In this document: positions 1 through 33,067 of the stretch, piece after piece | Layout of the letters: every line of letters begins with the position of its first letter | Position numbering within the stretch: position 1 is the stretch's first letter | Assembly (NCBI GenBank): GCA_046760185.1 | Contig: JBHIDP010000003.1 | Coordinates: 1 to 33,067 of the forward strand | Direction of reading: 5' to 3' | Source: Anaerolineae bacterium | GTDB taxonomy: Bacteria; Chloroflexota; Anaerolineae; JBHIDP01 | Length of the DNA: 33,067 nucleotides | Notes under the pieces: model-generated | Databases searched by the model: none | What the model was told of the DNA's origin: nothing | The model's input: the letters and a program-made list of their open reading frames with translations, nothing else | Program-made: the position numbers and the translations under genes

Positions 1-78
1 GCCTATGAAAATGTGGGGATTGTTACCCCTGTGGATCTACTTCACTTTGGTCTAGATTGTAGGCGATCAAAGACCTGA
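1..78 (+). CDS. 3' end of a gene cut by the window edge, possibly a PIN-domain toxin-like protein
   Basis: Frame 1 reads AYENVGIVTPVDLLHFGLDCRRSKT*. YxxxxIVTPxxLL resembles the C-terminus of putative PIN-family toxins, but only 25 aa are visible. Confidence 0.3.
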   Translation, partial: AYENVGIVTPVDLLHFGLDCRRSKT

Positions 79-168
79 CAGGTTTCCAAAGGCGTTGTTT
101 TAAGCCAGATTCGACCTGACGAAGGGCGCATTTACGCCGAAAAGTGACCTGTGAAACCTGTCAGGTCT
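71..168. repeat. REP/REPIN-like inverted repeat pair
   Basis: Perfect 16-bp inverted repeat AGACCTGACAGGTTTC (71-86) / GAAACCTGTCAGGTCT (153-168) with a 66-bp spacer. Confidence 0.8.
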
Positions 169-212
169 GGAGCGAGGCCCGGAGATGTAGACCCTCTTGT
201 TCACATCCACCC

Positions 213-1832
213 CTATATCTCCCCCAGCACCACGTAGGCCACGTTAGTGGCGTGCGAGTTGATGCGCTTTAGGTCGTTGAGGACGTCGAGGTGGATGGCG
301 CTGGTGTCAATGCTGACCTTCAGACCCTTTCGCAGCCGTTGGATGTGGGCCTGTCGCAACTCTCGCTCCATCTGATTGATGTGCGCTTTTCGGTGTAACA
401 CTTTCTCCGCCAACTCCCTGTTCTGGGCCGCAAAGGCAGCCACGGCCAACTCCAGATTCTCCGACACCTTTCCGTGCAGCTTCTCGATCTCCGCCATCCC
501 ATCCTCGGAAAAGACATGCTTTCCTTCTATCTTCTTCCGGGCCAGCGAAGCCAGCAGACTCTTGCTGATGATGTCCCCGATATGTTCCATGTCGTTGATC
601 GCATAAAGCAGCCCGATCTCCTGGTGAGACAGCTCCTCCGGCAGGTTCTGTTCAGATAACTGGGTCAGGTAGCGCTTAATCTCCTCCTCCAACAGGTCCA
701 CCCGATCGTCCCGACGAATCACCTCCTCCAGCAGTGGCTCGTCATCGTTGCGTAAGACCAGAATGCTATCCCGTAGCATACCCTGGACGATGTCAGCCAT
801 GCGCAAAGCTTCACGTGTTGCCTGGCCGATAGCCAGGGCTGGTGAATCTAGCACGTGTTGATCAATGTACTTCGGTCGGAATACCTCCTCAATTTCCCGC
901 CGCTCAGGGACCATCTTGCGGATCGCCCAAGCAAAAGGTCTGGTGAAAGGTAGGATCAGGATGGCCAGACCCAGGTTAAAGAGGGTGTGGGCATTGGCAA
1001 TCTGGCGCGGCAGGTCTGAGCTAGTCAATTCGACAAAGTTGGCGAAGGGTTGCATGAAGGGGTACATGACCACCACCCCCACTACTTTGAAGAGGGCATG
1101 GGCGATGGCAACCCGCTGAGCGTCGGTGGTCGTGCCGATGCTTGACAGGAGAGCGGTAGCGCTGGTGCCAATATTGGCTCCGAAGATAATAGGAATTGCC
1201 AGGGAGAGGGGAATCAGACCCTGGGTAGAGAGAGCAATGGCCAGCCCAATCATGCCGGCACTGCTTTGGATGACAACAGTGACAATCCCGGAAAAGATCA
1301 GGGTCAGCAAAGGAGCAGCCGTCAGTTCCAACAGTATCTGCTGAAACAGAGGTATTTCCTTTAGAGGGGCCATCGAGTCAGCCAGAAGTTTCATGGCCAG
1401 GAAGACAAAACCAAAACCCAGAATGACCTGGCCGGTGTAGTTGTACTGTCTCTGTTTAGTGGCCAGCATCATCGGCACACCTATAGCAATGAGCAACACC
1501 GAGTACTGGACGATGTTGAAGGCGATCAATTGCACGGTGATGGTTGTGCCGATGTCGGCTCCCAGGATCACCCCCAGAGTCTGTTCTAACTCCAGGATTC
1601 CGGTGCTGACGAAACCGACCAGCATCACCGTAGTAGCGCTGCTGGACTGGAGGGTGGCTGTGACTAGGGCCCCGATCCCCATACCCCTGAGAGGGTTAGC
1701 TGTCAATCTACCCATAAGACGGCGCATACGGGCGCCGGCCGCCCTCTGCATCCCTCTACCAACGGTGTGCATGCCGTACAGCAGCAGGGATATCCCCCCC
1801 ACCAGGTTCAAAACCATGATGTTCGCATCCAT
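213..1832 (-). CDS. Na+/phosphate cotransporter family protein with C-terminal PhoU-like domains
   Basis: Duplicated QSSS...GADIGTT / QSSA...GANIGTS motifs, an IANAHTLFN motif and a helical C-terminus ending DLKRINSH. Start set at ATG 1832 because ATG 1838 directly abuts the predicted -10 box. Confidence 0.92.
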   Translation of the reverse strand: MDANIMVLNLVGGISLLLYGMHTVGRGMQRAAGARMRRLMGRLTANPLRGMGIGALVTATLQSSSATTVMLVGFVSTGILELEQTLGVILGADIGTTITVQLIAFNIVQYSVLLIAIGVPMMLATKQRQYNYTGQVILGFGFVFLAMKLLADSMAPLKEIPLFQQILLELTAAPLLTLIFSGIVTVVIQSSAGMIGLAIALSTQGLIPLSLAIPIIFGANIGTSATALLSSIGTTTDAQRVAIAHALFKVVGVVVMYPFMQPFANFVELTSSDLPRQIANAHTLFNLGLAILILPFTRPFAWAIRKMVPERREIEEVFRPKYIDQHVLDSPALAIGQATREALRMADIVQGMLRDSILVLRNDDEPLLEEVIRRDDRVDLLEEEIKRYLTQLSEQNLPEELSHQEIGLLYAINDMEHIGDIISKSLLASLARKKIEGKHVFSEDGMAEIEKLHGKVSENLELAVAAFAAQNRELAEKVLHRKAHINQMERELRQAHIQRLRKGLKVSIDTSAIHLDVLNDLKRINSHATNVAYVVLGEI

Positions 1833-1838
1833 AATCAT

Positions 1839-1867
1839 ATTTTACAATATGGGGGCCTGGATGACAA
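1839..1867 (-). promoter_or_regulatory. sigma70-type promoter of the Na/Pi cotransporter (probably leaderless)
   Basis: Minus strand TTGTCA-17 bp-TAAAAT. The predicted +1 falls on ATG 1832. Confidence 0.6.
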
Positions 1868-1877
1868 GTGGCCTGGT

Positions 1878-1906
1878 TAGACAACATTGGCGAAATGCGT
1901 TATAAT
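1878..1906 (+). promoter_or_regulatory. sigma70-type promoter of hisS
   Basis: TAGACA-17 bp-TATAAT, followed by RBS GGAGG at 1921-1925. Confidence 0.65.
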
Positions 1907-1931
1907 GAAAGTTGTTAGAAGGAGGTACATC

Positions 1932-3224
1932 TTGTACACAGCGCCCCGTGGTACCCAGGATATCCTGCCTGATGATCAGCCCTATTGGCGCTTCCTGAAG
2001 GAACGGTTGCACCGCCTGGCTGCTATCTACGGCTACCAGCAACTTGATACCCCCATCTTCGAGGAGACATCCCTCTTCGAGCGCGGGGTGGGGGAAGGGA
2101 CAGACATCGTTGACAAGCAGATGTACTCCTTTGAAGACAAGGGGGGAAGCGAGATTACCCTGCGCCCGGAATGGACGGCCTCAGTGGTGCGGGCCTATTT
2201 GGAGCATGGCATGCACGTCCTGCCACAACCGGTCAGGCTCTACTCCATCGGGCCTGTCTTTCGCTACGAACGACCTCAGGCCGGGCGCTACCGTCAGCAC
2301 ACCCAGTTCAACATCGAGGCCATCGGCGAACAGGACCCGGCCGTTGATTTGGAACTGATGTCAGTGGCCTGGCATCTGTACGATGACCTGGGATTCACGG
2401 GGCTTTCCTTCCAACTTAACAGCACCGGCTGCCCGCGCTGTCGTTCAGACTACCTCAAAGTCTTGATCGCCTACTACAACCAACACGTAGGGGAAATCTG
2501 CCAGGATTGCCGACGACGGTTGGAACGAAACCCTCTCAGGCTCCTGGACTGCAAACAGGACAATTGTCAACCGATCATCGCCGCCGCGCCTCAGATCGGG
2601 GAATATCTCTGCGCCGAATGTGATGAACACTTTGCTGCCCTTCGCCGATACCTGGACCTATTGGACCGCCCCTATACCATCAACCATCGCCTGGTGCGGG
2701 GTATTGACTACTACACAAAGACGGTATTCGAGGTCTGGTCGGAGGGGATTGGAGCCCAAAACGCCCTCTGCGGCGGCGGCCGCTACGATGGTCTGGCCGA
2801 GGTGTTGGGAGGCCCATCCACTCCCGGCATCGGGTTTGCGGCTGGCCTGGAACGTATCATCATGACCATGAAGGAGCAGAACATAGAACCACCTCCCCTG
2901 GACAGCCCCGTAGTCTTTGTGGCCTATCGCGGAAAGGAAGCAAAGGAGATGGCCGTCCAGCTTCTGACCCAATTGCGAGCGGCCGGCCTCGGTGCTACCT
3001 GTGCCTTTGGCGAGCGCAGTTTGAAGGCCCAGTTGCGACAGGCCGACAAGAAAGGGGCTGTTTTCACCCTGATCCTCGGGGAACAAGAGGTGCAGACCGG
3101 ACAGGTGACCGTGCGCTCCATGGCTCGTGGTGAACAGGAATTGGTCGAGCGGGGAAAGCTGGTGGAGTGGTTAACGTCGCACCTTTCTCATCCGACGCCC
3201 GAGGGAGTAACCTCCCCAGGCTAG
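1932..3224 (+). CDS. hisS: Histidyl-tRNA synthetase
   Basis: Motifs PRGTQD, LRPEWTA, FRYERPQAGRYRQ, LVRGIDYYTKTVFE, GGGRYDGL and GFAAGLER, plus an anticodon-binding C-domain. TTG start at 1932 follows GGAGG. Confidence 0.97.
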   Translation: MYTAPRGTQDILPDDQPYWRFLKERLHRLAAIYGYQQLDTPIFEETSLFERGVGEGTDIVDKQMYSFEDKGGSEITLRPEWTASVVRAYLEHGMHVLPQPVRLYSIGPVFRYERPQAGRYRQHTQFNIEAIGEQDPAVDLELMSVAWHLYDDLGFTGLSFQLNSTGCPRCRSDYLKVLIAYYNQHVGEICQDCRRRLERNPLRLLDCKQDNCQPIIAAAPQIGEYLCAECDEHFAALRRYLDLLDRPYTINHRLVRGIDYYTKTVFEVWSEGIGAQNALCGGGRYDGLAEVLGGPSTPGIGFAAGLERIIMTMKEQNIEPPPLDSPVVFVAYRGKEAKEMAVQLLTQLRAAGLGATCAFGERSLKAQLRQADKKGAVFTLILGEQEVQTGQVTVRSMARGEQELVERGKLVEWLTSHLSHPTPEGVTSPG

Positions 3225-5561
3225 CAGACCGAGCCCGGTCGCCAGGCTGATTCCCAGGCCAATGCGCCAGGAGAGGGGACTGTAGGTGAGGCGCACGCGG
3301 TGAGAACCAGGAGGGAGACGCAAAGCCCGGAAAAGGTAGTTGGCTCGCAGCACCGGGGTTGGCTGGTTGTCCACGTATGCTTGCCATCCTGGATAGTAGA
3401 CCTCACTGAGGAAGAGATACCCTTCCGCTGCCGTTTCTGCGGTCAGAACGATGTCGTTTACTGAGTAGCTGACAAAGCTGACCAATGCCGGGTGCGAAGG
3501 GACCGCAGCCAGGGGCTCTCCCTCCTCTAGGATAACGGTCGTTCCCGGATTGAAATCCGGCTGTTGGATGGCGGTCAGAGCCTCCTCGTGGCTGGCTACA
3601 ATCTGGGCGTTGTAAACCATGAAAGCCCGGGAGAGGGCCCTGGTATTGAGGTAGATGTTCACCCCAGGATCCTCATCGAAGACAGGTATCAGTTTGCCCT
3701 CCAGCCCCAGGTCTTTGGAGCCGATCACATACTTAGCGTTCAGCAGATCGTAGAGAGGAGAGGAACGGCCTCCCATACTAGCCAGGTAGCGAGTGTAGTC
3801 AGCCAACAGCAGGGGATTGTAGACTCCACCCACATCGAAGAGGCGGTAGAGGAGGCTGCTGTTCGGCTGCCAGACATGCCAGACCTCCATAGGGGTCTCA
3901 ACGCGGTAAAGGCTTCTGTCCTCTTGCAAAAAAGCGATGGCTGCCTGGTGGTCGAAGGTGCGGCTTGGATCAGTTGTCCCTACGTCAAGGTTGCTCCCCA
4001 GACTGGCCAGGTCAAGGAAGATGAAACCTACGGCTAAGTAAGCCAGTGTGCGCCGTCCTACCCAATGGTGCCGTCGGGCCCAGAGAAACATCAGGCACCC
4101 AGCCAGGAGCAGGAGGAAGAAGAGGAGCCCGTTGAAGGCGTTGGCCACCCGCTGAAAGATGCCCGGATCCTTGTCCTGGCTGAGGAGAAGGGCGGTGTAC
4201 AAAGGTGGCACCGTCAGCAAGGTCGTGGCCAAAAGGGCCCAGGGAGCAAGACGGACCAACCGGCCGAAGGCGCGGCGCTGCGACAGGGGAATGGGGCGCA
4301 ACAAGGCCTGCAGGCCGAAAGCGGCCAGGGCTGCCAGGGCGAAGTCAGTGAGGTAGACAAAACGGGCCGGGGCACGCATCTGGTGGAAGCCAGGAACCAG
4401 TTGGTACAGCCAGCCGTAGAGCACAGAGTAACCTCCCAGGGCCAGGAGCAAGGAGAGAAGAGCCAGGCCGATGAAGAACCGGGAAAGATCATCGCGTCGC
4501 AACCAGGCCCCAAACCCGGCCAGGAGGAGGGGCAGGATACCGATGTAGCCCACCTCGACCCGATCCCAGGGGTCCCAGTGTTCAGCCGGGCCACGGCCAA
4601 GGAGGGCCGGTACCAACAGGCCCACCAGTTGTCCAGGGGCCAGAGAGAATCTGCTGGCCTCTTCATAGCTGAACTCGGCCCGTTGGGAGAGGGCCGAAAA
4701 TTCGTATCCAGGGATCAGAACTATAGCCGCTATGCCCACGGCCAGGGCCAGAGCCAGGGTCAAGAGGGCCACGTACTGAATGACGGTGCGCCACCCTGTG
4801 CGGGTCAGGTAGACCCGGTACAGGGTGTAAATGCCCAACAGAAAGGCCATGTACAGAAAGGGCTGGATGTGGCCAGCCAGGACAGCCAGCCCCAGGCAGA
4901 TACCGGCCCCGGCCGCTGGAGCAGGGCGTTTGCTGATCACGGCCCGGTGAAAAAAGAGGAAGACAAGGGGTAGCCAGGCAGCTACAACATTCAGGTTCAG
5001 ATTGCCCAGATGGGTGATAAAGAAATCGGAGAACATGAAAGCGGTGGCTCCGGCCAGGGCGGCCGGGCGACTCAGGGATAGGCGAACTTCTTCCCCAGCG
5101 GGGCCCAAATTCCGCAAGAGGAGATACATGAACAGCCCGGCCAGGAAGATTGGCACGACGACCATAAGTTGCAGGGTGCGGTAGGTTATCTGAGGGGCAA
5201 GAAGGAAGATAGCCAGGTTCAGGGGATAGAAGAGGCCCGACTGGATGTCGCCAGCGAAGGGGACGCCCCCGTAGAGGTGGGGATTCCACAGGGGAATGAT
5301 ACCTTGCCGGAAATTGGTGGCGGCAAAATGGTAGACCGGGTAGAGCAAGGAGACCATATCACCGCCTCCGGCCGGCATCCATACGTTGTCGGAAAAGAGG
5401 ACGCGCCAGAAGAATCCTGTGGTCAGAAGGGCCAAAAGACCAACGGCGGCCACATCACGCTGGTAGGGGTGAGCGATAAAGGCTCGTCTGTAGCTGACGC
5501 CGGTGACTACGTAGACTGCCAGCCATAAGCTAGCCAGGGCTAGCCATGCGCCTAAACTCAA
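3171..5561 (-). CDS. YfhO-family multi-pass membrane protein (putative GT-C-type glycosyltransferase)
   Basis: PLWNPHLYGGVPF...FYPL motif, RAPARF, many TM segments and a C-terminal YYPGWQAYVD...ANYLFRAL. TTG start at 5561 follows GAGGAG. Confidence 0.85.
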   Translation of the reverse strand: MSLGAWLALASLWLAVYVVTGVSYRRAFIAHPYQRDVAAVGLLALLTTGFFWRVLFSDNVWMPAGGGDMVSLLYPVYHFAATNFRQGIIPLWNPHLYGGVPFAGDIQSGLFYPLNLAIFLLAPQITYRTLQLMVVVPIFLAGLFMYLLLRNLGPAGEEVRLSLSRPAALAGATAFMFSDFFITHLGNLNLNVVAAWLPLVFLFFHRAVISKRPAPAAGAGICLGLAVLAGHIQPFLYMAFLLGIYTLYRVYLTRTGWRTVIQYVALLTLALALAVGIAAIVLIPGYEFSALSQRAEFSYEEASRFSLAPGQLVGLLVPALLGRGPAEHWDPWDRVEVGYIGILPLLLAGFGAWLRRDDLSRFFIGLALLSLLLALGGYSVLYGWLYQLVPGFHQMRAPARFVYLTDFALAALAAFGLQALLRPIPLSQRRAFGRLVRLAPWALLATTLLTVPPLYTALLLSQDKDPGIFQRVANAFNGLLFFLLLLAGCLMFLWARRHHWVGRRTLAYLAVGFIFLDLASLGSNLDVGTTDPSRTFDHQAAIAFLQEDRSLYRVETPMEVWHVWQPNSSLLYRLFDVGGVYNPLLLADYTRYLASMGGRSSPLYDLLNAKYVIGSKDLGLEGKLIPVFDEDPGVNIYLNTRALSRAFMVYNAQIVASHEEALTAIQQPDFNPGTTVILEEGEPLAAVPSHPALVSFVSYSVNDIVLTAETAAEGYLFLSEVYYPGWQAYVDNQPTPVLRANYLFRALRLPPGSHRVRLTYSPLSWRIGLGISLATGLGLLAWGGYSLGRRMRKVRR

Positions 5562-5615
5562 GACAACGTCTCCTCGCTGGTTTTTTCGGTGACGGTGAGG
5601 CTCTGAACGAGGGGC

Positions 5616-5644
5616 ATTATAGCATAGTTTGAGATAGGCAGCAA
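5616..5644 (-). promoter_or_regulatory. sigma70-type promoter with extended -10 for the YfhO-like gene
   Basis: Minus strand TTGCTG-17 bp-TATAAT with TGn directly before the -10. Confidence 0.55.
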
Positions 5645-5696
5645 TGACTGTCCTCCCACTCTCCACATCCGTCACCATTGTCCGCAGGCGTGAAGT

Positions 5697-6518
5697 ATGA
5701 AACGAATTGGGCTACTTTTCCATCCCATGATCGAGGAGAGCCAGGAGTTGGCCCGAAAACTAGCCGACACCCTGGAAGGATTAAAGGTCTCAGCCTGGGT
5801 GGTGTCAGCCTGGAAGGAAGATGAAATTCGGCAGCGTGCTGGCGACCTGGACCTCTTGATCACCCTGGGAGGTGATGGTACCATCTTGCGGGCGGCACGG
5901 GCTGGTGTGCCCCACGCAGTGCCTATCCTGTCCGTCAACTTTGGTCGCCTGGGCTTCCTGGCTGAGTGCAACCCAGATGAGGTGGAGGGGATACTCCCTG
6001 ACCTCCTGGCTGGGCACTTTTGGCTGGAGGAACGGATGATGCTCCACGCCGAGCATCGCCGGGGGGGGGAGAAGATAGGTATCTACGAAGCCCTCAACGA
6101 TGTGGTGGTAAGCCGAGGCGCGCTCCCACGGCTGTTGCGCCTGGAGATGAGCGTGGACGGCGTGCCCACCATGACCTATTTTGCCGACGGACTTATCGTG
6201 GCCACGCCCACAGCCTCTACCGCCTACTCCCTGGCTGCCGGTGGTCCCGTCGTGGCCCCGGAACTGAGGACTATCCTTGTCACTCCCATCGCCGCGCACC
6301 TGACTACTATCCAGTCCATGGTGCTGCCTTCTAAAGCGGAAGTGACCATCTGTCCCCATACCAATCACTCTGGCCTATTGACCATTGATGGTCAGATTGA
6401 TGTGGAGGTTCAAGATTCTGATCAGATCTCGGTCACAGCCAGCGAGCACATCTGTCGCTTCGTGAGGAGGCAATCAGCGAGCTACTTCTACCGCACTTTG
6501 GGAGAGAGGTTGAGATGA
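5697..6518 (+). CDS. nadK: NAD(+) kinase
   Basis: GGDGT motif, GRLGFL, ALND and ADGLIVATPTASTAYSLAAGGP. Confidence 0.95.
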   Translation: MKRIGLLFHPMIEESQELARKLADTLEGLKVSAWVVSAWKEDEIRQRAGDLDLLITLGGDGTILRAARAGVPHAVPILSVNFGRLGFLAECNPDEVEGILPDLLAGHFWLEERMMLHAEHRRGGEKIGIYEALNDVVVSRGALPRLLRLEMSVDGVPTMTYFADGLIVATPTASTAYSLAAGGPVVAPELRTILVTPIAAHLTTIQSMVLPSKAEVTICPHTNHSGLLTIDGQIDVEVQDSDQISVTASEHICRFVRRQSASYFYRTLGERLR

Positions 6519-7078
6519 GCGAGGCCGTGGGGTCCCCCGCCCCCAGTGAAGAGATGATGTACTGCGCCAACCACCCAGAGCGCGAGACGTTGCTGCGCTG
6601 TAACAAGTGTGGCAAGCCAATCTGTGTCGAGTGCGGGATACGCCACCCGGTGGGGGTGCGCTGTCGGGAATGTACTCAGGTTCGCAAATTACCGATATAC
6701 GATGTATCCCTGGCTGAGTATGTTCTGGCTGGCCTGGTTGGGCTGGGGGTGGCGACCGTGGCTGGCTTCGCTATGTCCTTCCTTGGCGGTTGGTGGTTGC
6801 TGGCTCTGTTCATCGGCCCCGTAATTGGCGGTTTCATCGCCGAGGTCATGAGCCGCACCATCAAGCTTAAGCGAGGGCTGGGGTTGCAGGTGCTGGCCGC
6901 AATCTGTATAGTGGTGGGGGCCCTGCTCAGTCGCCTTCTGCCTTTTCTGATCGTCTCCCCAGCGCATGTGCTGAGTCTGATACTGAACGAGCCGGGCAGT
7001 TTGCTGATGCTGTTTGCGCCCGTAAATGTGATATACGTGGTATTTGCGGTAAGTGGCGCCGTCGCTCGGCTGCGATAA
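6515..7078 (+). CDS. B-box-like zinc-finger membrane protein
   Basis: N-terminal CANHP..CNKCGKPICVEC..PVGVRCREC followed by about four TM helices. ATGA overlap with the nadK stop. Confidence 0.8.
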   Translation: MSEAVGSPAPSEEMMYCANHPERETLLRCNKCGKPICVECGIRHPVGVRCRECTQVRKLPIYDVSLAEYVLAGLVGLGVATVAGFAMSFLGGWWLLALFIGPVIGGFIAEVMSRTIKLKRGLGLQVLAAICIVVGALLSRLLPFLIVSPAHVLSLILNEPGSLLMLFAPVNVIYVVFAVSGAVARLR

Positions 7079-7086
7079 AGGAGATA

Positions 7087-8085
7087 GTGAGGCATAGTGA
7101 TCCATTGAAGACCCGTCAATTGCTGGTAGGGACAGTGGTTAGCCTGTCGCTACTCCTCTTCTTGATCAAGAAGGTTGACTTTGAACAGCTATTTTCCCAC
7201 CTTGGCTCTGTGGATTTGCACTATTTCGTCCTGGCAGTCCTCCTTATCTTTGTCGTTCATCTGCAGCGCACCGCCAGATGGAAATACCTGCTCCACCACG
7301 ACAAGGACATCGGTCTCAAAACCTTGTTTGTGCCCTTGATGATTGGAAACTCCATGAATCTCATCATCCCCGCCAAAGGGGGAGAGTTGACCCGGGCCTA
7401 CGTTCTCGGCCAGAAAGAGAACCTTAGCAAAAGTTATCTGCTGGCCACCATCATGCTGGAAAAGGGGTTGGACCTGTTCACCCTCCTGGCTTTCCTGGCT
7501 GCTCTCTCGCTGATCTTCCCCCTGCCGGCCTGGGGCAGGGAATTGGCCTGGTTATCGAGCCTGGTCTTTGTGACTATGGTCTCTTTCCTTCTCCTGGCAG
7601 TCTTCAAGAGGGAGAGGTTCCTAGATGCCACCAGAGCGCTCCTTGGACCCTTTCCGATCAGGATCAAGACGAAGGTCGTTGGTTTGACCCAGACCTTTAT
7701 GGCCGGGCTGACGGTCCTGCACTGCACTAGAGACTATGTCATCGCTGCAGCCTCCTCGATCGTCATCTGGTTGACCTACGGAGCAATGCTTTTTTCCCTC
7801 AGCCAGGCTATGGATATCCATCTGCCGCCCTACGGTAGCCTGTTTCTGGCTGCTGTATTGCAGTTAACTGCTGTCGTGCCCTCCCTGCCTTGGTATGCCG
7901 GAACGTACGAAGCGGCCCTGGTTGGTGGCCTGACTCTGTTCCAGGAGGGATACGCCTCAGCCTTGGTCCTGGCCCTACTGCTGCGAACTGCTCAACTCTT
8001 CCCGGTCGGTCTGGGCTTTCTTTTCGCCATGAGGGAAAGCTTTCGGTTGACCACAGATCTAGATCATATGTCTGATGTTATGTGA
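7087..8085 (+). CDS. Lysylphosphatidylglycerol synthase TM-domain / UPF0104 flippase-like protein
   Basis: RW motif, N..IPAKGGEL.R, EK.LD and P.LP..AG.YE in a polytopic membrane protein. GTG start follows AAGGAG. Confidence 0.85.
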   Translation: MRHSDPLKTRQLLVGTVVSLSLLLFLIKKVDFEQLFSHLGSVDLHYFVLAVLLIFVVHLQRTARWKYLLHHDKDIGLKTLFVPLMIGNSMNLIIPAKGGELTRAYVLGQKENLSKSYLLATIMLEKGLDLFTLLAFLAALSLIFPLPAWGRELAWLSSLVFVTMVSFLLLAVFKRERFLDATRALLGPFPIRIKTKVVGLTQTFMAGLTVLHCTRDYVIAAASSIVIWLTYGAMLFSLSQAMDIHLPPYGSLFLAAVLQLTAVVPSLPWYAGTYEAALVGGLTLFQEGYASALVLALLLRTAQLFPVGLGFLFAMRESFRLTTDLDHMSDVM

Positions 8086-9892
8086 ACTGTCTATCTCCAA
8101 CTTCGCCATAATCGAAAAGCTAAACGTGCGCCTTGGGGCGGGCTTCAATGTACTGACCGGCGAGACGGGGGCCGGTAAATCCATTATCATTGATGCCCTC
8201 AGCACCATCCTGGGCGGGAGGGTGACCGATGAGCCTATCCGCTCGGGGGCCGATCAAGCCCGGGTGGAGGGGGTCTTCGCTTTCGATGAGAGATGCCGGC
8301 GCCGGCTCTTGCCTCTCCTGCGTGAGTACGGTCTGGATGATGAACAGGATCAGATCATCCTCACCCGTGAGATCAACCGGGGCGAACGAAACGTCTGCCG
8401 GGTCAATGGCCGAGCCGTCACCCTCAGACTGTTGGAACAAATTGGTCAGGTGTTGGTGGATATCCATGGCCAGACGGAACACCTCTCCCTGCGGCGAGTA
8501 AAGGAACATATGGATTATCTTGATCGCTACGGTGGTCTTGACCAGTGGCGAGCACAGGTAACCTCTCTGGTCGAGGAACTGCGAGAGGTGCGCGACGAAC
8601 TGAGGAAACTCCAGCAGGACGAACGGGAGTTGGCCCGTCTTATAGACCGCCTGGAGTATCAGATTCAGGAGATCAGGGCCGCCAAACTGCGGCCAGGGGA
8701 GGAACAGGAGTTGCAGCATGAGCGGACCATTCTGAGCAACGCCGAGCACCTGGCTACCCTGGTGGATGAAGCCTATCAGACCCTAGGCGAGGAGAGGGAT
8801 GAGCAGAAATCGGTCCTTGACCTTTTAGGGGAGATTACCCGTGTCTTTGGTAACCTGAGCGAGCTCGATCCCGTCCTCAAAGAGCAGGAGAAGGTGGTTG
8901 AGGGCATCACTTTCCAGGTAGAGGACCTGATTAGGACCGTCCGTTCCTACCGTGACAGCATTGAATTCAACCCCGCCCGCCTGCGCCAGGTGGAGGAGCG
9001 GTTAGACCTGATCTTCAGCCTCAAGCGCAAATACGGTGATACTGTCGAAGAGGTCCTCCAGTACGCGGCGGCGGCAGAGCGGGAACTGGAGGGAATCGCC
9101 CACAGCGAGGAACGGATTGAGGAGCTACAGGCCCGCGAGGCCGAATTGCTGGTGGAGCTGGGCAGACAGGCCAGGGAGCTCTCCCATGCCCGTCGCCAGG
9201 CGGCCGATCGGTTAGCGGCAGCCATGGAACGGGAACTGGAAGACCTCAATATGAAGCGGGCCCGTTTCGCCGTGGCCGTGGAACAGGTGGAATCGGAGGA
9301 CGGGGTTGAGGTTGACGGCCACCGCTATGCCTTCGACTCGACCGGCATTGACCGCGTCCAGTTCCTCATCTCACCCAACGTGGGGGAACCTTTGAAGTCA
9401 GTGGCCAGGATCGCCTCCGGCGGTGAGACCTCGCGCCTGATGTTGGCCCTGAAGACGGTTCTCTCCGCTGCCGATGAGATCCCTACCCTTATCTTCGACG
9501 AGATTGATGTAGGGGTTGGTGGACGCACCGGTGCCGTAGTGGGACGCAAACTGTGGAAGCTGACCCGGCCAAAGGTCGAAAAGCCCCTCGGGCTGAGCCT
9601 CGGGACGAAGCCCCTCGTTCCCTTTGAATCTGGCCCGACCGAGGGAGTAAAACATCAGGTTATCTGTGTCACCCACCTGCCACAGATAGCTGCCTTTAGC
9701 GATGACCACTACAAGGTTGACAAGGAGGTGGTCAGGGAAAGGACAGTGACCACGATGGTGGAACTGGGTCAAGATGAGCGCATCAATGAATTGACCCAGA
9801 TGCTGGGCTCTTTGGGCGAGATGACCCACCGTACTGCTCAGGAAATCTATGAGGAAAGTCAAAGATGGAAGGAGGAACAAAAGGAGGGCTAG
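8075..9892 (+). CDS. recN: DNA repair protein RecN
   Basis: LTGETGAGKS Walker A, DIHGQ, a coiled coil, ASGGETSRLML signature, FDEID Walker B and VTHLPQIA. Confidence 0.96.
   Translation: MLCELSISNFAIIEKLNVRLGAGFNVLTGETGAGKSIIIDALSTILGGRVTDEPIRSGADQARVEGVFAFDERCRRRLLPLLREYGLDDEQDQIILTREINRGERNVCRVNGRAVTLRLLEQIGQVLVDIHGQTEHLSLRRVKEHMDYLDRYGGLDQWRAQVTSLVEELREVRDELRKLQQDERELARLIDRLEYQIQEIRAAKLRPGEEQELQHERTILSNAEHLATLVDEAYQTLGEERDEQKSVLDLLGEITRVFGNLSELDPVLKEQEKVVEGITFQVEDLIRTVRSYRDSIEFNPARLRQVEERLDLIFSLKRKYGDTVEEVLQYAAAAERELEGIAHSEERIEELQAREAELLVELGRQARELSHARRQAADRLAAAMERELEDLNMKRARFAVAVEQVESEDGVEVDGHRYAFDSTGIDRVQFLISPNVGEPLKSVARIASGGETSRLMLALKTVLSAADEIPTLIFDEIDVGVGGRTGAVVGRKLWKLTRPKVEKPLGLSLGTKPLVPFESGPTEGVKHQVICVTHLPQIAAFSDDHYKVDKEVVRERTVTTMVELGQDERINELTQMLGSLGEMTHRTAQEIYEESQRWKEEQKEG
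9586..9612 (+). repeat. 27-bp palindromic repeat unit inserted in frame in recN
   Basis: CCTCGGGCTGAGCCTCGGGACGAAGCC. AAGCCCCTCG recurs at 9581-9590 and 9608-9617. The unit resembles the reverse complement of the outer element at 21189-21240. Confidence 0.55.
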
Positions 9893-9895
9893 AAA

Positions 9896-10930
9896 ATGAC
9901 AGGAACACCACATCCGGTCATGCTTATCCACGGCTTTAGCGGCAGCCCCGAGCATTGGGAACTTGATGGCTTCACCGATTTCCTGGTGGAAGGTGGAGGC
10001 TTTGACCCTGACCTGATCCATCTTTTCCACTATGGGTACAAGGAGGAGGGAGGAAGACCGGTCTACAACAACCAGGGGGACATCACCGCGATTGCCCACC
10101 GCCTGAGCGAGTATCCTACCGATGTGGCTGAAGAGTTGGACAGTCAGATAGATCGCCTGAGCCAGGAGAGCCTTGGCAAGGGTGGGCCTGAGAAGGTGGA
10201 CATTATCGCCCACAGCATGGGGGGGATCATCGCCCGCTATTACCTGAGCTGCCGAGAGGCTGACCGCTGGGGCACCAAGTACAGCGGCAAAGTGGGCAAA
10301 CTGATCCAACTGGGCTCGCCGAACCTGGGGGTACCGACCATTCAGGTCATTGAGCAACTGATCCCCGAAGACTCTTGGATACGCGGCCTGCTGGATTGGA
10401 TCGAGAAGCTCCCCTTTGTCACTTCCCAACCAACCAAGGTCTTGGAAAGGCTAGAGGCCAACGTCAGGCGGATGCAGAGCAAGGCTATTGAGGAGGAATT
10501 TGGGGACATCTCAGTTGATAGATCAATCCTGGATTCCCCTGCTCTCGATCAACTGGTCTCCGGCAGCCCCTTCATGGAGGAGTTGAACCGGCCAGGAAAG
10601 ATGCCCGAGGAGGTGGATTACCACAGTTGCTACGGAGACATAAGCTTCAACCTGGAGGTAAAGCTACTGGGGATGCCTATCTTTCGCCGGACGATCCCAC
10701 TGGGGGATATGATCGTCCCGGCCGAGAGCGCCTCAACCATCCCCGGCGTGGAGGTGCAGCGGCACCCCTTCACCGAAAAGTACGATCTGATCATCTCCCT
10801 TGGTCGCGCCGCACCGACCCCGCCGATAGCCACCCGCGCTTTCGCCGACTACATGCCTCCCTGCTACCACAGCAACCTTCGCCGCAACCGGGAGATTCAG
10901 GAGACGGTGCTAAGTATCTTGACAAGCTGA
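9896..10930 (+). CDS. Alpha/beta-hydrolase (lipase/esterase, PGAP1-like)
   Basis: IHGF oxyanion motif, AHSMGG nucleophile elbow, LGSPNLG, and candidate catalytic Asp (GDMIV) and His (YHSNL). Confidence 0.85.
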   Translation: MTGTPHPVMLIHGFSGSPEHWELDGFTDFLVEGGGFDPDLIHLFHYGYKEEGGRPVYNNQGDITAIAHRLSEYPTDVAEELDSQIDRLSQESLGKGGPEKVDIIAHSMGGIIARYYLSCREADRWGTKYSGKVGKLIQLGSPNLGVPTIQVIEQLIPEDSWIRGLLDWIEKLPFVTSQPTKVLERLEANVRRMQSKAIEEEFGDISVDRSILDSPALDQLVSGSPFMEELNRPGKMPEEVDYHSCYGDISFNLEVKLLGMPIFRRTIPLGDMIVPAESASTIPGVEVQRHPFTEKYDLIISLGRAAPTPPIATRAFADYMPPCYHSNLRRNREIQETVLSILTS

Positions 10931-10946
10931 GAGAGGGGTGGAATAG

Positions 10947-12800
10947 CTACGATTCTTCTCTGGTTCCAACCAAATACCGGGCCCGCCAGGGGCGGTAGCG
11001 GCTGAAGAATCTCTGCCGGGCGATCTCCTCATCGCCCCGCTTGATGATACGGTAAACGGTCACGTTTTTGCCGTCTTTGGCCCAATCCACCTGTTTGCGA
11101 GTTCCCTTAGGCAGGGAGGGGTCATCCTCGAGGATGGGGGGGCCATGAGGCACTACGTTCTCGATGAAGGGACCTTCTATCTCCACCTCTCGATCAGGCT
11201 TTGTTCCGTAGAAGTTGAAGGTCACCGTACCGGCCCTCAGGTCTGTCTCGGTCTCAATGAGGATGTAGTGGGGGGTATCGTTCCGGAACTTGAAGTCCAC
11301 TTCGGGAGCATAGACCGTGGCGTCCAGCCCCACCGGTGGTTCATACCAGGACACGGTGTAGCCGTGAGCCCAACGTTCAGTGATGGGGTAGCCTCCCCAG
11401 AAGGCAGCCCTGAAGGCCGTGGTGGAAACCTGGCAGACCCCGCCACCGATCCCTACCTGAGTGCGGTCGCCGTAGATGATGTAGGACTCCTCATAGCCGC
11501 TGGCATCCACCACGTGGCCCAGATACTGGTTGAAGGAGAACTCCTCCCCGGGGGGTACCACGATACCGTGGAACTGGGAGGCGGCCGTCCTGATGTTCTG
11601 CATCCGCCCCCAGGATGAGCCGCGGAAATAGGTGGTACCTGAACTGGCCAGTTCGGTGATATTCATGATGGCCATATCGTCGGTGGTCACCTTGGGCCTG
11701 GTCAATATCACAGGCAGAGATATAACCCGCTCGGAACCGGTTATCTGGGCGTTGATCAGGTCAATGGTGGCCTCAACATCCAACTGGCGTCCCTCCTGGC
11801 TGAGCACCAGGGGTGTCAATTGCCCTGTCTCCTCATCGAAGTCGAAACGAGCCTCTCGTGCTGGCTGACTGATCTGGCGGGCAATCTCCATAACGTAGGC
11901 TTTCAGTTTCCCCTGATCCAACCCCGGAACCAGTTCTACCTGTCCCCCCTCACCTATCCGCTGGGGGATAACCACCATGTCCGCCAGGGCTGCCCGGTCC
12001 AATGTCCAGCTTCGTTCTAAACCTTGGTGGAGCAGGTTCCCCTCAGCATCTTGCAGCCAGGTCTGGTCGGTGAAGATTAGCCTCAGAGGAGAACCCAGCA
12101 TCTGCTGGAGGGTAGCGACCGTGTCCGAGGCATCGGGGATGGCCGGAGTGATCTCTTCCACTACAAGATCAACAGTCTCCCACGAGTCGTTTAACAGATG
12201 CTGCTGTAGTGCTTGATGGCTGGCCTCGACATTCAACCTTCGCCCTACCTGTCCGGGGACAGCGCTCACTTCTAGACCTTCGATAACCAACTGAGCGTCC
12301 CGGGCTGGGAGATCAATCTGGCGGGCCAGACGACTGAGGAAGACGGTGGCTACCCCCTGGTCAACCTCAACCATGGGAGACACGCTACGGCCGTACCACA
12401 ATGCTCCGGCCTGCTCACGCATGTTGTCCCAGAGGTCTCCCTGGCGCCCCACTCGATAGGCGGCTGCGGCCGTGGCCTCCACATTCGGAGTTACCCCCAG
12501 ATCCAGAGGTGATGCGCGCCAAGCCAGGCGGCCGTAATGCAGCGTCAGCCTCTTCTCATGCAGATGAGAGGCATCCTGGCGCAGGAGGTCCTCCACCTGG
12601 CTGACTGAGAGGCCCCCGATGTCCAGACCCATGGCCTTCACCCCCAGATAGACGCGATCGGTGAACAGGGTCTGGTACAGAATAAAGATGCCTACCAGGG
12701 TCAGGATGAACAGGCCCAGGAATAGGGCCAGAGTGGAGAGCAAGCGCCCTACCAACAAGGGAAATTGTAGTGCGCCGACCGTCCTTGCTTCCTCACTCAC
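10947..12800 (-). CDS. VanW-family protein with N-terminal TM anchor and peptidoglycan-binding-type repeats
   Basis: FSFNQ.LG, GIGGGVCQVSTTAFRAAFWGG, ERWAH, GLDATV and DFKFRNDT. GTG start at 12800 preferred; the ORF can extend to 12842. Confidence 0.88.
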   Translation of the reverse strand: MSEEARTVGALQFPLLVGRLLSTLALFLGLFILTLVGIFILYQTLFTDRVYLGVKAMGLDIGGLSVSQVEDLLRQDASHLHEKRLTLHYGRLAWRASPLDLGVTPNVEATAAAAYRVGRQGDLWDNMREQAGALWYGRSVSPMVEVDQGVATVFLSRLARQIDLPARDAQLVIEGLEVSAVPGQVGRRLNVEASHQALQQHLLNDSWETVDLVVEEITPAIPDASDTVATLQQMLGSPLRLIFTDQTWLQDAEGNLLHQGLERSWTLDRAALADMVVIPQRIGEGGQVELVPGLDQGKLKAYVMEIARQISQPAREARFDFDEETGQLTPLVLSQEGRQLDVEATIDLINAQITGSERVISLPVILTRPKVTTDDMAIMNITELASSGTTYFRGSSWGRMQNIRTAASQFHGIVVPPGEEFSFNQYLGHVVDASGYEESYIIYGDRTQVGIGGGVCQVSTTAFRAAFWGGYPITERWAHGYTVSWYEPPVGLDATVYAPEVDFKFRNDTPHYILIETETDLRAGTVTFNFYGTKPDREVEIEGPFIENVVPHGPPILEDDPSLPKGTRKQVDWAKDGKNVTVYRIIKRGDEEIARQRFFSRYRPWRARYLVGTREES

Positions 12801-12857
12801 GGCAAGACCTCTACCCTTCTCATCAGGTCTAACAACAGCCAAATACCATTATTCTGA

Positions 12858-12954
12858 ACCCTTGCGAAGGTTGCAAATAGGCTTAGCAATGGGCACTATC
12901 TCCCCATCCAAAGCCAATTTCGTAGCGAAACCGCCTAGAAACCTTCGCAAGGGT
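12858..12954. repeat. REP/REPIN-like inverted repeat pair
   Basis: Perfect 15-bp inverted repeat ACCCTTGCGAAGGTT (12858-12872) / AACCTTCGCAAGGGT (12940-12954) with a 67-bp spacer. Confidence 0.8.
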
Positions 12955-13000
12955 GAGATGATCTGAATAGTTCATCTATCCTAGAAATCGGTGTGAGTTC

Positions 13001-13279
13001 CTACAGCAAATCTAGTCCTTCCTCCGGAAGGTGTTTGGGAGGACGTTTGCGAGGGCGTTTAGCTTTGGGCTTCTCCTTCAAGGGGATGCGAAGCTCCATG
13101 CCTATACTGATCTTATCGGGGTCGGCGATCAAGTCCTTATTGGCCTCATAGATCTCCGACCAGCGGCTGGCATCGTCATAGAACTTCTCGGCAATGCCTT
13201 GCAGGGTATCACCCGATTTCACCGTGTATTTCGTTTCCGCTCTGGTCTCCCCTTTTTCAAATCCTTCTTCCAGTGACAT
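13001..13279 (-). CDS. LysM peptidoglycan-binding domain protein
   Basis: YTVKSGDTLQGIAEKFY...W..IYEAN...DPDKI..G.ELRIP. ATG 13279 follows AAGGAGG. Confidence 0.9.
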   Translation of the reverse strand: MSLEEGFEKGETRAETKYTVKSGDTLQGIAEKFYDDASRWSEIYEANKDLIADPDKISIGMELRIPLKEKPKAKRPRKRPPKHLPEEGLDLL

Positions 13280-13341
13280 GATCTTCCCTCCTTGTTGGCA
13301 TTGAACATACAACAACTTTACGCTTTCAAACACCTTTTACC

Positions 13342-13370
13342 ATTATACAGCATCGGCTGGGGGCTGTCAA
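13342..13370 (-). promoter_or_regulatory. Consensus sigma70 promoter for the LysM gene
   Basis: Minus strand TTGACA-17 bp-TATAAT, a perfect consensus. Confidence 0.8.
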
Positions 13371-13604
13371 GGAAGGATTTGCGGGCTTGCGCCCAACCGC
13401 TGCGTAAGCCCTTTGCCGAAGTGGACATAAGTTAGCTGATAGCTTGCCTCGCTTGATGACCAATGTTGAGCTCGTCGGGCGGGACGGGCAAGATGCATTT
13501 GACATCCTTCTTCGGGTGGTGCTGCACCCTGATCCTACCTCTCACCCCCTCTCCTTGTCCCCCTGTCTTCCCCTCTCCCTCTGACCTCGGACTATCCGAC
13601 CAAG

Positions 13605-13644
13605 GACCACCTGACCACCCGACCACCTGACTACCTGACTACCT
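13605..13644. repeat. Tandem 8-bp repeat GACYACCY x5
   Basis: GACCACCT GACCACCC GACCACCT GACTACCT GACTACCT, with degenerate units back to about 13583. Confidence 0.8.
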
Positions 13645-15617
13645 CACTCCAGCGCCTCCTCGATGACCTCCCCATCCACACTGTCAGCCGGCTCGAAACC
13701 CAGCAGCCAGGCGGTGGTGGGGGCCACATCCACAGCCCGGACCGGTCCGATGGTTACCCCCTGGCCAATCCCTGCTCCAGCGGCGATGAATATGCCCCAC
13801 ATCTCTGGCAGGGTGGAATCATAGCCATGTTGCCCATAGAACTGCAGAGGCTCGAAAGTTTCGGTCCGATCACGATGGTAGTCGGGATAGAAGCCTGGTC
13901 TGGCCTGAGCGAAGACATCGCCAGCGTTCTCGCTGGCCAGATGGAGTTCGTCCAGTTCCTGACGCCTGAATATGCGGGGGAAGACCGGTTCACCCGTCTG
14001 GGGGTCGGCCAGGTCTGACAGGATAGCGATGATCTCCTCCTGCACCTCCTCGTACTGCTCCTGGGGCACGATCCCACCCGCCTCGCGCCCGGCCAGGTTG
14101 ATGTAGACATGCACTGCTCCGCCGGAGGTTACAGCATTGGCTTTGGTCTTTCCGACATCAATGTAGTACCTTTCGGTATCTTCCAAGACCATCAGCCCCT
14201 CGTCAATCAGAACCTTGTTGACGTTGACATAGCTGTGAATGGGTGCCATGCCATGATCTGAAACGATGAGGACCGTCGTCTGGCTCAAATCTATGGCTTC
14301 AAGCAAATCGGCCAGGTTGTCGTCAACCAGCTTGTGGGCCTGACGGTAATACTCGGCGTACTCGGCAGCCAGTTCGGGAGAATAGTTGTATTGACGTTCG
14401 TCCACCATGAGGAACTGGTGGCCTGCTTCATCAAGAGGACCCTGCCAGGTGAGCATCAGATCGGGCCGGTATTTGTTGTAGACGTAGATGGCCATGTCCA
14501 TCATCCACCGCGATTGCGTCTCCATCATGGTCATGTAGTCCTGCGATGTTATCCACCCGTGCTCCAGGGCATAGTAGTCTGGAGAAGGAGGAAAGAAACC
14601 GAAGCGGCCGATTATGTCCCGTGCCAGTTCCATAGGCGTGATCTGATTGTAGTTGACCCGGCTCTGGAAAATGGTGAATTCTTCCAGGGACGGGTTGGTT
14701 ATCTTGAAATAGGCCCCACTCTTGATCAAGGGGTCTATCACCAGGGGAGCCCACTGCTCCTCGCTCAGGGTGGCGCTCTCCTCCCCGATCTCCTTATCCA
14801 GGTCGAGGATGAACCTATCGTAGTTTTCTGCCTCATCGTCGCTACTATCAACGGCCAGGAGGTTGACCGTGGCCAGGGGAGCATCACCTTTGGTGATGGT
14901 GAGCGCTGCTTCTTTGAGAGGGCTAAAGGATTGAGGAGTGTTGGTCCAGCCCTGGGCCTCCTCGAAGGTGAGAGTGTGCAGGTTAGAATAGGCGTCACTC
15001 TCGCCAAAGGCTATGGTGTAGTCGGCCAACTGGGTGGGGAGGTCAACATCGGCTCCGGCCCAGAACACGGCCGCAGTACGCAGGCCGTTGCGCATGGCCG
15101 TGCGCCATATCGGTTCGGCCGCGCCTGTCCTGAGCCCCGCCGAAGGGCTCATCGCTGTTTCAAAACCGCTGGCAGTTTGATAGATGTACTTGCCCGGCAC
15201 CCGAAAGGTGTTGGCCACGATACCGGTCTTGTCCGGATAGGAACCGCTGCCGAGGGAGGCATAAGCAGCAGCGGTGACGGACGGATCAATGGTCTGCAAG
15301 TATTCGGCTTTGACGCCCCGCTGGACCAGCTTGGCCAGGTTGGGCATAGTCCCGTCGGCCATGAAGCCTTCGACCATGTCAACCCGGGCCCCGTCCAGAG
15401 AGAGGATGATAACCCCCCGCCCCTCGGGTGCCAAAGGTAGAGGGGTAAGGGTGGGCAGGGGAGTAGCCGTAGCCTGCGGGGTGACGGCCGCTGTCTCAGC
15501 CGGGGGAAGGGTGGATACCGGGGACGGGGTCGGCCCCACCCCACAGGTGCTGACCAACGAAACCAGAATCAACAAGATAGCCACGCCCACAACCCTGGAC
15601 GCTATTCCTTTCATCAT
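13644..15617 (-). CDS. Alkaline phosphatase superfamily nucleotide pyrophosphatase/phosphodiesterase, probable lipoprotein
   Basis: Signal peptide with Cys and a Pro/Thr linker. Metal-binding and catalytic motifs SLDG, PSVT, DEAGH, SDHGM, GQHGY and VDVAPT. Confidence 0.88.
   Translation of the reverse strand: MMKGIASRVVGVAILLILVSLVSTCGVGPTPSPVSTLPPAETAAVTPQATATPLPTLTPLPLAPEGRGVIILSLDGARVDMVEGFMADGTMPNLAKLVQRGVKAEYLQTIDPSVTAAAYASLGSGSYPDKTGIVANTFRVPGKYIYQTASGFETAMSPSAGLRTGAAEPIWRTAMRNGLRTAAVFWAGADVDLPTQLADYTIAFGESDAYSNLHTLTFEEAQGWTNTPQSFSPLKEAALTITKGDAPLATVNLLAVDSSDDEAENYDRFILDLDKEIGEESATLSEEQWAPLVIDPLIKSGAYFKITNPSLEEFTIFQSRVNYNQITPMELARDIIGRFGFFPPSPDYYALEHGWITSQDYMTMMETQSRWMMDMAIYVYNKYRPDLMLTWQGPLDEAGHQFLMVDERQYNYSPELAAEYAEYYRQAHKLVDDNLADLLEAIDLSQTTVLIVSDHGMAPIHSYVNVNKVLIDEGLMVLEDTERYYIDVGKTKANAVTSGGAVHVYINLAGREAGGIVPQEQYEEVQEEIIAILSDLADPQTGEPVFPRIFRRQELDELHLASENAGDVFAQARPGFYPDYHRDRTETFEPLQFYGQHGYDSTLPEMWGIFIAAGAGIGQGVTIGPVRAVDVAPTTAWLLGFEPADSVDGEVIEEALE
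15123..15146 (-). repeat. 24-bp palindromic repeat inserted in frame (encodes PSAGLRTG)
   Basis: CCTTCGGCGGGGCTCAGGACAGGC on the minus strand, with near-identical intergenic copies at 16560-16583 and 21204-21227. Confidence 0.8.
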
Positions 15618-16426
15618 CGTCTCTCTCCCGAATCGGTTTCAGGCACGGACTGAAGCAACTGCTGGTGGATGAGGCCGTTGCTGGCCAGACAATGGCCGAT
15701 CCCCAGATGGAAAGGGTTTCCTCGTATGTCAGTAATTGTCCCGCCAGCCTCCTGGATGATAAGGCTGGCTGCAGCCGTGTCCCATGGAGCCACGGCCAGG
15801 TTGAAATACCCATCCAGCCAGCCAGCTCCAACCATACAGAGAGCCATAGCCGCTGAACCGGTGGCGCGGAGGGTGACCACTTTGGGGGCTAACACACTTA
15901 CCAGCCTGGCCGTCTGCCTCCTGTCCTCCTGCTCGCGGGCCCAATCAAGTCCGATCAAGGATTGCCCCAGCTCGTCCCGTTGACTGACCCGTAAGGGCCT
16001 ATCGTCCAGGTAGACCCCCTGCCCCTTCCGGGCATGGAACATCCAGTCACGGAGGGGGTCGTAAACCACACCGACGAGCACCTCAGCCCGATGGGTCAGG
16101 GCAATGGAGGTGGAGAAGAAAGGGAAACGGCGTGAATAGTTGGTAGTGCCATCCAAGGGGTCAACGATCCACAGATAATCACTCTCCCCCGTTTCTATCT
16201 CCGATTCTTCGGACAGGACGACGTGGTCGGCATAGCCAGCCTGGATGATCCTCAGAATCGCTTCCTCGGCCGCCAGATCAGCCTCAGTGACCAGGTCACG
16301 CAGCCCCTTCGATCTGATATCCAGCGGCTGGTAGAGCCGATCCATCAGTATTCTGCCCGCCTCACGGGCTGCTTCGACTGCGGTCGCCAGCATCCTCTCT
16401 ATCGGCTGTAGGTCCTGGCAAGACAT
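15614..16426 (-). CDS. suhB: Inositol monophosphatase family protein
   Basis: DLVTEAD, SEE, WIVDPLDGTTNY, R..GSAA and PWDTAAASLIIQEAGG. Confidence 0.9.
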   Translation of the reverse strand: MSCQDLQPIERMLATAVEAAREAGRILMDRLYQPLDIRSKGLRDLVTEADLAAEEAILRIIQAGYADHVVLSEESEIETGESDYLWIVDPLDGTTNYSRRFPFFSTSIALTHRAEVLVGVVYDPLRDWMFHARKGQGVYLDDRPLRVSQRDELGQSLIGLDWAREQEDRRQTARLVSVLAPKVVTLRATGSAAMALCMVGAGWLDGYFNLAVAPWDTAAASLIIQEAGGTITDIRGNPFHLGIGHCLASNGLIHQQLLQSVPETDSGERR

Positions 16427-16505
16427 GCTCTGCTACTCCATCATTGACAAAAGCCAAGCGAGTTGGCCCTGGACGAGCCAGTTTCCAGCCTGACCGGGTT
16501 GATTT

Positions 16506-16619
16506 AGAACCTATCCGAAAAATAGCAGGCAGGGCTCCCACGCCCGGCAACCTGGCGGCCCTTCGGCTGCGCTCAGGACAGGCATGGGAGCCGCTCCGCT
16601 GACTTTTCGGATAGGCTCT
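16506..16619. mobile_element. MITE-like element (~114 bp) with 16-bp terminal inverted repeats and a nested 24-bp repeat
   Basis: AGAACCTATCCGAAAA (16506-16521) / TTTTCGGATAGGCTCT (16604-16619), one mismatch. Inner inverted repeat GGCTCCCACGCC / GGCATGGGAGCC. Nested unit at 16560-16583. Confidence 0.65.
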
Positions 16620-16634
16620 TGGCCGGTCAGCAAG

Positions 16635-18176
16635 CTATTCCCTCCCTCTGGCCAGGGCCTCGTTTGCTTTCTGCACAGCCTCGTCCAGAGCCTCCTGAGG
16701 TGTCATCACACCGCTTTCGACCGCAGTCCAAGCGTCCTGGATAAAGTCGCGGATCTCCTGCTCGCCGCGCACGTTGGGCTCAGGCCGGCCATAGGGCACG
16801 ATGGTCTCGAACTGTTCTTTGGCCACGGGATTTTCGGCGAAGTAGTCAGCCAGCGCCTCCGCCGCCGAGGCCCGCACCGGCATGTAGCCCGACTTGGAGC
16901 CCCACTTAGCCGTCTGCTCGGTGTCGGTGAACCACTTGATGAAGAGCCAGGCCGCTCGCTGCTTCTCCTCGGTAGTCTTGAAGACAGTGATACTGGCCCC
17001 GTACATGACCGTGACCGGGTTGTCGGGATCGGATTGGGGGATCATGGTCTGCCCCCACTCGGTGACGATGTTGTCGGCCTCTTCGATGTTCTCCTTGTAG
17101 TAGTAGGTTCCGCTGGTGGAGGACATGGTGAAAGCTGCTTTCCCCTGAGCGAAGTCGGCCTGATCAGCATAACTCCCTTCAGGATGGTAGGCACAACCTT
17201 CGTCAATCATGTCCTTCAGGAGTTGCAAAGCAGCCACATGTTTCGGCCCATTGAAGACAGCCTCAGTTCGGTCGTCGTTGAGTTGCGTGACGCCGCGGCT
17301 ATACCACCAGGCATCTATGGTGGAGGCGCTGATGTAGAAGGCATATCCTTGGGCGTCGGTCTTCTCCGAGACAGCACAGGCCATCTCTTTGAACTCATCC
17401 CAGGTCCTGGGAGGAGCGTCGTAGCCAACTTCTTTTAGCAGACCCAGGTTGTACCACATCCCTACGAAGCTCTTGGTGAAGGGGAAGGCAAAGTACTTGT
17501 TACCGAACTGGGGGAAGCGGGCTTCAGCCAGGTAGCCAGGGAAGATATCTTTCAAGTCCTCCTCGGTCAGGCCGATCTTTGGATCGTTGATGTACGGATC
17601 AAGTTCCACCACCGCCTCAGCCTTCATGTACTCGGCGATCATGCTGGGATAGGATACGGCCAGGTCGGGAGGTGTTCCGGCAGCGATGGCAGCTATGATC
17701 TTCTTATACAGGTCGCTGTAGTCGCCCTGGAAGACAGATTCAATGGTGATGCGGGGATACTCCTTCATGAAGTCCTGGATCATCCCGTCCAGCAGCTTCC
17801 CCCGGAACGCCTCTGGCTCCTGGGTATGCCAGAAGACCAACGTAACCGGCGCCGGGGTGGGTGTAACTTCAGCAGTGGGCGTCGCTTCCGGCTTCGGTGG
17901 GGCAGTAGCTTCGGCTGCAACCACCGAGGTGGGTTCAGGTGTGAGCGTGGGGGTCGCCGCTGGCGCACACTGGGCCGCTATCGTGCTGAGAGCCAGTAGG
18001 GTCAGCGCTGTCATCAACAAAGCTAGGTAGACGTATCCTTGAAGGGTCTCTCTGAGGTAACGGCTCTTCCTGCCAGCGGGAGAGGTGACTGAGCTACCCC
18101 GCAGTGAGCGGCCTGCGTCGAGCCCCGGCGAGATGGGCGAACTACGGGCAGTTATGGGGATTTGGGTACCAGTCAT
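16635..18176 (-). CDS. ABC transporter substrate-binding lipoprotein, carbohydrate/glycerol-3-phosphate (UgpB-like) family
   Basis: Lipobox-like IAAQC, a PT-rich linker, LVFWH, PPDL, P.TWDE, AAWLFIKWF and GYMPVR. Confidence 0.88.
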   Translation of the reverse strand: MTGTQIPITARSSPISPGLDAGRSLRGSSVTSPAGRKSRYLRETLQGYVYLALLMTALTLLALSTIAAQCAPAATPTLTPEPTSVVAAEATAPPKPEATPTAEVTPTPAPVTLVFWHTQEPEAFRGKLLDGMIQDFMKEYPRITIESVFQGDYSDLYKKIIAAIAAGTPPDLAVSYPSMIAEYMKAEAVVELDPYINDPKIGLTEEDLKDIFPGYLAEARFPQFGNKYFAFPFTKSFVGMWYNLGLLKEVGYDAPPRTWDEFKEMACAVSEKTDAQGYAFYISASTIDAWWYSRGVTQLNDDRTEAVFNGPKHVAALQLLKDMIDEGCAYHPEGSYADQADFAQGKAAFTMSSTSGTYYYKENIEEADNIVTEWGQTMIPQSDPDNPVTVMYGASITVFKTTEEKQRAAWLFIKWFTDTEQTAKWGSKSGYMPVRASAAEALADYFAENPVAKEQFETIVPYGRPEPNVRGEQEIRDFIQDAWTAVESGVMTPQEALDEAVQKANEALARGRE

Positions 18177-18227
18177 GAGCCATCCTTATGCAGTGGAGTG
18201 CACCCTGGTGGGGGAGTATAGTGGGCC

Positions 18228-18256
18228 ATTATAGCAAAAAGGAGTAGGGTAGTCAA
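18228..18256 (-). promoter_or_regulatory. sigma70 promoter with extended -10 for the binding-protein gene
   Basis: Minus strand TTGACT-17 bp-TATAAT with TGn. Confidence 0.75.
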
Positions 18257-18268
18257 AGGAGGTCCTCC

Positions 18269-18297
18269 TTGACAAAGATGGCCTCATCTTGTAGAAT
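18269..18297 (+). promoter_or_regulatory. sigma70 promoter for the ECF sigma gene
   Basis: TTGACA-17 bp-TAGAAT. The spacer contains the inverted repeat AAGATG-GCCT-CATCTT. Confidence 0.7.
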
Positions 18298-18363
18298 GAG
18301 ACACATACTGAACCTTTCATCCCTCTTTTTTGTGTATCATATAGGGCACAGGGATCGCCTCCA

Positions 18364-18939
18364 ATGAATGAGGATGCCGAACTCGTCCTCCGTACCAGAC
18401 AGGGGGACTTCGGAGCCTTCGAGACCTTGTATCACAAATACAAGAAGCGGGTCTACGGCACCGCCTTGGCCATCACCCGTGAAAAGTCAGCAGCCGAAGA
18501 GATACTACAGGAATCGTTCATAAAGCTTTTCTCCCATATCGGACGTCTAGACGGCTCCCTCCCTTTGTCCCCCTGGCTGCACCGTGTGGCCGTCAACCTG
18601 AGCTACAACTGGCTTAAGAAAAAGCATTTTTGGCTCGTTTCCCTGGATGGCTTGGTGGACCGCCTGATAGCCAAGCCCCAGCGTTCGCCGGAGCAGGCCC
18701 TCGAACGGGAAGAACTGCGCCACATGGTGCGGAAAGCTATAGATTCTCTAAGCTTCAAACACAGGGTGGTCATAATCCTTTACTATCTACAAGACTTTAG
18801 CCTGAGCGAGATCGCGGAGATCCTGGACTGTCCTCTGGGGACAGTGAAGTCCAGGCTCCACTATGGTCGTCGTCATCTGGAACGCGAACTACGTCAGGAG
18901 CACCATCTCAAGGGTGAGATGGCCTATGAATTCACGTAA
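18364..18939 (+). CDS. ECF-type RNA polymerase sigma factor
   Basis: Region 2 (GD..AFETLY, AEEILQESF, WLHRVAVN) and region 4 (EIAEILDCPLGTVKSRLHYGR). No region 3. Confidence 0.93.
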   Translation: MNEDAELVLRTRQGDFGAFETLYHKYKKRVYGTALAITREKSAAEEILQESFIKLFSHIGRLDGSLPLSPWLHRVAVNLSYNWLKKKHFWLVSLDGLVDRLIAKPQRSPEQALEREELRHMVRKAIDSLSFKHRVVIILYYLQDFSLSEIAEILDCPLGTVKSRLHYGRRHLERELRQEHHLKGEMAYEFT

Positions 18940-19312
18940 GGATCAAAACTGGTCTACAGATTCTAGCATGGGCCCTTTGATCCGTTGGGCCCTGAAAGAT
19001 TCGCTAGCTGAGGCTGAACCGTCACCTGAGGTCTGGCGCCGAATCAAGGCTCGCCTGACCAGGTCGGCCGAGCGGGATCGGAAGGTTTCGTTTTGGCATC
19101 GAGGCTGGCACGAACTTATCTTGACCATACGGTGGCTCAGGGCTACACTGATGGCCTGGGACAGCACTATGCCTTACGGTAGAAGCGAACAGGGCCCGCC
19201 CCATAGGAGAAGGCTGCCTCCTGCTCCGTGGGAGTCAACAGCGGTTGTATCGCTAGCTCCTTTAGGACTGGGGCTCTGCCCCAGGTTTGGCTACTCAGTG
19301 CCTCTGCTCTAG
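18926..19312 (+). CDS. Putative anti-sigma factor / hypothetical protein
   Basis: Overlaps the ECF stop. IRWAL...PSPEVWRRIKARL resembles anti-sigma N-terminal helices. No HxxxCxxC zinc motif. Confidence 0.55.
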   Translation: MNSRKDQNWSTDSSMGPLIRWALKDSLAEAEPSPEVWRRIKARLTRSAERDRKVSFWHRGWHELILTIRWLRATLMAWDSTMPYGRSEQGPPHRRRLPPAPWESTAVVSLAPLGLGLCPRFGYSVPLL

Positions 19313-19460
19313 CCAGTTTCTGAAAGAGTCTCGGGGTGCGGCATGGGACCGCTTCCACTTTCCGAGAGATTTCACAGCAAAGGGGGTGAGAACGGGGGAA
19401 ACAAAGAAACTCGCTGTTAGCTTAATGGGATCAATAAAAACAAAAGGAGGAGAGTGAGCG

Positions 19461-21158
19461 ATGAAAAAGCTCATAGTCTTGTTAGTAGCAGTGGCAGCCC
19501 TGGCGCTGATCGCTGCGTGCGCGCCCACGCCAGCGCCCCCACCGGCAGCCACGGAGGTGCCTCCCACAGCCACACCAGTGCCGCCAACGCCTACGCCTGT
19601 GCCTGAACCGGTAACCTTCATCTTCGGTCGTGGCGGCGACTCCATCCAGCTCTATCCGGCCGTGGTCACCGATGGCGAGAGCTTCCGCGTCACCGGCCAG
19701 ATCCTGGAGCCCTTGTTCCAGTATGAGGACGGCGGCACTAGGCCCATCCCGGCGCTGGCTACCGACTACTCGGTCAGCGACGACGGTTTGGTGTGGACTG
19801 TCAACCTGCGCGAAGGCGTCAAATTCCACGACGGCACCGACTTTAACGCTGACGCTGTGGTCTTCAACTTCGAGCGCCAGTGGAAGACAGATCATCCGCT
19901 GCACTTTGAGAGCGAGACCTACGCCTACTGGGAGTACATGTGGGGCGGCTTTGACGATGACAGCATCATCACCGGCGTCGAGGCGGTGGACGACTATACC
20001 GTCAAGTTTACCCTCAGGGAACCTCTGGCTCCCATGCTGGCCAACCTGGCTATGGACATGTTCGCCATCTCCAGCCCCGCCGCGATGGAAAAGCACGGTG
20101 AGGCCTATGGTACACCCACTGTGGGAGCTGTGGGAACCGGTCCCTTCAAGTTCGTGGAGTGGGTGGAGGACGACCACATCACGGTGGAAGCGAACGAGGA
20201 CTACTGGGGTGGCAAGCCCACCATTGACCGCATCATCTGGCGCGTGATCCCCGACGACTCGGCCCGCTTCCTGGCCCTCAAGGCTGGCGAGATCCACGCC
20301 ATGGAGCAGGCCATCATCGAGGACACCAGGGCCGCCGAGGCGGATCCCAATCTCTACGTAGAGGCCACGGGCCTGAACACGGGCTACCTGGCCTTCAACT
20401 ACCACATCACAGAGTTGCAGGATCCGAAGGTGCGTGAGGCGGTGTTCCACGCCATTGACCTCGAGGCTTTGAGGGAAGCCTTCTACGGCAAGTATGGCCA
20501 GGTACCGACTACCTTCCTGCACCACTCTATGTGGGGCCGCCCTGACCTCGAGCCTTGGGGCTACGACCCCGAGCTGTCCAAGAAACTGCTGGCCGAGGCC
20601 GGTTTCCCCGATGGCTTGAAGGAAGTCCATAACGAAGACACGGGCGAAGTCGGGCCTCTGAAGCTTTACTACATGCCAGTCACCCGCTTCTACTACCCCA
20701 GCCCCAAGGAGATCGGGGAGGCCATGGCCGCTGATCTGGCCAAGGTGGGCATCGAGACCGAACTGGTGCTGGAAGGCGACTGGCCCACTTACCTGGCTGC
20801 GGCGCGTGAAGGCAAATTGTACGGCCTGTACATGCTCGGCTGGGGCGGCGACAACGGTGATCCGGACAACTTCCTGTGCTACTTCTTCTGCCGCGTCGGC
20901 GACAAAGATAAAATCGCTGGCGCCGGTTGGTACTACAACCCGGAACTGGCCGAATTGCTGAAGAAAGCGGCCGTTGCCACCGACCTGGCAGCACGCGATG
21001 AGATGTACAAGCAGGCCGAGATTATGCTCCACGAGGATCGCGCCCGGTTGTGGGTGATGCACAACGACACCCCGCGCATCTTCTCCTCGAAGGTCAGCGG
21101 CTTCGTGGTGCAGCCGGTGGGTGCCGACAAGTACGAGAGGGTCGTGATCGCGGACTAG
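19461..21158 (+). CDS. dppA: Dipeptide/oligopeptide-type (family 5) ABC substrate-binding lipoprotein
   Basis: Lipobox IAAC, PALA...S.DG..W...LREGVKFHDGT.FNADAVVFNF, GTGPFKF and GWGGDNGDPDNFL. Strong RBS AAGGAGG. Confidence 0.92.
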   Translation: MKKLIVLLVAVAALALIAACAPTPAPPPAATEVPPTATPVPPTPTPVPEPVTFIFGRGGDSIQLYPAVVTDGESFRVTGQILEPLFQYEDGGTRPIPALATDYSVSDDGLVWTVNLREGVKFHDGTDFNADAVVFNFERQWKTDHPLHFESETYAYWEYMWGGFDDDSIITGVEAVDDYTVKFTLREPLAPMLANLAMDMFAISSPAAMEKHGEAYGTPTVGAVGTGPFKFVEWVEDDHITVEANEDYWGGKPTIDRIIWRVIPDDSARFLALKAGEIHAMEQAIIEDTRAAEADPNLYVEATGLNTGYLAFNYHITELQDPKVREAVFHAIDLEALREAFYGKYGQVPTTFLHHSMWGRPDLEPWGYDPELSKKLLAEAGFPDGLKEVHNEDTGEVGPLKLYYMPVTRFYYPSPKEIGEAMAADLAKVGIETELVLEGDWPTYLAAAREGKLYGLYMLGWGGDNGDPDNFLCYFFCRVGDKDKIAGAGWYYNPELAELLKKAAVATDLAARDEMYKQAEIMLHEDRARLWVMHNDTPRIFSSKVSGFVVQPVGADKYERVVIAD

Positions 21159-21188
21159 GCTTGGTAGGCTGGGCCTTCAGCCGCACCA

Positions 21189-21240
21189 GGCTTCGGCGTG
21201 AGCGCCTGTCCTGAGCGAAGCCGAAGGGCTCAGCCGAACG
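21189..21240. repeat. Nested palindromic repeats (24-bp unit inside a ~26-bp unit)
   Basis: GGCTTCGGCGTGAGC[GCCTGTCCTGAGCGAAGCCGAAGG]GCTCAGCCGAACG. Confidence 0.7.
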
Positions 21241-21275
21241 GCTTGGGCTCTGTCACGAGCCCCGCATGACGGCCG

Positions 21276-21310
21276 AAGGGGGTGCGGGGTTGTCCCTGCA
21301 CCCCCTTTCA
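21276..21310 (+). terminator. Stem-loop after dppA (partial terminator or mRNA stabiliser)
   Basis: 12-bp stem GGGGGTGCGGGG-ttgt-CCCTGCACCCCC followed by a short TTTC tract. Confidence 0.6.
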
Positions 21311-21435
21311 TCGTTGCTTTGAGGTCTCCGGTGGCCTCCTGACTGCTGCTCAATTGAACGCCAAGTTGAGCCGCAATCAGAAGTCCACATCCCAAGTTGC
21401 AGAATGCCCTGCGCTGATGGTGGCGCGGGGAAGGA

Positions 21436-22524
21436 GTGTCCCCATTGACTAGATACATTATCAACCGCTTGATCTCTCTCATCCCCACCTTGCTGGGGGT
21501 GACCGTCATCGTTTTCTTGTTCATTCACCTCATCCCCGGTGACCCGACTCTGGTGATCTTGGGCGAGCACGCCACCGAGGAGGGTATAGCCATACTTCGG
21601 GAACAGTTGGGCTTAGACAGGGCGCTCTTCTTGGATTTCAACACTTGGGGCCAGGTCCTCCAGGGAGAGGCCAGCATAGGTGAAGGGGGCAAAGCTTTCT
21701 TTGATACACAGTACTTTCGCTTCCTCGGCCGTTTGCTGCGAGGTGACCTGGGACGCTCGATCCACGAGCGCACCTCGATCAAGGACACACTAAAGCTGAA
21801 ATTCCCAGCTACGGTGGAGCTATCCACTTTTGCCATGATTTTCGCCATTGTAGTGGGCATCCCCGCCGGAATCATCTCCGCCACGCGGCGCAACTCTATT
21901 TTCGATAATATGAGCATGATCGGTTCACTGGTGGGCGTTTCCATGCCCATCTTCTGGCTGGGGTTGATGCTCATTTACTTTTTCGGCGTCAAATTGGGTT
22001 GGTTTCCCACCTACGGTCGACTTCCGGTTGACCTGTCACTGAAGACCATCACCGGCCTTTTCACCCTTGACAGTATCTTGGCAGGCAACTCTCAGGCCTT
22101 GGGTCTCGTGCTCAAACATCTGGCGATGCCATCTATTGCCTTGGGCACTATCCCTATGGCCATTATTGCCCGCATGACCCGTTCCGCTATGCTGGAAGTG
22201 CTACAGGAGGATTACATCCGCACGGCCTATGCCAAAGGGTTGAGAGATCGGGTGGTCATCATCCGCCATGCCCTCAAGAATGCCTTCCTGCCGGTGATCA
22301 CGGTTATCGGCCTGCAGGTCGGCGGCCTTCTGGCCGGGGCCATCCTGACTGAGACGGTCTTCTCCTGGCCTGGGATGGGTAAATGGGTGTACGATGCTAT
22401 CCTGGCCCGGGACTACCCCGTTGTGCAGGTGGCTGTCCTGGTCATTACTCTGGTCGTAGTTGTGATCAACCTGGCAGTTGATGTTTCCTATGCCTTCCTT
22501 AACCCTAAAATCCGATTTGAGTGA
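21436..22524 (+). CDS. dppB: Peptide ABC transporter permease (DppB/OppB type)
   Basis: IPGDP, GDLGRS, FPATVEL, SMPIFWLG, the EAA-like loop DYIRTAYAKGL, GAILTETVFSWPG and RDYP. Confidence 0.93.
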   Translation: MSPLTRYIINRLISLIPTLLGVTVIVFLFIHLIPGDPTLVILGEHATEEGIAILREQLGLDRALFLDFNTWGQVLQGEASIGEGGKAFFDTQYFRFLGRLLRGDLGRSIHERTSIKDTLKLKFPATVELSTFAMIFAIVVGIPAGIISATRRNSIFDNMSMIGSLVGVSMPIFWLGLMLIYFFGVKLGWFPTYGRLPVDLSLKTITGLFTLDSILAGNSQALGLVLKHLAMPSIALGTIPMAIIARMTRSAMLEVLQEDYIRTAYAKGLRDRVVIIRHALKNAFLPVITVIGLQVGGLLAGAILTETVFSWPGMGKWVYDAILARDYPVVQVAVLVITLVVVVINLAVDVSYAFLNPKIRFE

Positions 22525-23438
22525 GTGATATGGCTGAGACGACTGCTCGTCAAGTGGAATTAGCGGTGGATTTTGCGGTGCGAGAACATCGCTCTCTGTG
22601 GGCCGATGCCTGGCGACGCCTGATTTCTCTCAACACAGCCAGGCTTGGGATAATCATCATCGGATTGCTTGTTCTGATGGCTTTTCTTGCACCCATTGTG
22701 GCTCCCTATGACCCAAAAACCGATTCCAACCTGAGGGAACGGCTCAAGCCCCCTACACGGCAACACATTCTGGGGACCGATAACCTGGGGCGAGACGTAG
22801 TGGTGCGATTGGTTCACGGGGCCCGGTATTCGCTGGGGGTAGGCATCATTTCTGTGGGTATCGGTTTGATCATTGGCGGGACTCTGGGTATGCTGGCTGG
22901 CTTTTTGGGAGGGGCGGCGGACAACACCATCATGCGCTGTATGGACATCATCCTGGCCTTCCCGGCCATGCTCCTGGCCATCGCCATCGTCGCCGTGCGC
23001 GGGCCAGGGTTGAACAACACCATGGTGGCCGTTGGGGTAGTGTTTATTCCCATCTACGCCCGCCTGGCCCGCTCGATGGTGCTTGCGGCTAAGGAACAGG
23101 AGTATGTTATTGCTGCCACTTGTGGCGGCGTGACGAGGCTGCGCATCCTGTTTCGGCACATACTGCCTAATATCCTTTCGCCTATAATTGTGCAATCCAC
23201 CCTAGGGTTGGCCAGCGCCATCCTATGGGCGGCAGGGCTGGGTTTCCTGGGACTGGGGCAGCAACCTCCCAAACCGGAGTGGGGAGCTATGCTATCGGAT
23301 AGCTACAAGTTCCTGGCCAAGGGTGCTTGGTGGGTCATCGTCCCTCCTGGTGTAGCCATCATGCTTAGCGTGCTTGGCTTTAACCTGCTGGGCGACGGCC
23401 TGCGCGATGCCCTCGATCCTCGCCTGTTGGTAGAGTAG
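22521..23438 (+). CDS. dppC: Peptide ABC transporter permease (DppC/OppC type)
   Basis: HILGTDNLGRD, RHILPN, LGFLGLG..PP.PEWG and FNLLGDGLRDALDP. Confidence 0.93.
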   Translation: MSDMAETTARQVELAVDFAVREHRSLWADAWRRLISLNTARLGIIIIGLLVLMAFLAPIVAPYDPKTDSNLRERLKPPTRQHILGTDNLGRDVVVRLVHGARYSLGVGIISVGIGLIIGGTLGMLAGFLGGAADNTIMRCMDIILAFPAMLLAIAIVAVRGPGLNNTMVAVGVVFIPIYARLARSMVLAAKEQEYVIAATCGGVTRLRILFRHILPNILSPIIVQSTLGLASAILWAAGLGFLGLGQQPPKPEWGAMLSDSYKFLAKGAWWVIVPPGVAIMLSVLGFNLLGDGLRDALDPRLLVE

Positions 23439-23531
23439 TGGCCCCTCTACAATTTGGCTGGATGCAAGGTTGTGGCAGATCGGAATGGCCGGTTCACCAC
23501 AACCTTGTCTTGTTTTCAAATGGATTTCAAA

Positions 23532-24995
23532 ATGGTTCAACCTAAACTGGAACTGTTGGACAGAGCCCTTGTTGAACGTATCGTGGGAGAAGCCTACCAG
23601 GTCTTGCAGGAACCCGGGGTGCGGATTCACTGGCCGGAAGCACTTGAGCTGCTGGCCGAGGCGGGAGCAGTCGTTGATTTCCAGAGACAGGTGGTCCATA
23701 TCCCTGAGAAGATGGTTCTGGAAGCCCTGGAAACTGCCCCTTCCGGGTTCGCCCTGTACGACGTTGATGGCCAGGTAGCGGTGCGCTACGAAGGTGATCA
23801 CATCCAGTTCAATCCAGGGTCGGCCGCTATCTACCTGCTAGACGATCCTGAGAAAGGGGTTGTCCGTAAACCGGTCACAGCCGACTTTGTAAAGTTCATC
23901 AAGCTGACCGAAGGGGTGGAGCAGATGGACGCCCAAAGCACGGCCATGGTCTGCAGCGACGTTCCACAGGCGGTAGCCGATTGTTATCGGCTCTATCTGG
24001 TGCTCAGGTACTCCCGTAAGCCGGTGGTTACCGGGGCCTTCACCGTGGAGGGGGTCTCCACCATGAGGGAGATGCTGGTGGCCATGGTCGGCAACGAAAA
24101 GGCCCTGGCCGAACGTCCCCTGGCCGTCTTCGATGTCTGCCCTTCTCCTCCTCTCCTGTGGAGCGAGATAACCTGCGCCAATCTGATGGACTGCGCTCGT
24201 TATTCTATCCCGGCCGAGCTGGTCTCCATGCCCTTGACGGGAGCGACGGGGCCCGTGACCCTCAGCGGTTGTCTAGTGCAGCATTGTGCCGAGAGCCTCA
24301 GCGGCTTGGTCATCCACCAGTTGGTGAACCCCGGGGCACCTATTGTCTACGGTGGCTCCCCCTCTGCCTTCAACATGCGTCATGGGACGACCCCTATGGG
24401 AGCCATCGAAACCATCATGATCGACTGTGCCTACGCTCAGATCGGCAAGTACCTGGGATTGCCTACCCATGCTTATCTAGGCCTGAGTGATGCCAAAGTA
24501 GTGGATACCCAGGTTGGCTTTGAATCAGCCATGGGGACCATCATGGGGGCCCTGGCCGGGGTCAACATGATAGCCGGGGCGGGGATGCTCGACTTCGAGA
24601 GCTGTCAGAGCTACGAGAAGCTAGTCATTGACAACGATATCTGTGGCATGGCCCGGCGGCTTGTGCGCGGTGTGGAGCCGATTGGGAAGGAGCTGGCGGT
24701 CAGCCTGATCCGTGAGGTCGGCCACGAGGGGAACTTCCTGGCAGCCAGGCACACCCGCCAGTGGTACCGGGCGGAGCACTTCTTCCCTTCCTCGGTGGTG
24801 GACAGGGCTACGCGACACACCTGGCTGGAGAGCGGAGGGAGCAACACCCTGCAACGAGCGCGGGAACGGGTCGAGGAGGTTCTCACCGCCTACCAACCCC
24901 GCGACCTGCCGCCGGAGGTGGAGAAAGAGCTGACGGCCATTATGGCCCGTGCAGCCAGGAAACATGGCATGAAGAAATTGCCGAGCGTTGCCTAA
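23532..24995 (+). CDS. mttB: Trimethylamine methyltransferase (MttB) superfamily, non-pyrrolysine member
   Basis: SPPL, GATGPVTL.G, QLVNPGAPIVYG, G..E, LGLP.....GLSDAK..D.Q.G.E and GH.GNFL...HT. No in-frame TAG. Start at ATG 23532 preferred; the ORF can extend to 23454. Confidence 0.88.
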   Translation: MVQPKLELLDRALVERIVGEAYQVLQEPGVRIHWPEALELLAEAGAVVDFQRQVVHIPEKMVLEALETAPSGFALYDVDGQVAVRYEGDHIQFNPGSAAIYLLDDPEKGVVRKPVTADFVKFIKLTEGVEQMDAQSTAMVCSDVPQAVADCYRLYLVLRYSRKPVVTGAFTVEGVSTMREMLVAMVGNEKALAERPLAVFDVCPSPPLLWSEITCANLMDCARYSIPAELVSMPLTGATGPVTLSGCLVQHCAESLSGLVIHQLVNPGAPIVYGGSPSAFNMRHGTTPMGAIETIMIDCAYAQIGKYLGLPTHAYLGLSDAKVVDTQVGFESAMGTIMGALAGVNMIAGAGMLDFESCQSYEKLVIDNDICGMARRLVRGVEPIGKELAVSLIREVGHEGNFLAARHTRQWYRAEHFFPSSVVDRATRHTWLESGGSNTLQRARERVEEVLTAYQPRDLPPEVEKELTAIMARAARKHGMKKLPSVA

Positions 24996-25019
24996 AAGAC
25001 TTTTCAAGGAGGCGGTGCG

Positions 25020-26918
25020 ATGATCAGGAAAGTGGCGGTACTGGCTGTGGTCGTTATCATCCTGGCGGCCCTCGGCTACGGGGGCCAGGCCCTGGCCGTC
25101 TACAGTTGGGATCAGGTAGTCGAGTACAAGAGCCCTTACACCAAACCTCTGCCGGTGGGTAACGCCGGAGACCCCTTGACCGATCAGGTGGTCATCGTGG
25201 TGGTGGACGCCCTGCGGGTTGATGCCTTGCCAGAAATGCCCACCCTCAATGCTCTGCGAGATCAAGGGGCGGACCTGATTGCCACTACAGGCGAGCCATC
25301 CCTCTCCCTACCTGGATGGACGGTCCTCTCCAGTGGAGCCTATCAGGAGACTACCGGAGTGACCACCAATTGGTACGAGGGGACAGTGAAGGTCGAAACC
25401 ATCTTCAGCATGGCCCAGAAGCGAGGGCTGAGCACGGCTGTGGTCGGCTCATCCGGATGGGAGCAGTTGTTCGGTCCCTGGGTGGAGTACGGGGAGTATA
25501 GGGAGGCTCCCGAAGAAGGGTACAAAACGGAGGAGTCTATCTATCAGGCCGACGAGGATACCCTGGCCAAAGCTTTGCAGCTTCTAAGAAAGAAGAAGCC
25601 CGATCTTCTCCTGGTCCATTTTATCGGTCCCGACGAGATAGGGCATCTGTTTGGTGGAGGGACCCCCGAATATGCGAATGTCGTGCAACAGGTAGATGGT
25701 CACATGGCCAAGCTGGTGGCAGCTATGGACCTGAGCTCCTCCACACTGATCGTCACCGCCGACCACGGTATGACAGATGTCGGTGGTCACGGTGGTTGGG
25801 AGAAGGTCGTCAAGGAGGTGCCGCTGATCTTTGCCGGGAAGAGGATCCGGGGCGGTGCCTACCCTGTGGCCAAGCAGGCGGACATTGCTCCTACGGTGGC
25901 CTTGTTGCTGGGCACAAGTATTCCGGCCCACAATCAGGGTCAGGCTCTGTTGGGCCTCCTTGAGGCACCGGCAGAGGTAAAAGGGAGACGGGGTCTTGAT
26001 GTGGCCCTGCAACTGGTTGGCTTCTATGACGCCTATGCCGAAGTTCTGGGCGCCAAACCGTTCGCCGGCCAGGTCCTGACCGCCGATCGAGAGGCTATCG
26101 CCCGAGGAGAGGAAGGAGCCCTTTCCGATTTCGTGACGAAGATAGGTCAGAAGGCCCAGGCAGCGCGCTCAGGCAAGTTAAATTGGAGTCGGTTGGGACG
26201 GCTTCCGATCGCCTTGATCATCCTCATCCTGCCGGCGGTCTACATCTTCTTCTCCCGGCCATGGCGGGCCTGGTTCATCCCTCTGTTGGGGCTGATAGCT
26301 TATTTCATCCTCTACAATGTCATCTTCTTCGTCGTGCGCGGCCACTATTGGTCTCTCAGCGTATACAAAAGTGAGAGCCTGATCAAAGCCTTCTTCAACG
26401 AGCGCCTGCTGGATTCAGCTATGGTCATGCTGCTCGTGGGGCTTCTTGTTGGGGTGCTCACCTGGCGAAAGAGCAAATACGAGGTGGCCAAATCTGTCGT
26501 CCATACCTCTTTGCTGGTGGTCTACGCCCTTCTGCTTCAGGTGGTTCTCTACTATTGGCTATACAACATTTCCTTCTCCTGGTATCTCCCCGATCTGCAC
26601 TGGGGATTCAAGTACTATCTCGATCTGCTGCAAATGGTGCCAACGGGCTTCCTGGCCATAGTGCTGCCTCTGCTGGTGCTGGGCGGGCAGTGGGGCACAA
26701 GAAGGGTGCTGAGAAGGGAACCCGTTCCGGTAGAGATGGAAGCGCCTGAACCGAGGGTGACTCCTCCCGAGACCGCCCGCCCGGAGCCCACCGTCCCCGA
26801 GGCTGCACCGCCAGAGGCCGGCATACCGGAGGAACCTTCTCCACCTGAAACGGCATCTCCCCCCGAGGTTACTCCACCCCAGCCACCAACTTCGGAGGAT
26901 ACATCGCAGACAAGTTAG
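25020..26918 (+). CDS. Alkaline phosphatase superfamily membrane protein resembling GPI ethanolamine-phosphate transferases
   Basis: N-terminal TM, VVDALR, HFIGPDEIGH, ADHGMTDVGGHGG and QADIAPTVALLLG..IP..N.G, then about five C-terminal TMs and a Pro/Glu-rich tail. Confidence 0.8.
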   Translation: MIRKVAVLAVVVIILAALGYGGQALAVYSWDQVVEYKSPYTKPLPVGNAGDPLTDQVVIVVVDALRVDALPEMPTLNALRDQGADLIATTGEPSLSLPGWTVLSSGAYQETTGVTTNWYEGTVKVETIFSMAQKRGLSTAVVGSSGWEQLFGPWVEYGEYREAPEEGYKTEESIYQADEDTLAKALQLLRKKKPDLLLVHFIGPDEIGHLFGGGTPEYANVVQQVDGHMAKLVAAMDLSSSTLIVTADHGMTDVGGHGGWEKVVKEVPLIFAGKRIRGGAYPVAKQADIAPTVALLLGTSIPAHNQGQALLGLLEAPAEVKGRRGLDVALQLVGFYDAYAEVLGAKPFAGQVLTADREAIARGEEGALSDFVTKIGQKAQAARSGKLNWSRLGRLPIALIILILPAVYIFFSRPWRAWFIPLLGLIAYFILYNVIFFVVRGHYWSLSVYKSESLIKAFFNERLLDSAMVMLLVGLLVGVLTWRKSKYEVAKSVVHTSLLVVYALLLQVVLYYWLYNISFSWYLPDLHWGFKYYLDLLQMVPTGFLAIVLPLLVLGGQWGTRRVLRREPVPVEMEAPEPRVTPPETARPEPTVPEAAPPEAGIPEEPSPPETASPPEVTPPQPPTSEDTSQTS

Positions 26919-26939
26919 GACGGGGCGGGGTCTTCCCCC

Positions 26940-27707
26940 CTATCCGAACCGGCCGGTCACGTAATCTTCCGTCCGTTTGTCGCTGGGGCGGGTGAAGATC
27001 TGCTCGGCCGGCCCGTGCTCGATGAGGTCCCCCATCAGGAAAAAGGCAGCCTGATCGGCGACACGGCTGGCCTGTTGCACATTGTGAGGCACGATAACGA
27101 TAGTGTAGTTCTGTTTCAGCTCCTGCAGCGAATCCTCCACTTTCAGGGTAGAGATCGGATCGAGGCCCGAGCAGGGCTCATCGAGAAGGATGACCTCCGG
27201 TTCTAGAGCCAGCACCCGGGCGATACAGAGGCGTTGCTGTTGACCTCCCGATAAGGCCCTGGCTGGCTGATGCAGTCGGTCTTTGACCTCATCCCAAAGA
27301 GCAGCCTGGCGCAGGGTCCTCTCCACTATCTCATCCAGTTGCCCCTTATCATTCATCCCCCCCAAACGTGGTCCATAGGTGATGTTCTCCCAGATGGTGC
27401 CCGGCAGGGCGATAGGCAGGGCAAAGACCATACCGACCCGCCGCCTCAGCTCCACCACGTCAACGCCCTCGGCGTAGATGTCCTGACCCTCCAGCAGGAC
27501 CCGCCCATCAACGTGGATCCCCTCGATCAAGTCATTGAGGCGGTTGAGGGTGCGCAGGAAGGTAGACTTGCCGCTCTTCGCCGGCCCGAAGACAGCCAGG
27601 ATTTCGTTAGCCCTGATCTCCAAGGTGATGTCGTTGAGGGCCCGAACTTTGTTATAGTAGATACTCAAATCGTCAATGGTGAACTTGGCTTCCTGGTTCG
27701 AGACCAT
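26940..27707 (-). CDS. pstB: Phosphate ABC transporter ATP-binding protein
   Basis: GPAKSGKST Walker [46 protein letters not shown] and the C-terminal [10 protein letters not shown]. Confidence 0.93.
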
Positions 27708-27899
27708 TTCAGGTATTTCTCGTTCTCTCAGTGCACCCTACTGTCCAACAGACAGGTCACATGGATGTCACGAACACCAGCAGATATGAGTTTGGGCAGG
27801 TACTTCCTGGAGCATTCGGCCAGAATTGTCTACTAGCATGGCTTTTGTACACCGCAGTGGAAACTGCATATGAACTGCCCTACTCTTCAAGCGAGCCCG

Positions 27900-28011
27900 A
27901 AACCCCCGTCGTTAAGACGGGGGAGGTTCCTCGCTGCCCCAGGGAAGTTTCAAACGATAGGCTCTCCTTTGGTCAGCGAGCAGGTTCCCACCGGCTAAAA
28001 GCCGGGGGTTT
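27900..28011. repeat. Inverted pair of hairpins resembling IS200/IS605 ends or REPs
   Basis: AAACCCCCGTCGTTAAGACGGGGGAGGTTCCTCGCTG (27900-27936) and the reverse complement of 27974-28011, AAACCCCCGGCTTTTAGCCGGTGGGAACCTGCTCGCTG. Confidence 0.6.
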
Positions 28012-28035
28012 GTCTCCAGCTTCCAGATGAGCTAG

Positions 28036-28122
28036 TCACTCGCTCTTCCCCTCCACCACCGCCATCTCCTCCTCTGTCAGCCCGTACAGCACGTACACGA
28101 TGAGGTCAAATGGCTGATCGGA
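28036..28122 (-). pseudogene. Remnant 3' tail of a Type IIG (Eco57I-like/N6-MTase) restriction-modification gene, copy A
   Basis: Reads SDQPFDLIVYVLYGLTEEEMAVVEGKSE* with no start codon, and is a direct repeat of 29248-29331. Confidence 0.7.
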
Positions 28123-28154
28123 GCAATGTAGGTCAGAGGAGCTTCCCCGGCACC

Positions 28155-29198
28155 TCATGCCCCATCTATTCGTTCCCTAACATACCGGGCGAAGCCGATG
28201 GGCAGGTACTCGATCTCTCCAAACAGACGCCGATATCTCTCCTCAGCCTCGGTGCCGGCCCCCTCCCTGTCCACGACAGTGACTGTCGGTCTCCGACCGC
28301 GCTGGCTCCAGGAATTGTACGTAGCCCGCTTGATCATGCACTTGATCTCCACATCGGCGTCAGCCAGCGAGTAACCGATGAAGACCACCCGATCCGCACG
28401 TGTTATCTTTTCCTCAGCGTTGCGCCAGACCTGTAGAAGCAATCCATTTGCGTAGTCCTTGAGCAACGTGGGAGTGATGATCAGAGCCTGGTAGCACAAA
28501 TGGCACCGAAGGCAGACTGCAGGCTCTTCTTCAAAGATCCGCAAAGTTCCCTTTTCGGCCAGGGTCACGTCAAGCGCCTGACAGTTCGGGCAATAGAGCC
28601 AGTTTAAAGAACCGTGCAGCTTGTATAAATCACGCGACGGCTCCGCCCGGTAAGCACGAGCAGGTTCGTAATAATCATCGGGGTACCAGTGGTAAAAGAG
28701 ACGAACGTCCACACCATAGTTCACCCGCTGCGGTCCGAACTCTTGCGCCAAAGCGTTGTCCACGATGATGTCGTAGTTGAGGGAGATGATGGTATCCTCC
28801 TCGGTCAGGGAGCGCACCAGGTCGAGGGTGGCGTGTCTATCCCTCTCCAGTCTCTGCAACGTGTCTTTGAGCAGGCGCGCGATCAGGTAGATCAGATCTT
28901 CACGTAGCTCTTGCACCTTCTGGAGCGGATAGTTGGCTGACAGAGGGCGATTCTGTGTTACGCACAGGTCGAGTTGACTCAAGACATCCTCCAGTCGCGG
29001 AAGGATGGCCTGACTACTTCGAGCGTCGGATGGGAGTGGCGAGCCCAGGTAAAAGTCCGATACGAACTTGCACACGTTTCGAATTCTGGGATCGTGGGCA
29101 AAGCGCTCGAATGCCAGGGGCAAGAAGTCGTTCATAAGTGGCGCTTGGGGAGCCACTGCCTTGGTCGCACCTGCTCCCAGAATGTACACGGTAGACAT
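28155..29198 (-). CDS. SIR2-family (SIR2_2-like) protein, putative NADase defence effector
   Basis: VYILGAGA, ISLNYD, YKLHGSLNW, a CPNC...CLRC zinc-binding pair, IITPT..K and VFIGYSL..AD. RBS AAGGAGG. Confidence 0.88.
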   Translation of the reverse strand: MSTVYILGAGATKAVAPQAPLMNDFLPLAFERFAHDPRIRNVCKFVSDFYLGSPLPSDARSSQAILPRLEDVLSQLDLCVTQNRPLSANYPLQKVQELREDLIYLIARLLKDTLQRLERDRHATLDLVRSLTEEDTIISLNYDIIVDNALAQEFGPQRVNYGVDVRLFYHWYPDDYYEPARAYRAEPSRDLYKLHGSLNWLYCPNCQALDVTLAEKGTLRIFEEEPAVCLRCHLCYQALIITPTLLKDYANGLLLQVWRNAEEKITRADRVVFIGYSLADADVEIKCMIKRATYNSWSQRGRRPTVTVVDREGAGTEAEERYRRLFGEIEYLPIGFARYVRERIDGA

Positions 29199-29247
29199 GC
29201 GCGCACCTCCTTGCTTCCTTAAGGCCCGACAGCGTTTTCCTGCCCAG

Positions 29248-29498
29248 CTAGCTTCTCCCCCCCACCACCGCTATCTCCTCCTCCGTCAGCCCATAGAGCC
29301 TGTACACGATCCGGTCAATGAGCCGATCCGTGGCCTCGATGCGGGCCAGCAGAGGTTTGAGCTTGGCCATTGAGTCCTCGAACTCGCCCTTAATCTTCTC
29401 CTGCGCCTCGCGCCCCTCCACGTCCCGCCCCATCCTCTTTCGGTTCTGGCTCAGCGCCCGCTGCATCTCCGACAGGGGTACTCCCAGTAGACCCGCAC
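29248..29498 (-). pseudogene. Remnant 3' part of a Type IIG restriction-modification gene, copy B
   Basis: EMQRALSQNRKRM...EFEDSMAKLKPLLARIEATDRLIDRIVYRLYGLTEEEIAVVGGRS*. A possible upstream continuation (VRVYWEYP) lies in another frame, suggesting a frameshift. Confidence 0.75.
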
Positions 29499-29582
29499 GT
29501 GGCTAATGTGGCGGACAAAGGGGCAACCGCACCAGGACGTAGGTTCAAGGAGATGGACAAATGTGGAATCCAGCACGGTGTG

Positions 29583-30716
29583 TCATAGGGAAGTGGGGAC
29601 CTGGTCTGACTCCTCCAACGAGACAGGTGCATCCCAAATATTATCTCGCTCTCTGATCTTGCGGGTGGGGCCACCCACACGCCAGATGAGGACATACTCA
29701 TGAGCCAGAGGTATGAAGTGTTCGATACTGTATCTGCGCCCGAACGATTTGACGTTATGCTGAGCTTTGATCAGGATCGGGTAGTCAGGGTCACCAAGTC
29801 TTGAGATTAAGTCTCTGAAGATGAAGTAGTACTTTCCCCTCTTTCGCACATCCCCAAGCAGGACTGCAAGATGCCCGCCGTTGGGTTCTAATGCCCTAAG
29901 CAGTCGTTTGCAAGCGCGTGCGAGATTTTCGATAAAGTCCTCGTACTTATGAATGTTACTCAGATCTCTCGGATCTTCCGAGTACTTTACAATGTCCCAA
30001 TATGGCGGATGGAAAAAAATAAAGTCGAACCCTGGTGGTATTTGTGAAGTTAGCACATCAAATCCATCTCGCAAGTCGCGCTGTAGACACTCTACTCCCA
30101 ATTCACGGCATACGTCACCTGTGGTTCCACTGCCAGCGGCTGGATCGAGAACGCGCTTGGCACCAAAGTGTGTGACCAACTCCTTGATCAGGTACCCGGA
30201 GCAGTTACCCGGATACTTGTGGTCACCATATGGTCCTCTATCAGGGTAAGCGACAATGGAGGTTAACATAGTGGCTGGTCTGATGCGCTCCCACTCAGAC
30301 AATCCGTTTTGGACCTGCTGTTCTTCCTGGGCATCGAGCACCCGCCAGCCGCTTCGCCCCTTGCTCCAGATGTGGAGGGGCTGCACTCTCTCGACATCTG
30401 TGAAGAAGATAAGAGTTCCGTATCTTGCATCGCGATACTGTTTCCAGAAGTCGTCAGTAAAGCACAGTTGAGAGTTGTAACGAGAACGAAGCGTATTAAT
30501 AGTTTCAGGAGTGAGATCTGGGAAGAATTGTGCCTCGTCAACAGTTGCACGTCCCAGAACAGGACCGGAGGTCAGTTTCAGCAGGACGGTATCGCCCTTT
30601 TCAATCTGGCCAAAAGGTGCAAGACGTTTTTTGCTGAGCCGAACATCTGCGGTCTTCTCACCGCTCAGTAGCAGGTCGAGGTAAGGCTGACGAAAAATAG
30701 CTAGATGAACCGTCAT
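29583..30716 (-). CDS. ASCH (PUA-like) domain fused to an amino-(N6A/N4C)-DNA methyltransferase
   Basis: N-terminal HLAI..PY..LLLSGEKTADVR...GD.V (ASCH). C-terminal YPGNCSG, VLDPAAGSGTT (motif I) and FFHPPYW (motif IV). ATGA-coupled to the upstream gene. Confidence 0.8.
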   Translation of the reverse strand: MTVHLAIFRQPYLDLLLSGEKTADVRLSKKRLAPFGQIEKGDTVLLKLTSGPVLGRATVDEAQFFPDLTPETINTLRSRYNSQLCFTDDFWKQYRDARYGTLIFFTDVERVQPLHIWSKGRSGWRVLDAQEEQQVQNGLSEWERIRPATMLTSIVAYPDRGPYGDHKYPGNCSGYLIKELVTHFGAKRVLDPAAGSGTTGDVCRELGVECLQRDLRDGFDVLTSQIPPGFDFIFFHPPYWDIVKYSEDPRDLSNIHKYEDFIENLARACKRLLRALEPNGGHLAVLLGDVRKRGKYYFIFRDLISRLGDPDYPILIKAQHNVKSFGRRYSIEHFIPLAHEYVLIWRVGGPTRKIRERDNIWDAPVSLEESDQVPTSL

Positions 30717-31930
30717 TGCTCTTTCACTTCACTCGGATAATGCCGCTGCAATTCTAAAGCGGGCGTCCCTCCCGTGTATGTGTATCGGATGAGTTCTAAC
30801 TGCTTCCACTGGGCGGGCGCATAGGGTCGCCGAGGGGTAACAAAATCCTTGGGCAGAGTGCTCTGAACATATTGGACCACGTCATCGGCGTAATCATGGG
30901 CCACGAAATAGGCATCTACCAAGCTGTAGTCTCCACCCGCCCGAGTATGAGCTACCCAGTCTACATACTTGATGAGTTGGTTTATGCCCTCCTCAGTTGC
31001 TACTTTGCCCTTCTTGATCTCGACAATCTTGTAGCGGACCACCGTGGGCGAAGCCTCTTGTGAGATCCTCTTCTCGACATACCCGAAAATGTCAATTCTG
31101 TCCATAAACTGGACTGGCTTTTGGGGAGAGGCCGGGTACTGATTTGTCACATAGTCCCAATTGCCGAATATCCTAACTGCCTGTTCTTGCCTCTGTGTAA
31201 GGGCGTTGGTCAGCCATGCATGTACCAAGGCTTCGTGACCAACAGAGCCATCCCGTTTAGCATGTTTCCTAATAAGCCCATCGAGGTCAATCTGATAACG
31301 CGTGAGATCATGCTCGCGAACCCTGGTGTGAATCTGTTCGGCTCGTGAATCGAAGACCTGGTCAGGAAACGGATACCCGTTGAGAATATCTTCGTTGCGC
31401 CGGAGTAGCAAATCAAGTATGACTTGAGTCTCTTCGTCTTCCATCTGAATAAAGCTGACTCTCTCGAAGATGCGGAGAGAGCGAACGACACCCTTGACAT
31501 CGCTTGCCAACACCTCGTCCATGTCCAGACCAGTCTTGAAGAAGTAGGGGTGCGGCTCAAAGAAGATTACCCAGCGCAGATTCTCCTCTCCATTCTCTCG
31601 CCACAGGTAGTCATCGGGGTTCTGTGGTGTGGTAGCGTGGGGAAACGAGGCACCTGGATAGTTGGACAAGGCAGCTAGCTGCTGTTCTTCTACATCGAAG
31701 CCAACAACCCGACCAACACCATAAATATTACGACCGAGGAAGAAGAACACCAACGCGCCAGGACGGACCGTAACATAGTCCGCCAAGATTCTTTCTCGAG
31801 TATGGTGCCAAGAATCTTCCGAAGGACGCTCGATTAGAGTCCCATAGGCACCGTACCTGCAGTACAACTCTAGTTTTTCCCGACCCGCGCGCTGTTCTAT
31901 AGTGCCGAGGTTCATGATGTAACCAGACAT
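30713..31930 (-). CDS. Putative restriction endonuclease: EVE/PUA-like N-terminal domain plus C-terminal PD-(D/E)XK nuclease
   Basis: N-terminal VRPGALVFFF..RNIYGVGRV. C-terminal HEA...RIDIFGY...IVEIKK...QLIKYVDW (NucS/Mrr-like D-ExK plus QxxxY). ATG 31930 follows GAGGA; the ORF can extend to 31954. Confidence 0.65.
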   Translation of the reverse strand: MSGYIMNLGTIEQRAGREKLELYCRYGAYGTLIERPSEDSWHHTRERILADYVTVRPGALVFFFLGRNIYGVGRVVGFDVEEQQLAALSNYPGASFPHATTPQNPDDYLWRENGEENLRWVIFFEPHPYFFKTGLDMDEVLASDVKGVVRSLRIFERVSFIQMEDEETQVILDLLLRRNEDILNGYPFPDQVFDSRAEQIHTRVREHDLTRYQIDLDGLIRKHAKRDGSVGHEALVHAWLTNALTQRQEQAVRIFGNWDYVTNQYPASPQKPVQFMDRIDIFGYVEKRISQEASPTVVRYKIVEIKKGKVATEEGINQLIKYVDWVAHTRAGGDYSLVDAYFVAHDYADDVVQYVQSTLPKDFVTPRRPYAPAQWKQLELIRYTYTGGTPALELQRHYPSEVKEQ

Positions 31931-31958
31931 AGTGCTGCTTCCTCTTTCTGACACGAAG

Positions 31959-32831
31959 TTAGTAGTTCAAAATGACAAGTTCCGGGATGCTACCGCGTCC
32001 ATCCCCCTTACAGCTTATGGCACGTGTTGCAGAAACGACCTCTTGCCTATAATCAACATAGAGTTGTCGGATGAAGGAGGTGCAGGAATTACTAAGCATG
32101 ACAATGCAGCCTTTCCGATCGAGTTGCCGAAATACTTCCGCTAGACGGCGCTGATCATCTTTGTCAAAATCGTCCCTCGTATAACTGGTAAATGAAGCCG
32201 TCTCACTAAGCGGGTGATACGGCGGATCAAGGTAAAGAAAATCGCCCGGGCCAGCCCACTCAACACACCGTTCGAAGTCCTCTGAACGAAGTTCAACCCC
32301 CTGAAGGGCCTGACTGACTGCCCGCAGATTGTCCTCGTCACAGATCGTGGGGTTCTTGTAACTGCCGAAGGGCACATTGAATTGTCCTCGGCTGTTCACT
32401 CGGTACAGGCCATTGTAGCAGGTCCGGTTCAGGAAAATCGTGCGGGCAGCCCGCTCGACCGGACTGCGTTCGTTGAAATCTGTTTTCCTGTCCCATCCTC
32501 TGATTTCGTAGAAATAGCTCTTCTCCGTCTTGTGAACTTCATGGTGGCGGAGCTCTTCGATCAACTCATCAACCCGGTCCCGGATGATTTCGTAACATGT
32601 CATTAATTCTTGGGTCAAGTCATTGAGAATGACTCCATCAGCAATGAGACCCTCATTGCGAAGGTAGAAGAACACAGCCCCCCCACCAACGAAGGGTTCA
32701 ATGTACTTGTTGAAATGAGAGGGAAACAATGGCCCAAACTGCTCCAACAGTTGGCCTTTGCCACCCGCCCACTTTACAACAGGGGTGGCCTGGAGTCTGA
32801 GGTCTAGTTGTGCAACTTCAACACTCATCAT
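31959..32831 (-). CDS. dam: Dam/DpnM-family DNA adenine methyltransferase
   Basis: KWAGGKGQL, YIEPFVGGGAVFF, LNRTCYNGLYRVN..G.FNVPFG, YLDPPY and MLSNS. Confidence 0.93.
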   Translation of the reverse strand: MMSVEVAQLDLRLQATPVVKWAGGKGQLLEQFGPLFPSHFNKYIEPFVGGGAVFFYLRNEGLIADGVILNDLTQELMTCYEIIRDRVDELIEELRHHEVHKTEKSYFYEIRGWDRKTDFNERSPVERAARTIFLNRTCYNGLYRVNSRGQFNVPFGSYKNPTICDEDNLRAVSQALQGVELRSEDFERCVEWAGPGDFLYLDPPYHPLSETASFTSYTRDDFDKDDQRRLAEVFRQLDRKGCIVMLSNSCTSFIRQLYVDYRQEVVSATRAISCKGDGRGSIPELVILNY

Positions 32832-32886
32832 TCCAACCTTCCGGCCAAACAGAGTAGATGACCCTCTAGCAAGGCTATACGCTTAT

Positions 32887-32915
32887 ATCATAGCAGACAT
32901 CTTCAGAGAAATCAA
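32887..32915 (-). promoter_or_regulatory. sigma70 promoter with extended -10 for the methyltransferase operon
   Basis: Minus strand TTGATT-17 bp-TATGAT with TGn. Confidence 0.55.
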
Positions 32916-33014
32916 GGCCAACTCGCTGGTTGCTGAGGCTGACGCACCTCCAAGTCGTCGAAGAAGTTGCCTTTGTGGGTGGCTGCCAAGATTGCTGCAC
33001 GATGTCAGCAGTCC

Positions 33015-33067
33015 CTACCACTGCCTTCTCCGTCTGAACCGGCTTCGGATCAGGGTAGCCACCAGGG
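33015..33067 (-). CDS. pstA: 3' end of a probable phosphate ABC permease PstA (cut by the window edge)
   Basis: Reads LVATLIRSRFRRRRQW*, a hydrophobic-then-basic C-terminus typical of PstA. Same strand as pstB and upstream of it. Only 16 aa are visible. Confidence 0.6.
   Translation of the reverse strand, partial: LVATLIRSRFRRRRQW

Follow-up and report, generated by a model that had tools for sequence, protein, structure and literature searches.

Diverged copies of a Type IIG gene end bracket a SIR2 segment that recurs in unrelated genomic contexts

We have analysed the surroundings of a SIR2-family gene in a stretch of DNA of 33,067 nucleotides from an Anaerolineae bacterium (termed here the window). 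The gene lies between two diverged direct repeats, each the orphaned 3′ end of a Type IIG restriction-modification (R-M) gene. The same SIR2 cargo is found in three contexts that are unrelated to one another, the homology stopping within or at these gene ends (hereafter tails), and arrays of such tails are common. The reading that we favor, with a probability of about 0.65, is that the tails mark the seams of a mobile SIR2 unit that is exchanged by general recombination between tails.

Tail A (28036..28122, on the minus strand, as are all the features described below) comprises the last ~28 codons and the stop codon of a Type IIG gene, ending ...LYGLTEEE.AVVEG.... It is contained in an open reading frame of 40 aa (28036-28158), and the ATG of this frame overlaps the stop codon of the SIR2 gene. 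Tail B (29248..29504) is a longer 3′ remnant of ~84 codons plus stop, identified from the PADLOC Type IIG model PDLC03609 and its identity to a gene in the relative G025. Its ORF encodes 72 aa (29248-29466) within an open frame of 84 aa, and only the section 29248-29331 recurs as tail A. The two copies are direct repeats on the same strand with 66 of the 84 aligned bases identical, as a preliminary description of this DNA had proposed. Their local alignment scores 49, where the rest of the window reaches at most 15 and 20 shuffled versions of it at most 16, and their identity of 74-79% is at the level seen between genomes. The preliminary description also spoke of many differences at third codon positions, and this did not survive counting. 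The 16 substitutions fall three at first, six at second and seven at third positions, giving no clear excess, and the A/B alignment contains 3 purely synonymous codon differences.

Both tails match solely the extreme C terminus of PDLC03609, tail A at positions 1033-1063 of 1066 (E = 1.3e-3) and tail B at positions 1016-1061 (E = 4.1e-7). Over 251 nt (window 29504-29255), the tail B remnant shares 87.6% identity with the end of a Type IIG gene that is split in G025 (loci L004/L037), and the homology stops at window 29504. Neither tail frame contains a Pfam domain or an intact methylase-recognition-nuclease frame (Eco57I/N6_Mtase, TaqI_C). Since the frames are short and without a Pfam domain we regard the tails as remnants rather than genes, in agreement with the earlier view that neither copy belongs to an intact gene.

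Between the tails is a stand-alone gene of the SIR2_2 family (28155..29198) encoding 347 aa. The protein matches Pfam SIR2_2 over residues 136-317 at 31.3 bits (cut-off 24.5; E = 2.5e-7) and PADLOC Aga_SIR2 with E = 9.8e-10. The translated protein shows GAG, NYD and HG motifs as well as two CxxC pairs, which we take to be putative NAD-binding and catalytic residues. Judged from its sequence, the protein is a putative NAD-consuming defence effector, and the neighbors of 19 distant homologues have no partner gene in common. A leader of 49 nt (29199..29247) containing a Shine-Dalgarno-like AAGGAGG connects the stop codon of tail B to the start of the SIR2 gene. The leader is kept in a three-way alignment with loci L043 and L066, and moves along with the cassette. 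Tail A begins 32 nt past the SIR2 stop codon, and the corresponding spacing in array L103 is similarly tight at 36-53 nt.

Using blastn and MAFFT alignment of the junctions, we find that a SIR2 segment (28050..29343) is shared with other genomes, its ends corresponding to the recombination seams. By blastn, locus L043 is 90.1% identical to window 29343-28126 over 1222 nt, and loci L064/65/66 are 85.9% identical to window 29306-28050 over 1261 nt. The SIR2 proteins of these loci have 85-89% amino acid identity to that of the window. The flanks of the segment are unrelated between the window, L043 and L066. They consist of an ASCH-methylase here, of GmrSD_N and three more tails followed by core genes in L043, and of an intact 940-aa Type IIG gene and a 472-aa unknown gene in L066. 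Apart from the SIR2 segment, L043 has no nucleotide match to the whole genome from which the window derives, and the best match in that genome to the UbiA protein of L043 is 39% identical. The L043 genome is thus distant from that of the window, indicating that the SIR2 segment has moved horizontally. When 59 loci with SIR2 homologues were compared, real tails were present at all four close ones (L043, L064-66) and at none of the other 55, whose SIR2 identity is ≤38%; L059 and L097 gave regex matches, but the motif is absent from them.

The positions at which the homology breaks are informative. On the upstream side the segments of L043 and L066 start inside tail B, at two different codons. 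On the downstream side the L066 segment ends inside tail A (at window 28050) and that of L043 at the first base of tail A, so that three of the four breakpoints are inside tails and the fourth is at the start of one. The upstream breakpoint of L066 carries a 9-nt tandem duplication reading YGLYGL, which looks like a crossover scar. Tail pieces A and B each resemble the equivalent piece of L066 or L043 (86-90%, continuous with SIR2) more than they resemble each other; the bracket is therefore older than the dispersal of the segment, and traveled with the cargo. The suggestion of a tail-cargo-tail cassette with breakpoints in the repeats is thereby supported, with the SIR2 segment found at 86-90% nucleotide identity in two further, unrelated contexts and seams in or at the tails. 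Neither an A-B joint nor a circle junction was found in the contigs of four sequencing runs from one study, each a possible source of this DNA, where contigs hide rare variants. Short contigs from these runs stop inside tail B (29291-29299) and at a dispersed repeat (27912/27970), as occurs at repeats. The dispersed repeat terminates 8 nt past the stop codon of tail A. It was considered as the carrier of the tail and rejected; it is also found on contigs C7, C83 and C152, where its neighbors are unrelated genes and no tail is present, and its occurrence here is incidental.

Upstream of the SIR2 unit, and co-oriented with it, are an ASCH + N6_N4 methylase (29583-30716), a 413-aa protein (30713-31954) and a Dam-family methylase (31959-32831), with the contig ending at 33067. 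Both methylases were recognized by Pfam, PADLOC and NCBIfam; the 413-aa protein belongs to no known family, having no match in Pfam, PADLOC, NCBIfam or PDB sequences. For the 78-nt junction (29505..29582) between the Type IIG truncation point and the stop codon of the first methylase, no homology was found, and no repeat elsewhere in the genome. An Rfam search over 27000-30000 gave one sub-threshold chance match to a structured RNA. Scanning 27600-29800 gave no promoter-like and one terminator-like site, both within shuffle expectation. Transcription of the cargo probably occurs by read-through from the upstream methylase genes.

The source genome is a metagenome-assembled genome (MAG) of 377 contigs that is 87.9% complete. 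A third tail, frameshifted and accompanied by an N-terminal Type IIG remnant, was found by nucleotide match on contig C23. Motif scans of the genome gave two tails and missed this one, so that decayed copies are undercounted; the same scans found no intact Type IIG gene with such a tail. Among 60 relatives, all from other families, none has the SIR2 gene and none provides an empty site, and for the latter reason the direction of gain or loss of cargo is something that we infer.

Orphan tails are not rare in the class, which the preliminary description had made a test of its proposal. A tail match is present in 93 of 300 other Anaerolineae genomes. Among the 149 matches listed, outside which stand a further 66 weaker ones, 70 are in short frames (<260 aa), some of them near contig ends where they may be cut long genes. 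Another 78 end frames of at least 450 aa, and the long genes scanned carry Eco57I/N6_Mtase/TaqI_C; together with the match to the last positions of the PADLOC model, this confirms the earlier assignment of the motif as a Type IIG C terminus. On each of the 13 contigs having both kinds, the orphans stand on the downstream side of a full-length Type IIG gene and share its orientation, an order that is not visible in the SIR2 window, where the Type IIG body is gone. The expected proximity to defence or toxin-antitoxin (TA) genes was also found. ORFs adjacent to short-frame tails have TA/defence Pfam domains at 10 of 20 loci, beyond which HicA/HicB are near the tails of L037/L004. Such enrichment is expected under plain decay too, because Type IIG genes live in defence islands. 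As a separate observation, about half of the tail matches in the class are no gene, and assemblies tend to break there.

Ten arrays were examined, containing 23 inter-tail cassettes. Firm TA/defence domains were found in seven of these (BrnT/CopG, PIN twice, TumE, HEPN_LA2681, MazF and GmrSD). Another 14 have no firm or weak TA/defence Pfam match, so that most of the cargo is without an assigned role. Cargo genes with Pfam support are co-oriented with the tails in 15 of 16 cases. The most extended example is L024, where six tail copies are interleaved with HEPN/MNT, DUF4926/DUF6883, HicA and two PIN genes. One cassette is common to L102 and L104 (73% over 905 nt) and ends at the tail, whereas the adjoining cassettes differ. 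The repeats of the arrays vary in length from 40 to 295 nt, and homology stops ≤60 nt, and mostly ≤6 nt, from the end of the tail. This combination fits crossover anywhere in a conserved gene end.

We envisage the following process. In the Anaerolineae, small defence, TA and unknown genes would pile up, co-oriented, immediately past the point where a Type IIG gene stops. Each cargo would be followed by another copy of the last 15-100 codons of that gene, giving the order gene-tail-cargo-tail-cargo-tail. The tail would act as the crossover site for general recombination, either homologous or microhomology-based, because it is the sole stretch conserved between otherwise different loci. No dedicated recombinase would then be needed for arrays and genomes to exchange, gain or lose tail-bracketed cargo, the mobile unit in the present case being the leader, the SIR2 gene and the flanking tail pieces. 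The first bracket at a locus may have arisen by an insertion that duplicated the resident tail, and in the window the Type IIG body would have been deleted later, so that 84 codons (tail B) remained together with the SIR2 cargo and tail A. For a RecA-type event joining A directly to B, the 84 nt would be a poor substrate, being 79% identical with uninterrupted matches of ~11 nt. Within arrays, the likeness of the tails is better explained by local duplication of the resident tail or by gene conversion than by import of foreign tails. A recombinase acting in trans could conceivably contribute, given the short contigs, the incompleteness of the MAG and the Y1 genes near three loci (see below). 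Extending the proposal, the last codons of Type IIG genes might be a general recombinase-free site of docking and exchange, at which any tail-bracketed small gene becomes a transferable cassette; this we put forward only tentatively.

Insertion with long target duplication has been described in R-M loci (Furuta, Abe and Kobayashi, 2010, NAR, PMC2853133; Nobusato et al., 2000, as cited there). Such a process, independent of a recombinase, would copy the last 50-300 bp of its target, and the tails would then be by-products rather than handles for exchange. The tails of several arrays are indeed very alike (88-94% over 103-132 nt in L103, 87-93% over 136-234 nt in L104, 98.6% over 71 nt in L025 and 97% over 169 nt in L027). 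They also resemble the tail of the resident gene. In most arrays the tails are more similar to one another than are those of different genomes, the mean identity being 85.6% within arrays (30 pairs) versus 71.1% between arrays (246 pairs). Furuta et al. describe long, variable direct repeats of >30 bp around a defence unit without a mobility gene, often overlapping the 3′ end of a gene. The 84-nt repeats and 1.1-kb insert of the window, which contains no mobility gene, are within its limits of >30 bp for the repeat and <20 kb for the insert. However, in that publication the R-M genes are the insert and the repeat is any target, present singly at the empty site. Here, by contrast, the 3′ end of an R-M gene is the repeated target, the cargo is SIR2, TA, HEPN or GmrSD rather than R + M, no empty site was found in the 60 relatives, insertion has occurred serially, giving as many as 5-6 copies of the tail, and distant genomes also contain the bracketed unit. 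Moreover, A and B are merely as alike as tails from different genomes, each is more similar to the L066 or L043 version than to the other, and the breakpoints differ inside the tails across the three contexts, pointing to recombination after the bracket had formed. Long target duplication may explain the origin of the bracket, but not the exchange, and as an account of the whole we consider it rather unlikely.

In the case of plain decay, two independent Type IIG genes would have eroded to their last codons with the SIR2 gene merely in between. In its favor, rapid turnover is usual for Type IIG genes, tail B is a truncated remnant, the tail on C23 is frameshifted and accompanied by an N-terminal remnant, and no intact gene with such a tail was found in the genome. 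Yet random deletion would not repeatedly spare the last 15-100 codons, as in the short-frame matches, nor generate downstream co-oriented orphans on 13 of 13 contigs, nor place the same SIR2 segment between tails in three unrelated contexts. The tight gap between the SIR2 stop codon and tail A, found again in L103, also speaks against it. This explanation is disfavored, and we think it improbable. A site-specific system acting on the tail DNA, such as a recombinase (integron-like or otherwise) or a Y1 transposase of the IS200/RAYT type working in trans, is suggested by the integron-like, co-oriented arrays of ~1-kb cargo with many TA genes, by Y1_Tnp genes of IS200 type that adjoin tails at L036, L040 and L108, and by the shortness of the contigs. 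Set against this, the breakpoints are at differing positions in the tail and the repeat length varies. Conservation of the tails follows a coding pattern, and seven of eight tails folded as DNA have no hairpin propensity (z −1.1 to +2.0), the z of −2.1 for the eighth being owed to a hairpin beyond the stop codon. No recombinase or transposase Pfam domain was found in the 25 window ORFs scanned, and the cargo ORFs that were scanned from the ten arrays gave no integrase match. The contigs concerned are short, and the term integrase-free of the preliminary description holds at most for these. We therefore judge such a system to be quite improbable. Finally, the cassettes might be silent spare target-recognition domains ending in tails, used for switching of Type IIG specificity by phase variation. 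In the ten arrays the Type IIG genes are alike over the first ~1.7-2 kb and again at the tail, with divergence in the recognition domain between the two, and the cassette spacing of ~0.8-1.6 kb would suit such a domain. The content of the cargo leads us to reject this: TaqI_C is present in none of the 23 cassettes, which encode toxins, HEPN, GmrSD, SIR2 and unknown proteins with their own starts. Furthermore the repeats are direct, not inverted, and have no recombinase alongside.

Recombination at tails, which remains our preferred reading, bears a resemblance to several known systems. Integrative elements accrete in tandem at the 3′ ends of tRNA and tmRNA genes, restoring the gene end each time; an integrase of the tyrosine or serine type, encoded by the element, recombines them at a fixed core. 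In both cases old gene ends form direct repeats between blocks of cargo, downstream of an intact gene and, in the 13 contigs above, co-oriented with it. However, the cargo here is 0.4-2 kb, no integrase was found in the window or the ten arrays, and in place of a fixed core the crossover points vary between codons. Integron arrays and CALINs comprise co-oriented, mostly promoterless single-gene or TA cassettes behind one anchor. The stacking of co-oriented cassettes and the likely expression by read-through are shared with the tail arrays, but there is no IntI among the ORFs scanned and no attC hairpin in the tails folded, and the repeat is a coding gene end of variable length conserved at the amino acid level. 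In defence-island hotspots cargo is exchanged by general recombination in conserved flanking genes. Here too the flanks are conserved, the cargo differs between genomes and general recombination would be responsible, but the flank is ~50-250 bp, part of a defence gene and reiterated within the island, so that a separate pair of arms is available to every cassette.

Our literature search, covering journals outside subscription, found no description of Type IIG tail arrays. Defence islands gather unrelated small systems without visible mobile-element genes, and a reiterated short gene end offers a concrete and testable route by which this could occur. The tail-recombination reading predicts that cassette exchange should depend on recA and that the cassettes should be co-transcribed with the restriction gene. 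For annotation, roughly half of the tail matches in the class are non-genes, and orphan Type IIG tails predict where new defence and TA genes sit, i.e., between tails. If the proposal is correct, the Type IIG tail would be a functional analogue of the integron, built from the end of a protein-coding gene. Cassettes would stack behind any Type IIG gene, be expressed by read-through and pass between distant bacteria by ordinary recombination, providing a mechanism for the self-assembly of defence islands.

We have examined the SIR2 gene of the window together with the two flanking copies of a tail, the conserved last codons of a Type IIG R-M gene. The window is the entire 33-kb contig C3 of a MAG of 377 contigs (87.9% complete). 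All features of interest are carried by the minus strand, and the remainder of the contig holds housekeeping genes. First in order of transcription is a Dam-family methylase gene (31959-32831), followed by a gene (30713-31954) whose 413-aa product belongs to no known family and by an ASCH + N6_N4 methylase gene (29583-30716). After 78 nt without homology comes a Type IIG gene remnant (29504-29248) ending in tail B, then a 49-nt leader, the SIR2_2 gene of 347 aa (29198-28155), a 32-nt spacer and tail A (28122-28036). Beyond these lie a dispersed structured repeat (about 28027-27833) and a PstB-like ABC ATPase gene (27707-26940).

The dispersed repeat is ~195 nt long and contains three GC-rich hairpins whose loops vary in length; its edge lies 8 nt past the stop of tail A. 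Copies at 95% identity stand beside unrelated genes (C7:28147-28285, C83:4299-4544 and C152:4594-4815); it matched no Rfam family, and short contigs from four sequencing runs break within it. The gene of the 413-aa protein overlaps the flanking DNA methylase genes at its start and stop. This protein, which has no match in Pfam, PADLOC, NCBIfam or PDB sequences, may be a restriction endonuclease from a family not described so far.

Tails A and B are identical at 66 of 84 bases by local alignment. The score of 49 compares with values no higher than 15 elsewhere in the window and no higher than 16 in 20 shuffles; the repeats reported in the preliminary description are thus real. Both translations contain the motif IVY.LYGLTEEE.AVV.G, and both match only the last 31-46 positions of the 1066-position PADLOC Type IIG model, which confirms them as the C terminus of Type IIG proteins. 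They are not genes, because the frames that hold them are only 40 aa (A) and 72 aa (B) long, and neither copy lies in an intact gene, as had been stated. Tail B ends a longer remnant, which over 29504-29255 matches the final 251 nt of a Type IIG gene in the relative G025 at 87.6% identity. The excess of third-codon-position differences described earlier was not borne out, the 16 substitutions on the local alignment being split 3, 6 and 7 over positions 1, 2 and 3.

Does the SIR2 segment occur elsewhere with the same boundaries? We compared 59 loci with genes for related SIR2 proteins, of which 21 came from genomes and 38 from metagenomes. Close relatives (85-89% aa identity) occur in four, namely L043 from an Anaerolineae MAG, and L064, L065 and L066, one locus in three metagenome contigs. 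Real tails are found in these four only, and are absent from all 55 distant loci; regex matches in L059 and L097 were discarded, as the motif was missing. Window 29343 to 28126 aligns with L043 at 90.1% nucleotide identity (1222 nt), and 29306 to 28050 with L066 at 85.9% (1261 nt). Junction alignments place the breakpoints at the repeats, as the preliminary description anticipated. Three lie within tails: upstream in L043 ~32 codons ahead of the tail B stop, upstream in L066 at the YGL codons, with a 9-nt tandem duplication there (YGLYGL), and downstream in L066 close to where tail A ends. In L043 the downstream breakpoint is at the first base of tail A.

The flanks of the segment are unrelated between the three contexts. 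In L043 a GmrSD_N gene and three further tail copies lie upstream, and the sequence continues, with no downstream tail, into arfB-like, UbiA and homoserine dehydrogenase genes. In L066 SIR2 is preceded by an intact Type IIG gene (940 aa), an unknown gene (472 aa), a fragment of a tail and one tail, and followed by another tail, a DUF4350 gene and, farther on, a TIR_2 gene. The segment, 90% identical in L043, has moved horizontally, since L043 has no other nucleotide match to the source genome and its UbiA protein is only 39% identical to the best match there. Each tail piece is nearer to its counterpart in other genomes than tail A is to tail B, and therefore the bracket predates the dispersal and travelled with its cargo.

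The cargo itself is a stand-alone SIR2_2 protein (Pfam), plausibly, to judge by its family, an NAD-depleting defence effector. Its top PADLOC match is the pAgo-associated SIR2 model (E 9.8e-10). No common partner gene was found among the neighbours of 19 distant homologues; some adjoin HsdM or McrBC, and one lies directly behind an Eco57I-type gene. In this last locus (L060 3-5137, candidate division KSB1 MAG) the homologue (28% aa) starts 3 nt after the Eco57I-type gene, which encodes 1329 aa, and an AbiEi gene comes next; the locus showed no tail repeat.

Tails are widespread in the class, being matched in 37 of 60 relatives (E ≤ 1) and in 93 of a further 300 genomes of the class (E ≤ 0.001). 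Among the 149 matches listed outside the source genome, with 66 weaker ones besides, 78 end open frames of at least 450 aa, one lies in a 375-aa frame and 70 lie in frames below 260 aa, a handful of these near contig ends where they could be cut long genes. Thirteen contigs hold both a long-frame tail and orphan tails near it (eleven from the 300-genome survey, and G042:C212 and G042:C200 from the relatives), and in all 13 the orphans are found downstream of the long frame, in its orientation.

Ten such arrays were examined. Their Type IIG genes resemble one another over the initial 1.7-2 kb, differ in the recognition domain and become similar once more at the tail. Seven of the 23 inter-tail cassettes have firm matches to toxin-antitoxin or defence domains (BrnT with CopG; PIN twice, once with IS insertions; TumE; HEPN_LA2681; MazF with a protease; GmrSD_N), and two have weak matches (HEPN_Swt1, DUF4062); the remainder have DUFs or no domain, and TaqI_C is found in none of the 23. 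Of 16 cargo genes with Pfam support, 15 point the same way as the tails, the exception being TumE in L102. L102 and L104, from different families, have one cassette in common (73% over 905 nt, ending at a tail), and its neighbouring cassettes differ. Toxin-antitoxin, R-M or defence domains also occur in adjacent ORFs at 10 of 20 other loci around short-frame tails, with L037 (HicA/HicB) an eleventh such locus; two of the 20 have housekeeping surroundings. In L024 six tail copies of 90-208 nt, spaced by 773-964 nt, alternate with HEPN/MNT, DUF4926/DUF6883, HicA and two PIN genes.

Other features recur around the tails. In the G025 Type IIG gene (L004, G025:C238 563-2095) a HicB/HicA pair splits the TaqI_C domain from the last 154 codons. 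The initial ~40 codons of hicB form a second direct repeat in this locus, being found again behind the tail in fusion with a DUF433 segment, and therefore toxin-antitoxin gene starts can also act as seams. In five loci (L104 6447-8111, L110 6592-8292, L030 426-2141, L040 2585-3787 and, on source contig C23, L112 4692-6101) the last tail is succeeded, immediately or no more than about 0.8 kb on, by a Schlafen/AlbA_2 gene (400-571 aa), with HATPase_c_4 also in four of the five; a gene of this type may regularly stand at the end of tail islands. Tail arrays adjoin arfB-like (RF-1 domain) genes, 71.5% identical in nucleotides, in L041 (G004:C105, 3674-4124) and L043 (5380-5835), which suggests a conserved chromosomal site in different families.

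How might the tails act? The repeats range from 40 to 295 nt, homology stops within 6 nt of the tail end for most pairs and as much as 60 nt past it for a few, and the breakpoints of the SIR2 segment vary from context to context. Of eight tails folded as DNA, seven have no hairpin propensity (z-scores -1.1 to +2.0), and the -2.1 of the eighth comes from a hairpin past the stop codon. IS insertions aside, no integrase or transposase domain was found in 25 window ORFs or the array cargo ORFs scanned. Together these argue against a site-specific system, and for general recombination in the only sequence common to these loci. IS200-type Y1 transposase genes or fragments lie within 100-600 nt of orphan tails in L036, L040 and L108; this proximity may be coincidental or may reflect a connection with single-strand transposition.

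Mean tail identity is 85.6% within arrays (30 pairs) and 71.1% between arrays (246 pairs), with two tails that lack the anchor motif left out. Near-identity is reached by some pairs, as in L025 (98.6% over 71 nt) and L027 (97% over 169 nt). Tails A and B, at 74% in the same 87-nt frame, are at the between-genome level. The higher likeness within arrays counts against a model of purely imported tails; it fits duplication of a resident tail at insertion, and also gene conversion. Such duplication belongs to the 'insertion with long target duplication' named by Furuta et al. 2010 (PMC2853133). Tail brackets would thus arise locally, and the bracketed cargo could then be exchanged through the tails.

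For the window itself, a Type IIG gene would formerly have stood between the ASCH-methylase and SIR2 genes, and deletion of its body would have left 84 codons. In the source genome no intact gene ending in this tail was found. A third, frameshifted tail is present (C23:18855-18903); its contig also carries the N-terminal remnant of a Type IIG gene (C23:17194-17594, at 85% identity to the L066 Type IIG gene), a DUF3800 gene and a SLFN_AlbA_2 gene.

The cassette exchange through tails proposed in the preliminary description is supported in its outcome, by the SIR2 segment in other contexts and by the arrays; both steps of the mechanism are what we infer. No description of Type IIG tail arrays was found in literature searches that covered few subscription journals. 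Tail arrays are a variant of known island-building processes.

Follow-up and report, generated by a model that had tools for sequence, protein, structure and literature searches.

The three-gene cassette on the minus strand of the window, by which we mean the whole 33,067-nt stretch of DNA that was analysed, is restriction-modification (R-M)-like. We give about an even chance to its being a Type II R-M system for GATC (DpnII/MboI-like), arranged M1-R-M2, with a restriction endonuclease (REase) from a new reader-fold family. The conserved unit is a pair, a GATC-type methyltransferase (MTase) and the gene 2 nuclease, and not the triad. The initial annotation had proposed an R-M variant built of three genes; R-M was indeed the best supported type of system, but the triad occurred in 7/7 close metagenomic relatives and in 0/80 species genomes, so that the unit differs from the one proposed.

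The cassette comprised three co-oriented ORFs between 29583 and 32831, encoding a Dam-like MTase, a nuclease and an ASCH-MTase, and the ATG of gene 3 overlapped the stop codon of gene 2 (ATGA, 30713–30716), in agreement with the initial annotation. The gene 2 ORF opened at a GTG at 31954, while all homologues begin at the ATG at 31930 (MSGY…, 405 aa), upstream of which lay the RBS-like AGAGGAAG. The extended -10 promoter attributed to the cassette was found as a TG-extended site and was the sole sigma-70-like match in 28000–33067, but its frequency was no higher than in shuffled sequence (2.8 ± 1.5 matches); the site is compatible with a promoter function, without exceeding chance expectation. 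It overlapped the 3′ end of an upstream ORF running off the contig. The window also contained defence-type neighbours, namely a SIR2-like gene and a Type IIG remnant.

Coordinates of the cassette features in the window
Feature	Position	Strand	Basis
Gene 1, DpnM/Dam-family N6-adenine DNA MTase (M1), 290 aa, DPPY	31959..32831	-	Profile matches
Gene 2, two-domain nuclease, putative REase, 405 aa	30713..31930	-	AF2 fold and conserved motifs
Gene 2 residues 1-190, EVE/YTH-like (PUA superfamily) domain	31361..31930	-	Fold matches
Gene 2 residues 214-401, PD-(D/E)XK nuclease domain	30728..31291	-	Fold and motif conservation
Gene 2 motif codon D280	31091-31093	-	405-aa numbering
Gene 2 motif codon E304	31019-31021	-	405-aa numbering
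Gene 2 motif codon K306	31013-31015	-	405-aa numbering
Gene 3, ASCH-like domain and permuted N6_N4-type amino-MTase (M2), 377 aa	29583..30716	-	Profile and fold matches
Gene 3 residues 1-~115, ASCH-like domain	30372..30716	-	Sub-cut-off profile, relatives' matches
Gene 3 residues ~150-347, MTase core, DPAAGSGTT then FFHPPYW	29676..30269	-	PF01555, alignment
Promoter-like site TTGATT-17 nt-TGnTATGAT	32887..32915	-	Sigma-70-like pattern, 56 nt upstream of gene 1 start

Gene 2 had no Pfam, NCBIfam or PADLOC match at E ≤ 0.1 and no sequence match in the PDB. The AF2 model (pLDDT 89.5, pTM 0.88), together with Foldseek and VIA-align, revealed an N-terminal PUA-superfamily reader fold, a helical linker and a C-terminal nuclease. 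The EVE/PUA-like N-terminus suspected earlier was therefore borne out by fold and not by sequence; the Pfam EVE profile was not matched at E ≤ 0.1, and the likeness is at fold level only. The best Foldseek matches of the model included PH1033 (8.8e-5), VcaM4I (2.7e-4) and 2eve (4.6e-4), and the N-domain reached a probability of 1.00 against PH1033, MJECL36, VcaM4I, 2eve, THYN1 and YTH domains. VIA-align Z scores for residues 1 to ~190 ranged from 9.9 to 11.5 (11.5 for 1wmm, 11.3 for 6yex, ~10 for YTH domains), EVE and YTH folds scoring about equally. In this domain 37/190 columns were ≥ 90% conserved, with G27, Y29, T31, W41, D51, R67, G71, G73, N90, R119, F124 and D136-M137-D138 among the conserved residues. 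By its core fold and D…ExK motif, the C-terminal domain is a PD-(D/E)XK nuclease. Its best fold match was NucS (Z 10.5, residues 232–393), followed by FokI (8.7), BspD6I (8.6) and Can2/Card1 (~8). The D…ExK…QxxxY set noted in the initial annotation is real: D280 (RID), E304 and K306 (EIK), Q318 and Y322 were invariant in 23/23 aligned homologues, and the motif residues were ≥ 90% conserved in 81 sequences, Dam-linked and C5-linked alike.

The gene 2 family comprised 307 representative clusters (50% identity, E ≤ 1e-3). It is unannotated: 44 close homologues were without precomputed Pfam domains, RefSeq (PGAP) labels the homologues 'hypothetical protein', and Pfam, NCBIfam and PADLOC all miss this nuclease, a library gap that the cassette exposes. 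A DNA MTase was present in the fetched flanks at 77/80 species-level loci, within 2 kb at 75 of these. The partner was Dam in 27 loci, a C5 MTase with a MutH-like REase in 42, a C5 MTase only in 7 and an N6_N4 MTase in 1. At the 27 Dam loci the MTase was directly upstream of the nuclease in a two-gene cassette, and the two genes were on the same strand and 4–173 nt apart in 25; the exceptions were divergent (L009) or decayed (L031), and both had a permuted N6_N4 MTase beside the Dam and nuclease genes. The Dam loci were flanked by unrelated housekeeping genes; a scan of up to two ORFs on either side revealed no further nuclease. In 33 of the 42 loci with a C5 MTase and a MutH-like partner, the REase gene was within 120 nt. 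RefSeq names these partners 'Sau3AI family type II restriction endonuclease', and their catalytic residues were intact (D59, E66 and K68 invariant in 26/26). As an extra gene in Sau3AI-type systems, the nuclease was spread over seven bacterial phyla, Patescibacteria, Melainabacteria and a nanohaloarchaeon. This context of the family was not visible from the window sequence alone.

At several other loci (e.g., L013, L015, L052, L054, and L055) the gene 2 homologue accompanied a C5 or N6_N4 MTase, and no second nuclease was found. One intact homologue (L046) stood without an MTase in the 1.7 kb upstream and the 4 kb downstream of it, and at another locus (L087) an IS element (663-aa transposase) interrupted the nuclease gene but left both MTase genes intact. 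Vsr occurred in the fetched flanks of 13/49 C5-linked loci, where it lay 130 nt to 4.6 kb away from the homologue, and a Dam-family MTase was found in 0/5 host genomes with a C5-context homologue. On the family tree, the partner type switched at least six times while the protein was conserved throughout, and phyla were mixed within clades. Some homologues were plasmid-borne, and a full-length homologue was found in 0/40 same-class genomes. No position was strictly partner-group-specific at the 80% level. Position 30 was G/A in 23/27 Dam-linked and S in 35/41 C5+MutH sequences, position 118 was Q in the former and N in the latter, and position 120 was W and F/C, respectively. These substitutions adjoin invariant N-domain residues, but they are confounded by phylogeny and have exceptions, such as G at position 30 in L015 (C5 only). 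They speak weakly for the proposal of the initial annotation that the nuclease and the second MTase may read modification state.

Gene 1 is a Dam/DpnM-type N6A methyltransferase, as first annotated, with matches to PF02086 (E 3.3e-68, Pfam profile search), TIGR00571 'dam' (301 bits, cut-off 114.85, NCBIfam) and PADLOC MTase_II (1e-99). Its closest solved relative was DpnM of the DpnII system (PDB 2dpm), matched over the full length with E 1.1e-74. The match to E. coli Dam was weaker (1.6e-40), and the score against the E. coli Dam equivalog model (178.7) was below the cut-off of 441. Membership of the DpnM/Dam family suggests GATC as the specificity of gene 1. No further Dam homologue was found in the host genome (88% complete).

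For gene 3, the proposed joining of an ASCH-like domain to a second amino-MTase is probable, with PF01555 above its cut-off (34.2 bits, cut-off 26.7) and ASCH (PF04266) below its gathering cut-off (17.7 bits, cut-off 21.2). ASCH was matched (E ≤ 0.1) by 13/27 members of the gene 3 alignment, with a best E of 2e-4, and all 13 were among the 14 full-length fusions. The nearest Atlas clusters to the N-terminus were also ASCH (score 0.86, a lead only), and Foldseek placed ZmASCH at rank 50 (3.5e-4) on the low-confidence N-terminus. The MTase is permuted relative to PF01555: residues 151–210 aligned to profile positions 145–206 and residues 216–292 to the DPPY part, so that motif I (GSGTT) precedes motif IV, which is HPPYW and not (D/N/S)PP(Y/F). 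H236-P-P-Y-W240 was invariant in 27/27. Further matches were TTHA0409 (PDB 2zie, 2.8e-10) and PADLOC MTase_II (1.3e-16). The AF2 model had a pLDDT of 67.9 overall and of 85–97 in the MTase core, for which Foldseek matched M.TaqI, TTHA0409, and Trm11. The genomic context suggests that gene 3 acts on DNA. The ASCH-MTase is a lineage-specific addition, present in the seven close metagenome loci (74–88% identity).

In a GATC-type R-M system, gene 1 would mark host GATC as Gm6ATC, and gene 2 would be the REase, cutting DNA whose target sites are without the mark of its partner. The EVE/YTH-like domain would interrogate a flipped base of the site and gate the nuclease, sparing methylated self DNA, and gene 3 would be an accessory, lineage-specific second MTase. 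DNA MTase and nuclease stand side by side in a self-contained unit, as required of Type II R-M, and the pair appears mobile because the Dam gene is directly upstream, the flanks are unrelated and no other nuclease was found in the ORFs scanned there. The R-M reading is supported by the MTase linkage at 77/80 loci, by the closer relationship of gene 1 to DpnM, an R-M MTase, than to the orphan E. coli Dam, and by the persistence of the nuclease through the changes of partner. D-ExK-QxxxY was kept in both contexts and the nuclease was sometimes the sole one beside an MTase, which argues in the same direction, as do the patchy distribution, the plasmids and the mixed phyla. A broken nuclease with intact MTases (L087) is the asymmetry expected for R-M, and the M2 gene next to R has a counterpart in DpnII, for which two MTases are described; permuted N6_N4 MTases also recur at L009 and L031. 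GATC is the probable target because the partners are Dam/DpnM-type MTases, or C5 MTases beside Sau3AI/MutH-family REases. Mild depletion of GATC in the host genome (O/E 0.80, 14,813 sites) is uninformative rather than supportive.

Several observations argue against the R-M reading. All PUA-superfamily nuclease fusions characterised in the literature cited here are modification-dependent; where a Sau3AI-like REase is already present (42/80 loci), another REase for the same sites would be superfluous; a single enzyme family would have to be blocked by m6A in one set of hosts and by 5mC in another; QxxxY and the NucS/Can2/FokI-type folds are atypical of site-specific Type IIP enzymes; and the L046 homologue is intact without a nearby MTase.

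The nuclease could instead, with low probability, be an abortive-infection effector that takes its signal from the methylome of its own host. The EVE-like domain would then bind methylated mono- or oligonucleotides, m6-dAMP in Dam hosts or 5m-dCMP in C5 hosts, and phage degradation of the methylated chromosome would free these ligands and unleash the PD-(D/E)XK nuclease, the mark supplied by the adjacent MTase becoming the alarm signal. Binding of Dam-derived m6-dAMP by a PUA-like sensor was reported for PUA-Cal-HAD (PMC12871103), and autoinhibition of the VcaM4I nuclease by its EVE domain and linker was also described (PMC7897488). An effector would account for a reader fold obligately linked to an MTase of either chemistry and for its addition to already complete Sau3AI-type systems, and it fits the substitutions at positions 30, 118 and 120; these are, however, not strictly group-specific and are confounded by phylogeny, with exceptions (L015). 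It also leaves the second MTase (gene 3; L009, L031) without a role, and gene 1 is a relative of the R-M-type DpnM. Common to effector and REase, and possible at well below an even chance, is that the EVE/YTH-like domain reads the partner MTase's own GATC mark (m6A or 5mC by lineage), self marks switching the nuclease off or freed methylated nucleotides switching it on.

Still less probable is a modification-dependent (Type IV/IIM) endonuclease directed against a foreign mark. This could be the mark of the opposing GATC epigenotype, 5mC where the host has Dam and m6A where it has a C5 MTase, or a hypermodified phage base, and the neighbouring MTase would be irrelevant or merely compatible. Fold and architecture do resemble VcaM4I (EVE-HNH) and MspJI-type enzymes, putative modification-dependent DUF3427-DUF3883 fusions were described beside GATC C5 MTases and Sau3AI/MutH-like REases (Lutz, 2019), and an m6A-dependent activity would be tolerable in the five C5-context hosts, none of which had a Dam-family MTase. 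Such an enzyme would nevertheless leave unexplained the strict Dam-nuclease cassettes in housekeeping surroundings (27 loci) and the linkage to MTases, near which published PUA nucleases are rarely found (Lutz, 2019), and would need opposite specificities in two groups sharing all conserved N-domain residues. A methyl-directed repair or strand-discrimination enzyme, a MutH or NucS analogue whose reader fold would recognise hemimethylated GATC and which would nick the unmethylated strand, is very improbable. The mismatch endonuclease NucS was the best C-terminal fold match, gene 2 is linked to GATC MTases, and Vsr accompanied some C5-linked loci; against this, the distribution is patchy and mobile, including plasmids, the 40 same-class genomes are without a full-length homologue, homologues co-occur with true REases, and the neighbours in the window (SIR2-like gene, Type IIG remnant) are of defence type.

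Fusion of a reader fold (PUA, EVE, SRA, YTH) to a nuclease currently serves as a signature in searches for modification-dependent restriction enzymes, and one argument for this signature is that such fusions avoid MTase genes. The gene 2 family breaks this rule in 77/80 loci, so that automated annotation treating every PUA-nuclease fusion as Type IV would misassign it. Its reader fold may have come to detect either the self mark or the absence of modification. Should unmethylated GATC prove to be its substrate, the family would join DpnII/MboI and Sau3AI/MutH as the third GATC endonuclease family of distinct structure, and its methylation sensitivity might be tunable and practically useful. 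Reading of the own mark, if true, would make it the first PUA-superfamily reader-nuclease working with a cognate MTase and not against foreign modification, and would explain why bacterial and archaeal R-M systems of the Sau3AI type, complete in themselves, acquired it. The extra gene in these systems raises a testable question about layered defence on one methylome.

In line with the initial annotation, which did not recognise the architecture as a named system, no PADLOC-DB 2.0 system was matched by all components, genes 1 and 3 matching only the generic MTase_II and gene 2 nothing. The gene order of MboI is M-R-M. The cassette resembles DpnII/MboI in its DpnM-like M1 and in encoding two MTases together with a nuclease in a single operon; DpnII is described as consisting of dpnM, dpnA and dpnB, with two MTases (Eutsey, 2015). 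Gene 2 is not a DpnII/MboI-family REase: it matched no Pfam family, that of the DpnII/MboI REases among them, nor any NCBIfam or PADLOC model, and it carries an EVE/YTH-like domain. Likewise, gene 3 is not of the DpnA type (beta-class, IV before I), since M2 is permuted, has HPPY instead of D/N/SPPY and carries an ASCH-like domain. Sau3AI/DpnIII/LlaKR2I-type systems (C5 MTase giving GAT5mC, MutH-fold REase) harbour 42/80 of the homologues, although the characterised DpnIII system is described as having two genes only (Eutsey, 2015). Gene 2 itself belongs to the unannotated reader-fold family and not to the Sau3AI family, and the window cassette is not a Sau3AI-type R-M system, as a query-based search of the window and its genome detected no C5 MTase, MutH-like gene or Vsr.

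Gene 2 shares with VcaM4I (EVE-HNH) and MspJI (SRA-like and PD-(D/E)XK) the succession of reader fold, helical linker and nuclease, the layout described for VcaM4I being an N-terminal EVE, a linker and a C-terminal nuclease (PMC7897488), without sequence-level similarity. These enzymes function in the absence of a cognate MTase; of 350 PUA-superfamily nuclease ORFs, fewer than 6% were reported to lie within 3 kb of a relevant MTase (Lutz, 2019). Because reader-nucleases normally work without one, the MTase-linked gene 2 family is unusual, and it did not stand alone as PUA-superfamily Type IV/IIM enzymes do. The fusion of ASCH to N6A MTases has been noted before (Iyer, Zhang and Aravind, 2016; PMC4738411), ASCH being described there as joined to Dam/DpnM-clade and ParB-linked MTases in cyanobacteria. 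Gene 3 resembles these fusions in joining ASCH to an amino-MTase in a prokaryotic R-M context, and differs from those described there in its permuted PF01555-type MTase with HPPY and in its place downstream of a reader-fold nuclease. PUA-Cal-HAD, to which the gene 2 family was compared by description, likewise combines a PUA-like sensor with an effector tied to Dam methylation, and the preprint describes its PUA family as frequently linked to N6A MTases and nuclease effectors (PMC12871103). The gene 2 effector is a PD-(D/E)XK nuclease, in contrast to the phosphoesterases of PUA-Cal-HAD, and its MTase is encoded in the same operon.

The cassette lay in the final 3.3 kb of the window, itself an entire contig (33,067 bases) from a 2.9-Mb, 88%-complete MAG, and consisted of three minus-strand genes encoding a methyltransferase (MTase; gene 1, M1), a putative restriction endonuclease (REase; gene 2, R) and a second MTase (gene 3, M2). 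This was the co-oriented arrangement described in the initial annotation, with the ATG of gene 3 overlapping the stop of gene 2 (ATGA). ATG 31930 was preferred as the start of gene 2 because homologues begin with MSGY or MAGY, leaving a 28-nt spacer after gene 1 that held a AGAGGAAG stretch. A chance grouping of the three genes was rejected in view of the overlap, the short M1-R spacer and the retention of the triad in 7/7 loci. The extended -10 promoter proposed earlier was present as a TTGATT-17-TGnTATGAT site 56 nt upstream of gene 1, but a single such hit in 5 kb was no more than shuffled sequences gave. Gene 1 had been called Dam-like, in agreement with its matches to PF02086 (3.3e-68), TIGR00571 (301 bits; cut-off 114.85) and PADLOC MTase_II (1e-99). 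Its nearest solved structure was DpnM (1.1e-74 over the full length), with E. coli Dam at only 1.6e-40, and GATC is its presumed specificity.

Features of the cassette and of the neighboring part of the window
Feature	Position (nt)	Strand	Description
Gene 1 (M1)	31959-32831	minus	290 aa, Dam-family N6A MTase
Gene 2 (R)	start ATG 31930	minus	405 aa
Gene 3 (M2)	29583-30716	minus	377 aa
Type IIG REase-MTase remnant	29248-29466	minus	72-aa ORF; PADLOC 4e-7, profile positions 1016-1061 of 1066 only
SIR2_2-domain protein	28155-29198	minus	347 aa; PF13289 2.5e-7; PADLOC Aga_SIR2/SIR2 weak, best 1e-9
MTTB-family (trimethylamine methyltransferase-like) gene	23454-24995	plus	adjoins oligopeptide-type ABC transporter

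Gene 2 matched no Pfam, NCBIfam or PADLOC model at E ≤ 0.1. Sequence searches against the PDB gave E ≥ 2 for the single sequence, and the best profile match, an enoyl-CoA hydratase (0.045), was not meaningful. An AF2 model built from 23 homologues (pLDDT 89.5, pTM 0.88) comprised two domains. In this model, residues 1 to ~190 resembled PH1033, MJECL36, VcaM4I, 2eve and THYN1 at a Foldseek probability of 1.00, followed by many YTH domains, and VIA-align Z-scores were 11.5 (1wmm), 11.3 (VcaM4I) and about 10 (YTH), consistent with the EVE/PUA-like N-terminus predicted at the outset. Residues 214-401 resembled PD-(D/E)XK nucleases, with Z-scores of 10.5 for NucS, 8.7 for FokI, 8.6 for BspD6I and about 8 for Can2/Card1. 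PADLOC and Foldseek, both suggested by the initial annotation, returned no model and a reader fold, respectively. The D...ExK...QxxxY set that it had recognized, D280 (RID), E304-x-K306 (EIK) and Q318-xxx-Y322, was invariant in 23/23 homologues. The two domains were equally conserved, 37 of 190 columns in the N-domain and 40 of 182 in the nuclease domain being ≥90% conserved; conserved N-domain residues included G27, Y29, T31, W41, D51, R67, N90, R119 and D136-M-D138.

The MTase core of gene 3 scored 34.2 bits against PF01555 (cut-off 26.7) and matched TTHA0409 at 2.8e-10, with motif I (DPAAGSGTT) preceding motif IV, the latter represented by an invariant HPPYW (27/27). ASCH similarity was below the Pfam cut-off (17.7 against 21.2 bits) but was shared by 13 of the 27 aligned sequences, each of them one of the 14 full-length fusions, which supports the proposed joining of an ASCH-like domain to a second amino-MTase. 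The nearest Atlas neighbors were ASCH clusters (0.86, a lead only), and ZmASCH appeared at Foldseek rank 50, a weak fold match because the model was poor at its N-terminus (pLDDT 36-60, residues 1-60). An association of ASCH domains with N6A MTases, by fusion or within operons, is already noted by Iyer, Zhang and Aravind 2016 (PMC4738411). The ~210-aa core belonged to a large family (822 matches; one cluster of 4,022 members) of putative MTases, many solitary or with HTH domains, in which the invariant HPPYW replaced (D/N/S)PPY and a YP.RG..G...Y.GNCSG motif occurred N-terminally.

The full ASCH-MTase fusion was confined to close relatives, namely 7/7 metagenome loci (74-88% identity) in the order Dam, gene 2, ASCH-MTase, while 16 loci with the MTase domain alone had neither Dam nor gene 2. 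Permuted N6_N4 MTases without ASCH adjoined Dam and gene-2 homologues in two loci (L009 and L031). The best-supported view is that the ASCH-MTase is a second MTase specific to one lineage, presumably acting on DNA.

The gene-2 family was modest in size and widespread. Close homologues numbered 44, with no Pfam domain precomputed for any of them, and there were 307 representative clusters at E ≤ 1e-3 (96 at ≤ 1e-30). There was no match in the phage collection, two matches were to plasmids, and none of 40 same-class genomes carried a full-length homologue. Homologues occurred at five IMG/VR loci, with a C5 MTase in four, a MutH-like gene in four, a Vsr match in four, and all of these in two. Family members were labeled 'hypothetical protein' in RefSeq (PGAP). 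Literature searches, whose coverage excluded most subscription-journal papers, returned no account of the family; REBASE may already hold some members as putative genes, and Table S2 of Lutz 2019, which concerns PUA nucleases with adjacent MTases, might already contain it.

Among 144 relatives in species-representative genomes, 80 loci were kept for a survey of gene context, assigned by tblastn, using window genes and queries taken from the loci themselves, and by scanning adjacent ORFs with Pfam. An MTase was linked to the homologue in 77/80 loci, within 2 kb in 75. The context was a Dam-like MTase in 27 loci, a C5 MTase with a ~460-aa MutH-domain protein in 42, a C5 MTase only in seven and an N6_N4 MTase in one. 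The neighborhood survey recommended with the initial annotation thus showed that Dam plus gene 2 recurs (27/80), but the ASCH part was found in 0/80 species genomes. In all 27 Dam loci the MTase lay immediately upstream of the homologue; the pairs were surrounded by unrelated housekeeping genes, with no other nuclease among up to two ORFs scanned per side. The MutH-domain partner, labeled 'Sau3AI family type II restriction endonuclease' in RefSeq, lay ≤120 nt from the homologue in 33/42 loci, often with overlapping stop and start, and retained D...ExK (D59, E66, K68) in 26/26 sequences. Of the 49 C5-linked loci, 13 had Vsr within the fetched flanks, separated from the homologue by 130 nt to 4.6 kb. 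Operons of C5 MTase, Sau3AI-like REase and gene-2 homologue were conserved (C5-linked loci in L010-L080, and L107-L111) in Bacillota, Bacteroidota, Actinomycetota, Pseudomonadota, Verrucomicrobiota, Patescibacteria and a nanohaloarchaeon. A complex prediction for the Sau3AI-like REase of one such locus (L030) with its gene-2 homologue, from 26-row alignments, scored 0.00, which is no answer and speaks neither for nor against an interaction.

No MTase was found in three loci, one ending at a contig edge (L019) and one on a 3.4-kb contig with transposases (L070); the third, L046, was a real exception. This Saprospiraceae MAG carried an apparently intact homologue (1734-2882) with no MTase in the 1.7 kb upstream, where a Mur ligase lay, or the 4 kb downstream, and may hold a solitary copy or an MTase elsewhere in its genome; its sister L048 had Dam upstream.

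On a quick ML tree (IQ-TREE, 80 rows, with L060 at <330 aa omitted), partner type clustered, yet at least six changes were needed for Dam and phyla were mixed. One C5+MutH locus (L076) nested inside Dam-linked rows, and a C5-only locus (L015) fell within the clade of the window. No residue was strictly group-specific at 80% per group between Dam-linked and C5-linked homologues, which is compatible with a single activity common to both groups, the simplest being recognition of unmodified GATC. Relaxed criteria yielded positions 54, 118, 175, 273 and 299, and inspection added 30 and 120, as leads only, confounded by phylogeny. Dam-linked and C5+MutH-linked homologues had, respectively, G/A (23/27) and S (35/41) at position 30, Q (18/28) and N (28/42) at 118, and W (21/28) and F (18/42) at 120. 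These three positions adjoin invariant residues and follow partner chemistry, though not cleanly, and the pocket may inspect the base methylated by the partner.

Three relatives showed variation at the locus. In L087 (1516-5004), an IS element, its 663-aa transposase encoded on the other strand, split the nuclease gene near residue 63, with Dam and ASCH-MTase intact, and in L091 and L092 the MTase domain of gene 3 was reduced to a remnant. In L091 (5771-6139) the Type IIG C-terminal fragment that lies behind gene 3 in the window came after this remnant as well, and the site is therefore a variable defence locus. The SIR2_2 gene, just downstream of the cassette and with no partner gene identified, may serve independently in defence by depleting NAD. 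The remaining window genes were housekeeping (HisRS, NAD kinase, PstB, phosphodiesterases).

There is an even chance that the cassette is a GATC-type Type II R-M system of layout M1-R-M2 with an REase from a new reader-fold family. The gene 2 product would then recognize and cut unmodified GATC, and its modeled reader-fold pocket may inspect the target base of the partner. This is argued for by the near-obligate MTase linkage and the self-contained Dam+nuclease pairs, by the DpnM type of M1 and partner systems that all point to GATC, by catalytic residues kept in all contexts with the homologue as the sole nuclease found beside the MTase in some loci, by the IS-broken R gene next to intact M genes, and by the mobile, patchy distribution. 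The R-M-type interpretation of the initial annotation is partly supported, the homologues being MTase-linked (77/80) but its triad limited to close relatives. The reading is weakened by the intact Sau3AI-like REase that already does the job in 42/80 loci, by a nuclease fold nearer NucS, Can2 and FokI than classic Type IIP enzymes, and by L046. With an O/E of 0.80 in the host genome, GATC ranked third lowest among the 16 palindromic tetramers, yet many others lay close to it, so the depletion is not informative.

The R-M reading is also weakened by characterized PUA-nuclease fusions, which are modification-dependent and MTase-avoiding, <6% of 350 having a relevant MTase within 3 kb according to Lutz 2019. 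An enzyme of that kind, directed against rival or hypermodified DNA, would suit the gene 2 fold and has a precedent in DUF3427 enzymes beside Sau3AI-like systems (Lutz 2019); it leaves the Dam two-gene cassettes unexplained and appears improbable. Somewhat less doubtful, though still unlikely, is a methylome-triggered nuclease whose reader fold would sense methylated nucleotides from the degraded host chromosome. Its model is PUA-Cal-HAD, in which, according to a preprint (PMC12871103), Dam-derived m6-dAMP from the degraded chromosome binds a PUA-like sensor. Such sensing would account for the MTase linkage and for the add-on place in complete Sau3AI systems, but offers no role for the second MTase; Dam (TIGR00571) was found in 0/5 C5-context host genomes, which does not discriminate between models. 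A repair role, as a MutH or NucS analogue, suits the mobility of the family poorly and is very improbable.

The gene-2 family is best regarded as an undescribed family of reader-fold nucleases, which also occurs inside Sau3AI-type systems beside an intact REase. It shares with VcaM4I the order reader fold, helical linker, nuclease; in that enzyme the EVE domain and linker restrain the nuclease (PMC7897488). The R-M reading of the cassette finds a parallel close in logic in the DpnII system, whose primary MTase is DpnM and whose genes are dpnM, dpnA and dpnB (Eutsey 2015), whereas the R and M2 proteins differ.
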